A stretch of DNA of 64,000 bases from an uncultured delta proteobacterium (GCA_963733195.1 CAVTCR010000064.1:1-64000), one strand, 5' to 3'. Shown: positions 1-64,000, counted from the first letter of the stretch. Notes: a model not told the origin generated them from the sequence alone. Translations and numbers: made by a program.

Positions 1-73
1 CGGGATAGGGGGAAACCTCACGGCCTCTCCCCTCCCACACCACCGTACATACGGGTCACGTATACGGCGGTTC
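1..73 (-). ncRNA. Group II intron catalytic domains V and VI
   Basis: Short DV hairpin at about 39-71 and DVI hairpin at about 2-36 with branch-point A at plus-strand position 6. Confidence 0.9.
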
Positions 74-87
74 GGCGGATTCAGTCA

Positions 88-891
88 TCACACTTCAGCT
101 AAGCGAGGCAGCCCCAGAGAGTCAAAGTAGGCTGCTGGTAAGGCAAAGCTCAGGGCCGGGCTGCGACTCAACCGCCATGGCCCATGCGCCGACTTGGTGG
201 TATTCCATGCCAAGTCCGGCTCACCCCCGTCTTCCGAGTTCCCGGTAGCGGCGCCGGCCCCACTGCTTCCACAGCATGCAGCGGAGTCGCCGCCGAATCC
301 AGGAGTCCAGTTCTTTGAGGATAGACCGCATTTCGCAAAAGCCAAAGTAGTTGCGCCATCCTACCAGATACGGCCTCGCTTCCCGAATCATCCGCTCCAA
401 GCTAATCCCCCGGGTGCGGTTGGTCGTCTGGCGAATGCGCGCCTTGAACCGCTGGAGCGCTTGCGGCGCGATCCGCCGCTTCGGCCTCGCCCTGGCAGTA
501 AAGGTGAAGCCCAGAAACTTCCGCTCCCAGGGCCGGGCCACGGCGCTCTTTGCTCCGTTGACCTGAGCCTGAGCTTACGGGTGAGAAACCGGCTGACACT
601 CGCCATCACCCGTCTGCCCGCCCGCTCGCTCTTGACGTAGATGTTCGCGTCATCCGCATAGCGCACGAAGCGATGCCCGCGTCTCTCTAACTCACGGTCA
701 AGCTGGTCAAGAAGCAGATTAGACAGCAGCGGGGACAACGGGCCACCTTGCGGCGTCCCTTCATCGACCCGCACCACCAGACCCTCTGCGAGCAACCCCG
801 CTTTCAGATACCGCCGGATGAGGGCGAGGACTCGCTTGTCCTTGATCCGCTTCTCCACCTCACTCATCAGCTTGTCATGGTTGACTCGGTC
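88..891 (-). pseudogene. ltrA: Group II intron reverse transcriptase/maturase, 3' part (no endonuclease domain)
   Basis: FDRVNHDKL, GTPQGGPLSPLLSN, RYADD, KFLGFTF, GWRNYF and terminal YFDSLGLPRL motifs. Frameshifts near 560 and 230. Confidence 0.9.
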
Positions 892-942
892 AAACGATCT
901 ACTCGTCTTAATGCCCCCCTCAAGAACCCAGTCTCGGACGAC

Positions 943-1257
943 CTCCCAGAAATAGAGGTCACCGATCCCACCCATCCGTTGTTTGGCCGTCGCTTTACAG
1001 TGGTCTCCCGTACGGCGGCTCTTCCAGGCCCTGGCTCCGTGTTGGTGAACTACCATCAAGAGATGCTCTTGCAGATCCCCGTCGCAGCGACCAACCTCAT
1101 ACCATCTCAGACCAGAGCGCGGATCAAACTGACGGCTGCTGCGGTCAGGGACCTCGTGAATCTGGCCTCTCACTATGAGGTGTTATGTCTATCCACCCCA
1201 CCGCGGTCTGGTGTCGACTCCCGCCCCAACTCCAAGAACAAATCCACGGCGAGCTGA
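943..1257 (+). CDS. Y4bD/Y4pK-like accessory protein (start uncertain)
   Basis: EVTDPTHPLFGRRF motif, recalled as typical of small ORFs upstream of this recombinase class. No clear ATG inside the element. Confidence 0.55.
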   Translation, partial: LPEIEVTDPTHPLFGRRFTVVSRTAALPGPGSVLVNYHQEMLLQIPVAATNLIPSQTRARIKLTAAAVRDLVNLASHYEVLCLSTPPRSGVDSRPNSKNKSTAS

Positions 1258-1409
1258 CGCTCATCATTCAGGAGGTAATCTATGAGTACATCCGAACTCA
1301 TCACCCCTCATCATCTGATACGCAAAGCGATCATCTATATACGGCAATCCAGTCCCCACCAGGTGCTGACCAATCAGGAGAGTCTGCGTCTACAGTACGC
1401 GCTGCGTGA
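1185..1409 (+). CDS. Small hypothetical protein overlapping recombinase start
   Basis: 74-aa ORF (WCRLPPQLQEQI...) resembling small ORFs seen before such recombinases. Confidence 0.35.
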   Translation: MSIHPTAVWCRLPPQLQEQIHGELTLIIQEVIYEYIRTHHPSSSDTQSDHLYTAIQSPPGADQSGESASTVRAA

Positions 1410-3351
1410 ACGCGCGGTCGAGCTGGGATGGCGGACCGAAGAGATTGAAATCATCGATGGGGATTTGGGCCTCAGTGGGGCGGCGACTCATTATCGAGAA
1501 GGATTTAAGGAGCTGTTGACACGCGTCACTGTTGGTGAAGTGGGCATCATCTTATCTGTAGAGGTGCAACGCCTCTCGCGGAACTGCTCCGATTGGTATC
1601 CCCTCCTCGACATCTGTGGCTATAAACACTGCTTGATTGCCGACCGCGACGGGGTCTATGATCCGGGCACGCCCAATGGCCGTTTATTATTAGGGTTGAA
1701 GGGACAACTCTCGGAGATGGAACTCTATACCCTGCGAGCGCGGATGACCGCGGGCCTCCTGAATAAAGCCCAACGCGGCGAGTTAGCTCTCAGCTTACCC
1801 GTGGGGTTAGTCCGTGATGTGGATGGCGTAGTCCGGAAAGAGCCGAATCTGGAAGTGCAACAGCGGCTGGATTTCGTCTTCTCCACCTTCTTACAGCAGC
1901 GCTCGGCCAGTAAAGTGTTGCAGTTCTTCAACGCCCACGACCTGCGACTTCCCCGGCACGACCGCTTTGGCGACATACGGTGGCGCAAACCGACCGTCGC
2001 GGCCATTCTGGCGATTCTCAAGAATCCGGCTTACGCGGGCGCGTTCGTCTATGGGCGCACCCGGACCATACGGACGGGAGCGGGGCCTCGCCAAGCCACC
2101 CAGAAAAAACTGCCCGTCGAGCAGTGGCGGATTCGCGTCAACGACAAATACCCCGCGTATATCAGTTGGGCGACCTTTGAGCAGATCCAGACAATGCTCC
2201 TGAACAACTACGCCGAGTATGATCGGAACAAGACACGCGGGATTCCTCGACCGGGGGCGGCCTTGTTACACGGGCTGGTGTATTGTGGAGCGTGCGGTCA
2301 TAAGATGGTCGTGCAGTACAAAACTGGGACCCGCTACCTCTGTAATTACCTCCGGCAGCAATATCACGTACCGGTTTGCCAATATATTCCGGCGGATCCT
2401 GTGGATGCGAAAGTCGTCGAGGCATTTTTTGCGGCGCTCTCGGTTGTCGAACTTGACGCCTATCACGGAGCGTTGGCCAATCGGCAGCAAACGGAAGCCG
2501 CAACGCGTCGCGCGCAGCATCAGCAACTGCAACGGTTGCGGTATCAAGCGGCTGTAGCCCAACGCCAGTTCGAACACGTCGATCCGACCAATCGATTGGT
2601 GGCCGCCGAGTTGGAACGGCGCTGGGAGACGGCGCTACGGGATCTGCAACAAGCAGAAACCACTCTCCAGGATCGTCCGCAGTCCCCAGTTGCAGCGGAG
2701 GACCTTCCCGCTGACCTTCAGGCAGCATTCAAAAGGTTGGGGCAAAAGCTACCGGAACTCTGGTCGACAGAGGTCCTGTCCCGGACGCAGAAGAAAGCGT
2801 TGCTGCGCTGTTTGCTGGACAAGATTGTTGTCCACCGGGTAGGCCGGGACCAGGTGCAAATTCGGATCGTGTGGCGTGGAGAAGAAGTCACGGACTGTGT
2901 CATTCCGATTCACGTGGGGTCGCTTGCCGAGCTCTCCACCGGCCAGGAGTTGGAAGCGCGGGTGTTGCAGCTCCACCATACCGGCAAGACTGATGACGAC
3001 ATCGCGCGCGATCTCTCGGCGGCGGGATTTCGGTCGCCGATGCATCAGGAACTGTTAGTGAGTACTGTTCGCGGGCTGCGTCTGAAACATCGCTGCTTTC
3101 TGACGCGCCATCAATCCCATCCGCGTTCAGTGGAGGGATCACTCACCGTGACGCAAGTTGCGCGACAGCTCGCCCTCTCGGTCCATTGGCTCTACGACCG
3201 CATTCATAATGGGCAGATTCAACTCCAGAAAGATCCAACCACGCATCTCTTTCTCTTTCCCGATCACCCTTCAACGTTGGAACGGTTAACCCACCTCCGT
3301 GCTGGACTCCTCCAGCGCGTGGGTTTTGGAAAGGAGTATCAAGATGCCTAA
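1282..3351 (+). CDS. Large serine recombinase (resolvase + recombinase + Zn-ribbon + coiled coil + C-terminal HTH)
   Basis: YIRQSS catalytic Ser motif, RLSRN, LKNPAYAG, CGACG...C...C zinc ribbon. SD AGGAGG upstream. Confidence 0.93.
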   Translation: MSTSELITPHHLIRKAIIYIRQSSPHQVLTNQESLRLQYALRERAVELGWRTEEIEIIDGDLGLSGAATHYREGFKELLTRVTVGEVGIILSVEVQRLSRNCSDWYPLLDICGYKHCLIADRDGVYDPGTPNGRLLLGLKGQLSEMELYTLRARMTAGLLNKAQRGELALSLPVGLVRDVDGVVRKEPNLEVQQRLDFVFSTFLQQRSASKVLQFFNAHDLRLPRHDRFGDIRWRKPTVAAILAILKNPAYAGAFVYGRTRTIRTGAGPRQATQKKLPVEQWRIRVNDKYPAYISWATFEQIQTMLLNNYAEYDRNKTRGIPRPGAALLHGLVYCGACGHKMVVQYKTGTRYLCNYLRQQYHVPVCQYIPADPVDAKVVEAFFAALSVVELDAYHGALANRQQTEAATRRAQHQQLQRLRYQAAVAQRQFEHVDPTNRLVAAELERRWETALRDLQQAETTLQDRPQSPVAAEDLPADLQAAFKRLGQKLPELWSTEVLSRTQKKALLRCLLDKIVVHRVGRDQVQIRIVWRGEEVTDCVIPIHVGSLAELSTGQELEARVLQLHHTGKTDDDIARDLSAAGFRSPMHQELLVSTVRGLRLKHRCFLTRHQSHPRSVEGSLTVTQVARQLALSVHWLYDRIHNGQIQLQKDPTTHLFLFPDHPSTLERLTHLRAGLLQRVGFGKEYQDA

Positions 3352-3887
3352 TCGAAGAATTTCTCCAGGTCGAGATCCACCACCCATCGATAGCCCCTCC
3401 GCAGGTACTTCTGCGCCTGGCCTACCGCTTGGCGGGCGGAACGCCCTGGACGAAACCCATAACTGTGTTCCGAGAACGTCGGGTCCCATCTTGGCTGCAG
3501 CACTTGTAAGAGGGCCTGCTGGAGAAAACGATCAAGCACCGTCGGAATCCCCAGCTTCCTGACCCCGCCTTCGGGCTTCGGGATCTCCACCCGCTTTATT
3601 GGCTGCGGCTGGTACTGCCCGGTGAGCAGTTGCTCTCGGATCTGCGGCCAGTGCTCTCTGAGATAGGCCGGGAGTTCCTCTACGGTCATCCCGTCCACTC
3701 CCGCACTGCCGTGGTTGCCCTGACTTGCTTGAGGGCCGCCGTCAAGTTCTCTCTGGCGACTACCTCCTCCATAAGCTGTTCGTCTACTGACTGGGCTTTC
3801 GGTCGTCCGCTTCCCGCCAGCTATTTCGTCCCTCGTTCCCAAGGGCAACTCGCGTTGCTTTGCTGACGCTCTATAGCTCTCGGTCAT
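3352..3887 (-). pseudogene. ltrA: Group II intron reverse transcriptase, 5' part
   Basis: GSAGVDGMTV, RVEIPKPEGGVRKLGIPTVLDRFLQQA, SYGFRPGRSA, VVDLDLEKFFD. Frameshifts near 3720-3780. Confidence 0.9.
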
Positions 3888-4330
3888 GTGTCCTACTCCC
3901 CCTTCCTTTACCCCCTCGTAGGAGGGGACCGTTCGGGCCTTCCCTACGTTCCCGTAGGTACTATGCCCTCTGCTGACTCCTCGTGCGCTGTCGGAGAAAT
4001 TCCCACCCCTCCTAGTCAGTTTCCGTGGCACGCCACTTCCCAGGACTCACACGAGGTCTCCCGTGGTAAGTCGTACTCCCTTCAGTGCATAGACGCCGGA
4101 TTTATAAAGCACGTCCCCTTGTGGATGGAGGACTTTGTGGTTGCGTGCCCACTCGTCCCGAACGCGCCACACCTCATATCCGGTTCCTGTTCGTCGCCCC
4201 GCACTTTCGCTCCACGCTTCCTTCAGACCCCACCTCACGGTGACGCCCTTGCGCTTCGCTTGTCCTTCGGTTCCACGTTTACCTGGACAGGGGACTCTCA
4301 CCCCCAAGCAGTACAACATGCACGGCACAC

Positions 4331-6967
4331 ACGCCACTCGTGGGGCGTGAAGAAGAACTGGCGCTTCTTCATCGCCATTGGGAGCAGGTCAAGGATCGCG
4401 AAGGACAGGTGGCAATGCTGAATGGGGAACCCGGTATTGGCAAATCGCGTCTAGTGCGGGAACTGCGCGACCGGGTGGAACAGGATGGGGCGTTGTGCAT
4501 CGAATTTCGCTGCTCGCCGTATCATCAGAACAGCGCCTTGCAACCGGTCATCGAGCACCTCCAACGACTCCTGCAATGGCAGAAAGATGATACGCCACAG
4601 AGCAAAACAGACAAGCTCCACGCCACGCTCGCCCGGTATCGCTTCCCCCAAGCTGATACCCCAGCCTTGCTCGCGGCTCTGCTGTCCTTACCGCAGCCCG
4701 CTGATTCCCCTCCACTGAACCTCAGTCCCCAACGCCAGAAGCAGAAGACGGAAGAAGCCTTGATCGCGTGGCTCGTCGAAGAGGCCGACCACGCACCGGT
4801 CTATTGTGCCTGGGAAGATCTCCATTGGGCCGATCCCTCTACGCTGGAGTTGTTGGGGTTGCTGATCGATCAAACTCCCACTACCCGACTCTTCGTGTTG
4901 CTGACGAGTCGGCCCGAATTTACCCCGCCGTGGGGGCAGCACGCCCACTTCAATCAATTGACCCTCAGTCGCTTGGGGCGCCGACAAGTGCCGCAGATGA
5001 TTACGCAGGCCACGGGGGGCAAGACGCTACCAACAGAAGTGGTGCAACAGATTGTGGCCAAGACCGACGGCGTGCCGCTGTTTGTGGAAGAGTTGACCAA
5101 GATGGTGCTGGAGTCGGGCTTGTTGATCGAAACGAACGGCGACTACAAGCTCAGTGGGCCGTTGCCACCGCTAGCGATTCCTTCCACGTTGCAGGACTCG
5201 CTGATGGCACGGCTGGATCGCTTGGCCACAGTCAGAGAGATCGCCCAACGAGGCGCCACCATTGGGCGGGAGTTTAGCTATGAGCTCCTACAGGCGGTCT
5301 CGCCCCTCGACGAAGCGACGTTACAGCAAGGGTTAAAGCAGTTGGTGGAGGCCGAACTCGTGTTTCAGCGCGGGCTACTCCCCCAGGCCCTATATATCTT
5401 CAAGCATGCGCTCATTCAGGATGCGGCGTATCAGTCGTTGCTCAAGAGCAAGCGACAGCAATATCACCAACAGATTGCGCAGGTGTTAGCGGAGACCTTT
5501 CCTGAGACCAAAGAGACCCAACCTGAGCTGTTGGCTCATCACTACACCGAGGCGGGGCTCATTGCGCAGGCTTTCCCTTACTGGCAGAGAGCGGGCGATA
5601 GAGCTGTCCAACGCTCGGCCAATGTAGAAGCGATTAGCTATCTGACCCAGGGACTAGAGTTGCTTAAGACCTTGCCAGACACTCCCGAGCGCGCCCAGCA
5701 CGAACTGACGCTGCAAATCACTCTAGGGACGGCTTTTATAGCCACTAAAGGCTATTCGGCCTCGGAGGTGGGGATAGCCTACACGCGCGCCCGGGAGTTA
5801 TGTCAGCAGACCGGGGAAACGGCTCAACTCTTCCCGGTGCTGGGAGGCTTGTGGCAATTTCATATTGTCCGGGCGGAATACCAAATCACACGTGAACTCG
5901 GAGAGCTGATCCTTTCTCTCGCCCAGAACGAGCGAGACCCAGCGTTTCTACTCGTGGAAGCCCATGACGCGCTGGGGCAGACCTTCTGCTTCCTGGGAGA
6001 GCTGAGCCAAGCCCAAGCACACCTCGAACAGGGCATTCTCCTCTACGATCCGCAGCACCATCGTGTCCTTACCTCTCTCTGTGGAGGGGAGGATCCCGGG
6101 ATTGCTTGCCGGGTCTTTGCGGCCTGGACTCAGTGCTTACAGGGCTATCCGGACCAAGCTCTCACGAAGAGCCACGCTGCGCTCAGCTTAGCCCAGGAGG
6201 TCGCTCATCCTTTTAGTCTTGCAGTTGCATTTACCTTTACTGCTGTCGTCCATATGTTCCGTGGGGAAAGACTAGTAGCCCAGGAGCGAGCCGAGGCAGG
6301 AATGACACTCTCTAGCGAGCAAAGATTTGCGGGCTTTTTGGCGTGGGGGACCATTCTCCAAGGCTGGGCGCTCGCCATGCAGAGGCAAAGAGAAGAGGGG
6401 ATTGCACAGATACGTCAGGGGCTGGCTGCCTACCAGGCCACGGCGGGAGAGTTGTTTCGACCGTATTTTCTTGCCCTGCTGGCCGAGGCGTATGGGAAAG
6501 TGGGGCAGAACGAGGAAGGACTCACCACGCTGGCCGAGGCGCTGGCTCAAGTGGAGAAAACTGGGGAGCGTTATTACGAAGCGGAGCTGTATCGGCTCAA
6601 GGGAGCGCTTACGCTTCAGTCCCAAGCCAGTCTAGGGCAAGTCTCAAGCAGTCTTGGACAAGTCCAGGGCAAGTCTCAGACAAGTCAAGACAAGTCCGAA
6701 AACCCCAGCTTCCAGCCCCTCACGCCCAGCACCCCGGCGGAGGCAGAAGCCGAAGCGTGCTTTCTCAAAGCTATCGAGATTGCCCGCAGACAACAAGCAA
6801 AGTCGTTGGAGTTGCGGGCGGTGACGAGTTTGAGCCGCTTGTGGCAGCAACAGGGTAAGAAGGACGAAGCCCGGCAACTGCTGGCCGAGATCTACAACTG
6901 GTTCACCGAAGGCTTTGACACCAAAGACTTGCAAGAGGCGAAAGTCCTGTTGGAGGAATTAATCTGA
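4331..6967 (+). CDS. AAA-ATPase + TPR protein (adenylate/guanylate cyclase-associated STAND-like family), N-terminus cut off by the intron
   Basis: Starts at TPLVGREEEL. Walker A GEPGIGKS, Walker B WEDLHWAD, GVPLFVEE, FKHALIQDAAY, TPR repeats, C-terminal WFTEGFDTKDL. Confidence 0.88.
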   Translation, partial: TPLVGREEELALLHRHWEQVKDREGQVAMLNGEPGIGKSRLVRELRDRVEQDGALCIEFRCSPYHQNSALQPVIEHLQRLLQWQKDDTPQSKTDKLHATLARYRFPQADTPALLAALLSLPQPADSPPLNLSPQRQKQKTEEALIAWLVEEADHAPVYCAWEDLHWADPSTLELLGLLIDQTPTTRLFVLLTSRPEFTPPWGQHAHFNQLTLSRLGRRQVPQMITQATGGKTLPTEVVQQIVAKTDGVPLFVEELTKMVLESGLLIETNGDYKLSGPLPPLAIPSTLQDSLMARLDRLATVREIAQRGATIGREFSYELLQAVSPLDEATLQQGLKQLVEAELVFQRGLLPQALYIFKHALIQDAAYQSLLKSKRQQYHQQIAQVLAETFPETKETQPELLAHHYTEAGLIAQAFPYWQRAGDRAVQRSANVEAISYLTQGLELLKTLPDTPERAQHELTLQITLGTAFIATKGYSASEVGIAYTRARELCQQTGETAQLFPVLGGLWQFHIVRAEYQITRELGELILSLAQNERDPAFLLVEAHDALGQTFCFLGELSQAQAHLEQGILLYDPQHHRVLTSLCGGEDPGIACRVFAAWTQCLQGYPDQALTKSHAALSLAQEVAHPFSLAVAFTFTAVVHMFRGERLVAQERAEAGMTLSSEQRFAGFLAWGTILQGWALAMQRQREEGIAQIRQGLAAYQATAGELFRPYFLALLAEAYGKVGQNEEGLTTLAEALAQVEKTGERYYEAELYRLKGALTLQSQASLGQVSSSLGQVQGKSQTSQDKSENPSFQPLTPSTPAEAEAEACFLKAIEIARRQQAKSLELRAVTSLSRLWQQQGKKDEARQLLAEIYNWFTEGFDTKDLQEAKVLLEELI
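6618..6736 (+). repeat. In-frame short tandem repeats within the TPR region
   Basis: AGTC cores at 6618, 6629, 6640, 6650, 6661, 6672, 6683 and 6693 (10-11 nt period), followed by C-rich heptamers. Confidence 0.7.
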
Positions 6968-7199
6968 AGAGAAACTCGTCATCCAAGAACGGATTGCTAC
7001 TAGACTCTATTTCCACACTATTTGACCAGACCTCACGGGCCTCTTCAGGTTCGCTAACGCAATCGGGTGGAACGACGTGTTAACCCCTGAGCGGCCCCGT
7101 TCCCCTGTTCAGTCTTCTCCGCTAACCACCCTCTGCTGAAGTGGTGCACCCGTGAGAGCAGTTCTTCTCCGGGCCGTCCTTCTCTGGCGGCAGGCCAGC

Positions 7200-7399
7200 C
7201 AATCAAATCTGGGCGATGGCCAAAGAGGATGATGACCTGCCCGTCACGTAACGGCCCCGGCTGCAAGCCATCGTCCACCCGCCAACCTTGTGCGCCTCTG
7301 TGGCTCGATTTAGTTGAGGAGGTGTTCATTGGAAACAACCCGATCACAGGCGCTCCGTACCTCATTCCATTCCCACTTCATGCTAAAGAAAAGACATGA
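7200..7399 (+). pseudogene. Possible degraded C-terminus of a FecE/BtuD-type ABC ATPase
   Basis: Fragments IWAMAKE and VFIGNNPITGAPYLIP in different frames. The stop overlaps the cobQ start (ATGA). Confidence 0.25.
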
Positions 7400-8918
7400 G
7401 CGCTAAAAGTTTGATGGTGATGGGTACAGCCTCCGATGTAGGAAAAAGCGTTGTCGTGACTGCGCTGTGCCGTGCCTTTGCTCGTGCCGGGGTACGCGTT
7501 GCTCCTTTCAAGTCGCAGAACATGTCGAACAACGCAGCCGTGTGCCCTGGAGGTGGTGAGATTGGTCGCGCCCAAGCCGTGCAAGCGGAAGCCTGTGGAT
7601 TGGAACCGACAGTAGACATGAATCCCGTGCTGCTCAAACCGGAAACCGAAACCGGATGCCAGGTGGTCATTCGTGGACAGGCACGCTTTCACATGCGTGC
7701 ACACGAGCATCAACGCTACCGGACTGAAGCGTGGCCGGAAATTGTCACTAGCTATCGTACGCTTGCTGAACGTTTTGACTTGATCGTCATCGAAGGTGCT
7801 GGCAGTGCCGCAGAGATCAACCTGAGAGAGCGCGACATGGTGAACTGGTCGATTGCTGAATTCGCGAACGCGCCAGTGCTGCTGGTTGCTGATATTGATA
7901 AAGGTGGTGTCTTTGCTTCGCTCGTCGGCACGATCGAGTTGCTCTCGCCTACTGAACGTCAAGTCGCGTTAAAGGATTCTTGATCAATAAATTTCGCGGT
8001 GATATCCGACTGTTGGAGAGTGGATTGCGTTTTCTCGAAGAACGCACTGGAATTCCGGTATTGGGCGTGCTCCCCTATCTCCGCGAGCTGCGTATTCCGC
8101 AAGAGGACGCCGCAGTGCTCGAGACCTCCCGTTCCCTTCATGCGAAGCGAGAGGTGATGATCGGTGTTGTCTGTGTACCGCGGATTGCGAATTACACTGA
8201 TTTTGCTCCGCTTGAAGAGGAGCCAGACGTGACCGTGCACTATCTCACCGATCCTGCTACGGCGCCACGGCTCGATATGCTCATCCTCCCGGGCAGCAAA
8301 AGTACAGTGGCCGATCTCCACTGGCTGCGGCACACAGGATGGGAAAATTATCTCGTACGTCATCTGCGTACTCAGGGGTGGGTCATCGGGGTGTGTGGCG
8401 GATACCAAATGCTGGGACAACACATTTTAGATCCGCAGGGAGTGGAGAGCGATATCACGGAGACCGTAGGATTGGGGCTCCTTGATATCACAACGTGTTT
8501 TGACACGAAGAAAATAACCGCCCAAGTGCAGGGACATAAGCTGTCCACCAAGCTGCCGATTTCTGGCTACGAGATTCACACTGGGCGAGTGACAAGGCAG
8601 CAGTCCGCGCGACCTCTCTTCCGTCTCTCCCAGCGCAACACTGATACCGTCGATGAACTCGAAGGTGCTCAATCGATCGACGGGCATATTTTAGGCACGG
8701 CGATTCACGGCATCTTTGATAGCAACCAGTTTCGGCGCGACGTAATCGACCGCATCCGTACCGCCAAAGGGCTTGCTTCGCTGGCTACCACAGCGAGTGT
8801 CGATACTACTGTACGACGGGTTCAGGAATACGACCGATTTGCCGACGTACTGGAGGCCAACACGGATATCGTCCGCATCGCCGCACTTGTAGGTTGCGAA
8901 CAGGTCTATACTCGATGA
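7396..8918 (+). CDS. cobQ: Cobyric acid synthase (frameshift near 7970)
   Basis: GTASDVGKS, PFKSQNMSNN, EGAGSAAEINL, INKFRGD, GATase GVCGGYQMLG, GYEIH. Split across ORFs 7396-7983 and 7980-8918. Confidence 0.93.
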
Positions 8919-8956
8919 TATTCGCCAGCACGTTCGAGGGAGGAAGCGAGAAGAAG

Positions 8957-9826
8957 ATGAAGCTCAATCGGCGTCAGTTTCTCAAGACAGGGGCGTCAGG
9001 CGTCGCTGCTGCTGTCCTGACTTCCTCGTCGTCACGAGCAATCATGCCAACACATGTACTGCGCATAGCCTTGGTACACCTTGCCCCTATTCCGGGTGAC
9101 CTCGCCTCTAATCGACGACTCGTCGAGACCGCCGTCACTACGGCCGCAAAATTAGGCGCTGCGTGGATCATCACGCCTGAGCTCTGTATCTGCGGCTATG
9201 CTTTTACCGACCAGATCGGCACTGACTGGATCTTGTCACAGCCAGACCCGTGGATGATAGACTTTTGCCGTTTAGTCGCCCAACTGCAAGTGACGGTGTT
9301 TCTGTCCCATCCCGAGCGGGATCGTCAGACTACAAAGCTCCACAACTCGGTGTTCGTGATTGGAGCGGATGGCACAATCCTCGGCAGGCATCGAAAAATC
9401 AATACACTACGGGTAGGTGCAGAGTCATGGTCAAGTCCAGGAGGACAGGCTGCTCCCATCCTTATTCCGCCAGTGGGCCATGTGGGAGTGTTAATCTGTG
9501 CGGATGCGTATTCGCCGGGGATTGCCAAGAGCTTACAAACCCAAGGCGCACATCTGCTAGTTTCTTCCGCTGCCTGGGCACCAGGCCTTCATGGGCCGAA
9601 TGGTGAATGGGAACGCTGTACCCGCGACACTGGACTTCCCCTTTTGGTCTGTAATCGAACTGGGCCCGATCGGACCTTGAACTTTACTGAGGCCGAGAGC
9701 GTGATCGTTAAAGGCGGGCAACGGCTTCTGTCGTTTCGCGCGGAACGTTCGGCCATTTTCACGATCGAGTGGAATCTGAAGACGCAGACCTTAGCGGTAC
9801 CAGAGTACCAGACAACGTACCTCTGA
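8957..9826 (+). CDS. Carbon-nitrogen hydrolase (nitrilase superfamily) with Tat signal
   Basis: NRRQFLK twin-arginine motif. Catalytic E (TPEL), K (HRK) and C (LICAD). Confidence 0.85.
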   Translation: MKLNRRQFLKTGASGVAAAVLTSSSSRAIMPTHVLRIALVHLAPIPGDLASNRRLVETAVTTAAKLGAAWIITPELCICGYAFTDQIGTDWILSQPDPWMIDFCRLVAQLQVTVFLSHPERDRQTTKLHNSVFVIGADGTILGRHRKINTLRVGAESWSSPGGQAAPILIPPVGHVGVLICADAYSPGIAKSLQTQGAHLLVSSAAWAPGLHGPNGEWERCTRDTGLPLLVCNRTGPDRTLNFTEAESVIVKGGQRLLSFRAERSAIFTIEWNLKTQTLAVPEYQTTYL

Positions 9827-9867
9827 AAATAATATTCCTATTACTCCTTTACTTCACTGATCGGGGT

Positions 9868-10365
9868 CTAATCCTCAACTCGTTGCATTGCAACGACTGA
9901 ATAGGGCTGGAAAGAGCCATCTCCCCAGTCAACCTCAACACGCTCTTCAAATCCCTCTACCGTCGGAGTGAGGCGCTTCCGTGCGCGTTTCACTTTGCTG
10001 CCATACTCTGTTGGAGGCCGATCGGCAAATGAGAGGGCGTCGTCATCAAGCTCTAACTGATAGTTCAGAATTGTCCCACCATCTGTGTATGCCTGTGCCG
10101 TAAAGTATTCTGAGGTAGACCCTGTGCCGATCATCACCAACGCTTCATGAATATCTCTTCGGCCATCGGCAAGCGGGTAGGTGACGGTCATACGCAGACC
10201 GATGAACCGCCCTCCAGCTTCCCACACTCCGTTCATCTCTTTGTAGAAAACATTGGTGCCTTCCGCATATCGCCCTTCGCCACGGAAGCTGCCCAAGAGA
10301 AAGCGAAATCTCTGAAGCGGTAAACGATTTTCCTCGGGGTCGTGGACAAGGTCAGTTGCGGCCAT
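9868..10365 (-). CDS. Hypothetical beta-barrel-like protein
   Basis: 165-aa ORF with FLLGSFRGEG N-terminal motif, directly downstream of the acylase. Confidence 0.55.
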   Translation of the reverse strand: MAATDLVHDPEENRLPLQRFRFLLGSFRGEGRYAEGTNVFYKEMNGVWEAGGRFIGLRMTVTYPLADGRRDIHEALVMIGTGSTSEYFTAQAYTDGGTILNYQLELDDDALSFADRPPTEYGSKVKRARKRLTPTVEGFEERVEVDWGDGSFQPYSVVAMQRVED

Positions 10366-10374
10366 AGCATCCCT

Positions 10375-12837
10375 TTAGGGTTGTAAGACGATTTTCTTTT
10401 CAGTGACAGTGACAATTTTCTCGCGTGAGTAAAAAACAGGGAAATATTTTCCTGCTGCCCACATGTTTGCAAGGTCTCGATAATGCGGGTCCGCCGGATT
10501 CCCTCCTTGTCCCGGTGTATTAGTGCCGAGTGAGCGGTCCCAATCTGCTACGTCAGCAATGATGCGAAACGAAGCTCCGATCCCTTGCTCAGCATTATTG
10601 TCGGTGTTGTTGACCGTAAATCCATCTCCACCCCGAGCGAGAGGGCCGACATTAAGCTGCACACGATATTGAGAATTCACCGCCTCTCCAAGTATGTGAC
10701 GGATAGTGATATGGTGGTACCCGGCTTTCCCATAACTCCATTTGCTCATGTCGGGACCAAATCGTTCGGTCAGACTCTGGACCGCCTGCTCAAGGCTCTG
10801 GAGAAGAAAATCATCTCGCCCTTCGAGTGGTTGTTGGCCGTAGAGAGTGTCCGGCGTAGTCAGACTGTTGAGGAGTCGCTGCGGTGCCATTTTCGTAAAG
10901 TGTTGACGGGCCGAACCTGGGACCCGCCGCTCGCGATAGTTTTCCCACAGTCGTTGTTGCCAGGCGGCATAGATTCCTGCTGCAACAGAATCTTTCGCCA
11001 AGACATAGTTCCATGACTGTAACTTTTCGAGAGCAGCCTGGGTTGAGGGGCTCTCGGAGCGAAGCTCATGCAGAAGCGGAACGAGTGTTCGTGCGGGAAT
11101 GGATAGTTCATCCTGCTGCCAACGCATGACGTCAACCGCGGTGGTGCCCATGCGGGCATTCAACAGCTCACGAATACGAGCGAGGCGATACGGTGGCTCC
11201 CACAAGAAGCTCACGTGATGCGGATATCCTGGAGGGAGATTTTCCGCGTTTGCCGTGGCGAAAAATCCTTCGGAAGGATTGTATACGACGGGTAGTTCTT
11301 TGCTGGGGAGCATGCCCGCCCATTCAAATCGCCCATCGCCTGGAACGGGAAGCATCCCATTCCAATTGGGCCGGCGAGGCACAATGCCAGTGGCTTGCCA
11401 ACCGATATTGCCCTTTACATCAGCCCAGACCATGTTTTCGGATGGTGCATTGGAGTAGACACAGGCTGCTCGGAACTCCTCCCAGTTTTTCGCTTGGTCC
11501 ATGCGTAAGCTTGCGAGATATGGGGTGGCACCGATCTCAAGCCACGCGGCACGTAAGGCATACGCCTTGTGATAGGTTGCGTCCTCGGCGAGCACCGGGC
11601 CGTGACGAGTATACTTGAGTTCTACTGTTACCGGGTCTTGCCCTTTCACTGAGATAGTTTCCCGATGCACTTTCATATTTTCCCAGGTACCCTTGTAACG
11701 ATACTGATTGGGATCGAGAGGATTCGTATCGTATACGTACAGATCTTCGGAATCGGTCGGAAAGATGGTAAGACCCCATGCGCCATACTGGTTGTGACCA
11801 ATCGAAACTCCCGGTAAGTGCGGTTCGCCACCGCCAATGACATTCCACCCTGGTGCGACGAGATGGACCCAATAGCGGAGCGATGGCGCGGTAATCGCAC
11901 GGTGAGGATCGTTAGCCATCAGGGGACGTCTTGAGAGTGTCCGGTTGCCGTTGATTACCCAGTTGTTACTTCCCTCTGCAGACTGTTGTGGGGGAGCGTC
12001 AATAGCGGAAACGGGTGCATTGAGCTTGGCTATCGTGGCAGTGTCTGTACGCGCCTCAGCAACCACATCTTCAGGACTGAACTTCACACTCGTCCGTGCT
12101 GCGGTGTAGTACTTGAGGACAGTGTTCGGAATAGTATCGAGGTCTAAACCTTGAGCAACCGACAAATCAGGGTCTTTGGGATAAAAATCGCGCATCGCCA
12201 AAGTCGTTGTTGCACCTACGGACCGTACCTGTTGTGCCGTAAGCAATTCCTCTTCGAGATTCATAAACAAACCGCCGATACGAGAAATGACAATTTCCGG
12301 GGTCCATAGTTGCGGCGTGATCTCTAGGAGTCGAAACTCTAACGGCAGCAGCTCTGGGTGCTGTTCAGTTTCTTTGATGTAGGCGTTGATACCATCAACA
12401 AACGCGTTGATGATCTGTGGTCCTTCAGGATGGTAATGGGTCATTTCTTTGGTAAGATCGCCGCGAAACCGTAAAAGGCGTGCGCCGATATCACGGTCCA
12501 GAGCCCTTGAGCCTTGGATTTCGGCCATTGTTCCAGTTACCCGCCGCCGCCAAATTTCCAATTGGAAGAGCCGGTCACGGGCCGCGTTATAACCTTGGGC
12601 AAAGAAGAGGTCGTGTTGATTCTTGGCGTAAATATGGGGTATTCCCCAGCGATCTACCAAGATATCGACCGTATCAGTGAGTCCTGGAACTCTGACAATG
12701 GAAGAGGGGTCGTCTGCAAAGAGTGTCGAACTGCTGAGTACACAACACAGAAATCCTACTGCTAGAAACAAGGATGTCCGATACCACACGCATCGATTGA
12801 CAGGCTGGTTTGCCTTAGTGGGGCACAGCAACTTCAT
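10375..12837 (-). CDS. Penicillin acylase family Ntn hydrolase, exported
   Basis: DRWGIPHIYA, GSNNW beta-subunit nucleophile, ANDPH, signal-peptide-like N-terminus. Confidence 0.92.
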   Translation of the reverse strand: MKLLCPTKANQPVNRCVWYRTSLFLAVGFLCCVLSSSTLFADDPSSIVRVPGLTDTVDILVDRWGIPHIYAKNQHDLFFAQGYNAARDRLFQLEIWRRRVTGTMAEIQGSRALDRDIGARLLRFRGDLTKEMTHYHPEGPQIINAFVDGINAYIKETEQHPELLPLEFRLLEITPQLWTPEIVISRIGGLFMNLEEELLTAQQVRSVGATTTLAMRDFYPKDPDLSVAQGLDLDTIPNTVLKYYTAARTSVKFSPEDVVAEARTDTATIAKLNAPVSAIDAPPQQSAEGSNNWVINGNRTLSRRPLMANDPHRAITAPSLRYWVHLVAPGWNVIGGGEPHLPGVSIGHNQYGAWGLTIFPTDSEDLYVYDTNPLDPNQYRYKGTWENMKVHRETISVKGQDPVTVELKYTRHGPVLAEDATYHKAYALRAAWLEIGATPYLASLRMDQAKNWEEFRAACVYSNAPSENMVWADVKGNIGWQATGIVPRRPNWNGMLPVPGDGRFEWAGMLPSKELPVVYNPSEGFFATANAENLPPGYPHHVSFLWEPPYRLARIRELLNARMGTTAVDVMRWQQDELSIPARTLVPLLHELRSESPSTQAALEKLQSWNYVLAKDSVAAGIYAAWQQRLWENYRERRVPGSARQHFTKMAPQRLLNSLTTPDTLYGQQPLEGRDDFLLQSLEQAVQSLTERFGPDMSKWSYGKAGYHHITIRHILGEAVNSQYRVQLNVGPLARGGDGFTVNNTDNNAEQGIGASFRIIADVADWDRSLGTNTPGQGGNPADPHYRDLANMWAAGKYFPVFYSREKIVTVTEKKIVLQP

Positions 12838-12897
12838 AATGAAAGTATTTCGGCTATAGCAGAATCATTTACTAAGGCAACCGACCAACCAAGCACG

Positions 12898-12926
12898 TTG
12901 ACTCCTCGATAGGTTTCCGTTAGCCT
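12898..12926 (+). promoter_or_regulatory. Putative sigma70 promoter of the sulfur operon
   Basis: TTGACT-N17-TAGCCT. Confidence 0.45.
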
Positions 12927-12988
12927 TCCCTACCTGAAAGAGCCTCTTTCCTATGGGGAAGGGGCTCTTCGTTATTCGGCAACGTGTT

Positions 12989-13759
12989 ATGGAAGTCTCG
13001 ATTGAAACAGCAAGTGATTCTCGAGTACGAAACGGCAAGGTACTTGTTGTTGGCGTTGGTGGGCTTGGGTGCCCGGCAGCGCTCGCGCTCGCACGTGCCG
13101 GAGTAAGAATAATTGGCTTGATTGATCCTGATGTAGTCGAGCTCTCCAACTTACAACGACAGATCCTTCACGCGACACCGGATATCGGTCGTCCGAAGGT
13201 CGACTCAGCACGTGAGAAATTACTGAGAGTCAACCCAACCGTCACTGTGGTGACATATCACCAGCGGCTTTCAGCGGAGAATCTCCCGACTCTCTTTCGT
13301 GACTATGACTTTATTATTGACGGGACGGATGGAGTTGCGACCAAGTTTCTCATTAATGACGGGGCGGTGCTGCTACGTAAACCCTTTTCCTATGCTGGTA
13401 TTGTCCAGTTTCAAGGGCAGACGCTAACCGTGTGGCCTGGGCGTTCGACTTGCCTCCGCTGTCTGTTCCCGGTGATTCCGTCTGCCGATGATGTCCCGAC
13501 ATGTCAGGAGAGTGGGATTATCGGCAGTCTGGCTGGAAGCGTTGGTATCCTTCAGGCCACCGAAGCGTTGAAGTATCTTCGTGGAGAAGGCAATTTACTA
13601 ACCGATCGCCTTCTGACGTATGACGCATTGGCTCTACGGTGGAGGGAGGTGCGTGTGCGTCGCAGTCGCCACTGTCCGCTATGTGGAGAATATCCAACCA
13701 TCACCGAGATCAGTCCTATGACCCAAGAGCAAACGAGTACCTGTACTCTTGGGAGATGA
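12989..13759 (+). CDS. moeB: MoeB/ThiF-family E1-like adenylyltransferase A (active-site motifs intact)
   Basis: GVGGLG, IDPD, SNLQRQ, GRPKV, DGTD, CLRC, PTCQESG, CPLC. No rhodanese domain. Alternative start at 12953. Confidence 0.88.
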   Translation: MEVSIETASDSRVRNGKVLVVGVGGLGCPAALALARAGVRIIGLIDPDVVELSNLQRQILHATPDIGRPKVDSAREKLLRVNPTVTVVTYHQRLSAENLPTLFRDYDFIIDGTDGVATKFLINDGAVLLRKPFSYAGIVQFQGQTLTVWPGRSTCLRCLFPVIPSADDVPTCQESGIIGSLAGSVGILQATEALKYLRGEGNLLTDRLLTYDALALRWREVRVRRSRHCPLCGEYPTITEISPMTQEQTSTCTLGR

Positions 13760-13796
13760 ACACATACCTGCACGAGAGCATGAGTAAGGAGTCTTT

Positions 13797-15071
13797 ATGA
13801 GTACAATTACTGGCCTCACTTGTCGTGAATGTGGGCAAGAATACCCTGTTGCTCCACTGCATGTGTGTGAAACGTGTTTCGGGCCATTAGAGGTGGTCTA
13901 CGATTATGCGAGTATTCGCAAGCAAATCTCACGCACAGTGATCGAATCACGTCCGGAGTCGCTTTGGCGTTACCAAGAACTCTTGCCAGTCAGTGGAGAA
14001 CCTCGCGTCGGTTTGCACAGCGGGTTTACCCCCTTGGTCAAAGCCGATCGCTTAGCCGCATATCTCGGTGTGAAAGAATTGTACATCAAGGATGACTCCG
14101 TTAATCATCCGACGTTTTCCTACAAAGATCGTGTCGTTTCTGTAGCGATTTCTAAAGCCATGGAGTTTGGCTTTGATACGGTCTCGTGTGCATCAACCGG
14201 TAATTTGGCCAACTCAGTGTCTGCGCATGCTGCTCGGGCTGGCTTGCGTTGTTTCATCTTTATTCCATCAGACTTAGAGCAAGGGAAAGTCATCGGTTCT
14301 ACTATTTACGGTCCACGTGCCGTTGGCATTCGTGGCAACTATGATGACGTGAATCGCCTCTGCAGTGAAATTGCCGACAAATACGGGTGGGCATTCGTCA
14401 ATATCAACATCCGCCCGTATTACACCGAAGGCGCGAAAACCTACGGCTTTGAGATTGCCGAACAACTGGGGTGGCGTCTCCCACAACATGTGATCGTTCC
14501 CACGGCGGGCGGAACCATTCTACCCAAGGTAGCCAAAGCGTTTGAGGAAATGAAGAAAGTTGGACTGATTGATGACCCGCATACGCCGAAGATCTACACT
14601 GCGCAGGCGGCAGGCTGTGCGCCGGTGATTCATGCACTCCACAAAGGCTCTGACCTCATTGTTCCGGTCAAACCAAACACCATCGCCAAGTCGATTGCGA
14701 TTGGCAATCCAGCGGACGGCTATTATGTGCTTAAGGCGGTACGCGACTCTGGTGGTTGGGGTGAGGCGGCTACTGATCAGGAAATTGTCGCCGCGATTCA
14801 GTTACTGGCACAGACCGAGGGGATTTTCACTGAACCTGCGGGTGGGACCACTGTCGCCGTCGCGAAAAAACTGATTGAACAAGGGCGTATACCGAGAAAC
14901 GAGTCGATTGTTATCTGTATTACCGGCAATGGCTACAAGACGATCGAAGCGGTACTAGGAAATGTCAAACAACCCTATGAGATCAATGCTCGGCTGCAAG
15001 ACTTTGACGATCTCTATCAGTCGTTGAGTCAGACAGCGCCAAATCGCGTTGCAGCCGAGGGGCTTCATTAG
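13797..15071 (+). CDS. thrC: Threonine synthase-like PLP enzyme
   Basis: N-terminal CRECG/CETC, HPTFSYKDR PLP lysine, CASTGN, TEPAGG, ITGNGYK. Confidence 0.88.
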   Translation: MSTITGLTCRECGQEYPVAPLHVCETCFGPLEVVYDYASIRKQISRTVIESRPESLWRYQELLPVSGEPRVGLHSGFTPLVKADRLAAYLGVKELYIKDDSVNHPTFSYKDRVVSVAISKAMEFGFDTVSCASTGNLANSVSAHAARAGLRCFIFIPSDLEQGKVIGSTIYGPRAVGIRGNYDDVNRLCSEIADKYGWAFVNINIRPYYTEGAKTYGFEIAEQLGWRLPQHVIVPTAGGTILPKVAKAFEEMKKVGLIDDPHTPKIYTAQAAGCAPVIHALHKGSDLIVPVKPNTIAKSIAIGNPADGYYVLKAVRDSGGWGEAATDQEIVAAIQLLAQTEGIFTEPAGGTTVAVAKKLIEQGRIPRNESIVICITGNGYKTIEAVLGNVKQPYEINARLQDFDDLYQSLSQTAPNRVAAEGLH

Positions 15072-15141
15072 GGAGAAGGGGTGTTGCCAGAGAATAGGAA
15101 AATCGCCACAGTACAAGTGATCTTTTTCAGGAGGTATAGGC

Positions 15142-15417
15142 ATGAGCGTGCATGTGCGGATCCCCACCCCGCTGCGCCGTTTCACTGGCGGTGCTGAGGA
15201 AGTCAGTGCAGCCGGGGCAACGGTGGCCGCGTTAGTTGAGGACCTAGAGCGCAACCATCCAGGACTCAAAGAGCGGATTTGTGATGAGGGCGGCAAAGTC
15301 CGTCGTTTTGTCAACATCTTTGTCAACGGCGACGATATTCGTTTCCTCAACAATCTCGAGACAGTGATCAAAGCGGGGGACGAAGTCTCTATCGTTCCTG
15401 CGATTGCTGGAGGATGA
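15142..15417 (+). CDS. Ubiquitin-like sulfur carrier (MoaD/CysO/SAMP-like)
   Basis: VRIPTPLR...RFVNIFVNGDDIRFL...PAIAGG with exposed C-terminal GG. Strong SD. Confidence 0.92.
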   Translation: MSVHVRIPTPLRRFTGGAEEVSAAGATVAALVEDLERNHPGLKERICDEGGKVRRFVNIFVNGDDIRFLNNLETVIKAGDEVSIVPAIAGG

Positions 15418-15420
15418 GAT

Positions 15421-16407
15421 ATGTCGTTGGTGCCGGTATGGGGCGAGGGATTACCACCGCCCGAGCCTCAACGGGTGCCATCGGTACTGCACCTGGTCGG
15501 CAATACTCCGCTCCTCGAACTGACCAAGGTGACTGCAGGTATTTCTTCGCGTGTACGAGTTTTCGCCAAGCTTGAGGGGTTCAATCCTGGCGGATCGGTG
15601 AAGGATCGGCCCGCGCTCAAGATGGTGGCTGAAGGCTTACGATCTGGCTTTTTAGCTCCGGGCAAAACGATTCTCGATTCAACTTCTGGAAATACGGGCA
15701 TTGCTTTAGCGATGGTTGGAGCTGTCCTTGAATATCCTGTGGAGCTAGTCATTCCTGCCAACGTTAGTGTGGAACGGAAGAAGATTATTGCGGCCTATGG
15801 GGCACGGATGATTTTTAGCAGTCCCCTTGAAGGGTCGGACGGGGCGATTCGCTTATGCCGCCAGATCTTGCACGAAAATCCAGAGCGCTATTTTAAGCCG
15901 GATCAGTATTTTAATGAGGCTAATCCACTGGCACATTACGAAACCACTGGGCCGGAGCTCTGGGCGCAAACGCAGGGACGGATCTCACATTTTGTCGCAG
16001 GCATTGGCACCGGCGGGACGATTATGGGTACTGGCCGTTACTTGAAGGAGAAGAATCCACGGGTGCAAGTTCTTGCGGTCGAGCCCAACGATGCATTCCA
16101 CGGCCTTGAAGGGCTGAAACATATGGCGAGTTCGATCGTTCCAGGTATTTACCATGAGAAGGAGCTTGACGGAAAAATTCCCGTGTCCACCGAGGATGCG
16201 TATGACTCCGTCTATCGCTTAGGGCGCGAGGAAGGAGTCCTGGTGGGACAATCTTCTGGCGCTGCTATCTGGGCTGCTCTCAAGGTAGCGCGTGAACTTG
16301 AGGAAGGAGTTGTGGTTACACTCTTTCCCGATTTCGGTGATAAATACCTCAGTACCAACCTGTGGGTGGGTTGGAAAGAATTCGAGAAGAAACAACGTCA
16401 GTTGTAA
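15421..16407 (+). CDS. cysM: Cysteine synthase (CysM-type)
   Basis: NPGGSVKDR, STSGNTG, GIGTGGT, GQSSG, PDFGDKYLST. Confidence 0.9.
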   Translation: MSLVPVWGEGLPPPEPQRVPSVLHLVGNTPLLELTKVTAGISSRVRVFAKLEGFNPGGSVKDRPALKMVAEGLRSGFLAPGKTILDSTSGNTGIALAMVGAVLEYPVELVIPANVSVERKKIIAAYGARMIFSSPLEGSDGAIRLCRQILHENPERYFKPDQYFNEANPLAHYETTGPELWAQTQGRISHFVAGIGTGGTIMGTGRYLKEKNPRVQVLAVEPNDAFHGLEGLKHMASSIVPGIYHEKELDGKIPVSTEDAYDSVYRLGREEGVLVGQSSGAAIWAALKVARELEEGVVVTLFPDFGDKYLSTNLWVGWKEFEKKQRQL

Positions 16408-16432
16408 AACTGACCATTGTGGGGGAGGTATC

Positions 16433-16669
16433 GTGAAAGAGAAGTTTTATTTGACCTACCCTCCCGCGCTCATCAAAGAGCCGCTGATCTATCTGTTGAT
16501 TAAGAAGTTTGACATTATCCCAAACATTCGCGGAGCGAATGTCTCGGATGAGATGGGACTCCTGGCTATGGAGATTGAAGGAGCACAGGACGACATTGAT
16601 CGAGCGATTGCCTGGCTGCGCGAGCAAGGGGTAACCGTTGAACCGATCGAGAAGAATATCATCGAGTGA
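16433..16669 (+). CDS. Stand-alone NIL domain protein
   Basis: GTG start after GGAGG. LTYPPALIKEPLIY...NIRGANV...GVTVEPIE pattern. Confidence 0.8.
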   Translation: MKEKFYLTYPPALIKEPLIYLLIKKFDIIPNIRGANVSDEMGLLAMEIEGAQDDIDRAIAWLREQGVTVEPIEKNIIE

Positions 16670-16678
16670 CGAAACTGC

Positions 16679-17371
16679 ATGCTTTCTGACCCACAAATCG
16701 AGCGCTACAGCCGGCAAATCATTCTTCCGCAAGTGGGAGGCAAAGGCCAAGAGCGACTCCTGCGTGCCAGTGTCCTGGTGAGCGGTGATGGGCCGTTGCA
16801 AGCCGAGGCCTTGCTGTATTTCGCCGCGGCTGGTGTTGGGCGAATCGGCATCTATAGAACTGAGTGTCTGCCGATATTGCCCGCACTTGCCCCCGAGCAT
16901 CAGGCTTCTGCTGTAACCGCGTTGCAGCGGCTTAATCCGGATTGTGTAATTGTTGTCCACGACAAACAAGATCAGCAGAATGTCGTGCGCCTTGTTCAGC
17001 AATACGACCTGGTTGTTGCTGAACCGAATGCGCAACTTCATATGGCTTGCTACGTAACGCAGCGACCATTCTTATGTGGGCAAGTGTCAGCGACCACTGC
17101 TTGGCTTGCGGTCTACCGTGGTTACGAGGAAGACTTACCTTGCTTTGCCTGTGAGACATTGCCAATTTCCGAAACGGTACCCTCGCTCGGTGGCGATGAG
17201 CCTGTTGGTCCGTTTATCGGAACGATACTCGCAACCGAAGCGATCAAATGTATGCTTGGACTGTACCCGACAGGCCCAACAAAGCTGCTTCAGTATAGTT
17301 TCCCTGATTTGTCGTTTCACGACCGTGCCCTCTCGAAGAATCCCAAGTGTTCCGTCTGCAGACGAAAATAA
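16679..17371 (+). CDS. MoeB/ThiF-like protein B, degenerate adenylation site
   Basis: Has RYSRQIILPQVGGKGQERL and two CxxC motifs (CFAC, CSVC). Lacks GxGxxG, SNLxRQ and the crossover-loop Cys. Confidence 0.8.
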   Translation: MLSDPQIERYSRQIILPQVGGKGQERLLRASVLVSGDGPLQAEALLYFAAAGVGRIGIYRTECLPILPALAPEHQASAVTALQRLNPDCVIVVHDKQDQQNVVRLVQQYDLVVAEPNAQLHMACYVTQRPFLCGQVSATTAWLAVYRGYEEDLPCFACETLPISETVPSLGGDEPVGPFIGTILATEAIKCMLGLYPTGPTKLLQYSFPDLSFHDRALSKNPKCSVCRRK

Positions 17372-17407
17372 TAATCTCAAACTGTTAGTGTAAGGAGTAA
17401 AAAGAAG

Positions 17408-19101
17408 ATGCAAAGAGGTTGTACCCTATGGTTTACTGGTTTGTCGGGTGCCGGGAAATCGACACTTGCGACTGCCTTAGCCCCGCGGCTCCAAGCCTTG
17501 GGAAGGCACGTCGAGATTCTTGATGGTGACGAAGTACGCACGAATCTGAGCAAGGGCCTGGGTTTTAGCAAAGAAGATCGCGACACGAATATTCGTCGTA
17601 TTGGCTACGTAGCGCAATTATTGACGCGGAATGGCGCCTTTGTAATTACGGCGGCAATCTCGCCGTACCGGGAGATCCGTGATGAAGTGCGTCAGAAAAT
17701 CGGCAGGGATTTCGTTGAAGTCTATGCGAAGTGTCCGTTGGATGCGCTCGTCGCACGAGATGTCAAAGGACTGTACAAAAAAGCCCTCGCTGGAGAGATC
17801 AAAGAGTTCACCGGTGTGTCTGACCCCTACGAGGCTCCGCTCAATCCAGAGATTGTGGTCGAAACCGATCGCGAAGCTGTGGAACAAAGTGTTGAGAAAA
17901 TCCTTTCTCGTCTCCAAGAGTTAGGATTTCTCCCGAACGCAGATCTCGGTCCCATTGCGCCACACGGCGGCCAACTCGTAAACCGTCTCGTGACGGGTAC
18001 GCAGCGTGACGTACTATTGGAGCGTGCGAAGTCTTTGCCGCGCATTCAACTCGATGACCGCGCGCAGAGCGACGTTGAAATGATCGCAGTCGGGGCATTT
18101 TCGCCACTGCACGGATTTCTTGGAGCGGCGGATCATAAGCATGTTGTTGAACACATCCGCTTGGCGAACGGATTGCCGTGGTCGATTCCGGTGACACTGC
18201 AAGTGGCAAAGGCACAGGCTGATGTGTTAAAAGAAGGAACAGAAGTTGCCCTGGTTGACGAACGAAACACTATCCTTGCTGTTTTAGCTCTTGCCGAACG
18301 CTATATTCCGAACCGTGAGGAGGAAGTGCGAAAAGTCTATGGAACAACCGAGATCGCTCATCCTGGCGTTGCTGCTGTACTCCAAGGTGGAGAAGTGTAT
18401 CTGGGTGGAGAAATTCAGGTTGTGAATCGCCCAGACACGGTTGCCTTTCCTTCCTACCATCGTGACCCAGCACAAACTCGTGCCCTCTTCCGCGACCGTG
18501 GCTGGCGCACGGTCGTGGGATTTCAAACCCGCAATCCGATCCATCGTGCCCATGAGTACATCACCAAGAGTGCGCTTGAATTGTCGATGGCCTCATGTTG
18601 CATCCATTAGTCGGAAAAACAAAGGGTGACGACATTCCGGCAGATGTGCGTATGCGTTGTTACGAAGTGTTGATGGAAAAATATTATCCACAGGATCGGG
18701 TGCTACTTTCCGTATACCCGGCAGCGATGCGTTATGGTGGCCCGCGCGAAGCGATCTTCCATGCAATTGCCAGGAAAAATTACGGCTGTACCCATTTCAT
18801 TGTCGGACGCGACCACGCCGGTGTCGGCAATTATTATGGTACCTATGATGCTCAGAAAATTTTCGCGCAGTTTACTCCTGGAGAGTTAGGAATCCAGCCG
18901 CTCAATTTTGAAAATGCCTTCTTTTCACGCGTCACCGGACAAATGGGAACGGCGAAAACTGCTCCGGGGAGCCCCGAAACCCAAGTAAACCTCTCAGGGA
19001 CAAAAGTTCGTGAGATGCTCAGCAAGGGCGAACTGCCGCCGCCGGAATTCTCTCGCCCTGAAGTGGCGGAAGTGTTGATTGCCTCGATGAAACAGAAGTA
19101 A
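17408..19101 (+). CDS. cysC/sat: Bifunctional APS kinase (N-term) / ATP sulfurylase (C-term); frameshift near 18585
   Basis: [22 protein letters not shown], then [34 protein letters not shown]. Confidence 0.92.
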
Positions 19102-19136
19102 ACGTTGACTAAGAGAGAAGAGCAGTATCCTGAGTG

Positions 19137-19598
19137 TTACTGTTCTTTTTCTTTTGCTGAGGCACCGATGCGAATAATCAGGACCCCGTCTTGATGTTTA
19201 CGGCCGGCAAAGAAGATTGCGCCATCAGTAGGAAATGAGAGCGACGCGTTGAGGAGAGAGGTTGGATTGGTTCCTTCACGGAGCATCACTTGTAGTGATA
19301 TACGACGATTATCATAGGCTTTGGGAATAACCTGCATCTCCCGTTCCCCAGGCAGCGCAACTTTTATCGGCTCCCCCAAGCGAGCTTGCTGGCGGATCTC
19401 CTGCACTAACCGATACGAAGTGTAGCGAAACGTGCGAATCAGCAGAGGCTTGAGGTCTTCGAGACGGGTATCGAACCCTTTTGAGGAATTAGTTGCCAGA
19501 ACAGTTTCGATATGAAGTTCGATTTCCTCCGCCAGCGCATGAAGTGCCCATAAAAAAGCCAGCGTAAAGCAGAGTTGCGCGACACGATGAGGAGTCAT
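19137..19598 (-). CDS. Hypothetical exported protein downstream of anti-sigma
   Basis: Signal peptide (ALA-EE), FRYTSYRL motif, translational coupling to the upstream gene. Confidence 0.6.
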   Translation of the reverse strand: MTPHRVAQLCFTLAFLWALHALAEEIELHIETVLATNSSKGFDTRLEDLKPLLIRTFRYTSYRLVQEIRQQARLGEPIKVALPGEREMQVIPKAYDNRRISLQVMLREGTNPTSLLNASLSFPTDGAIFFAGRKHQDGVLIIRIGASAKEKEQ

Positions 19599-20274
19599 TG
19601 CGGGTATTCGCTTGCGCCGTGCCAAATAATGAGGGTGGAGTTACTTGCGGCGTCGTGTTGTATCTGAATAGCAATCTCTCCGGAGCCAGAGGTCGAAAGA
19701 GCATCAATTTGCGCTTGATCGTTGCCGAAGTGGACCTGTTGAATAGACTCCTGATCAGGTGGCGTCTCGTGTGGCTTTTGAAGAGGAGCCTGAGCCACAT
19801 CTGATAATGGTGAGGCCGGAGAGGTACGCGGTGAAGTATCAACGAACGTTTTGAGGGGGGCTATCTGAGGATCATTCTTTGCCGATGGGGGGGAAGATTG
19901 TTGCCGGCGTTATTTAGGGAGAGGTGAGTGGGAACAAGGAAGAGCAGCAATGCAGCTACTGTCCAGGCTGGTATGGGAAAACTCCATGCCGGATGCCACG
20001 ATTCGTACCATAAGCGTAACCTTACTGCCCAGGAGGGCGGAGGTTCAGACAGCCGCATTTCTACTGCCTGCCAGAAGCCTGAGAAGTCGATCGAATCGAT
20101 GTGCTCTTCTATTGTCTGAGTAAACAGTTCCTGTTCACGTTCAAGTAAAGAAAACGTCCGTGCACAGGCGACACAAGTGGCCATGTGAGCGACCATCTCA
20201 CGTCGTAACGGGTTCTGTAACTCATTATCATGAAGGAGCGGAATAACGCGATTAGCGTGCGGGCACGTTGCCAT
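19595..20274 (-). CDS. Zinc-finger (ZAS/zf-HC2) anti-sigma factor, frameshifted near 19870
   Basis: HMATCVAC motif, TM helix, C-terminal ...STLIIW segment in another frame. Confidence 0.7.
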
Positions 20275-20378
20275 AGTTGTGTAGGGAGTAAAGTTAAAAT
20301 CTATATCGGAAACGTGAATACCCAGGAGAGGGCCAGTCGGAATGGAAAGTGAAGCGCGTGAACATAACGAAGCAGCCG

Positions 20379-20951
20379 TTACACCGCATCACGCAGGCGC
20401 GATTGCAGTCGTTTGCGGGCATAATGAAGACGACTCATAACCGTACCACGGGAGCACTGTAAGATTTCACTGATCTCTTCGTAAGACAAACCCTCGACTT
20501 CGCGCAAAAGTATGACTGCTTTATGCGAGGGCGTCAACTCATCGATTGCGGTCCAGATGCGATCTCGTAGCTCCTTATCCTTGACTTTCTCATATGGATC
20601 TGTTGCGGCTTCTGCTGGCATCGCCTCGACGAGGTCGCCTTCTCCGTCTTCGGGTTCCTCACGTTCCAGTAGAGGCTGACGGCCTTTCTGGCGTTGCCGG
20701 TCGATCGCTAGATTGACAACAATGCGATAGAGCCAAGTGTAAAAGCTTGCTTCTTCCTTGAATTGTTTGATGCTTGTGAAAACTTTTGCAAATGCTTCTT
20801 GAGCAATTTCTAACGCGTCTTCCCGATCGTGCAACATGCCAAGCGCAATAGCGACTGCTTTCCGCTGATACCGCTCGACGAGTTCGCGAAATGCCTCCCG
20901 GTCATTTTCTTTGCAACGCCGGACTAATTCCCAATCACTTGCTTCCACCAA
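20379..20951 (-). CDS. ECF sigma factor (RpoE/SigW-like)
   Basis: DALEIAQEAF, SFYTWLYRI, LREVEGLSYEEI, GTVMSRLHYAR. Confidence 0.92.
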   Translation of the reverse strand: MVEASDWELVRRCKENDREAFRELVERYQRKAVAIALGMLHDREDALEIAQEAFAKVFTSIKQFKEEASFYTWLYRIVVNLAIDRQRQKGRQPLLEREEPEDGEGDLVEAMPAEAATDPYEKVKDKELRDRIWTAIDELTPSHKAVILLREVEGLSYEEISEILQCSRGTVMSRLHYARKRLQSRLRDAV

Positions 20952-21158
20952 TACCGCACATTTTTACAGACGTTAGAGCGACTCACATATTCAGGAGCGG
21001 GAATTTTTTTATCCTCTTTGTTGTTTATAGTTCACACCAAGAGCGAAAAATACCCGAGAAAGCTTGACAACTTCGTAAGCTGGCTTTATTTCCTGCAAGG
21101 ACTAAAGTTATACAGCTCATGTCAAAATATCAATCAATTCTGAGGATTGCTTAGTGTT

Positions 21159-21914
21159 ATGATTGAAGTCCAGCAGCTTACCAAGCGCTACGGCGACCTC
21201 ACCGCCATCAACAATATCTCTTTTAGTGTTACTTCTGGACAGATTCTTGGTTTTCTTGGGCCGAATGGTTCAGGAAAAACCACGACGATGCGCATTATCA
21301 CCGGCTTCATGCCGGCGTCTAGTGGGACAGTGAAGGTCGCAGGGTTCGACATCTTCGACGATTCCTTTGAGGCCCGCAAACGCATTGGTTACCTCCCTGA
21401 GAATCCGCCACTCTATAACGACATGACCGTTGCCTCGTATCTTCGCTTTGTCGCGCGGATCAAGGGAATGCGAAAGGCTGACATTGCTGATGCGCTAGAC
21501 CGAGTCGTCAATCGCTGTGGTCTCACGAGTGTCACCGATCGTGTCACCGGGCATCTATCGAAAGGGTTTCGTCAGCGTGTCGGACTGGCACAGGCGATCA
21601 TCCATAATCCGCAGGTGTTGGTGCTCGACGAACCCACTGTCGGCCTTGATCCACAACAGATCATCGAGATCCGTTCTTTGATCAAAGAACTTTCTGGTGC
21701 GCATACCGTCGTGCTTTCCACGCATATTCTCCCAGAGGTTGCGCAGGTCTGTGAAAAAGTCGTCATTATCAGTTCTGGACGGGTGGTGATGGAAGATATG
21801 ATGACCAATCTCGCTCAGGGAAAATCGCTCGAAGATGTTTTTCTCCAAGCGATCTCACAAGATGAACCGCAACGGAGCGCGCAACAAGGCCTCGAGGCTG
21901 AGGTGGCACAATGA
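21159..21914 (+). CDS. ABC transporter ATP-binding protein (GldA-like)
   Basis: GPNGSGKTT, LSKGFRQR, LDEPT. Confidence 0.92.
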   Translation: MIEVQQLTKRYGDLTAINNISFSVTSGQILGFLGPNGSGKTTTMRIITGFMPASSGTVKVAGFDIFDDSFEARKRIGYLPENPPLYNDMTVASYLRFVARIKGMRKADIADALDRVVNRCGLTSVTDRVTGHLSKGFRQRVGLAQAIIHNPQVLVLDEPTVGLDPQQIIEIRSLIKELSGAHTVVLSTHILPEVAQVCEKVVIISSGRVVMEDMMTNLAQGKSLEDVFLQAISQDEPQRSAQQGLEAEVAQ

Positions 21915-22687
21915 GAAACGTGTTCACCATTGTCGGCAAAGAATTGCGCTCCTATTTTGTTTCACCGATTGCTTATGTCGTACTGACCGGGTTCCTGCTG
22001 CTCGGTGGATGGTTCTTCTTCAACTTGCTGTCTCGATTTAACCTCCTCTTAAGTTTGTATCTGCAGATGCAACAAGGCGGAGACGCAGCAAATCGCTTAA
22101 ATCTAAACGATTACGTTATTGCCCCGCTCATGCACAATTTAGCGATTGTTCTGGTGATCCTCGTGCCGATGATCACGATGCGTGCGTACGCAGAAGAAAA
22201 AAAAGGTGGAACCTACGAGTTGTTATTAACCTCACCAGTGCGCACTGGTGAGATTGTCTTAGGGAAGTTCCTCGCCTCGTTTCTGTTCATTTGCATCATG
22301 ATCGGTCTTACTGGGGTCTATCCGGCGATCTTGATGAAGTTTGGCAATCCAGAGACTGGAGTCATTGCTTCTGGTTACCTGGGGTTGATTCTCTTAGCGA
22401 CGGTGTTTGTCGCGGTTGGACTGTTAACCTCCTCACTCACGGAGAACCAGATCATTGCGGCAGTGAGCGGCTTGGTGGCGACCTTGTTGCTCTACATCAT
22501 CGGCTGGCCAGCGGAAACAGCTGGTGATGTACTTGGACCATTGCTCCGTTATCTTTCGGTTACCGAACATTTTGCTGAAATGGTGAGAGGGATCATTAAT
22601 ACCCGTTCACTGGTGTATTTTTTCAGTCTCATCGCGCTGGCACTGTTCCTCACCCAGCGTTCGGTTGAGTCACTGCGCTGGAGGTAA
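21911..22687 (+). CDS. ABC-2 permease (GldF-like)
   Basis: KELRSYFVSPIAY, EEKKGGTYELLLTSP, ENQIIAA. Confidence 0.9.
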   Translation: MRNVFTIVGKELRSYFVSPIAYVVLTGFLLLGGWFFFNLLSRFNLLLSLYLQMQQGGDAANRLNLNDYVIAPLMHNLAIVLVILVPMITMRAYAEEKKGGTYELLLTSPVRTGEIVLGKFLASFLFICIMIGLTGVYPAILMKFGNPETGVIASGYLGLILLATVFVAVGLLTSSLTENQIIAAVSGLVATLLLYIIGWPAETAGDVLGPLLRYLSVTEHFAEMVRGIINTRSLVYFFSLIALALFLTQRSVESLRWR

Positions 22688-22692
22688 TCCCA

Positions 22693-24240
22693 ATGGCACG
22701 ACTGGGATCATTTTACGGAGTCGTTGGGATCATTCTGCTCCTTTTTGCCGGAGTCGCGTACTTTATTACTCGTACTTTTTCCTCGTACGTGGTTATTCAT
22801 CTGGTGATGGGGCTCCTTGCGCTTATTGCCTACTTCGCCTCAGCGCAAGGATCGGTCAGAGGATTCCTCGGCGAGCGTTCAACGAAATACGGTGCCCAAG
22901 CTGTGCTGTATTCGTTGATCTTCTTCGGCGTGTTGATTCTAATCAATTACATCGCGGCCAAAAACTCACACCGTTTTGACATGACGAAGTCTGGCATTTT
23001 TAGTGTTGCGCCGCAAACGCAAAGCGTTCTGCAGAAACTCGATAAACCACTAGAGGTTAACGCTTTCGTCGAGGCCGGTTCTGACCCAGCTCTCCGTGAG
23101 TTACTCAGCAGTTACCGATACATTTCCGATAAGGTGAACTTCCGACTGATCGATGCCGATAAGCAGCCTGATCTCGCCGAGAAGTTTCAGATTACCGCTA
23201 TCCCTGCCGTCCATCTTCAGTATGGTGATCGCACCAATGTGGTAACGAAACTCTCAGAGGAAGAGCTGACCAATGGCATCATCAAAATTACCCGGGCCGA
23301 GAAAAAGGTGGTCTATTTTCTCTCTGGCCATGGCGAGCCAGATATTGCTGACATACAAGAGCCGCGCGGTTATGGCCAATTGAAAACCGCGCTCGACAAC
23401 GAGAGCTACGAAGTTAAATCTCTTGTGCTCTCGACTGATGCCGCAATACCAGACGATGCCAATCTGTTGATCGTCGCCGGTGCGGATCGTTCATTACAAG
23501 AACACGAAGTGAAGGCGATCGATACCTACTTGAAGAAGGGGAAGCATGCTCTATTTCTGCTCAATCCCCGAGTGACACCGGAGCTGACGACCTATCTTGA
23601 ACAGTGGGGAGTGAAAGTCGGCAACGATGTTATTGTTGATGAACAGCTGCAATTGTTGAAAGGACGAACGTTCACTCTCACACCATTTGTTACTGCCTAC
23701 GGACAGCATCCGATTACCGAGGAATTTGGTCGCCGCACTGCGCTCACCACGTATGGCCTCTCTCGTTCTGTTGAGCCTCAGGCTGATGGAAAACAGGGAG
23801 TAACTCCAGTCAGCTTGGCGCAGACTGGACCTAATGCTTGGGCGGAAACTGATTTAGAAAGCATCTTTCAGCGACAGACTGCTGGTCTTGATGAAGCCGA
23901 CCGCAAAGGGCCAATCTCTCTTGCGGTTGCGGTCACCGCGAATCTGAAAGATATGGGAGCCGGGCAAGACGGGACGTCAAGGCTTGTTGTCTTCGGTGAT
24001 GCGATTTTCGCTAACAACCAATACATCGGACAATACTTTAATCGCGATCTGCTGTTGAATTCTATTAGCTGGTTGGTAGGCGAAGAAGGGCTAGTCTCGA
24101 TTCGTCCGCGCACAATTCAGGCCTCTCGGGTGCAACTCACGCAAGAGCAAGGAACGCTCATCTTCTATCTCTCGGTATTGATTCTACCGGAACTCCTCTT
24201 GATTCTCGGTCTTGCGGTGTGGTGGCGTCGGTCGTCGTAA
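22693..24240 (+). CDS. GldG-family ABC auxiliary component
   Basis: RFDMT, VYFLSGHGE, LVVFGD, NRDLLLNSISWL. Confidence 0.85.
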   Translation: MARLGSFYGVVGIILLLFAGVAYFITRTFSSYVVIHLVMGLLALIAYFASAQGSVRGFLGERSTKYGAQAVLYSLIFFGVLILINYIAAKNSHRFDMTKSGIFSVAPQTQSVLQKLDKPLEVNAFVEAGSDPALRELLSSYRYISDKVNFRLIDADKQPDLAEKFQITAIPAVHLQYGDRTNVVTKLSEEELTNGIIKITRAEKKVVYFLSGHGEPDIADIQEPRGYGQLKTALDNESYEVKSLVLSTDAAIPDDANLLIVAGADRSLQEHEVKAIDTYLKKGKHALFLLNPRVTPELTTYLEQWGVKVGNDVIVDEQLQLLKGRTFTLTPFVTAYGQHPITEEFGRRTALTTYGLSRSVEPQADGKQGVTPVSLAQTGPNAWAETDLESIFQRQTAGLDEADRKGPISLAVAVTANLKDMGAGQDGTSRLVVFGDAIFANNQYIGQYFNRDLLLNSISWLVGEEGLVSIRPRTIQASRVQLTQEQGTLIFYLSVLILPELLLILGLAVWWRRSS

Positions 24241-24259
24241 GTATACTCCTCGGTTTCGT

Positions 24260-25709
24260 ATGAACCTGCGAAATTCGCTCATCATGCTGGTTATCCTCCT
24301 TGCATTGGGAGGATACGTCTATTTTGTTGAGGTTCCGCATGAGAAAAAGGCTGCCGAGGAAAAGAAGCTGTTGACCCTTGATAAGGAGGCAGTGAGCGAA
24401 CTCACTCTTACTTATCCCAACCGTACCCTGACTTTGAAAAAAACTGATGCTGGGAAGTGGCGGATTACGCAGCCAATTGAAGCAGATGCCGATGAAACAA
24501 CTGTGAAAAATTTGATCAACGCAATTGCCGATGCTGAGGTAAAGCGGACACTCGATGAGGCTCCCCAGGATCTCGCAGTTTACGGACTGACCACACCAGT
24601 AGTGAAGGCAAAGCTCGTACTCAAGGATGGGAAGAGCTTTCCGCTTGATCTCGTTCGGCAAAGACACCCCAGTTGGTTTTTCCACTTACGCCCAGAAAGA
24701 AGGAGACGCGAAAGTCATACTTGTGCCGCAAACGCTGCGCATGGGTATGATCAAAGAGGTCAAAGACCTACGGGATCGGACCATCCTGACGTTTAATGAT
24801 GACGAAGTGAAAAAGTTGGAAATTCGTGGACCAGACCGAGAGATCGTCTTGAATAAAGCCGACGGAGGATGGACATTGGAAAAACCCACGCCGGCGAAGG
24901 CTGACGATACCGAAGTCAAAACATTTCTGTCCAACCTCCGATCACTCCAAGCGCAAGACTTTCTCGAAGAACCGATGCTCGGATCGCAAGAGCTTGGATT
25001 AGAACCCCCACAAATGTCGATTACACTCACACTTGATGCAGATAACGCGCAGAAGACGGTGCTGATTGGTGGGGAGAAAACTGACGACAAAGGAACCAAA
25101 ACCCGCTATATCAAACGCGCTGAGCTAGAAAAACCGCTCTTTCTCGCTGGCGAGTGGATCTGGCGCGATCTTAATAAAGGCGTTGCCGATTTTCGTGACA
25201 AAACCGTGGCGCAGTTCACTGCCGAGCAGGTTAAGAAAGTTGAGGTAAAGCGCCAGGATGGAGAGAACTTTGTCCTCACTCGCAGTGCTGAAAATAAATG
25301 GAGCATCGATAAAACGCAAGAAGGAACTCTCAGGGAACCAGCGTTGAGTCAATTTGTCGACGAGCTACGACAACTGCGCGGATTTGAGATTGCAGCCGAG
25401 AATCCGACCGATCTCAGTGCGTATGGACTAGATACCCCCTTTGTTTCCGTTGCTGTTTCTGATGGTGAGGGAAAGAAACTCGCGACCGTCCTGGCTGGAC
25501 AAAAAGGTGAAGGAGCGGAACGAAAAACCTTCGCGATGGCCGAAGGAAGCCAGACGGTCTTTGGCTTGCGAGATTACGTTTTCGATCGACTCAACAAGAA
25601 GCCTGTCGATTTTTGGGAGAAGCCGGCTGAGAAGAAAGAAACCCCGGCCGCGTCACAACCTGCGACTTCTGCTCCTGCGACTGAAAGCCAAGAAGAGTCG
25701 ACTCACTGA
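24260..25709 (+). CDS. DUF4340 domain protein (frameshift near 24645)
   Basis: Repeated W-x-I/L...ADD..V and YGL..P modules. Usual partner of GldG. Confidence 0.8.
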
Positions 25710-25730
25710 CGGCGTTTCTAATCTATCAAT

Positions 25731-25762
25731 AAAAACGCCAGACTTTGTCGAAGCCTGGCGTT
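25731..25762 (-). terminator. Intrinsic terminator between convergent genes
   Basis: Minus-strand AACGCCAGGCTT-loop-AAAGTCTGGCGTT followed by TTTAT. Confidence 0.65.
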
Positions 25763-25771
25763 AGTCAATCA

Positions 25772-26554
25772 CTACCCTAGAAAACGAGTTACCGCATTCA
25801 CGAAAGCTTCTGGCTGTTCATACGGTACCATGTGGCCAGCTTGGTCGATGAGGGTAATGTCAGCTTGCGGAATCAGCTTCTTGAATTGGTCGGCATAGAC
25901 TGGTGGGATTAGCTTGTCGCTCTTGCCCCAGACTACGAGAGTAGGGGCAGTGAGACGATACAAACGTTTTGATAACCGACGGTTAGGAATTGGGAACAAG
26001 ATCTTCCCTGCCATGCTCATGCGTTTCGAGTTGCCGATGTAGAACTCCTTCAGCGCCTCGGGGTTTTTGAGATCAAGTCCGGCGGTGAGCAGGGTCTCGC
26101 CTTGGGCACGATCGTGAAAGAGATACTGGGCATATTCATGGGGTAAGAACGAGAAGATGTCCGGAATCGGACTCTTTTCAATCCATAACCCTGCTGAACA
26201 GACCAACACCAGTTTTGTCACATCGTTGGGAGCAAGACTCGCCATCTCGGCAGCAATCATCCCACCCATAGAGTGACCCATCAGGTGTGGCTTATTCAAG
26301 CCTAACGCTGAGACGACATCCCAGCCATGCAGAGTGAAATCGAGCATGTCTTCCAGCAGTTCTTCACCAGTGGATTCGCCGTAAGCAGGGAACTCAGGAG
26401 CAAACACGTGATAACGAGTCGCGAGGCGATCGAGAAACGGATTCTCGGCGAAAAGACCGCCTGCACCGTGCATGAAAACAAGAGGTGCGCCACTCCCCGC
26501 CTCAAGTACGCGAACTTTCGCCCCGCGCTTGGTCTCAATTTTGTGGATCTTCAT
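25772..26554 (-). CDS. Alpha/beta hydrolase
   Basis: HGAGG, GHSMGG, WGKSD, AGH. Coupled to the LLM stop by ATGA. Confidence 0.9.
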   Translation of the reverse strand: MKIHKIETKRGAKVRVLEAGSGAPLVFMHGAGGLFAENPFLDRLATRYHVFAPEFPAYGESTGEELLEDMLDFTLHGWDVVSALGLNKPHLMGHSMGGMIAAEMASLAPNDVTKLVLVCSAGLWIEKSPIPDIFSFLPHEYAQYLFHDRAQGETLLTAGLDLKNPEALKEFYIGNSKRMSMAGKILFPIPNRRLSKRLYRLTAPTLVVWGKSDKLIPPVYADQFKKLIPQADITLIDQAGHMVPYEQPEAFVNAVTRFLG

Positions 26555-27812
26555 AGCGGGAGCCTCCCGTCCTGCCGTGCTTGTTCTACTGTGGTTTCTG
26601 GTTGGAGACGTTCCTCCATCGGCTTGCACCACCAGCGGTTGTCGTCTTTCCACTCTGGCCACATGTTACGAAGCTCAGGCATGACTTTCTCGGCGAACAG
26701 TTTCGTCGAATAGCGAGTTTTCCAGTCGGGCATATTGCCAACATGCATCAGACAGAAAATGTGTCCGACGTGTAGCCCTTTGATAAGTTCTTCCATTTGT
26801 TCGCGGACTGTTGCCGGACTTCCGGCAATCACATAGCGACCATCGATAGTTCTTTCCAGGAGAGCGAAGGGAAAAGATTCTGCATATCCTCACTTAAGGC
26901 ATTAAGCACATCTGCTTGTAAGGTCTTAATCGTGCGATATCCAGGAGCATCAGCGAAACCGCCGTAAATATGCAGGCAGCGGTTATAGAAGTAGTTGACG
27001 TGCTCAGCGTACAGCTTCTCTGCTTCTTGGTCTGTCTCGGCGACACAGATTGTTTGGGCAAACGCTCCACGATAGGGAGATTCATCCTTGCCGCGTTTGG
27101 CTACTTGATCCCAGTAGCCATCAAGTAACTTCTTGCCACGCAGATAGCCAGTGAAAGACAGATAAGAATAGTTATAGTCGTTATCGAGGCAGAAGTCCCA
27201 CGTTTCAATTGAGCCACCACCAGGAATGTAAATGGGTGGGTGTGGTTTCTGAATCGGCTTTGGCCAGAGGTTCACATGACGTAACTGGTTGTATTTGCCG
27301 TCAAATGCGAATGGCTCTTCCTCTGCCCACGCGCGCCTGACAAGTTCATGGGCTTCGGCGTATTTATCACGCGTTAAGGCAGGAATTTGCCCGTAGCAAT
27401 AATTCGTGTCCATCGAGGTGCCGACAGGGAACCCGGCGAGTAGTCGCCCACCAGACATGACATCGAGCATGGCGAATTCTTCGGCGACACGAATAGGAGG
27501 ATTGTAGAGGGCCAACGAGTTGCCAATCACCGCGATAGCTGCCTTTGAGGTACGCCGAGATAATCCCGCAGCAATGATGTTTGGTGAGGGCATAAGTCCA
27601 TAGCCGTTTTGATGATGCTCGTTGCAGCCAATACCGTCGAAGCCGACCTGCTCGGCATATTCGAGTTGATCCATGTATTGGTGGTAAACGAAATGGCCTT
27701 TCTGTGGATCATACAATTTGTTAGGAATATCGACCCACACTGAGTGATACTTCTCGCGAAAATCATCCGGCAGGTACGGCCACGGCATCAAGTTGAACCA
27801 CGTGAACTTCAT
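26551..27812 (-). CDS. Luciferase-like (LLM) flavin-dependent oxidoreductase (frameshift near 26840)
   Basis: GFDGIGCNEHHQ, PIRVAEEFAMLDVMSGGRL, PKPIQKPHPP, LFAEKVMPELR. Confidence 0.9.
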
Positions 27813-27839
27813 GCGATCCTCCTTATTCGATCGACTTCA

Positions 27840-27859
27840 TATTGATAAGTTACTCAATA
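27840..27859. promoter_or_regulatory. Palindromic operator matching LuxR/SmcR-type site, overlapping putative -10 of the LLM promoter
   Basis: TATTGATAAGTTACTCAATA. Minus-strand TTGACA (27877-27882)-N17-TATTGA. Confidence 0.7.
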
Positions 27860-27911
27860 GAAGATACTGGTAGCTCTGTCAACGTAATACGATGAGCCTA
27901 CAGTAGAGTCT

Positions 27912-28589
27912 ATGTTGAGTGAGTCAGTAAGTTCTATCCGTTCTCAACTGGTTGCGCCAAAGCGTTTCCGGGCACGACGTCTTGCCCCGCTGGAGCGGCG
28001 TGTGCAACTGCTAGAGTGCGCATTACGCGTCTTTGCTCGACGTGGGTTAGGGGCAGCACGACATGCGGAGATCGCCAAGGAAGCAGGAGTATCTGTCGCG
28101 ACCACGTTTTTTTACTTTCCGACCCGGACGGACCTTGTGAAGGCGGTGCTTGATGAGGTCGAACGTTTCTATTGTGCAATGGCTGAGCAAACGCACCAGA
28201 ACTCCCTTCCAGCTCCGCAGGTAATGTTGGACCACGCCAAGACCTTTGCCGACTCAGTCGACTCGCACCCCGATTATGCTCGAGTTTGGCTCGATTGGAG
28301 TACGGCGATCCGCGACGAAGTCTGGCCACGGTATCTTCGGTTTCAAGAACGAGTTGTCCAGGTTATGGAACGTACGATTCGTCGAGGACAACAGGAGGGA
28401 TCTCTCTCGACTGCGCTCGACCCGAGCGACGAAGCGCATTTACTCTTTGGGTCGGCTCACATGATTGCGCAAATGAAGTTTACTCGACAGTCACCCGAAA
28501 AGATTGAACGGTTTCTTCATACACTGGCTCGTGTCGCTATTGGTGGTCCAACAACAAAACCCATTGTGTCGGTCACCGTTGAGGAGTAA
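27912..28589 (+). CDS. TetR-family regulator, Vibrio LuxR/HapR/SmcR-like
   Basis: RLAPLERRVQLLECALRVFARRGLGAARHAEIAKEAGVSVATTFFYFPTRTDLV and VWLDWSTAIRDEVWP resemble the recalled LuxR/HapR N- and C-terminal motifs. Confidence 0.85.
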   Translation: MLSESVSSIRSQLVAPKRFRARRLAPLERRVQLLECALRVFARRGLGAARHAEIAKEAGVSVATTFFYFPTRTDLVKAVLDEVERFYCAMAEQTHQNSLPAPQVMLDHAKTFADSVDSHPDYARVWLDWSTAIRDEVWPRYLRFQERVVQVMERTIRRGQQEGSLSTALDPSDEAHLLFGSAHMIAQMKFTRQSPEKIERFLHTLARVAIGGPTTKPIVSVTVEE

Positions 28590-29136
28590 GGAGCTGAGTT
28601 TTGAGAGAGGCATCTAGCGGTTTTGCACCTAACCAAATCGCGAAATAGGCCGCAGCAAAATCAGCCCCCTCAATGACTCCTTTGGGCTTGCCATTCAGTG
28701 CCAGCTCGGTCCCTACTCCTGGAATATAAGTGAGCGAGTAACGATCACCAGGTTTGACGTTTTCGTACAAGGTGTTGAGCCTATCGAGACGCGATCGAAA
28801 CGGTGCAACTTGCGCGTCAGGAAAATTGTCAGCAAGAATCTTCTCTGCGGCTTTACCGAAATCAGCCCCAGCAATCGACCAAAAATATTCCAGCTCAAGC
28901 CGCTTGGGAACATCGGTCAACACATCTTCTGGACGAGTTCCTTCTCCAAGATACAGCGCAGCAACGTAACCTTTGAAGATGACACGATAACGCAGCAAGC
29001 CAACGTTGTTCAATGTGAGCGTTGTTGTTCCAGTTTGGTAGCGATCGGCGAACATGACGCCTTCGATTGTTGCCGCTTGGGCAGCGGTCATCAGAACAAC
29101 AGACAAAAAGATAACTCTCACGAGAATGACCGTCAT
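28573..29136 (-). CDS. Chalcone isomerase-like protein
   Basis: LNNVGLLRY..FKGYVAALYL, VKPGDRYSL, FAIWLGAKP. Confidence 0.8.
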   Translation of the reverse strand: MTVILVRVIFLSVVLMTAAQAATIEGVMFADRYQTGTTTLTLNNVGLLRYRVIFKGYVAALYLGEGTRPEDVLTDVPKRLELEYFWSIAGADFGKAAEKILADNFPDAQVAPFRSRLDRLNTLYENVKPGDRYSLTYIPGVGTELALNGKPKGVIEGADFAAAYFAIWLGAKPLDASLKTQLLTPQR

Positions 29137-29183
29137 TGTTCTACACATTCCTTCGTTGGATGCTTGTCTCTCCGGGCATAACG

Positions 29184-29753
29184 TCATCTCCGTGTAGGCG
29201 GGAATCCAGGGATTTGCACCGGTTCTGGATATGAGTCATGGTTGTTTTCCTTTGCCAACCAGACGAGAATCGGCATAGCGACGCCCCAAACAATCGCCAT
29301 CATGATAAAGCTAAAAGTGCGATCTGGATTCAGAGTGAGTGCACCAAGCTGAGCACCTGAATAGTAACTCACCGGTCCGCCGATAACACCAAGAATTGCT
29401 GCTAATCCATATCTCCCAGACAACCAGCGGAGAGAAGTATGCAATGTTGTGGCAAAGGCTACCCAGAGGGAAACCATCCAGAGCGGACTGATCCATATTC
29501 CGGGGCTAGTATTTATAAATGAGAAAACACCTAGAAGAGCTTGGAGACTATCAAGAACAAAACCGAAAACACCGGCAGTGATAAGGAGGCGAAGTTCCTG
29601 GGTATGAGAGTAACCGGACAAGAAATAGAAATGGAGTGCGAGTAGCACGAGAACTGAAAAAGGCCCGATGAGCAGATACTGATGGGCTGCACCGAGAACA
29701 CAGGCAAACCACGTACCGTAGAAGGCAACAATATTTACTAAAATTGGATTCAT
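29184..29753 (-). CDS. DUF2878 membrane protein
   Basis: N...FY..WFACVLG, PLWMVSLWVAFATTL, GGPVSYYSG. Confidence 0.8.
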   Translation of the reverse strand: MNPILVNIVAFYGTWFACVLGAAHQYLLIGPFSVLVLLALHFYFLSGYSHTQELRLLITAGVFGFVLDSLQALLGVFSFINTSPGIWISPLWMVSLWVAFATTLHTSLRWLSGRYGLAAILGVIGGPVSYYSGAQLGALTLNPDRTFSFIMMAIVWGVAMPILVWLAKENNHDSYPEPVQIPGFPPTRR

Positions 29754-44942: not shown

Positions 44943-46241
44943 ATGTCCTGGGATTTTGAGACTGAGCCGGAATTTCAAAAGGAACTTGACTGGATTGATA
45001 ACTTTGTACGCGAAGAAGTCGAGCCGCTCGATCATATTCTTGGGAGCCCGTACGATGTTCATAACCCGCGCAATCAAAAGCTGGTTCGCCCACTGCAAGC
45101 CGAGGTGAAAAAACACAAGCTATGGGCATGTCATCTAGGGCCAGAGTTGGGCGGACCTGGTTATGGCCAACTCAAACTTGGGCTTATGAACGAGATCTTA
45201 GGGCGGGCTCGATTTGCGCCTGTAGTGTTTGGTACTCAGGCACCTGACACGGGGAACTCGGAGATTCTTGCTCACTACGGCACCCCGGAACAGAAGAAGA
45301 AATATCTTGAGCCGTTGCTGAATAACGAGATTGTCTCCTGCTTCTCGATGACAGAACCTCAAGCTGGTGCTGATCCCAAGATGTTCAAGTGCAAAGCTGA
45401 ACTCAAGGGTGACTTCTGGGTGATCAACGGTGAGAAATGGTTTTCGTCGAACGCTCGTTTTTCCTCGTTTCTCATCGCTATGGTCGTAACCGATCCGGAC
45501 GCACCACCATATCAAAAGATGTCTATGTTTCTCGTGCCGACCGACACACCGGGAGTAAATATTATTCGTAACGTCGGACTGGGAACCGAACATGGCGATG
45601 AAGGTGAGCATGCCTACATCCGCTATGAAGATGTGCGTGTTCCACGGGAAAATCTCCTTGGACAGCGTGGTCAAGGGTTTGAAGTCGCACAGACTCGCCT
45701 CGGTGGTGGGCGTATTCACCATGCGATGCGCACGATGGGGCAAGTGAAGAAAGCGTTCGACATGATGTGCGAACGTGTGCTGTCACGAGAGACGCAGGGC
45801 GAAGTGCTTGCTAACAAACAGATGGTGCAAGAGCAGATTGCTGATTCGTGGATCGAGATGGAACAGTTTCGTTTGTTAGTGTTGCGTACCGCCTGGCGTA
45901 TCGACAAATACAAAGATTACCGCAAAGTTCGTAAAGATATCGCAGCGATTAAAGCGCTTATGCCCAAGGTGTACCATGATGTCGTGTATCGTGCGCTTCG
46001 TATCCACGGTGCACTAGGGCTCTCAAACGAGATGCCGTTCTCTGCACAGATGGTTGAATCTTTCATGACTAGCCTGGCCGATGGTCCCACAGAAGTGCAC
46101 AAAGTGACGGTGGCCCGTCAGGTGCTACGCGAGTACAAAGCGAATCCAGACCTGTTCCCTTCTGGACACTTGATCTCCTTACGAGAAAAGGCGATTAAAA
46201 AGTATGGTGAGGTGTTGGAACGGGAAGTCGGGAATCTCTAG
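44943..46241 (+). CDS. Acyl-CoA dehydrogenase family protein
   Basis: QAPDTGNSEIL, FSMTEP, INGEKWFSS, QTRLGGGRIHH, LADGPTEVH. Confidence 0.92.
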   Translation: MSWDFETEPEFQKELDWIDNFVREEVEPLDHILGSPYDVHNPRNQKLVRPLQAEVKKHKLWACHLGPELGGPGYGQLKLGLMNEILGRARFAPVVFGTQAPDTGNSEILAHYGTPEQKKKYLEPLLNNEIVSCFSMTEPQAGADPKMFKCKAELKGDFWVINGEKWFSSNARFSSFLIAMVVTDPDAPPYQKMSMFLVPTDTPGVNIIRNVGLGTEHGDEGEHAYIRYEDVRVPRENLLGQRGQGFEVAQTRLGGGRIHHAMRTMGQVKKAFDMMCERVLSRETQGEVLANKQMVQEQIADSWIEMEQFRLLVLRTAWRIDKYKDYRKVRKDIAAIKALMPKVYHDVVYRALRIHGALGLSNEMPFSAQMVESFMTSLADGPTEVHKVTVARQVLREYKANPDLFPSGHLISLREKAIKKYGEVLEREVGNL

Positions 46242-46284
46242 AAAACTAGTGGGGTGGCCTGCAGGTCACCCTGAAAATCCAGGT

Positions 46285-46485
46285 TACTTGTGATGTCGAA
46301 AGAGGGTTGCGGAATTCCAGCGGAGCACCTCGACAAAATCTTTGAAGAACTTTTCTCTACCAAAGCGATTGGCAAAGGAACTAGTCTGGGCTGCCGATTG
46401 TCCACGCTATCATTAGCAACTTCTTCGGTGAAACGCTGCGGGTAGAGTCGAACTTTGGGAAGGGAATACATTCAGCGTATGGTTC
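46285..46485 (+). pseudogene. Histidine kinase HATPase_c remnant
   Basis: GCGIPAEHLDKIFEELFSTKAIGKGTSLG, then a frameshift to IVHAII...LRVESNFGKG. Confidence 0.7.
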
Positions 46486-46537
46486 TCGCGCCGACGTACC
46501 GCCGATGAGCAGTTACTGACGAATCGCAACATGCCTC

Positions 46538-48286
46538 CTAATCCTTCCGCCGCTCGGAAAATTCGTAGATCCCTAACGCTTCACGCCCTTGCCACACCGC
46601 CCGCGAAAGGCCGAAGGTCACATCAAGTGCGTTCCCTTGCGGAGCGTGACGGACAATAGGAATCCGCGTCAACGTTTCTCCGTCGCAATGCAACGTTAAA
46701 GGAGTAGGTGGCGTTAATGAAACATGAAACGCGCTCGGACGTCCCTCGTGTAATGTATATTGCAGTTGCCAATGCTCTGGTTGTAATGCGTGGGGCACTC
46801 CATGGTGGTAGATAACCCCGGCAGAGCGGGGTCCATCGAGTGTTTCGACCCAATAGAGGAAGACGCCCAAGTCCGGCCCGAACGGTAGTGACAGCAAACG
46901 ACGCGGCAGCAACCGCCCAGTCTCTTCCGGCTTCAACAAATCAAGGAAACCCCAGGCATCGATCGTATGCCGACGGTCACGTAAGTTGACCTCACCGCAT
47001 AAGTGCGCCAGGTATAAGGGTACTGGGGGTGATGGCAATGGCACAGGCAGTGTGAGTGTCAGCGAAATCTCGGCTGGCTCAACCCACGAGGCAGCCAACC
47101 CATCTTCCAAGCGGATGAATGCTTGTGGATGAGAGAAGCGCATGACCGTACCACGGTACGAGATGGCAAAGCCTGTGGGTTGCGCTTGCCAGGTCAGCCC
47201 ACCGACATGCACTCGACTCGTATCGGTCGCGCTATCATCTTCACCGGTAAACAACACCATCTCAGTGCCACCGAGAAACATCATCAGGCGGCCTGAGTGG
47301 GTCGGTTCCGCCGGATTACATTCAATGCCTCCGAGCAAACCTAACCCGCTGACAGGGTCGTGGAAGTGCAGACCCAACCGCACCAGTTCTGAGGCATGGC
47401 GGAGTGGAATTGGTGCGCCGTTGAGGTGTGCAGTGGAATGTGTCCGACGCGGTACGGTAATAGTAGAGAACTCGATAGCAGGTACACTAACGGAAGGTTT
47501 CGTCTGACCGAGAGTCTGGCAAAAGACTTCAACAAACGTGTCGCGCGCCGGCCCTGGCCACCGTAGGCCAACGCCAAGTTCACACTGTACCGCATTCACT
47601 TTGCCGTCCACGGAGAGCTGTGCCAGCGTACGGATCACAGGTAACGGGTCCTCGGCGAAGCGGCTACTGAAGAGCTGCATGACGTTATTCTTATCCGCTG
47701 CTGGGTAGCGTCGCCCGATGGCAACATCGATTCCCTGCGCGACCGCCATGTTGCGAAATGACAATACTTCCTCAGCAAAGAACTGCGCGCTCAACGTTGG
47801 AGCCGCAAACTTACTTGCTGGGCCGATGGTGTTTCCCCGTTGTTTGAGCCCAACGCCAAGATCACATACTGGTTGCACCACGTTCCAACCGTGCATGAAG
47901 AAGACACGAGCCCAGCCATGCTGCGCAACGAGCGCCGAAATCAGCGCAGCAAGCGCTTCCAGAAACCACACAGCCTCTTTCCGCACCTGGCTAATACGAT
48001 TTAAATCAAGTTCGTTGCGGTCGCGTGCATGGTTGATGAGAGCATAACCACTGGTGAGTCTTGTAAGTTCAGCCGTCAACTCAGCCGTGTAAAGATCGTT
48101 GACCTTAATACTATCAAGAATTGGTGCTTCGGAAGGTCGGCGTCCACCGTGCGGAGCCACAAACACGATCGGCGCATCACCGACGATATAAGTCATCCAG
48201 GACGGAATTTGGGACTCAAACGCGAATGTCACAGTGTCAGTATAACGTTTTTGACGAAAGAAGAAATGATGAACCCGGAGTGACAA
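46538..48286 (-). CDS. Two-domain hypothetical protein; N-terminal N-formylglutamate amidohydrolase-like metallo-fold (start probably about 48232)
   Basis: APHGG, ND.YT, DLNR, MHG motifs. Beta-rich C-terminal half. Confidence 0.55.
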   Translation of the reverse strand: MSLRVHHFFFRQKRYTDTVTFAFESQIPSWMTYIVGDAPIVFVAPHGGRRPSEAPILDSIKVNDLYTAELTAELTRLTSGYALINHARDRNELDLNRISQVRKEAVWFLEALAALISALVAQHGWARVFFMHGWNVVQPVCDLGVGLKQRGNTIGPASKFAAPTLSAQFFAEEVLSFRNMAVAQGIDVAIGRRYPAADKNNVMQLFSSRFAEDPLPVIRTLAQLSVDGKVNAVQCELGVGLRWPGPARDTFVEVFCQTLGQTKPSVSVPAIEFSTITVPRRTHSTAHLNGAPIPLRHASELVRLGLHFHDPVSGLGLLGGIECNPAEPTHSGRLMMFLGGTEMVLFTGEDDSATDTSRVHVGGLTWQAQPTGFAISYRGTVMRFSHPQAFIRLEDGLAASWVEPAEISLTLTLPVPLPSPPVPLYLAHLCGEVNLRDRRHTIDAWGFLDLLKPEETGRLLPRRLLSLPFGPDLGVFLYWVETLDGPRSAGVIYHHGVPHALQPEHWQLQYTLHEGRPSAFHVSLTPPTPLTLHCDGETLTRIPIVRHAPQGNALDVTFGLSRAVWQGREALGIYEFSERRKD

Positions 48287-48501
48287 AGGGAAAAAGACGA
48301 AAGGGACGGGTGGCTTAGGCTTTGAACTGCCTCCCTGGCGCCTGTAAAGGGCAAACCAGCTATGGATAACCCTCAGGGAGAAACCGGATACCGACTTTCG
48401 TTATTCGTTCAGACTTGAGCTTTTATGGTAGGGGGGGTAAGGTACGTGGTGTAATTTCTCTTTAGTAAAGGCTAACGAGCGCACCCTACTTCGACCTTTT
48501 T

Positions 48502-49527
48502 ATGCTTCCTTCTGGCGCAACAGTATCTATTATTGTCCCCGTGTATAACGGCGGGGAAGAATTTCAAGCCTGCCTGAGAAGCATCGCACAGGCGGTCCCT
48601 CAGCCGATGGAACTGATCGTTGTTGCCGACGGAGATACCGACGGTTCTCGCGAGGTCGCAACAACTTTTGGTGCACAAGTCATCCCTCTGCCCTCTCCCG
48701 GTGGACCGGCACGAGCCCGGAATATAGGAGCCCGCAGAGCGCAAGGCGAGATTCTCTTCTTTGTTGATGCCGATGTCACGGTCCCTCCGGATGCGGTTGC
48801 CCAGGTAACCGCAGCATTTCTCGCCGCGCCTGACGTTGTCGCGCTGTTTGGCTCCTATGACGACCAACCCGCTGCACCTAACTTTCTATCGCAGTATAAA
48901 AACCTCCTCCATCACTATGTTCATCAAACATCGCGGGATGAAGCCTCCACGTTCTGGGGCGCATGTGGTGCGATTCGCCGTGACGTGTTCTTGCTTGTTG
49001 GCGGATTCGACGAACGGTATCGCTTCCCTTCAATTGAAGATATCGAGCTGGGATATCGCCTGAAGCGGGGGGGCTACCGCATTCGCTTAGACAAGTCCCT
49101 CCAGGTGAAGCATCTCAAACATTGGCGGGTGGCATCTTTGTTGAAGGCAGATATCTATTTTCGTGCCTTACCTTGGACTGACCTTATCTGGCGGGAGGGC
49201 GGTCTGCTCAATGATCTCAATTTAGGTTTCGCCAGTCGGGTGAGTGTTGTATGTGTCTACCTACTCATCGCTACAATCATCGGGGCAGTGTGGTGGCCAC
49301 GTCTTCTTATTGTAACCGGACTGTTCATAACAACGTTATTAGCAAGCAATGCGCCTCTCTATCAATTCTTTCTGCAAAAGCGCGGAGTGTGGTTTACGCT
49401 CTGCGTGCTCCCGTGGCACTGGCTTTATTACGGCTATAGTGGTTTAGCCTTTGTCGTCGGCAGCATGAAACACTTCGTGAAACATTATGGGCGGAGTCAA
49501 CAACGAACGACTGTCACCGACACATAG
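48502..49527 (+). CDS. GT2 glycosyltransferase with C-terminal TM helices
   Basis: SIIVPVYN, GPARARN, FVDAD, GGFDE...IEDIELG. Confidence 0.9.
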   Translation: MLPSGATVSIIVPVYNGGEEFQACLRSIAQAVPQPMELIVVADGDTDGSREVATTFGAQVIPLPSPGGPARARNIGARRAQGEILFFVDADVTVPPDAVAQVTAAFLAAPDVVALFGSYDDQPAAPNFLSQYKNLLHHYVHQTSRDEASTFWGACGAIRRDVFLLVGGFDERYRFPSIEDIELGYRLKRGGYRIRLDKSLQVKHLKHWRVASLLKADIYFRALPWTDLIWREGGLLNDLNLGFASRVSVVCVYLLIATIIGAVWWPRLLIVTGLFITTLLASNAPLYQFFLQKRGVWFTLCVLPWHWLYYGYSGLAFVVGSMKHFVKHYGRSQQRTTVTDT

Positions 49528-49564
49528 TGCGACATAGGCACAGAATCGGGTGAGAATAGAAGAC

Positions 49565-51406
49565 ATGAGCCAATCCCCAGTCATCATTATCGGTGCTGGT
49601 CCTGCGGGACTGACTGCCGCATACGAGCTAGGAAAGTCAGGGGTACGCTCGGTCGTTGTGGAATCCGATACTCAAGTTGGTGGGCTTTCTCGAACGGTGA
49701 ATTACCGTAACTTCCGATTCGACATTGGCGGGCACCGATTCTTCTCGAAGATTCCGCAGATCAATACAATTTGGCAGGAGATTTTAGGCGAAGAATTTCT
49801 GGTTCGCCCTCGTCTGTCGCGTATTTATTATGGGGATCGCTTCTTTGATTACCCGTTGAAGGCACTCAATGCCTTGGCTGGACTAGGGCCTATCGAGGCG
49901 TTCTTGGTCGGCCTTAGTTATATGAAAGCGCGACTATTTCCCCATGAACAGGAAACCAACTTCGAGCAGTGGGTCTCGAATCGTTTTGGTCAACGGCTCT
50001 ACGAAATCTTCTTTAAGACCTACACCGAAAAAGTGTGGGGAATGCCGTGCAATGAAATCTCCGCAGAGTGGGCCTCACAGCGCATCAAAAATCTCTCGCT
50101 CAGTGAAGCGGTTCGCAATGCACTGTTCAGTAATGGTCGAGCAATAGACGGGCAGGTCATCACCACGCTGATAGATTCTTTTCATTATCCGCGTCTCGGG
50201 CCTGGTATGATGTGGGAACGGTGCGAAGAGCTTCTACAAACACAAAATTCGCCGATTCTGCGTGGCGTACATGTCGAGCGGATTCACCACCAGCATGGAC
50301 GGGTTGAACGCGTTGTCGGGCGAACACAGACTGGCGAACGGACTGAATATTCTGGGGCACATTTCATCTCTACCATGCCGCTACGCGAACTGATCTTTGC
50401 TCTTGACCCAGCTCCACCGCAGGCCGTCCTGCACGCGGCGCGGCAACTTCGCTATCGCGACTACTTGACCGTTGTTCTGATCGTTAAACGTGCGGATGTT
50501 TTTCCGGACAACTGGATCTATATCCACTCACCAGACGTGAAACTGGGACGCATACAGAACTACAAAAACTGGAGTCCGGCTATGGTACCGGACTCGACGC
50601 GAACTTCCCTCGGCTTAGAGTATTTCCTCTGGGACCAGGATGAAGAATGGAATTGGCCAGACGAACGTCTCATCTCCGTCGGTATTCGCGAGTGCAGTCG
50701 GCTTGGTTTGATTACCCCAGCAGAGGTTGAGGACGGTACAGTGGTACGTATGCCGAAAGCGTATCCAGTGTACGATCAAGGGTATCAAGACAATCTCGCA
50801 ACGATCCGTCAGTATCTTGCTACATTGTCGAACCTGCAAACGATCGGACGGAACGGCCTCCACCGCTACAATAATCAGGATCACTCAATGCTGACTGGGG
50901 TGTATGCTGCCCTCAACGTGTTAGGTGAGCAACATGACGTCTGGTCCGTCAATACCGAAATGGAGTACCACGAAGAGATACGTAGCCAAACAGCAGAAGT
51001 GGGACCCTCTGATCGTGGGACGCCAGTGCGTCTTACAAAGGAAGAGCCCAGAGAAGCGTCCGTTGAAGCAGTAATCGCCGAGGCATTTGCGAAGCTTGAC
51101 CCAGTAGCATTCGGGATTGCCATTGGCGTGGTAAGCAGCCTCGTTCTTCTTCTCGTAACCTCGGTGCTCCTGCTTAAAGGAGGATCGGTTATCGGCCCGA
51201 CCCTGTCACTATTGGGCCAATATCTCCCTGGCTACTCTGTTACCTGGACAGGCCTGGGGCTCGGTCTTATTGAAATCGGCGGCGGTGGGTTTGTCTTTGG
51301 CTATTGCGTAGCGTGGCTACGCAATTGGGGAATGACCGTTTATGCCGCTCTCCTTCGACGACGAGCGCAGGCAGCAGCACAGCGCACCCTGTTGGACAAA
51401 GTATAA
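49565..51406 (+). CDS. FAD-dependent oxidoreductase (amine oxidase/mutase-like) with C-terminal membrane domain
   Basis: GAGPAG, FDIGGHRFFSK, GRNGLHRYNNQDHSM, hydrophobic C-terminus. Confidence 0.85.
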   Translation: MSQSPVIIIGAGPAGLTAAYELGKSGVRSVVVESDTQVGGLSRTVNYRNFRFDIGGHRFFSKIPQINTIWQEILGEEFLVRPRLSRIYYGDRFFDYPLKALNALAGLGPIEAFLVGLSYMKARLFPHEQETNFEQWVSNRFGQRLYEIFFKTYTEKVWGMPCNEISAEWASQRIKNLSLSEAVRNALFSNGRAIDGQVITTLIDSFHYPRLGPGMMWERCEELLQTQNSPILRGVHVERIHHQHGRVERVVGRTQTGERTEYSGAHFISTMPLRELIFALDPAPPQAVLHAARQLRYRDYLTVVLIVKRADVFPDNWIYIHSPDVKLGRIQNYKNWSPAMVPDSTRTSLGLEYFLWDQDEEWNWPDERLISVGIRECSRLGLITPAEVEDGTVVRMPKAYPVYDQGYQDNLATIRQYLATLSNLQTIGRNGLHRYNNQDHSMLTGVYAALNVLGEQHDVWSVNTEMEYHEEIRSQTAEVGPSDRGTPVRLTKEEPREASVEAVIAEAFAKLDPVAFGIAIGVVSSLVLLLVTSVLLLKGGSVIGPTLSLLGQYLPGYSVTWTGLGLGLIEIGGGGFVFGYCVAWLRNWGMTVYAALLRRRAQAAAQRTLLDKV

Positions 51407-51430
51407 CTTTCTGTCACAATAGGTATCGCC

Positions 51431-51724
51431 ATGACAAACGAGGTAAGTGAAGCAATCGCTCGTATTCAGGCTAGTGTGCTCGCACTTGTTGGCGCACTGA
51501 TTGGTGGCGTTGGGTTATTTCTTATGACGGCCTGGCTGTTGCTCAAAGGTGGAGTTTGGGTTGGGCCACATTTAGAGTTACTCGGGCAATACTTCATTGG
51601 CTACTCAGTGACATGGCTCGGTAGTATCGTCGGGCTTTTTTACGGTGCTATCACTGGTGGTGTGCTCGGCTGGTCGATCGCCTGGATCTACAACTGGGTT
51701 CTTCGTCAGCGGCACCCTATGTAG
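51431..51724 (+). CDS. Small membrane protein homologous to the C-terminus of the upstream oxidoreductase
   Basis: Shared LLLKGG..GP.L.LLGQY..GYSVTW.G motif. Confidence 0.75.
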   Translation: MTNEVSEAIARIQASVLALVGALIGGVGLFLMTAWLLLKGGVWVGPHLELLGQYFIGYSVTWLGSIVGLFYGAITGGVLGWSIAWIYNWVLRQRHPM

Positions 51725-51936
51725 AACAGGGCGATACATAATGCCGCACGCTTCAAAGCGAAACTGGGCGCCCAGATTCTCGAACTGCACGTTCTGGTTG
51801 AACTCTTCAGACAGTGGCGGATTCATCGGGTCTTCCGTCGCTACCGAAGCTAAAGACAAAAGTAACCATCCCCTCTATTCACAATAGTTCTCTTCGGGCA
51901 TGCTCACAGATCACAAACAGTAGCAAGGAGGGAGCT

Positions 51937-52326
51937 ATGGCAACCGCGATTCTTTGTACAGCACTGCTTGGGTTGTTGGTGTTCGTGCTTGGTTTTGCTG
52001 TTTCCATGACACGCGGGAGTACGAAGACCGTATCGGGCTACAACCCCGATCCTGCCGATCATCTTTACAAATTGGTTCGCGCACACGGCAACACCATCGA
52101 GTATGCACCAATGCTTGCGATTTTGATGTTGCTGATCGGCGCACGCGAACATTCTTCGTGGATGCTATGGACAATGTGGATTGCCACTGTGAGCCGCTAT
52201 CTCATCGCGATCGGGATTGTTGTCTCACCGACGCTCGACAAACCACATCCGCTTCGATTCGCAGGCGCGTTGGGAACATACCTGAGCGGGATTGCTCTGT
52301 GCATAGCTGCGTTTTTGGTCATATAA
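51937..52326 (+). CDS. MAPEG family membrane protein
   Basis: RAHGNTIEYAP motif, strong SD. Confidence 0.85.
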   Translation: MATAILCTALLGLLVFVLGFAVSMTRGSTKTVSGYNPDPADHLYKLVRAHGNTIEYAPMLAILMLLIGAREHSSWMLWTMWIATVSRYLIAIGIVVSPTLDKPHPLRFAGALGTYLSGIALCIAAFLVI

Positions 52327-52333
52327 GACTACA

Positions 52334-54475
52334 TTATAGTCTCTGTGCCCGGATATGTCGTTGATAGATTTTTGGCAGTTCACGAGGTAAAGACAGGAGA
52401 TCTTCAATGACCATATACCGCGACGAAGCACACATCTCACGCAAATAATCGTGCCCACCTATATCAACTGTGAGACAAAACGGCACAATACCGCTCCGTT
52501 CTGCTTCGCGGAATGCCATCCTCGTATCTCGTAGACCATAGGTTGGCGGAACGACCGGCTTTCCGTACCCGGCATCTTCAGGGTAGCCGTCACTGAGTAA
52601 CACAAGAAGTTTTGTTCGACTTGAGAGAGCCTTCAGTCTGCGGGTGGCGTGACGGACCGCGGTCCCTATTCGTGTTCCACCCCGTGGGGTCAGCCCACCA
52701 ATGCGTCCTTGGACTTCGACTGACAACGGATCACGAAAAGTTTTCACCGGATACACTTCTACGTCGTAGCGACCGTTGCTGGAAAAGCCATAGATCGCAT
52801 ACGTATCACCGATCTCCTCCAAAGCGACAGCGAGGAGTGTCACTGCTTCCTTGACGACGTTGATGATTGCCGGGTTGTTCTGCTGAACTGCTATAGTCGC
52901 GGTTGCCGTTTCATCAACAACCTGCTCAGCTGTTGATGCGCTTAGGTCCAGCAGCAGTAAGACGGCAACATCGCGCTCAATCATCTGTCGAGCCGAATAC
53001 AATTTTGTTGAGGGGGAATTACCGATGAGTCGATCAACTCGCGCCGCAACTGTGGCATTGAGGTCGATCTCTTCACCATCTTCCAAGCCTTTGATCTGGT
53101 GATACATGCGTGGGCGTAAACGTTGAAACTCACGCTTGATCTCTTGGGTCAGCTCGGTGTAGGTCATAAGGGTTTTGGAGAAGAACGCACCTTCATCATC
53201 TTGTAGCGTAACCTCCCGAAGCTCACACCAATGGGGACGATAATCATCAATCTCATAGTCCCATTCGTCGTACACATACCGCAGATCGGCTGTAGTGAGG
53301 GCTCGACGGCGACGTTCAGCCTGGGTTTCATCGCTCGGCGAAAGCCCCTCTGCTTCGCCGTCGAGTTCGCTGCCAGTGAGAAATCCGGTTGTGTCTTCCT
53401 CACCAAACCCACTGCCTTCAAACTGAGAGTTATCCTGAGAAGCAGAAGGGAGTCGTGACTCGTCACCTAAGAATTCGACGTACAACTTGGTTGCCAGTAT
53501 CATCGAATGTGAGACTGAGCCGCTTGTTGCAAGATTCCTCCACACGGAGTCAGAAAGCTGCGCTATAATAACCGCGACTTCAGGCCGCAAGAGGCTGGTA
53601 AGAGTTTCTGCCCATGTCAGGTCTGCTCGTAATCCCGGATACAGTGCAATGAGGCGTGGAGCGATGCGTTTCCCCTCGATCGCGAGAAAAAGCCCTTCAA
53701 TGAGATCGGGGCGAGGAAAAAGCTGGAAGTAAGAAGTGAAACCATCCGAGGGAGGAACGGCTGAGCGATTCACCCTCTGTATAAGGGGAGAGAGAGTCAA
53801 CCACAGTGCAGACGGTGAACAGGTGTAGGTGCCAAACTCTACCCGTCCAGCGTGATGCGCCACGAGAACTCGATAGAGCCGGAAATTCTCCTCATAGGTT
53901 GCGAAGCGTTCGACACAGAACGGCAGGGGCATCAGAATCTCGTGTTCTAGAGCCAAAGGAGGGGGGAAAGAAACCGTGTCGACCTCGGTGAGGGCTACCG
54001 TCACACCACTCAACATGTGAAGAAATTTGAGCAGCAACCCCTGAACATCACTGAGATACACAGCTGGGGATACACCACGAAGCGCCAATAGGCTGGTGCG
54101 CGATCGTAACGCGAAGAATGCCGTCCCTGCCTCGGAATTGCGGCAGCCGACAGACTCACCTATCGCAATCCATTCTAAGGTGCGCTTCTCACCTCCCTCG
54201 TCGAACACCCGTCCAAGTGTACGAAAGAGTGGAACGATGCCAGCCGGAAAAACCTGCGAGAGTTGTGCGACTCGTTCAAGTACGTTGACGCAACTCTCGG
54301 GTGGCAGCATACGAAGCGTAGGGCCAATGAGAGGAAGAACGCCAGGCAGCGATCGATGGTCGAACTCCGCCGCAACAGAAAGACTACGCTCTAAGAACAA
54401 TCGCGAGGTAGGCGCGAACTGATCGAGAAGATCCGACAACCGTTGGCGCTCAGCCTCGGCTAAGAGTGACAGCAT
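52334..54475 (-). CDS. NorD/CbbO-like VWA domain protein
   Basis: YDEWDY...YRPHWC, GEEIDL, MIDAS DLSAST, TRIGTAVRHA, LSDGYP. Confidence 0.85.
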   Translation of the reverse strand: MLSLLAEAERQRLSDLLDQFAPTSRLFLERSLSVAAEFDHRSLPGVLPLIGPTLRMLPPESCVNVLERVAQLSQVFPAGIVPLFRTLGRVFDEGGEKRTLEWIAIGESVGCRNSEAGTAFFALRSRTSLLALRGVSPAVYLSDVQGLLLKFLHMLSGVTVALTEVDTVSFPPPLALEHEILMPLPFCVERFATYEENFRLYRVLVAHHAGRVEFGTYTCSPSALWLTLSPLIQRVNRSAVPPSDGFTSYFQLFPRPDLIEGLFLAIEGKRIAPRLIALYPGLRADLTWAETLTSLLRPEVAVIIAQLSDSVWRNLATSGSVSHSMILATKLYVEFLGDESRLPSASQDNSQFEGSGFGEEDTTGFLTGSELDGEAEGLSPSDETQAERRRRALTTADLRYVYDEWDYEIDDYRPHWCELREVTLQDDEGAFFSKTLMTYTELTQEIKREFQRLRPRMYHQIKGLEDGEEIDLNATVAARVDRLIGNSPSTKLYSARQMIERDVAVLLLLDLSASTAEQVVDETATATIAVQQNNPAIINVVKEAVTLLAVALEEIGDTYAIYGFSSNGRYDVEVYPVKTFRDPLSVEVQGRIGGLTPRGGTRIGTAVRHATRRLKALSSRTKLLVLLSDGYPEDAGYGKPVVPPTYGLRDTRMAFREAERSGIVPFCLTVDIGGHDYLREMCASSRYMVIEDLLSLPRELPKIYQRHIRAQRL

Positions 54476-54476
54476 C

Positions 54477-55349
54477 TTATGTTAACTTTGCAGGACGGGA
54501 CGTTGATGCTTCACCGGTACTCCCTCGATTGATCGTGCTTTTCTTGGCTCGGGCTTCTTGAGCGAAACCGAAACGTCGCCACATATCTGGCCCGATTGCG
54601 GTGAGTCCACCATCAACTACCAGCGCTTCACCAGTGACAAATCGAGAATCCTCACTAGCAAGAAATAGTGCCGCGCCAGCAATATCGTCCCCTACGCCAT
54701 GATCGGGCCAGGGCTGAAAGGTATCAAGTCCTTTTGCCGCGGCCTCAGGATTGCCTTGATCCGTCAGTCCCGTCAAAATTGCGCCCGGACAAATGGCGTT
54801 AACGCGAATGCGATCAGGAGCCAGTTGGACGGCTGAAGCTTTCGTCAGATTGATGACCGCAGCTTTGGCAGCGGAATACACGAGCGGTCCAGAACCTCCA
54901 CTCAAACCAGCCGTAGAGGCAGTATTGATAATCACTCCACCTTGCCCCTGCTTCTTCATCACACGCGCTGCGTGTTTGATTCCGAGAAACACACCTTTGG
55001 TGAGCACATCAAACGTGTAGTCCCACTCTTCTTCGGTGATGTCCCACACTGGCCCAATCGCACCACCCACACCGGCATTGTTGAAGACAATGTCGAGCCG
55101 ACCAAATTGTGAGGTCGCACAGTCAATCATCGCCATGATGTCCGCCTCTTTCGCTACATCAGTACGAATGAAGCGGACGTTATTCGCTTGCCCAGCATTC
55201 TTTGCTTGCGTTAACGTCTCTTGCCCTGACTTCTCATTATAATCGGCAACGACAACTTTTGCTCCTTCGGCAAGAAACCGCATAACGGTAGCGCGTCCCA
55301 TACCGCTTGCACCTCCAGTAATAACCGCAACTTTTCCTGCTAGTCTCAT
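54477..55349 (-). CDS. Short-chain dehydrogenase/reductase
   Basis: TGGASGMG, NNAG, YSAAK, VNAICPG. Confidence 0.92.
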   Translation of the reverse strand: MRLAGKVAVITGGASGMGRATVMRFLAEGAKVVVADYNEKSGQETLTQAKNAGQANNVRFIRTDVAKEADIMAMIDCATSQFGRLDIVFNNAGVGGAIGPVWDITEEEWDYTFDVLTKGVFLGIKHAARVMKKQGQGGVIINTASTAGLSGGSGPLVYSAAKAAVINLTKASAVQLAPDRIRVNAICPGAILTGLTDQGNPEAAAKGLDTFQPWPDHGVGDDIAGAALFLASEDSRFVTGEALVVDGGLTAIGPDMWRRFGFAQEARAKKSTINRGSTGEASTSRPAKLT

Positions 55350-55489
55350 GAGCAAACTCCTCTCGCATTTTCGTAACCGTGCTCAACATGTCAGCTTTTC
55401 CCTACCGGCGGCAAGAGCCGCTGCCCGCCCTAGCTTGAGAGCCATAGCAAAATCTCATAAGTATCTCCAGCAGAAAGGAGGATAACGTC

Positions 55490-56548
55490 ATGATGCACTA
55501 TGTCTATGCCGGAGCAGCACCGTGGAGTGGAGCGAGTCCAACCGATCAGCCTGGTGGCCTTTTCCGCCAGGTGGTTGGGAGCCACGAATGGCAGCATTTA
55601 AATAACGGGCTCCCAGAAAAAGCAGAGATCCGTGCGATTGCTATCCATCCACAGAATTCACAGATTGTCTATATCGGCACGCAAGATGGCCCCTATCGTA
55701 GTAGCGACAGTGGCGATCATTGGGAGCGGTTGAATCTTCCAGATTCTAGGATGGTGATCTGGTCGATTCTCTTTCATCCACAGAACCCGCAGACGCTGTA
55801 CCTGGGTGCCGCACCACCGGCGATCTATCGCAGCGACAACGGTGGAGATAGTTGGCGGCGATTACCCATCATCGAACCTGCAGGAATGGTGAAGATGGGC
55901 TTTCCGTGTCGAGTCATACGTATGACAGTAGACCCAAGCAATCCGAACGAGCTGTATGCTGGACTCGAGGTCGGTGGTGTGATTCGCAGCCTTGATGGCG
56001 GCGAAACCTGGAATGATTGTACAAAAGAGTTACTCAAATTCACTGAGCAGGATCATCTCAAAAGCCAACTCGTCAGTGATACTCAAACTGAAGGGATGAT
56101 GGATTCACATGCCCTCAGTGTGAGTGCAGCACGACCAGGCACCGTGTTCCTCGCTACCCGTATGGGCCTCTTCTGTAGCCCTGATCGCGGAGAAACGTGG
56201 CAGGAAATGGAGATTTGGCGACATTCACCCTTGTCCTATGCACGTGATATTCAAGTCGCGCCACATGATCCCACCATGCTCTACGCCGCACTGAGTCCTG
56301 CCGCAATGAGCAATGCAGGTTCACTCTATCGTAGTCAGGATCTTGGACAGAACTGGCAGCGCTTTGATCACGATGTGACCGTGAAGAGCACAATGATGAC
56401 GGTTGCGCTGAGTCCGAGAGACGCCAAGGTTGTGTACTGCGCTACGCGCAAGGGTCAAGTGCTTGGCACTCAGGATGGGGGAAAAACTTGGGCTGAGTAT
56501 CCACTCCCGGCAGCGAAGCAGGATGTGTATGCGTTGGCTTGTACCTAA
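55490..56548 (+). CDS. BNR/Asp-box beta-propeller protein
   Basis: Repeated S.D.G.tW motifs. Confidence 0.85.
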   Translation: MMHYVYAGAAPWSGASPTDQPGGLFRQVVGSHEWQHLNNGLPEKAEIRAIAIHPQNSQIVYIGTQDGPYRSSDSGDHWERLNLPDSRMVIWSILFHPQNPQTLYLGAAPPAIYRSDNGGDSWRRLPIIEPAGMVKMGFPCRVIRMTVDPSNPNELYAGLEVGGVIRSLDGGETWNDCTKELLKFTEQDHLKSQLVSDTQTEGMMDSHALSVSAARPGTVFLATRMGLFCSPDRGETWQEMEIWRHSPLSYARDIQVAPHDPTMLYAALSPAAMSNAGSLYRSQDLGQNWQRFDHDVTVKSTMMTVALSPRDAKVVYCATRKGQVLGTQDGGKTWAEYPLPAAKQDVYALACT

Positions 56549-56636
56549 TGTTCCGTCGCATTGATTTTACTGGGCTTGAGTTGTTCCTGTAGTGCCCCCT
56601 CACCTCACCAAATCTTTTGCGCTGAAATACTAGTTC

Positions 56637-56660
56637 GTCGGGGCGCGGCATGCCGCGCCT
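56637..56660. repeat. REP-like palindrome
   Basis: GTCG-GGGCGCGGCATGCCGCGCC hairpin between convergent genes. Confidence 0.5.
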
Positions 56661-56672
56661 CTTCTCGACTTC

Positions 56673-57356
56673 TCATTTCCCAGCAGCCGTCTCAATTCCC
56701 AGCAGTTCGACCTCGAAGATGAGTGTTGCGCCGGGTTTGATCTTTGGCGGCGCGCCACGATCACCGTAAGCAATCGATGAGGGGCAGACCAAACGGCTCT
56801 TCTCGCCAACTTTCATCTTCTGTACGCCCTCAGTCCAACACGGAACGACTTGGTTGAGCGGAAAGGTCGCAGGTTGCCCGCGCTGCACCGAACTGTCGAA
56901 TACGGTACCGTCAGTGAGCGTTCCATGGTAATGAACCTTAACCGTGTCTGTAGCCTTGGGTGATGCCCCGTTTCCAGCCTTGATTGTGGAGAACACCAAT
57001 CCAGACGCGGTCTTTGTCGCACCTTTTTCTGCTGCGGCTTTGGCAAGAAAGTCCGCTCCTGCTTTCTTTTCTACCTCAGCTCCTGCTGCCATGCGAGTCT
57101 GCTGAAGCTGCTGCACCTTTGGCATAGTTTCTTGCATGTTGACCTTTGGGGTTCGCTTGAGCACCCCATCAGTGAGCCCTGATTGCACCATCTCCAGTTC
57201 AGCCTCGCTCAGGTTAAAAGGACCCAGAGACTGGCTCAGTGCCACACCAAGTGCATAGAAAGTCTTCTGCTCGTCCGTGGTCGGGTCAGCGGCAAATGCC
57301 GATGAGAGCGCAAGACAAAACACGGCAGTCAGTACAGAAGTGAAAACTTTATGCAT
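56673..57356 (-). CDS. FKBP-type peptidyl-prolyl isomerase (FkpA/Mip-like), exported
   Basis: VKVHYHGTLTDGTVFDSS, WTEGVQ, AYG, TLIFEVEL, signal peptide. Confidence 0.92.
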   Translation of the reverse strand: MHKVFTSVLTAVFCLALSSAFAADPTTDEQKTFYALGVALSQSLGPFNLSEAELEMVQSGLTDGVLKRTPKVNMQETMPKVQQLQQTRMAAGAEVEKKAGADFLAKAAAEKGATKTASGLVFSTIKAGNGASPKATDTVKVHYHGTLTDGTVFDSSVQRGQPATFPLNQVVPCWTEGVQKMKVGEKSRLVCPSSIAYGDRGAPPKIKPGATLIFEVELLGIETAAGK

Positions 57357-57479
57357 AAAATATCCTTTTTCGTTAAACCTCCCTTTCCCATTGATCACGT
57401 ACATGAACCAATAGTGAGGAAGTCCATAAATTGATAACAGTGGAAGGCAGTCTAAGTGATCGGGGATAGACAATCAAGG

Positions 57480-57884
57480 TCAAGCTGACGCGGGGCGCTT
57501 CAGCCATTGCGGATTATTCACTAGAAGTTTCTCTCGCACACACTCGCGAGCATGCGCGAACACCAGCCCTCGGTACGAACCAGTATCAGCCTCACCCTTC
57601 CGAATACGTTGGCAGAGCTCTTTGGTTCGCTGTTGAATTGCTTTGCGTAGTTCAGACTGAGAAGATGGGCGCTCCATCACTGGCAGGAGTTGATTCAGTC
57701 GCTCCCACTCAGCGAAGAGATCTTCTTCTTCATGCTCCAGCTCACGCATGACAGCACGGAGCACGTTCGCAGCCACCCGGCCGTAGAACTGTCGCGAGCC
57801 GGTGAGATTGGGTACCGCCTCTTCATCGAGGAAGTGCGTCACTGCTTGTAAGAATTCTATGACGGTTGGACGATCTTGCATCAT
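57480..57884 (-). CDS. DUF6285-like protein
   Basis: MQDRPT..E.L.AV..FL, RVAAN, KL.V.NP. Coupled to the phosphotransferase. Confidence 0.7.
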   Translation of the reverse strand: MMQDRPTVIEFLQAVTHFLDEEAVPNLTGSRQFYGRVAANVLRAVMRELEHEEEDLFAEWERLNQLLPVMERPSSQSELRKAIQQRTKELCQRIRKGEADTGSYRGLVFAHARECVREKLLVNNPQWLKRPASA

Positions 57885-58921
57885 TCCTCCATGAGGTGGA
57901 GCAATTCCCACTCGGTCTCTGCTGTACGACGACCAATCGCTGCAAGCTCGACACTGGGATTCTGTCCGTCAAGAAACGGCTGTGTCAGCGTGAGACAGAG
58001 CACTCCCCAGCGCAGATTGCCAAAGATTTCCCAGAAATGTACACGTGCTGGATCGACAGGGTATCCACCCGCTGCTTCGTATGCACGCCAGAAATCTTCG
58101 CGCTTGCCAACCCCACCAACCGGTAGTTCATCGTTGCCAAAACGCCATGAGCGGACACACATCCAGCCGAGATCTTCTAATGGGTCACCGATGTGTGCGA
58201 GCTCCCAGTCTAAGATTGACCGCACACCGTCTGGACCGAAGATCACATTGCCCATGCGGTAGTCACCATGCACCAGCACCTGTGCTTGCTTTGCTGGCAT
58301 ATGTTGTCGTAACCAGCGGAAGGCAAGCTCAAAAGCCAGATGCGGTTCGCGTGACATCGTCTCGTACATCTCTTCAAAGCGTACGATCTCTTCCTCTGCT
58401 GGTGAACGCCCGTTTTGAGGGGCCGGGAGTCCTTCGAGACGATACTTGTCGATCGGAACACGATGAATACGCGCGAGCCGCGTGCCGAGCTGCTGCGCCA
58501 TCGTTTGTCGAGCCTGGCTGAAGTTGGGGTCGCGGAACAAGCGGCGTGGAATCGTTTCACCTTCGATCCGTTCCATGATGAAGAACGGGACACCCAAGCT
58601 GTTATCGCCCAGAAAGTATGGCTTGGGCACTAAGACGCCCTCGGCATAGACTGCCTCGATAATGTGAAACTCTAGCGTACGATCCATCACCGATTGTGGT
58701 CCTTCGAGGGGGTCACTGCGCAGGATCAAAGGCAGGGTCTCTACTTGCCCATGCGTGTGCTCGATAATTGCATCGAACGACCAGGTTTGACGTGAAGCAC
58801 CACCAGTGAGCAGTCGAAGATCTTTAATCTGCACTTGCCGAGCTTGGGAGGAACCTTTGATAAAATCGGCTAACAGAGGCGCAAGGTGCTCAGGAGACAT
58901 CTGTTTAGTTGTAGAGGTCAT
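57881..58921 (-). CDS. Aminoglycoside phosphotransferase-family (ACAD10-like) kinase
   Basis: GGASRQTW, HGDYRMGN, LDWELAHIGDP.EDLGW. Confidence 0.9.
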   Translation of the reverse strand: MTSTTKQMSPEHLAPLLADFIKGSSQARQVQIKDLRLLTGGASRQTWSFDAIIEHTHGQVETLPLILRSDPLEGPQSVMDRTLEFHIIEAVYAEGVLVPKPYFLGDNSLGVPFFIMERIEGETIPRRLFRDPNFSQARQTMAQQLGTRLARIHRVPIDKYRLEGLPAPQNGRSPAEEEIVRFEEMYETMSREPHLAFELAFRWLRQHMPAKQAQVLVHGDYRMGNVIFGPDGVRSILDWELAHIGDPLEDLGWMCVRSWRFGNDELPVGGVGKREDFWRAYEAAGGYPVDPARVHFWEIFGNLRWGVLCLTLTQPFLDGQNPSVELAAIGRRTAETEWELLHLMEE

Positions 58922-58923
58922 GT

Positions 58924-58986
58924 CACGAATTACGGATCACGTACCACGTGTCACGTATGACGTGTCGCGTAATGCGTGGTGCGTGT
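58924..58986. repeat. Degenerate heptamer array (9 units, quasi-palindromic)
   Basis: cacgaat tacggat cacgtac cacgtgt cacgtat gacgtgt cgcgtaa tgcgtgg tgcgtgt. Confidence 0.75.
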
Positions 58987-59031
58987 TTAAGGTAAGAATT
59001 CCAAGCTATTTTTGAGGGTCATCTCTGGGTT

Positions 59032-59241
59032 TTAGGAAAGGTATCCCATCGGCTCGCTTTTCAACATCTCGGCAATAATTTGTCCTTGGGTTTTCTGTCT
59101 CGGCGGTTTCTCGCTTTTCCCTTTCACTACAAACACTCCGTGGGTGTAGCGTCCCTCTCCCCGCTCGCACACGTTCCAGAGCTCTTGCCATCGTTCAGGA
59201 TACCGTACCCAGGCTCGCATCAACTCGTCTTGTTTAGACAT
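59032..59241 (-). CDS. Small hypothetical protein (69 aa)
   Basis: ATG with GGAGAG upstream. Occupies otherwise empty space. Confidence 0.4.
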   Translation of the reverse strand: MSKQDELMRAWVRYPERWQELWNVCERGEGRYTHGVFVVKGKSEKPPRQKTQGQIIAEMLKSEPMGYLS

Positions 59242-59423
59242 GCTCTGTTCTCTCCATTACAGATACTCCCCATCCTTACCGCCTCTAACAAACTTCGTCC
59301 TCCAGGTCTATCGCTTACCAACAGCTACGTAACCGACTTGATTTCCCGGGGGCCAAGTGGAATGCTACAGCTTACATTCTTAACGTCACATAGCAATTTT
59401 TTATCTCTTAAGGAGGGCAGCTT

Positions 59424-60113
59424 ATGGGTTTGCCGAACGGGATTCATCACCTAGCTATCTGTACAAAGGACATCAAGAAGCAGATTGAGTTCTTTACCGA
59501 CGTCTGCGGGATGGAACTCGTTGCGCTCTATTGGATGCATGGAGTGAAAAACACCTTCCACGGTTTTCTCAAAATGGGCGACAGTTCTTCGATTGCTTTC
59601 GTTCAGGGACCGGAAGTGGGTGAAATCCAACCCATCAAAGGAGTCTCTCATCCAGCTTGGACTGCGTCGCCAGTCGCACCCGGCGCCATGCAGCACATCG
59701 CCATGAACGTCAATACCGAAGCAGACCTCCTGAGCATGCGTGATCGCGTGCGTGACCGTGGCTATTGGGTAATGGGCCCCATAGATCATGGCTTCTGTAA
59801 ATCGATCTATTTTGCTGGCCCTGAAGGTTTGATGTTGGAGTTCTCAACCTCTGAAGGGCAGGCAATTGATGCCGAGGCATGGATTGATCCAGAGGTAGTG
59901 AAGTTAGCGGGCATCAAGCCAGAAGAATTGCAGCGCTACAAAGCTCCCGCAGCGTTCGAGTCGCAAGGCGGTAAGGTCCCACAAGTCGCCCCTGAAAAGA
60001 GTAAGTTGATGATGGAATTTCCACCCGAGAACAGCGCGGTCCTGAAGATGACAGATGAAGAGATCCTGAAGCGATTGAGCGAGACGACACCACCAGTACA
60101 GGTGCAGCGCTGA
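59424..60113 (+). CDS. VOC/glyoxalase family protein
   Basis: GIHHLAI, MQHIAM, DHGFCKSIYF.GPEG..LE. Confidence 0.88.
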   Translation: MGLPNGIHHLAICTKDIKKQIEFFTDVCGMELVALYWMHGVKNTFHGFLKMGDSSSIAFVQGPEVGEIQPIKGVSHPAWTASPVAPGAMQHIAMNVNTEADLLSMRDRVRDRGYWVMGPIDHGFCKSIYFAGPEGLMLEFSTSEGQAIDAEAWIDPEVVKLAGIKPEELQRYKAPAAFESQGGKVPQVAPEKSKLMMEFPPENSAVLKMTDEEILKRLSETTPPVQVQR

Positions 60114-60144
60114 GGAAATAGGACAGAACGCCGTGTATAAGAAT

Positions 60145-60200
60145 CACGCAACACGCATTACGCATCACGTGTTACATGGTACGTGGTGCGTGTTACGTGG
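60145..60200. repeat. Degenerate heptamer array (8 units, quasi-palindromic)
   Basis: cacgcaa cacgcat tacgcat cacgtgt tacatgg tacgtgg tgcgtgt tacgtgg. Confidence 0.75.
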
Positions 60201-60224
60201 ACTAAGTCCCCACGTTTAGTATTG

Positions 60225-60490
60225 ATCACCTCAAGTGCGACATCACCTGCTTGGCAAACAATTCGAGCGACTGCAAAACTTGCTCGTGCGGGAAACTGCC
60301 AAAGTTCACTTCAAAAATTGGTTAGGTTAAGCGAAAGTCCTTCTGTGTACGTTGCAAGCGTTGGATGCATTTTTCCGGACTGCCAAAGATTATGCAGTCT
60401 CCTTTATCAAGATCTTGATACGTAGCGCTTCCCATCACTTTTGTCAGGCCGCCTTTGTACACCTCATAGTCCTCGACTGAAAAGCAGTTT
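60225..60490 (-). pseudogene. C-terminal remnant of an LLM oxidoreductase
   Basis: IFGSPEKCIQRL...(stop)...NFGSFPHEQVLQSLELFAKQVM. Confidence 0.6.
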
Positions 60491-60536
60491 GCTATGGTGC
60501 AAAGCAAGTGAATAATTCCCCCAAAGGAGGCATACA

Positions 60537-61448
60537 ATGCGTATCGGCATGATGATCGGTGAAGGTGCGGGTGAGTCACCAACGTTGGACGAAATCATTA
60601 CTCGCGCGCAACGAGTTGAGGCTGCTGGCCTAGCCTCAGGTTGGATGGCGCATATCTTCGCGTACGACGCCATGACTATGCTCGCTCTGGTTGGACGGGA
60701 AACCAAGCGGATCGAGTTAGGAACCGCTGTCGTTGCCACCTACCCACGCCATCCTGTGGCGATGGCACAGCAAGCACTAACGACACAGGCTGCAAGTCAT
60801 GGGCGGTTTACGTTGGGGATTGGTCTCTCCCATCAAGTCGTGATTGAGAAAATGTATGGCCTGTCGTACGCACGGCGTATTTCTCACATGCGAGAGTATC
60901 TTTCTGTGCTGAAACCACTCCTGCGTGGAGAAGCGGCGAAGTATCGCGGCAAAGAATACAACGTCAACATGGGGCTCACGGTACACGGGGCGACTCCGGT
61001 GCCGATCATCATGGCCGCGCTAGGACCGCAAATGCTCGACCTTTGTGGTCGAGAAGCGACCGGCACCCTCACTTGGATGGCAGGTCACAAAGCCCTCAAA
61101 GAACACGTCGTACCTCGTATAACTACTGCCGCCCGCGAGTCTGGCAACGCCGCACCACGAGTGATTGCCGGCATGCCGATCGCAATTGCGAATGATACGA
61201 CCAAAGCCCGAGAAGTCGCTGCTAAAGTGTTTCATGTCTATCGCGATCTGCCAGCGTATCGCACGATGCTCGATCGTGAAGGCGTAGCAGAGCCCGTCGA
61301 TGTCGCATTAGTCGGCGACCCAGCAACCGTAAAAGGTGAACTAAAGCGACTCGAAGATATTGGTGTGACTGATCTCTGTGCTTTCGTTTTCCACGCCGAG
61401 CCGGGAGCGTTTGAGCGAACGGTAGATTTTCTAGGGTCGCTGACGTGA
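60537..61448 (+). CDS. LLM class, probably F420-dependent oxidoreductase
   Basis: ELGTAVVATYPRHP, GRFTLGIGLSH, AALGPQML, LPAYRTMLDREG. Confidence 0.88.
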   Translation: MRIGMMIGEGAGESPTLDEIITRAQRVEAAGLASGWMAHIFAYDAMTMLALVGRETKRIELGTAVVATYPRHPVAMAQQALTTQAASHGRFTLGIGLSHQVVIEKMYGLSYARRISHMREYLSVLKPLLRGEAAKYRGKEYNVNMGLTVHGATPVPIIMAALGPQMLDLCGREATGTLTWMAGHKALKEHVVPRITTAARESGNAAPRVIAGMPIAIANDTTKAREVAAKVFHVYRDLPAYRTMLDREGVAEPVDVALVGDPATVKGELKRLEDIGVTDLCAFVFHAEPGAFERTVDFLGSLT

Positions 61449-61498
61449 CGGAGCACACAACCCTCAATTAGACCGCAAAAGGTTGGTCCATCAAGCCT

Positions 61499-61582
61499 GT
61501 CACCCTAAGTGCAGCGAAGGGTCTCTCAAGAGAGACTTCGCGGAGTTTATCCTGAGCAAAGTCGAAGGGCTCAGAATGACAT
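61499..61582. repeat. Intergenic palindromic repeat (GTCA.CCTGAGC...CGAAGG / GCTCAGAATGAC type)
   Basis: GTCACCCTAAGTGCAGCGAAGGGTCT...CTTCGC...TCCTGAGCAAAGTCGAAGGGCTCAGAATGAC, nested inverted repeats between convergent genes. Confidence 0.55.
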
Positions 61583-61637
61583 AGCCGGGTGGTCGCATCA
61601 GAAAATGTACGAATGTCATACACTCTGGTTTAGTTTT

Positions 61638-62375
61638 CTACGACAAACTCATCCCGCCATCGATGATAATCATCTGCCCGGTCACATACGATGATAACGG
61701 CGACGCGAGGAAGAGCGAAACACCGCCCATTTCTTCCGGCGTTCCCCATCGATGCAAGGGGATCTCATTCAGTGAGTCTTCATAGCGACGCGGATGGTTC
61801 CATGTCACTTTGGTGATCTTCGTTGCCACGAGTCCAGGGGCGATGCCGTTGACACGAATACCATCGGTTGCCCAGGCTTCGGCTAATGACTTCGTGAACG
61901 TTACCAACGCTCCTTTGCTTGCACTATACGCTGGATTGCCAAACACTGCGTGGAAACTCGCACCAGAACCGACGATAACGACCGTTCCTTTTGTCGCTTT
62001 TAGCATCTCATAGAACTTCATGCAGCAGCTCATCACACTCATCAGGTTCACATCGAGTACTTTGCGAAAGTTCAGCATTTGGAACTCGGCGCGTTTGTAC
62101 ATCACAATTCCTTGTGACAACACCAGCGTATCGAGAGAGGAGAACGGCGGCTTAAGGTTCTCGACGATTGCGTCGTCCGACACATCCCACTGAAAATAGG
62201 TCATGCCAGAAAAGTCGGAGGCTTCGTCATCTGCATAGGCACTGGCTGATACTCTTGTCCCACTGACAAAGACGTTCGCACCATGGTCGCGAAACACGCG
62301 GGCAATGCCGTTCCCGATTCCACTGGAACCACCAACGACGAGGACATTCTTACCGTGAAAGTCGATTTCATTCAT
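61638..62375 (-). CDS. Short-chain dehydrogenase/reductase
   Basis: VGGSSGIG, YSASK, VNGIAPG. Confidence 0.92.
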   Translation of the reverse strand: MNEIDFHGKNVLVVGGSSGIGNGIARVFRDHGANVFVSGTRVSASAYADDEASDFSGMTYFQWDVSDDAIVENLKPPFSSLDTLVLSQGIVMYKRAEFQMLNFRKVLDVNLMSVMSCCMKFYEMLKATKGTVVIVGSGASFHAVFGNPAYSASKGALVTFTKSLAEAWATDGIRVNGIAPGLVATKITKVTWNHPRRYEDSLNEIPLHRWGTPEEMGGVSLFLASPLSSYVTGQMIIIDGGMSLS

Positions 62376-62385
62376 ACCGATATCC

Positions 62386-63348
62386 TTACGAAGTGAACGA
62401 TGAATTTTTAGAGCGTGATGAAGCGACGGCATCAAGCCACGCCAAAACTGCGTCAAGAAACGGCGGGAGACTTTTGTATAGTCGCATGGGCTCCGGCATG
62501 GTGCGGATGGTCGAAGCTAATTCAGCAGCGCGTTCGGGTTGAGTTGCGAGTTGACACAAAGGCCGTACATGCACACGGATGGTAAACACAATATTTTGCG
62601 TCCGCGGCAGACGACGCAGCGTTTGTCGTTCCATACGAATCCACAATTTGTCTCCGGCATTCTGCGCGGTGATATCGGGATTCAGTCCTTTGCGACCATG
62701 TCCCGTCGGCTGAAAGAGGGTGGGATCATCGATGAGACCCCAGTTCACTCGCCAGACCGGCTTGTCCACTTTAAGCCGATCGAAGAAGCGATCCATTGTC
62801 GAAGCAAGCTCTTCTTCGTACCCCGGAACTGGTCCATGCACGGCATTCAGCGGTTTCCCTAACTTGTCGGCGAGACGCCAGCGTGTAGGAAAACAGAGTG
62901 ACGCGCCAACAAGACGGTATACTCCACTTGCTGCGTCCAATCGCATCAAGCACAGGTCCTCCTGCACCAAGCGTCCAGCAAGATCGAGTGGGTGCAAACT
63001 CTGCTGCGTAAAATCCCACGCCTGCAGCGTCGCAAGGTTATGCAGCAGATTCCCTTCTCGTTTAAATAACGTGGGAAATCTCGCTGGCAGATGTGCCACA
63101 ATCAGTTCTAAGACTTCAGCCGATCCGTCAAAAGCTTCTGGAAGTACGGAAAAGACCTCTGGATGACGTTCACGCAGCAGCCGTTCCTTTTCCGCCAGCT
63201 CGACTACCATACTCTCATCCGGCTCGATCCAATCTTGAAGATCAAGCGGCAAGAGGTTCATTGCTAAACGAAATCGCCCAGTTTTATACGGGGCATACTC
63301 TGGTGCACACGGCAATTGCGGAGTCGTACTCTGGTCGGTCACGGTCAT
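62386..63348 (-). CDS. DUF3445 / heme-dependent oxidative N-demethylase alpha-like protein
   Basis: LVQEDLCL, LCFPTRW, HGPVPG, WRVNW, RMERQTLRRLP.T..IVFTIR. Confidence 0.85.
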   Translation of the reverse strand: MTVTDQSTTPQLPCAPEYAPYKTGRFRLAMNLLPLDLQDWIEPDESMVVELAEKERLLRERHPEVFSVLPEAFDGSAEVLELIVAHLPARFPTLFKREGNLLHNLATLQAWDFTQQSLHPLDLAGRLVQEDLCLMRLDAASGVYRLVGASLCFPTRWRLADKLGKPLNAVHGPVPGYEEELASTMDRFFDRLKVDKPVWRVNWGLIDDPTLFQPTGHGRKGLNPDITAQNAGDKLWIRMERQTLRRLPRTQNIVFTIRVHVRPLCQLATQPERAAELASTIRTMPEPMRLYKSLPPFLDAVLAWLDAVASSRSKNSSFTS

Positions 63349-63441
63349 CTTTTTAGGGAGTCACAACGGTTCGCGCAAGAGCGAGTACACAGCAGAAGCT
63401 GCACCTTTCTTTACTACGCAGTTGTAATCCATTGCAGAACC

Positions 63442-63462
63442 GTAGGGCGGGCTTTGCCCGCC
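63442..63462. repeat. GTAG-type REP palindrome
   Basis: GTAG-GGCGGGC-TTT-GCCCGCC. Confidence 0.6.
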
Positions 63463-63518
63463 ATCGCTCGGCTAGACAAATCGATATCTTAGTGTACCAG
63501 ACACATAGAGGAGGAACC

Positions 63519-64000
63519 ATGGCGCAATTGCGGCCCGTCACGAAAGACCTGTGGGTGATTGATCATCCGTTGCAGGTAGGAGGTTTACACCTCGGCACGC
63601 GCACAACCGTTGTCCGACTTTCCAATGGTGGTCTCTGGCTTCACTCACCTGGACCGCTGTCACCGGAACTTATGAATGAGATTGCAGCACTCGGATCGGT
63701 TCAGGCGATCGTCGCACCAAACGCGATGCATCACTTGTACCTCACCGAGAACCTCCGCACGTTTCCCAATGCAGCCGTGTATGTTTCTCCGGCCCTCCCG
63801 GCGAAGCTCAAAGAACAACATTCGTATGAGGTCCTGGGCGACGATCCACCAGAACTGTGGCGTAACGAACTTGCCCAACATCTCATGCGTGGTATGCCCA
63901 AGCTCCAGGAAATAGTCTTCTTTCACCACGCAAGTCGTACCCTCGTCCTGACTGATCTCGCCTTTCATATTCGGAATTCTGACTCATGGTTTACTCGGCT
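63519..64000 (+). CDS. DUF4336 (metallo-beta-lactamase-like) protein, runs off window end
   Basis: SD GAGGAGG. LWV...LGTRTTVVRLSNGGLWLHSP...VAPNAMHHLY...EIVFFHHASRTLVLTD. Confidence 0.8.
   Translation, partial: MAQLRPVTKDLWVIDHPLQVGGLHLGTRTTVVRLSNGGLWLHSPGPLSPELMNEIAALGSVQAIVAPNAMHHLYLTENLRTFPNAAVYVSPALPAKLKEQHSYEVLGDDPPELWRNELAQHLMRGMPKLQEIVFFHHASRTLVLTDLAFHIRNSDSWFTR

What the first reader, a model, noticed from the sequence alone, without database searches (positions are those of the whole stretch)
12953..17371. Two complementary MoeB paralogues: a candidate heterodimeric, eukaryote-like bacterial E1
Seen: MoeB-A (12989-13759) keeps the ATP-binding and catalytic motifs (GVGGLG, IDPD, SNLQRQ, DGTD, crossover Cys, two CxxC) but has no canonical N-terminal RYSRQ helix. 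MoeB-B (16679-17371), in the same operon, has a full RYSRQIILPQVG helix and both Zn CxxC motifs but has lost GxGxxG, SNLxRQ, the Mg-binding Asp and the Cys. Known: in MoeB homodimers the N-terminal Arg (E. coli R14) completes the partner's active site. In eukaryotic APPBP1-UBA3 and SAE1-SAE2 an inactive subunit supplies that Arg. Inference: A and B form an obligate active/inactive heterodimer that activates the GG-ended ubiquitin-like carrier at 15142. Caveat: an upstream ATG (12953) gives an IRQ, and CGTTATTCGGCAA could be a frameshifted RY-S-RQ, so A's N-terminus must be verified.
Basis: partly seen in the sequence, partly recalled or inferred. Interest (0 to 1): 0.8.

Follow-up and report, generated by a model that had tools for sequence, protein, structure and literature searches.

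The report
Split active/inactive E1-like enzyme pair
In a sulfur amino acid operon of an uncultured soil bacterium, two related enzyme genes have each lost what the other keeps, so they most likely work only as a pair, much like the two-part enzymes that activate ubiquitin-like proteins in eukaryotes.

Summary
A (12989-13759) has every ATP-binding and catalytic motif of MoeB/ThiF enzymes but lacks the N-terminal RYSRQ helix. B (16679-17371) keeps that helix and the zinc cysteines, and has lost the P-loop, D62, SNLxRQ/R73, K86, D130 and C187 equivalents.

The upstream ATG at 12953 lies in the loop of a conserved terminator-like hairpin and is not coding.

The window comes from a Candidatus Binatia MAG. 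I examined 67 Binatia loci:
- In 43, A lacks the helix and a B gene lies in the same operon.
- In 1, A lacks the helix but the contig ends before the B position.
- In 21, A keeps RYSRQ and there is no B.
- In 2, both genes are intact.

Across 45 B-position proteins, R9, S11, R12 and Q13 are identical in 45 of 45, while the ATP-site residues are almost all gone.

A complex model scores 0.92 against 0.00 for the best of 3 controls. The pair resembles the solved MoeB homodimer, so the pass may come from memory.

My reading is an active/inactive heterodimer that activates the GG-ended carrier for cysteine and homocysteine synthesis (confidence 0.7). Binding and activity are untested, and the arginine finger is reported as non-essential in MoeB and ThiF. 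I rate it a new variant of a known kind.

The parts
12940..12967 (+). Terminator-like hairpin in the operon leader. The 12953 ATG lies in its loop, so it is not part of gene A.
   Evidence: Read from the sequence. The terminator scan gives 12944-12964. The hairpin sequence recurs upstream of A in related loci. In 4 of 9 related loci scanned it follows a SAM-I riboswitch. No Rfam match in the window itself.
12989..13759 (+). A: catalytic ThiF/MoeB-family adenylyltransferase (256 aa) with no N-terminal RYSRQ helix.
13797..15071 (+). Threonine-synthase homologue with an N-terminal CxxC...CxxC ribbon. Inferred to be a MetM-like, carrier-thiocarboxylate-dependent homocysteine synthase.
   Evidence: PALP 233 bits and NF006050 324 bits against a 303 cut-off. 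The MetM role is inferred from context and from Table 2 of PMC13759103.
15142..15417 (+). ThiS/MoaD/SAMP-type sulfur carrier, 91 aa, ending in GG.
   Evidence: PF02597 68.5 bits; NF041918 65.1 bits against a 60 cut-off; C-terminal AIAGG.
15421..16407 (+). CysM-type cysteine synthase.
   Evidence: TIGR01136 cysKM 354.2 bits against 344.15; TIGR01138 cysM 381.5 bits, below its 394.2 cut-off.
16433..16669 (+). Small NIL-domain protein (GTG start after GGGGGAGG). Its stop lies 9 nt before B.
   Evidence: PF09383 54.5 bits; sequence; one metagenomic NIL-B fusion, P0118.
16679..17371 (+). B: degenerate ThiF/MoeB paralogue (230 aa). It keeps the RYSRQ helix, the YLAAAGVG helix and the zinc cysteines, and has lost the ATP site.
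17408..19101 (+). APS kinase / ATP sulfurylase fusion (CysC-Sat), broken in this assembly by one missing base near 18582.

Best explanation
A and B are the two subunits of an asymmetric E1-like enzyme with a single active site.

A binds ATP-Mg and the GG tail of the 91-aa carrier (15142-15417) and adenylates it. B is a non-catalytic paralogue that dimerises with A through the usual ThiF/MoeB interface. B lays its N-terminal helix (residues about 5-18, with R12 equivalent to MoeB R14) over A's SNLQRQ/ATP site. This replaces the helix that A has lost.

The carrier acyl-adenylate is then turned into a thiocarboxylate. The sulfur donor is not identified, because neither A nor B has a rhodanese domain. 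The thiocarboxylate feeds the adjacent CysM (cysteine) and the ThrC-like enzyme (homocysteine).

What is shown:
- the motif pattern;
- its conservation;
- its strict co-variation with the presence of B;
- the operon context.

What is inferred:
- the physical heterodimer;
- the trans role of B's helix and arginine;
- the substrates of the two PLP enzymes.

The evolutionary route read from the loci starts with a single complete gene (families f4, f15, f17). It was duplicated inside the operon, and both copies are still intact in G030 and G126 (f7). A then lost its helix while B decayed step by step. G094 keeps B's P-loop, D62 and K86 but has lost SNL and D130. All the others have lost nearly the whole site.
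For: 1. Complementary motifs. All 67 A-position proteins keep G41, G43, D62, N70, R73, K86, D130, C187 and the four zinc cysteines. Among the 43 degenerate B proteins, G43 is kept in 2, D62 in 3, R73 in 2, N70 in 0, K86 in 1 and C187 in 0. The zinc cysteines are kept in 43, 43, 42 and 35.

2. Co-variation over 67 loci:
- A without RYxRQ and B in the locus: 43.
- A without RYxRQ but the locus cut by a contig end: 1.
- A with RYxRQ and no B: 21.
- Both intact: 2.
In five single-gene genomes that are 97-99% complete, a whole-genome profile search found only the complete A-type and the roughly 400-aa canonical paralogue.

3. Selection on B sits where A is deficient. For B, mean pairwise identity is 0.89 over residues 1-28 and 0.41 over the rest. 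For A it is 0.25 over its first 15 residues and 0.72 over the rest. Over 45 B-position proteins from many families, R9, S11, R12 and Q13 are identical in 45 of 45.

4. Conservation and co-location. The B-type was found in 24 of 24 same-family genomes. In a 35-genome family sample, 31 matched by single protein and the other 4 by profile. B always lies 2-4 kb downstream of A on the same strand.

5. Complex model. The score was 0.92 in each of 3 runs, against 0.00 for the best of 3 controls. That mark was reached by 116 of 157 solved complexes and 2 of 215 mismatched pairs. The runs agree in at least 93% of contacts, and the partner's pLDDT is at least 86. B residues 5, 8-13, 15-16 and 18 touch A residues 52-53 and 55-64, which is the SNLQRQ stretch.

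6. Invariant B residues outside the N-terminus are enriched in the modelled interface: 9 of 41 interface positions against 12 of 161 others (one-sided Fisher p = 0.011).

7. Precedents. Arginine fingers are supplied by the neighbouring subunit in ThiF and MoeB, and by the inactive Tcd1 to Tcd2 in yeast (PMC13139853, passages). The same is reported for APPBP1 R15 (PMC6031683, passages) and for the inactive domain of BilD, Arg9 (PMC10557695, passages).
Against: There is no experimental evidence of binding or activity.

The complex model resembles the solved MoeB homodimer (1jw9), so the pass may reflect likeness only. A:A and B:B were not modelled because only one job was allowed.

The arginine finger is reported as not essential in MoeB and ThiF, and E. 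coli TcdA lacks it altogether (PMC13139853). APPBP1 R15A only slows activation (PMC6031683). A might therefore work without B.

The co-variation may rest on few evolutionary events. On the A tree, parsimony needs only 2 changes of the N-terminal state and 2 of the B state, and one of the B changes is the contig-cut locus. The 67 loci are therefore not independent.

The 40 loci were picked by me from the list and are not a random sample.

The genome also has a complete rhodanese-MoeB paralogue on contig C26 that could activate the carrier.

The RNA run laid on the region showed no piece on B. That is no evidence of silence.
Confidence: 0.7

Rival explanations
1. A is a self-sufficient homodimer that simply does without the arginine-finger helix. 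B is a separate non-catalytic protein with another job in the pathway, such as docking the carrier, a sulfur donor or the NIL protein, or regulating the pathway. B does not complete A's active site.
For: The finger is non-essential in MoeB and ThiF and is absent from TcdA (PMC13139853 passages). B keeps its zinc site and a well-folded E1-like body (pLDDT 86-87). One NIL-B fusion exists (P0118).
Against: This reading does not explain two things. First, A lost the helix only in lineages that have B (43 against 21 loci). Second, the part of B under the strongest constraint is exactly the ATP-site helix, although B has no ATP site of its own. NIL also stands in the single-gene operons, so it is not tied to B.
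Confidence: 0.17
2. A:B heterodimers do form, but B acts as a brake or a regulated subunit. It halves the active sites or responds to a metabolite, and is not a needed completion of A.
For: The architecture is the same as in the best explanation. In yeast, inactivation of one Tcd site has been speculated to allow fine-tuning of activity (PMC13139853 discussion passage). The operon is under SAM riboswitch control in 4 of 9 relatives scanned, so the pathway is regulated.
Against: No ligand-binding motif is left in B. A has no helix of its own, so an A:A form would lack it at both sites.
Confidence: 0.1
3. The pattern is an artefact. Either A's start is miscalled or frameshifted in this error-prone MAG, or B is a decaying pseudogene.
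For: The assembly does have one frameshift, in the Sat gene. An out-of-frame 'RYS' lies upstream of A.
Against: 44 A-position genes from many genomes, including closed chromosomes, lack the helix. All 45 B-position genes are open frames with invariant residues across deep divergence.
Confidence: 0.02

Closest known systems
E. coli MoeB-MoaD (PDB 1jw9/1jwa/1jwb) and ThiF-ThiS (1zud)
   Same: Same fold family (A E = 8.5e-47, B E = 1.3e-19 to 1jw9_B). Same ATP-site motifs in A, the same zinc CxxC pairs in both, a GG-ended beta-grasp carrier, and an arginine finger given by the neighbouring subunit (PMC13139853 passages).
   Different: MoeB and ThiF are symmetric homodimers with two active sites (PMC12355090 passage). 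Here the features are split over two genes, so one active site per dimer is expected.
Eukaryotic heterodimeric E1s: NAE1(APPBP1)-UBA3 and SAE1-SAE2
   Same: One inactive and one active adenylation subunit. The inactive one contributes an arginine to the ATP site (APPBP1 Arg15, PMC6031683 passage). SAE1 as the inactive subunit comes from a PMC12355090 passage.
   Different: No catalytic-cysteine domain, no ubiquitin-fold domain, no E2 and no conjugation. The carrier serves sulfur transfer. The phylogeny indicates an independent origin inside Binatia.
BilD, the E1 of the bacterial BilABCD antiviral system
   Same: A bacterial E1 with an inactive plus an active adenylation domain, and one key arginine (Arg9) from the inactive domain (PMC10557695 passage).
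   Different: BilD is one fused polypeptide with a CYS domain and an E2 partner, and it acts in defence. Here there are two separate genes in an amino acid biosynthesis operon.
Yeast Tcd1-Tcd2 (ThiF-family tRNA ct6A dehydratase)
   Same: A ThiF-family heterodimer in which the inactive paralogue supplies the arginine finger (Arg59) to the active one (PMC13139853 passages).
   Different: The substrate there is tRNA t6A, not a protein carrier. It is eukaryotic, and the active subunit is not reported to have lost its whole N-terminal helix.
Thiocarboxylate-dependent cysteine and homocysteine synthesis: M. tuberculosis CysO-CysM-MoeZ; Streptomyces MetO-MetM-MoeZ-Mec
   Same: A ThiS-like carrier next to CysM and a ThrC homologue, plus an E1-like activator. 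The names come from PMC13759103 Table 2 and from the listing and abstract of PMC3227635.
   Different: MoeZ carries a rhodanese domain and serves as a single gene. Here the operon's activator has no rhodanese and is split into A and B. No Mec/JAMM gene is in the operon, though a Prok-JAB gene lies on contig C56.

Membership tests
ThiF/MoeB/HesA adenylyltransferases (PF00899): protein A | Pfam PF00899 above the gathering score | tested here: met
   242 bits against 28.1.
ThiF/MoeB/HesA adenylyltransferases (PF00899): protein A | ATP/Mg site: GxGxxG, D62, N70/R73 (SNLxRQ), K86, D130 (E. coli MoeB numbering) | tested here: met
   Alignment to 1jw9. All kept in 67 of 67 A-position proteins.
ThiF/MoeB/HesA adenylyltransferases (PF00899): protein A | N-terminal RYxRQ helix carrying the arginine finger (MoeB R14, ThiF R11) | tested here: not met
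   The alignment starts at MoeB residue 27 and Pfam profile position 11. The helix is absent in 44 of the 67 A-position proteins and present in the other 23.
MoeB / MoeZ / ThiF / SAMP-E1 equivalogs (NCBIfam): protein A | Score above the curated cut-off of any equivalog model | tested here: not met
   The best is NF006444 at 272.7 bits against 449. No ThiF-family model in the list reaches its cut-off.
ThiF/MoeB/HesA adenylyltransferases (PF00899): protein B | Pfam PF00899 above the gathering score | tested here: met
   76 bits against 28.1, in two stretches.
ThiF/MoeB/HesA adenylyltransferases (PF00899): protein B | ATP/Mg site residues | tested here: not met
   GDGPLQ in place of the P-loop, SNLQRQ deleted, and no D62, K86 or D130 equivalent. 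B should not be called an adenylyltransferase, although public records do so.
ThiF/MoeB/HesA adenylyltransferases (PF00899): protein B | N-terminal RYxRQ helix and two zinc CxxC pairs | tested here: met
   RYSRQ at residues 9-13, CFAC at 155-158, CSVC at 224-227.
Asymmetric (active/inactive) E1 architecture | One inactive and one active adenylation module, with an arginine of the inactive one at the active ATP site | tested here: inconclusive
   The sequence pattern fits. In the model, B residues 8-13 lie on A residues 52-64. No structure or assay exists.
Asymmetric (active/inactive) E1 architecture | Physical heterodimer | not testable with these tools
   Only a model is available: 0.92 against 0.00 for the best of 3 controls. 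The mark was reached by 116 of 157 solved and 2 of 215 mismatched pairs. The model resembles the solved MoeB dimer.
Canonical eukaryote-type E1 (UBA1, NAE, SAE, BilD) | Catalytic-cysteine domain inserted in the crossover loop, and a cognate E2 | tested here: not met
   A is 256 aa with a short crossover loop (PTCQESG). Pfam finds only ThiF. No E2-like gene stands in the operon.
CysO/MetO thiocarboxylate pathway | ThiS-fold carrier with a free C-terminal GG, next to CysM and/or a ThrC-like enzyme | tested here: met
   The operon order is conserved in the related loci.
CysO/MetO thiocarboxylate pathway | Activator with a rhodanese domain (MoeZ type) | tested here: not met
   No rhodanese domain in A or B. 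The separate paralogue on C26 has one N-terminal to its ThiF domain.
CysO/MetO thiocarboxylate pathway | The ThrC homologue is a MetM orthologue | not tested
   No MetM sequence or model was at hand. The assignment is inferred from context.

The most novel reading that the evidence does not exclude
Binatia preserve, in living genomes, every stage of an independent bacterial re-run of the path that produced asymmetric eukaryotic E1s.

- Stage 1: a complete homodimer-type gene (families f4, f15, f17).
- Stage 2: a tandem duplicate with both copies intact (G030, G126).
- Stage 3: an intermediate in which A has lost its helix and B has lost only part of its ATP site (G094).
- Stage 4: full complementary loss that locks the two into an obligate heterodimer.

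If this is right, E1 asymmetry can arise by duplication and complementary decay without any link to conjugation. The series could then be rebuilt at the bench step by step.
Probability: 0.5. Interest if true: 0.75.

Novelty: new variant of a known kind. Interest (0 to 1): 0.65.

Why it matters
[quoted passage not shown] A 2025 review describes MoeB and ThiF as homodimers with two working sites (PMC12355090 passage).

A two-gene active/inactive E1-like pair in ordinary sulfur metabolism would be a third route to asymmetry. It comes with natural intermediates, which makes the question of why and how E1s became asymmetric open to experiment.

There is also a practical point. Public annotation calls B a 'molybdopterin-synthase adenylyltransferase', an 'adenylyltransferase/sulfurtransferase' or a 'hypothetical protein'. 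B cannot bind ATP by any known motif, so pathway reconstructions for Binatia that count it as a second MoeB are wrong.

My four literature searches listed no paper describing such a bacterial two-gene pair. The library lacks most subscription journals, so this is not proof that none exists.

Tried and rejected
- Frameshifted N-terminus of A. The out-of-frame 'LRYS' (12968-12979) has no ATG/GTG/TTG start upstream in its frame and ends in a stop. It overlaps the 3' side of the conserved hairpin. Rejected.
- Rfam scan of 12600-13100 at E <= 1 gave no match. No riboswitch is shown in the window itself, although 4 of 9 relatives scanned have SAM-I.
- Sigma-70 promoter scan of 12800-13050 gave 0 sites. 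The conserved TTGACTCC...CCGTTAGCCT block (12898-12929) stays unexplained.
- The first tree was only the quick tree, because the careful search did not finish. In it, my start-picking script wrongly labelled six canonical paralogues (L001, L075, L095, L102, L122, L141) as lacking the N-terminal helix. L001 has RYARH; I did not re-check the other five. I use that tree only for the split between B-position rows and the rest.
- My first NIL query was cut in the wrong frame. This was corrected.
- The search of earlier findings returned nothing.
- Sequencing runs. No run holds more than 0.28 of the sampled words, and all are contigs. The RNA run X15 has pieces on parts of the operon but none listed on B. 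That is no evidence either way on expression.
- A:A and B:B models, and a model with the carrier, were not run because only one complex job was allowed.
- Interface co-evolution between A and B was considered and dropped. With 44 related pairs it would mostly reflect phylogeny.

Full report
**What is in the window.**

On the + strand between 12.9 and 19.1 kb lies one operon:
- A, a ThiF/MoeB-family protein (12989-13759).
- A threonine-synthase homologue with an N-terminal cysteine ribbon (13797-15071).
- A 91-aa ThiS/MoaD/SAMP-type carrier ending in GG (15142-15417).
- A CysM-type cysteine synthase (15421-16407).
- A small NIL-domain protein (GTG 16433 to 16669).
- B, a second ThiF-family protein (16679-17371).
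- An APS-kinase/ATP-sulfurylase fusion (17408-19101).

The genome is a 6.9-Mb MAG in 87 contigs, 93% complete. Related records are titled Candidatus Binatia.

Against E. coli MoeB (1jw9), A aligns only from MoeB residue 27 and keeps GVGGLG, D62, SNLQRQ/R73, K86, D130, C187 and both CxxC pairs. B aligns from MoeB residue 4, so B residue n matches MoeB residue n+2 and B R12 is the MoeB R14 equivalent. B keeps RYSRQ and both CxxC pairs. It has GDGPLQ in place of the P-loop, a deletion in place of SNLQRQ, and nothing at D62, K86, D130 or C187.

No NCBIfam equivalog cut-off is reached by either protein.

**A's true start.**

That ATG sits in the loop of a 12-bp hairpin (12940-12951 with 12956-12967). 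A simple terminator scan also finds the hairpin, and it recurs upstream of A in relatives. In four of nine related loci scanned it follows a SAM-I riboswitch aptamer at 70-85 bits. The window itself gives no Rfam match.

In the same-genus genome the 'IRQ' frame carries a stop. All 19 same-family or same-order A orthologues fetched first begin 10-27 residues before the P-loop and have no RYxRQ. The out-of-frame 'RYS' has no start codon. The start is therefore 12989.

**Conservation and co-location.**

B-type genes were found in 24 of 24 same-family genomes. In a second sample of 35 family genomes, 31 matched with the single protein and the other 4 matched with a profile. In every case an A-type gene lies 2-4 kb upstream on the same strand.

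B-type proteins at 40% identity or more occur only in Binatia records among the 80 loci kept from a species-level genome collection. In metagenome protein collections they are common. They are named 'hypothetical', 'ThiF family adenylyltransferase' or 'molybdopterin-synthase adenylyltransferase'.

**The key test: co-variation.**

A search with A over 251 Binatia genomes showed many further short A-like genes. I fetched 40 of them, one per genome. This was my own pick among matches of 50-62% identity, and it left out the unpublished G197.

I added these to the window, the 20 first loci and 6 loci from other families. I then scored all open frames with profiles of A and B. Of the 67 loci:
- 43 have an A without RYxRQ and a B gene in the locus.
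- 1 has an A without RYxRQ, but the contig ends right after CysM.
- 21 have an A with a complete 'LTPEQIERYSRQIM...' N-terminus and no B. These are families f4, f15 and f17. Two of them are cut after the carrier gene.
- 2 have both genes with all ATP motifs and both helices. These are G030 and G126, family f7.

In five single-gene genomes that are 97-99% complete, a whole-genome profile search found only the complete A-type and the roughly 400-aa canonical paralogue.

So the helix is missing from A exactly where B exists.

**What selection keeps in B.**

- Mean pairwise identity among 18 family B proteins is 0.89 for residues 1-28 and 0.41 for the rest. For A it is 0.25 for the first 15 residues and 0.72 for the rest.
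- Over all 45 B-position proteins, 20 columns are at least 90% identical. They are L2, Q6, R9, Y10, S11, R12, Q13, L16, G20, G23, Q24 and L27; then Y47, L48, G52 and G54 (the YLAAAGVG helix); then C155, C158 and C224 (zinc); and G181.
- Of the 43 degenerate B proteins, G43 survives in 2, D62 in 3, R73 in 2, N70 in 0, K86 in 1 and C187 in 0. All 67 A-position proteins keep every one of these.

**History.**

I built a quick tree of the A-position proteins with the N-terminal columns removed, rooted on five canonical paralogues. It gives one clade of 67 (SH-aLRT 100). This splits into the 21 complete single-gene forms (99) and the 46 forms that have a B neighbour (91). The two 'both intact' genomes and the intermediate G094 sit inside the second group, in a poorly resolved part.

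Parsimony needs 2 changes of each trait, so the loci are far from independent events.

In the first tree, all B-position rows lie on one side of a branch with support 98 (also a quick tree).

G094 shows an intermediate state. Its A has no helix. Its B keeps GAGAVG, VDGD and K86 but has TALRRQ and DTAP in place of SNLxRQ and DxxD.

**Model of the complex.**

A plus B with ATP riding along scored 0.92 in each of three runs, against 0.00 for the best of three controls. That mark was reached by 116 of 157 solved complexes and 2 of 215 mismatched pairs. The counts hold only roughly here, because my own alignments and a ligand were used. The runs agree in at least 93% of contacts, and the partner's pLDDT is at least 86.

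B residues 5, 8-13, 15-16 and 18 lie against A residues 52-53 and 55-64, the SNLQRQ stretch.

Because the MoeB homodimer is solved, this shows likeness, not binding. A:A and B:B could not be run.

Invariant B residues outside the N-terminus are enriched in the modelled interface: 9 of 41 positions against 12 of 161 (p = 0.011).

**What tempers the claim.**

- Passages of PMC13139853 state that the MoeB R14 and ThiF R11 fingers are not catalytically essential and that E. coli TcdA lacks the finger.
- PMC6031683 (passages) finds that APPBP1 R15A only slows activation.
- B may therefore matter as much for folding or stability of A as for catalysis, so 'obligate' is not shown.
- The genome also has a complete rhodanese-MoeB paralogue on contig C26.
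- No rhodanese domain and no JAMM/Mec gene stand in the operon. A Prok-JAB gene lies on contig C56.

**Comparison with what is known.**

The same paper describes yeast Tcd1-Tcd2, a ThiF-family heterodimer in which the inactive subunit supplies the finger. BilD is a bacterial E1 with fused inactive and active domains and an arginine from the inactive one. Its authors write that all other known bacterial E1-like proteins are homodimers (PMC10557695 passages). A 2025 review says the same of MoeB and ThiF (PMC12355090 passages).

The pathway context matches CysO-CysM-MoeZ and MetO-MetM. For these I saw only Table 2 of PMC13759103 and the listing and abstract of PMC3227635.

Four literature searches listed no description of a two-gene active/inactive MoeB-type pair in bacteria. 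The library lacks most subscription journals.

**Verdict.**

This is a new variant of a known kind. Confidence in the heterodimer reading is 0.7 and interest is 0.65.

Noticed in passing
window 18578-18610: The CysC-Sat fusion gene is broken by one missing base. The frame changes at ...[15 protein letters not shown]. Four relatives read ALEIVDGL in one frame. One low-depth contig of a related strain in run X3 has a G put in behind 18582, which restores the frame. This is either an assembly error or a strain-specific pseudogene.
   Followed up: partly
window 12898-12967; L028, L031, L039, L041 leaders: The operon leader has a conserved block, TTGACTCC...CCGTTAGCCT, followed by a terminator-like hairpin. 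Four of nine relatives scanned have a SAM-I riboswitch before the same hairpin. The window and its nearest relatives show no aptamer known to Rfam. Either regulation has changed or an undescribed element lies here.
   Followed up: partly
window 16433-16669; protein P0118: A 78-aa stand-alone NIL-domain protein lies between CysM and B, with its stop 9 nt before B's ATG. One metagenomic protein is a NIL-B fusion in which the stop position reads W. NIL also stands in the single-gene operons. Its role in this pathway is unknown.
   Followed up: partly
G000 contig C26:87886-88590 (locus L001): This is the genome's third ThiF-family gene. It is a complete 408-aa frame with an N-terminal rhodanese domain, RYARH and all ATP motifs. 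It could act as the sulfur donor or as an alternative activator.
   Followed up: partly
G000 contig C56:78546-78878 (locus L144): The only clear Prok-JAB (JAMM) gene of the genome, at 67.5 bits. It is a candidate Mec-like hydrolase for the carrier-amino acid adduct, but it does not lie in the operon.
   Followed up: no
L041 / L143 (G025, same order): The B orthologue here is 338 aa, with an insertion of roughly 100 residues after the N-terminal third.
   Followed up: no
G238:C60:24157-24891: The A orthologue match in this genome contains 2 in-frame TGA codons. This may be a frameshift, an assembly error or decay.
   Followed up: no
window 8894-12837: Upstream neighbours are a TAT-signal carbon-nitrogen hydrolase (8894-9826, +), an unassigned 165-aa protein (9868-10365, -) and an 820-aa penicillin amidase family protein (10375-12837, -). 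They appear unrelated to the operon.
   Followed up: no
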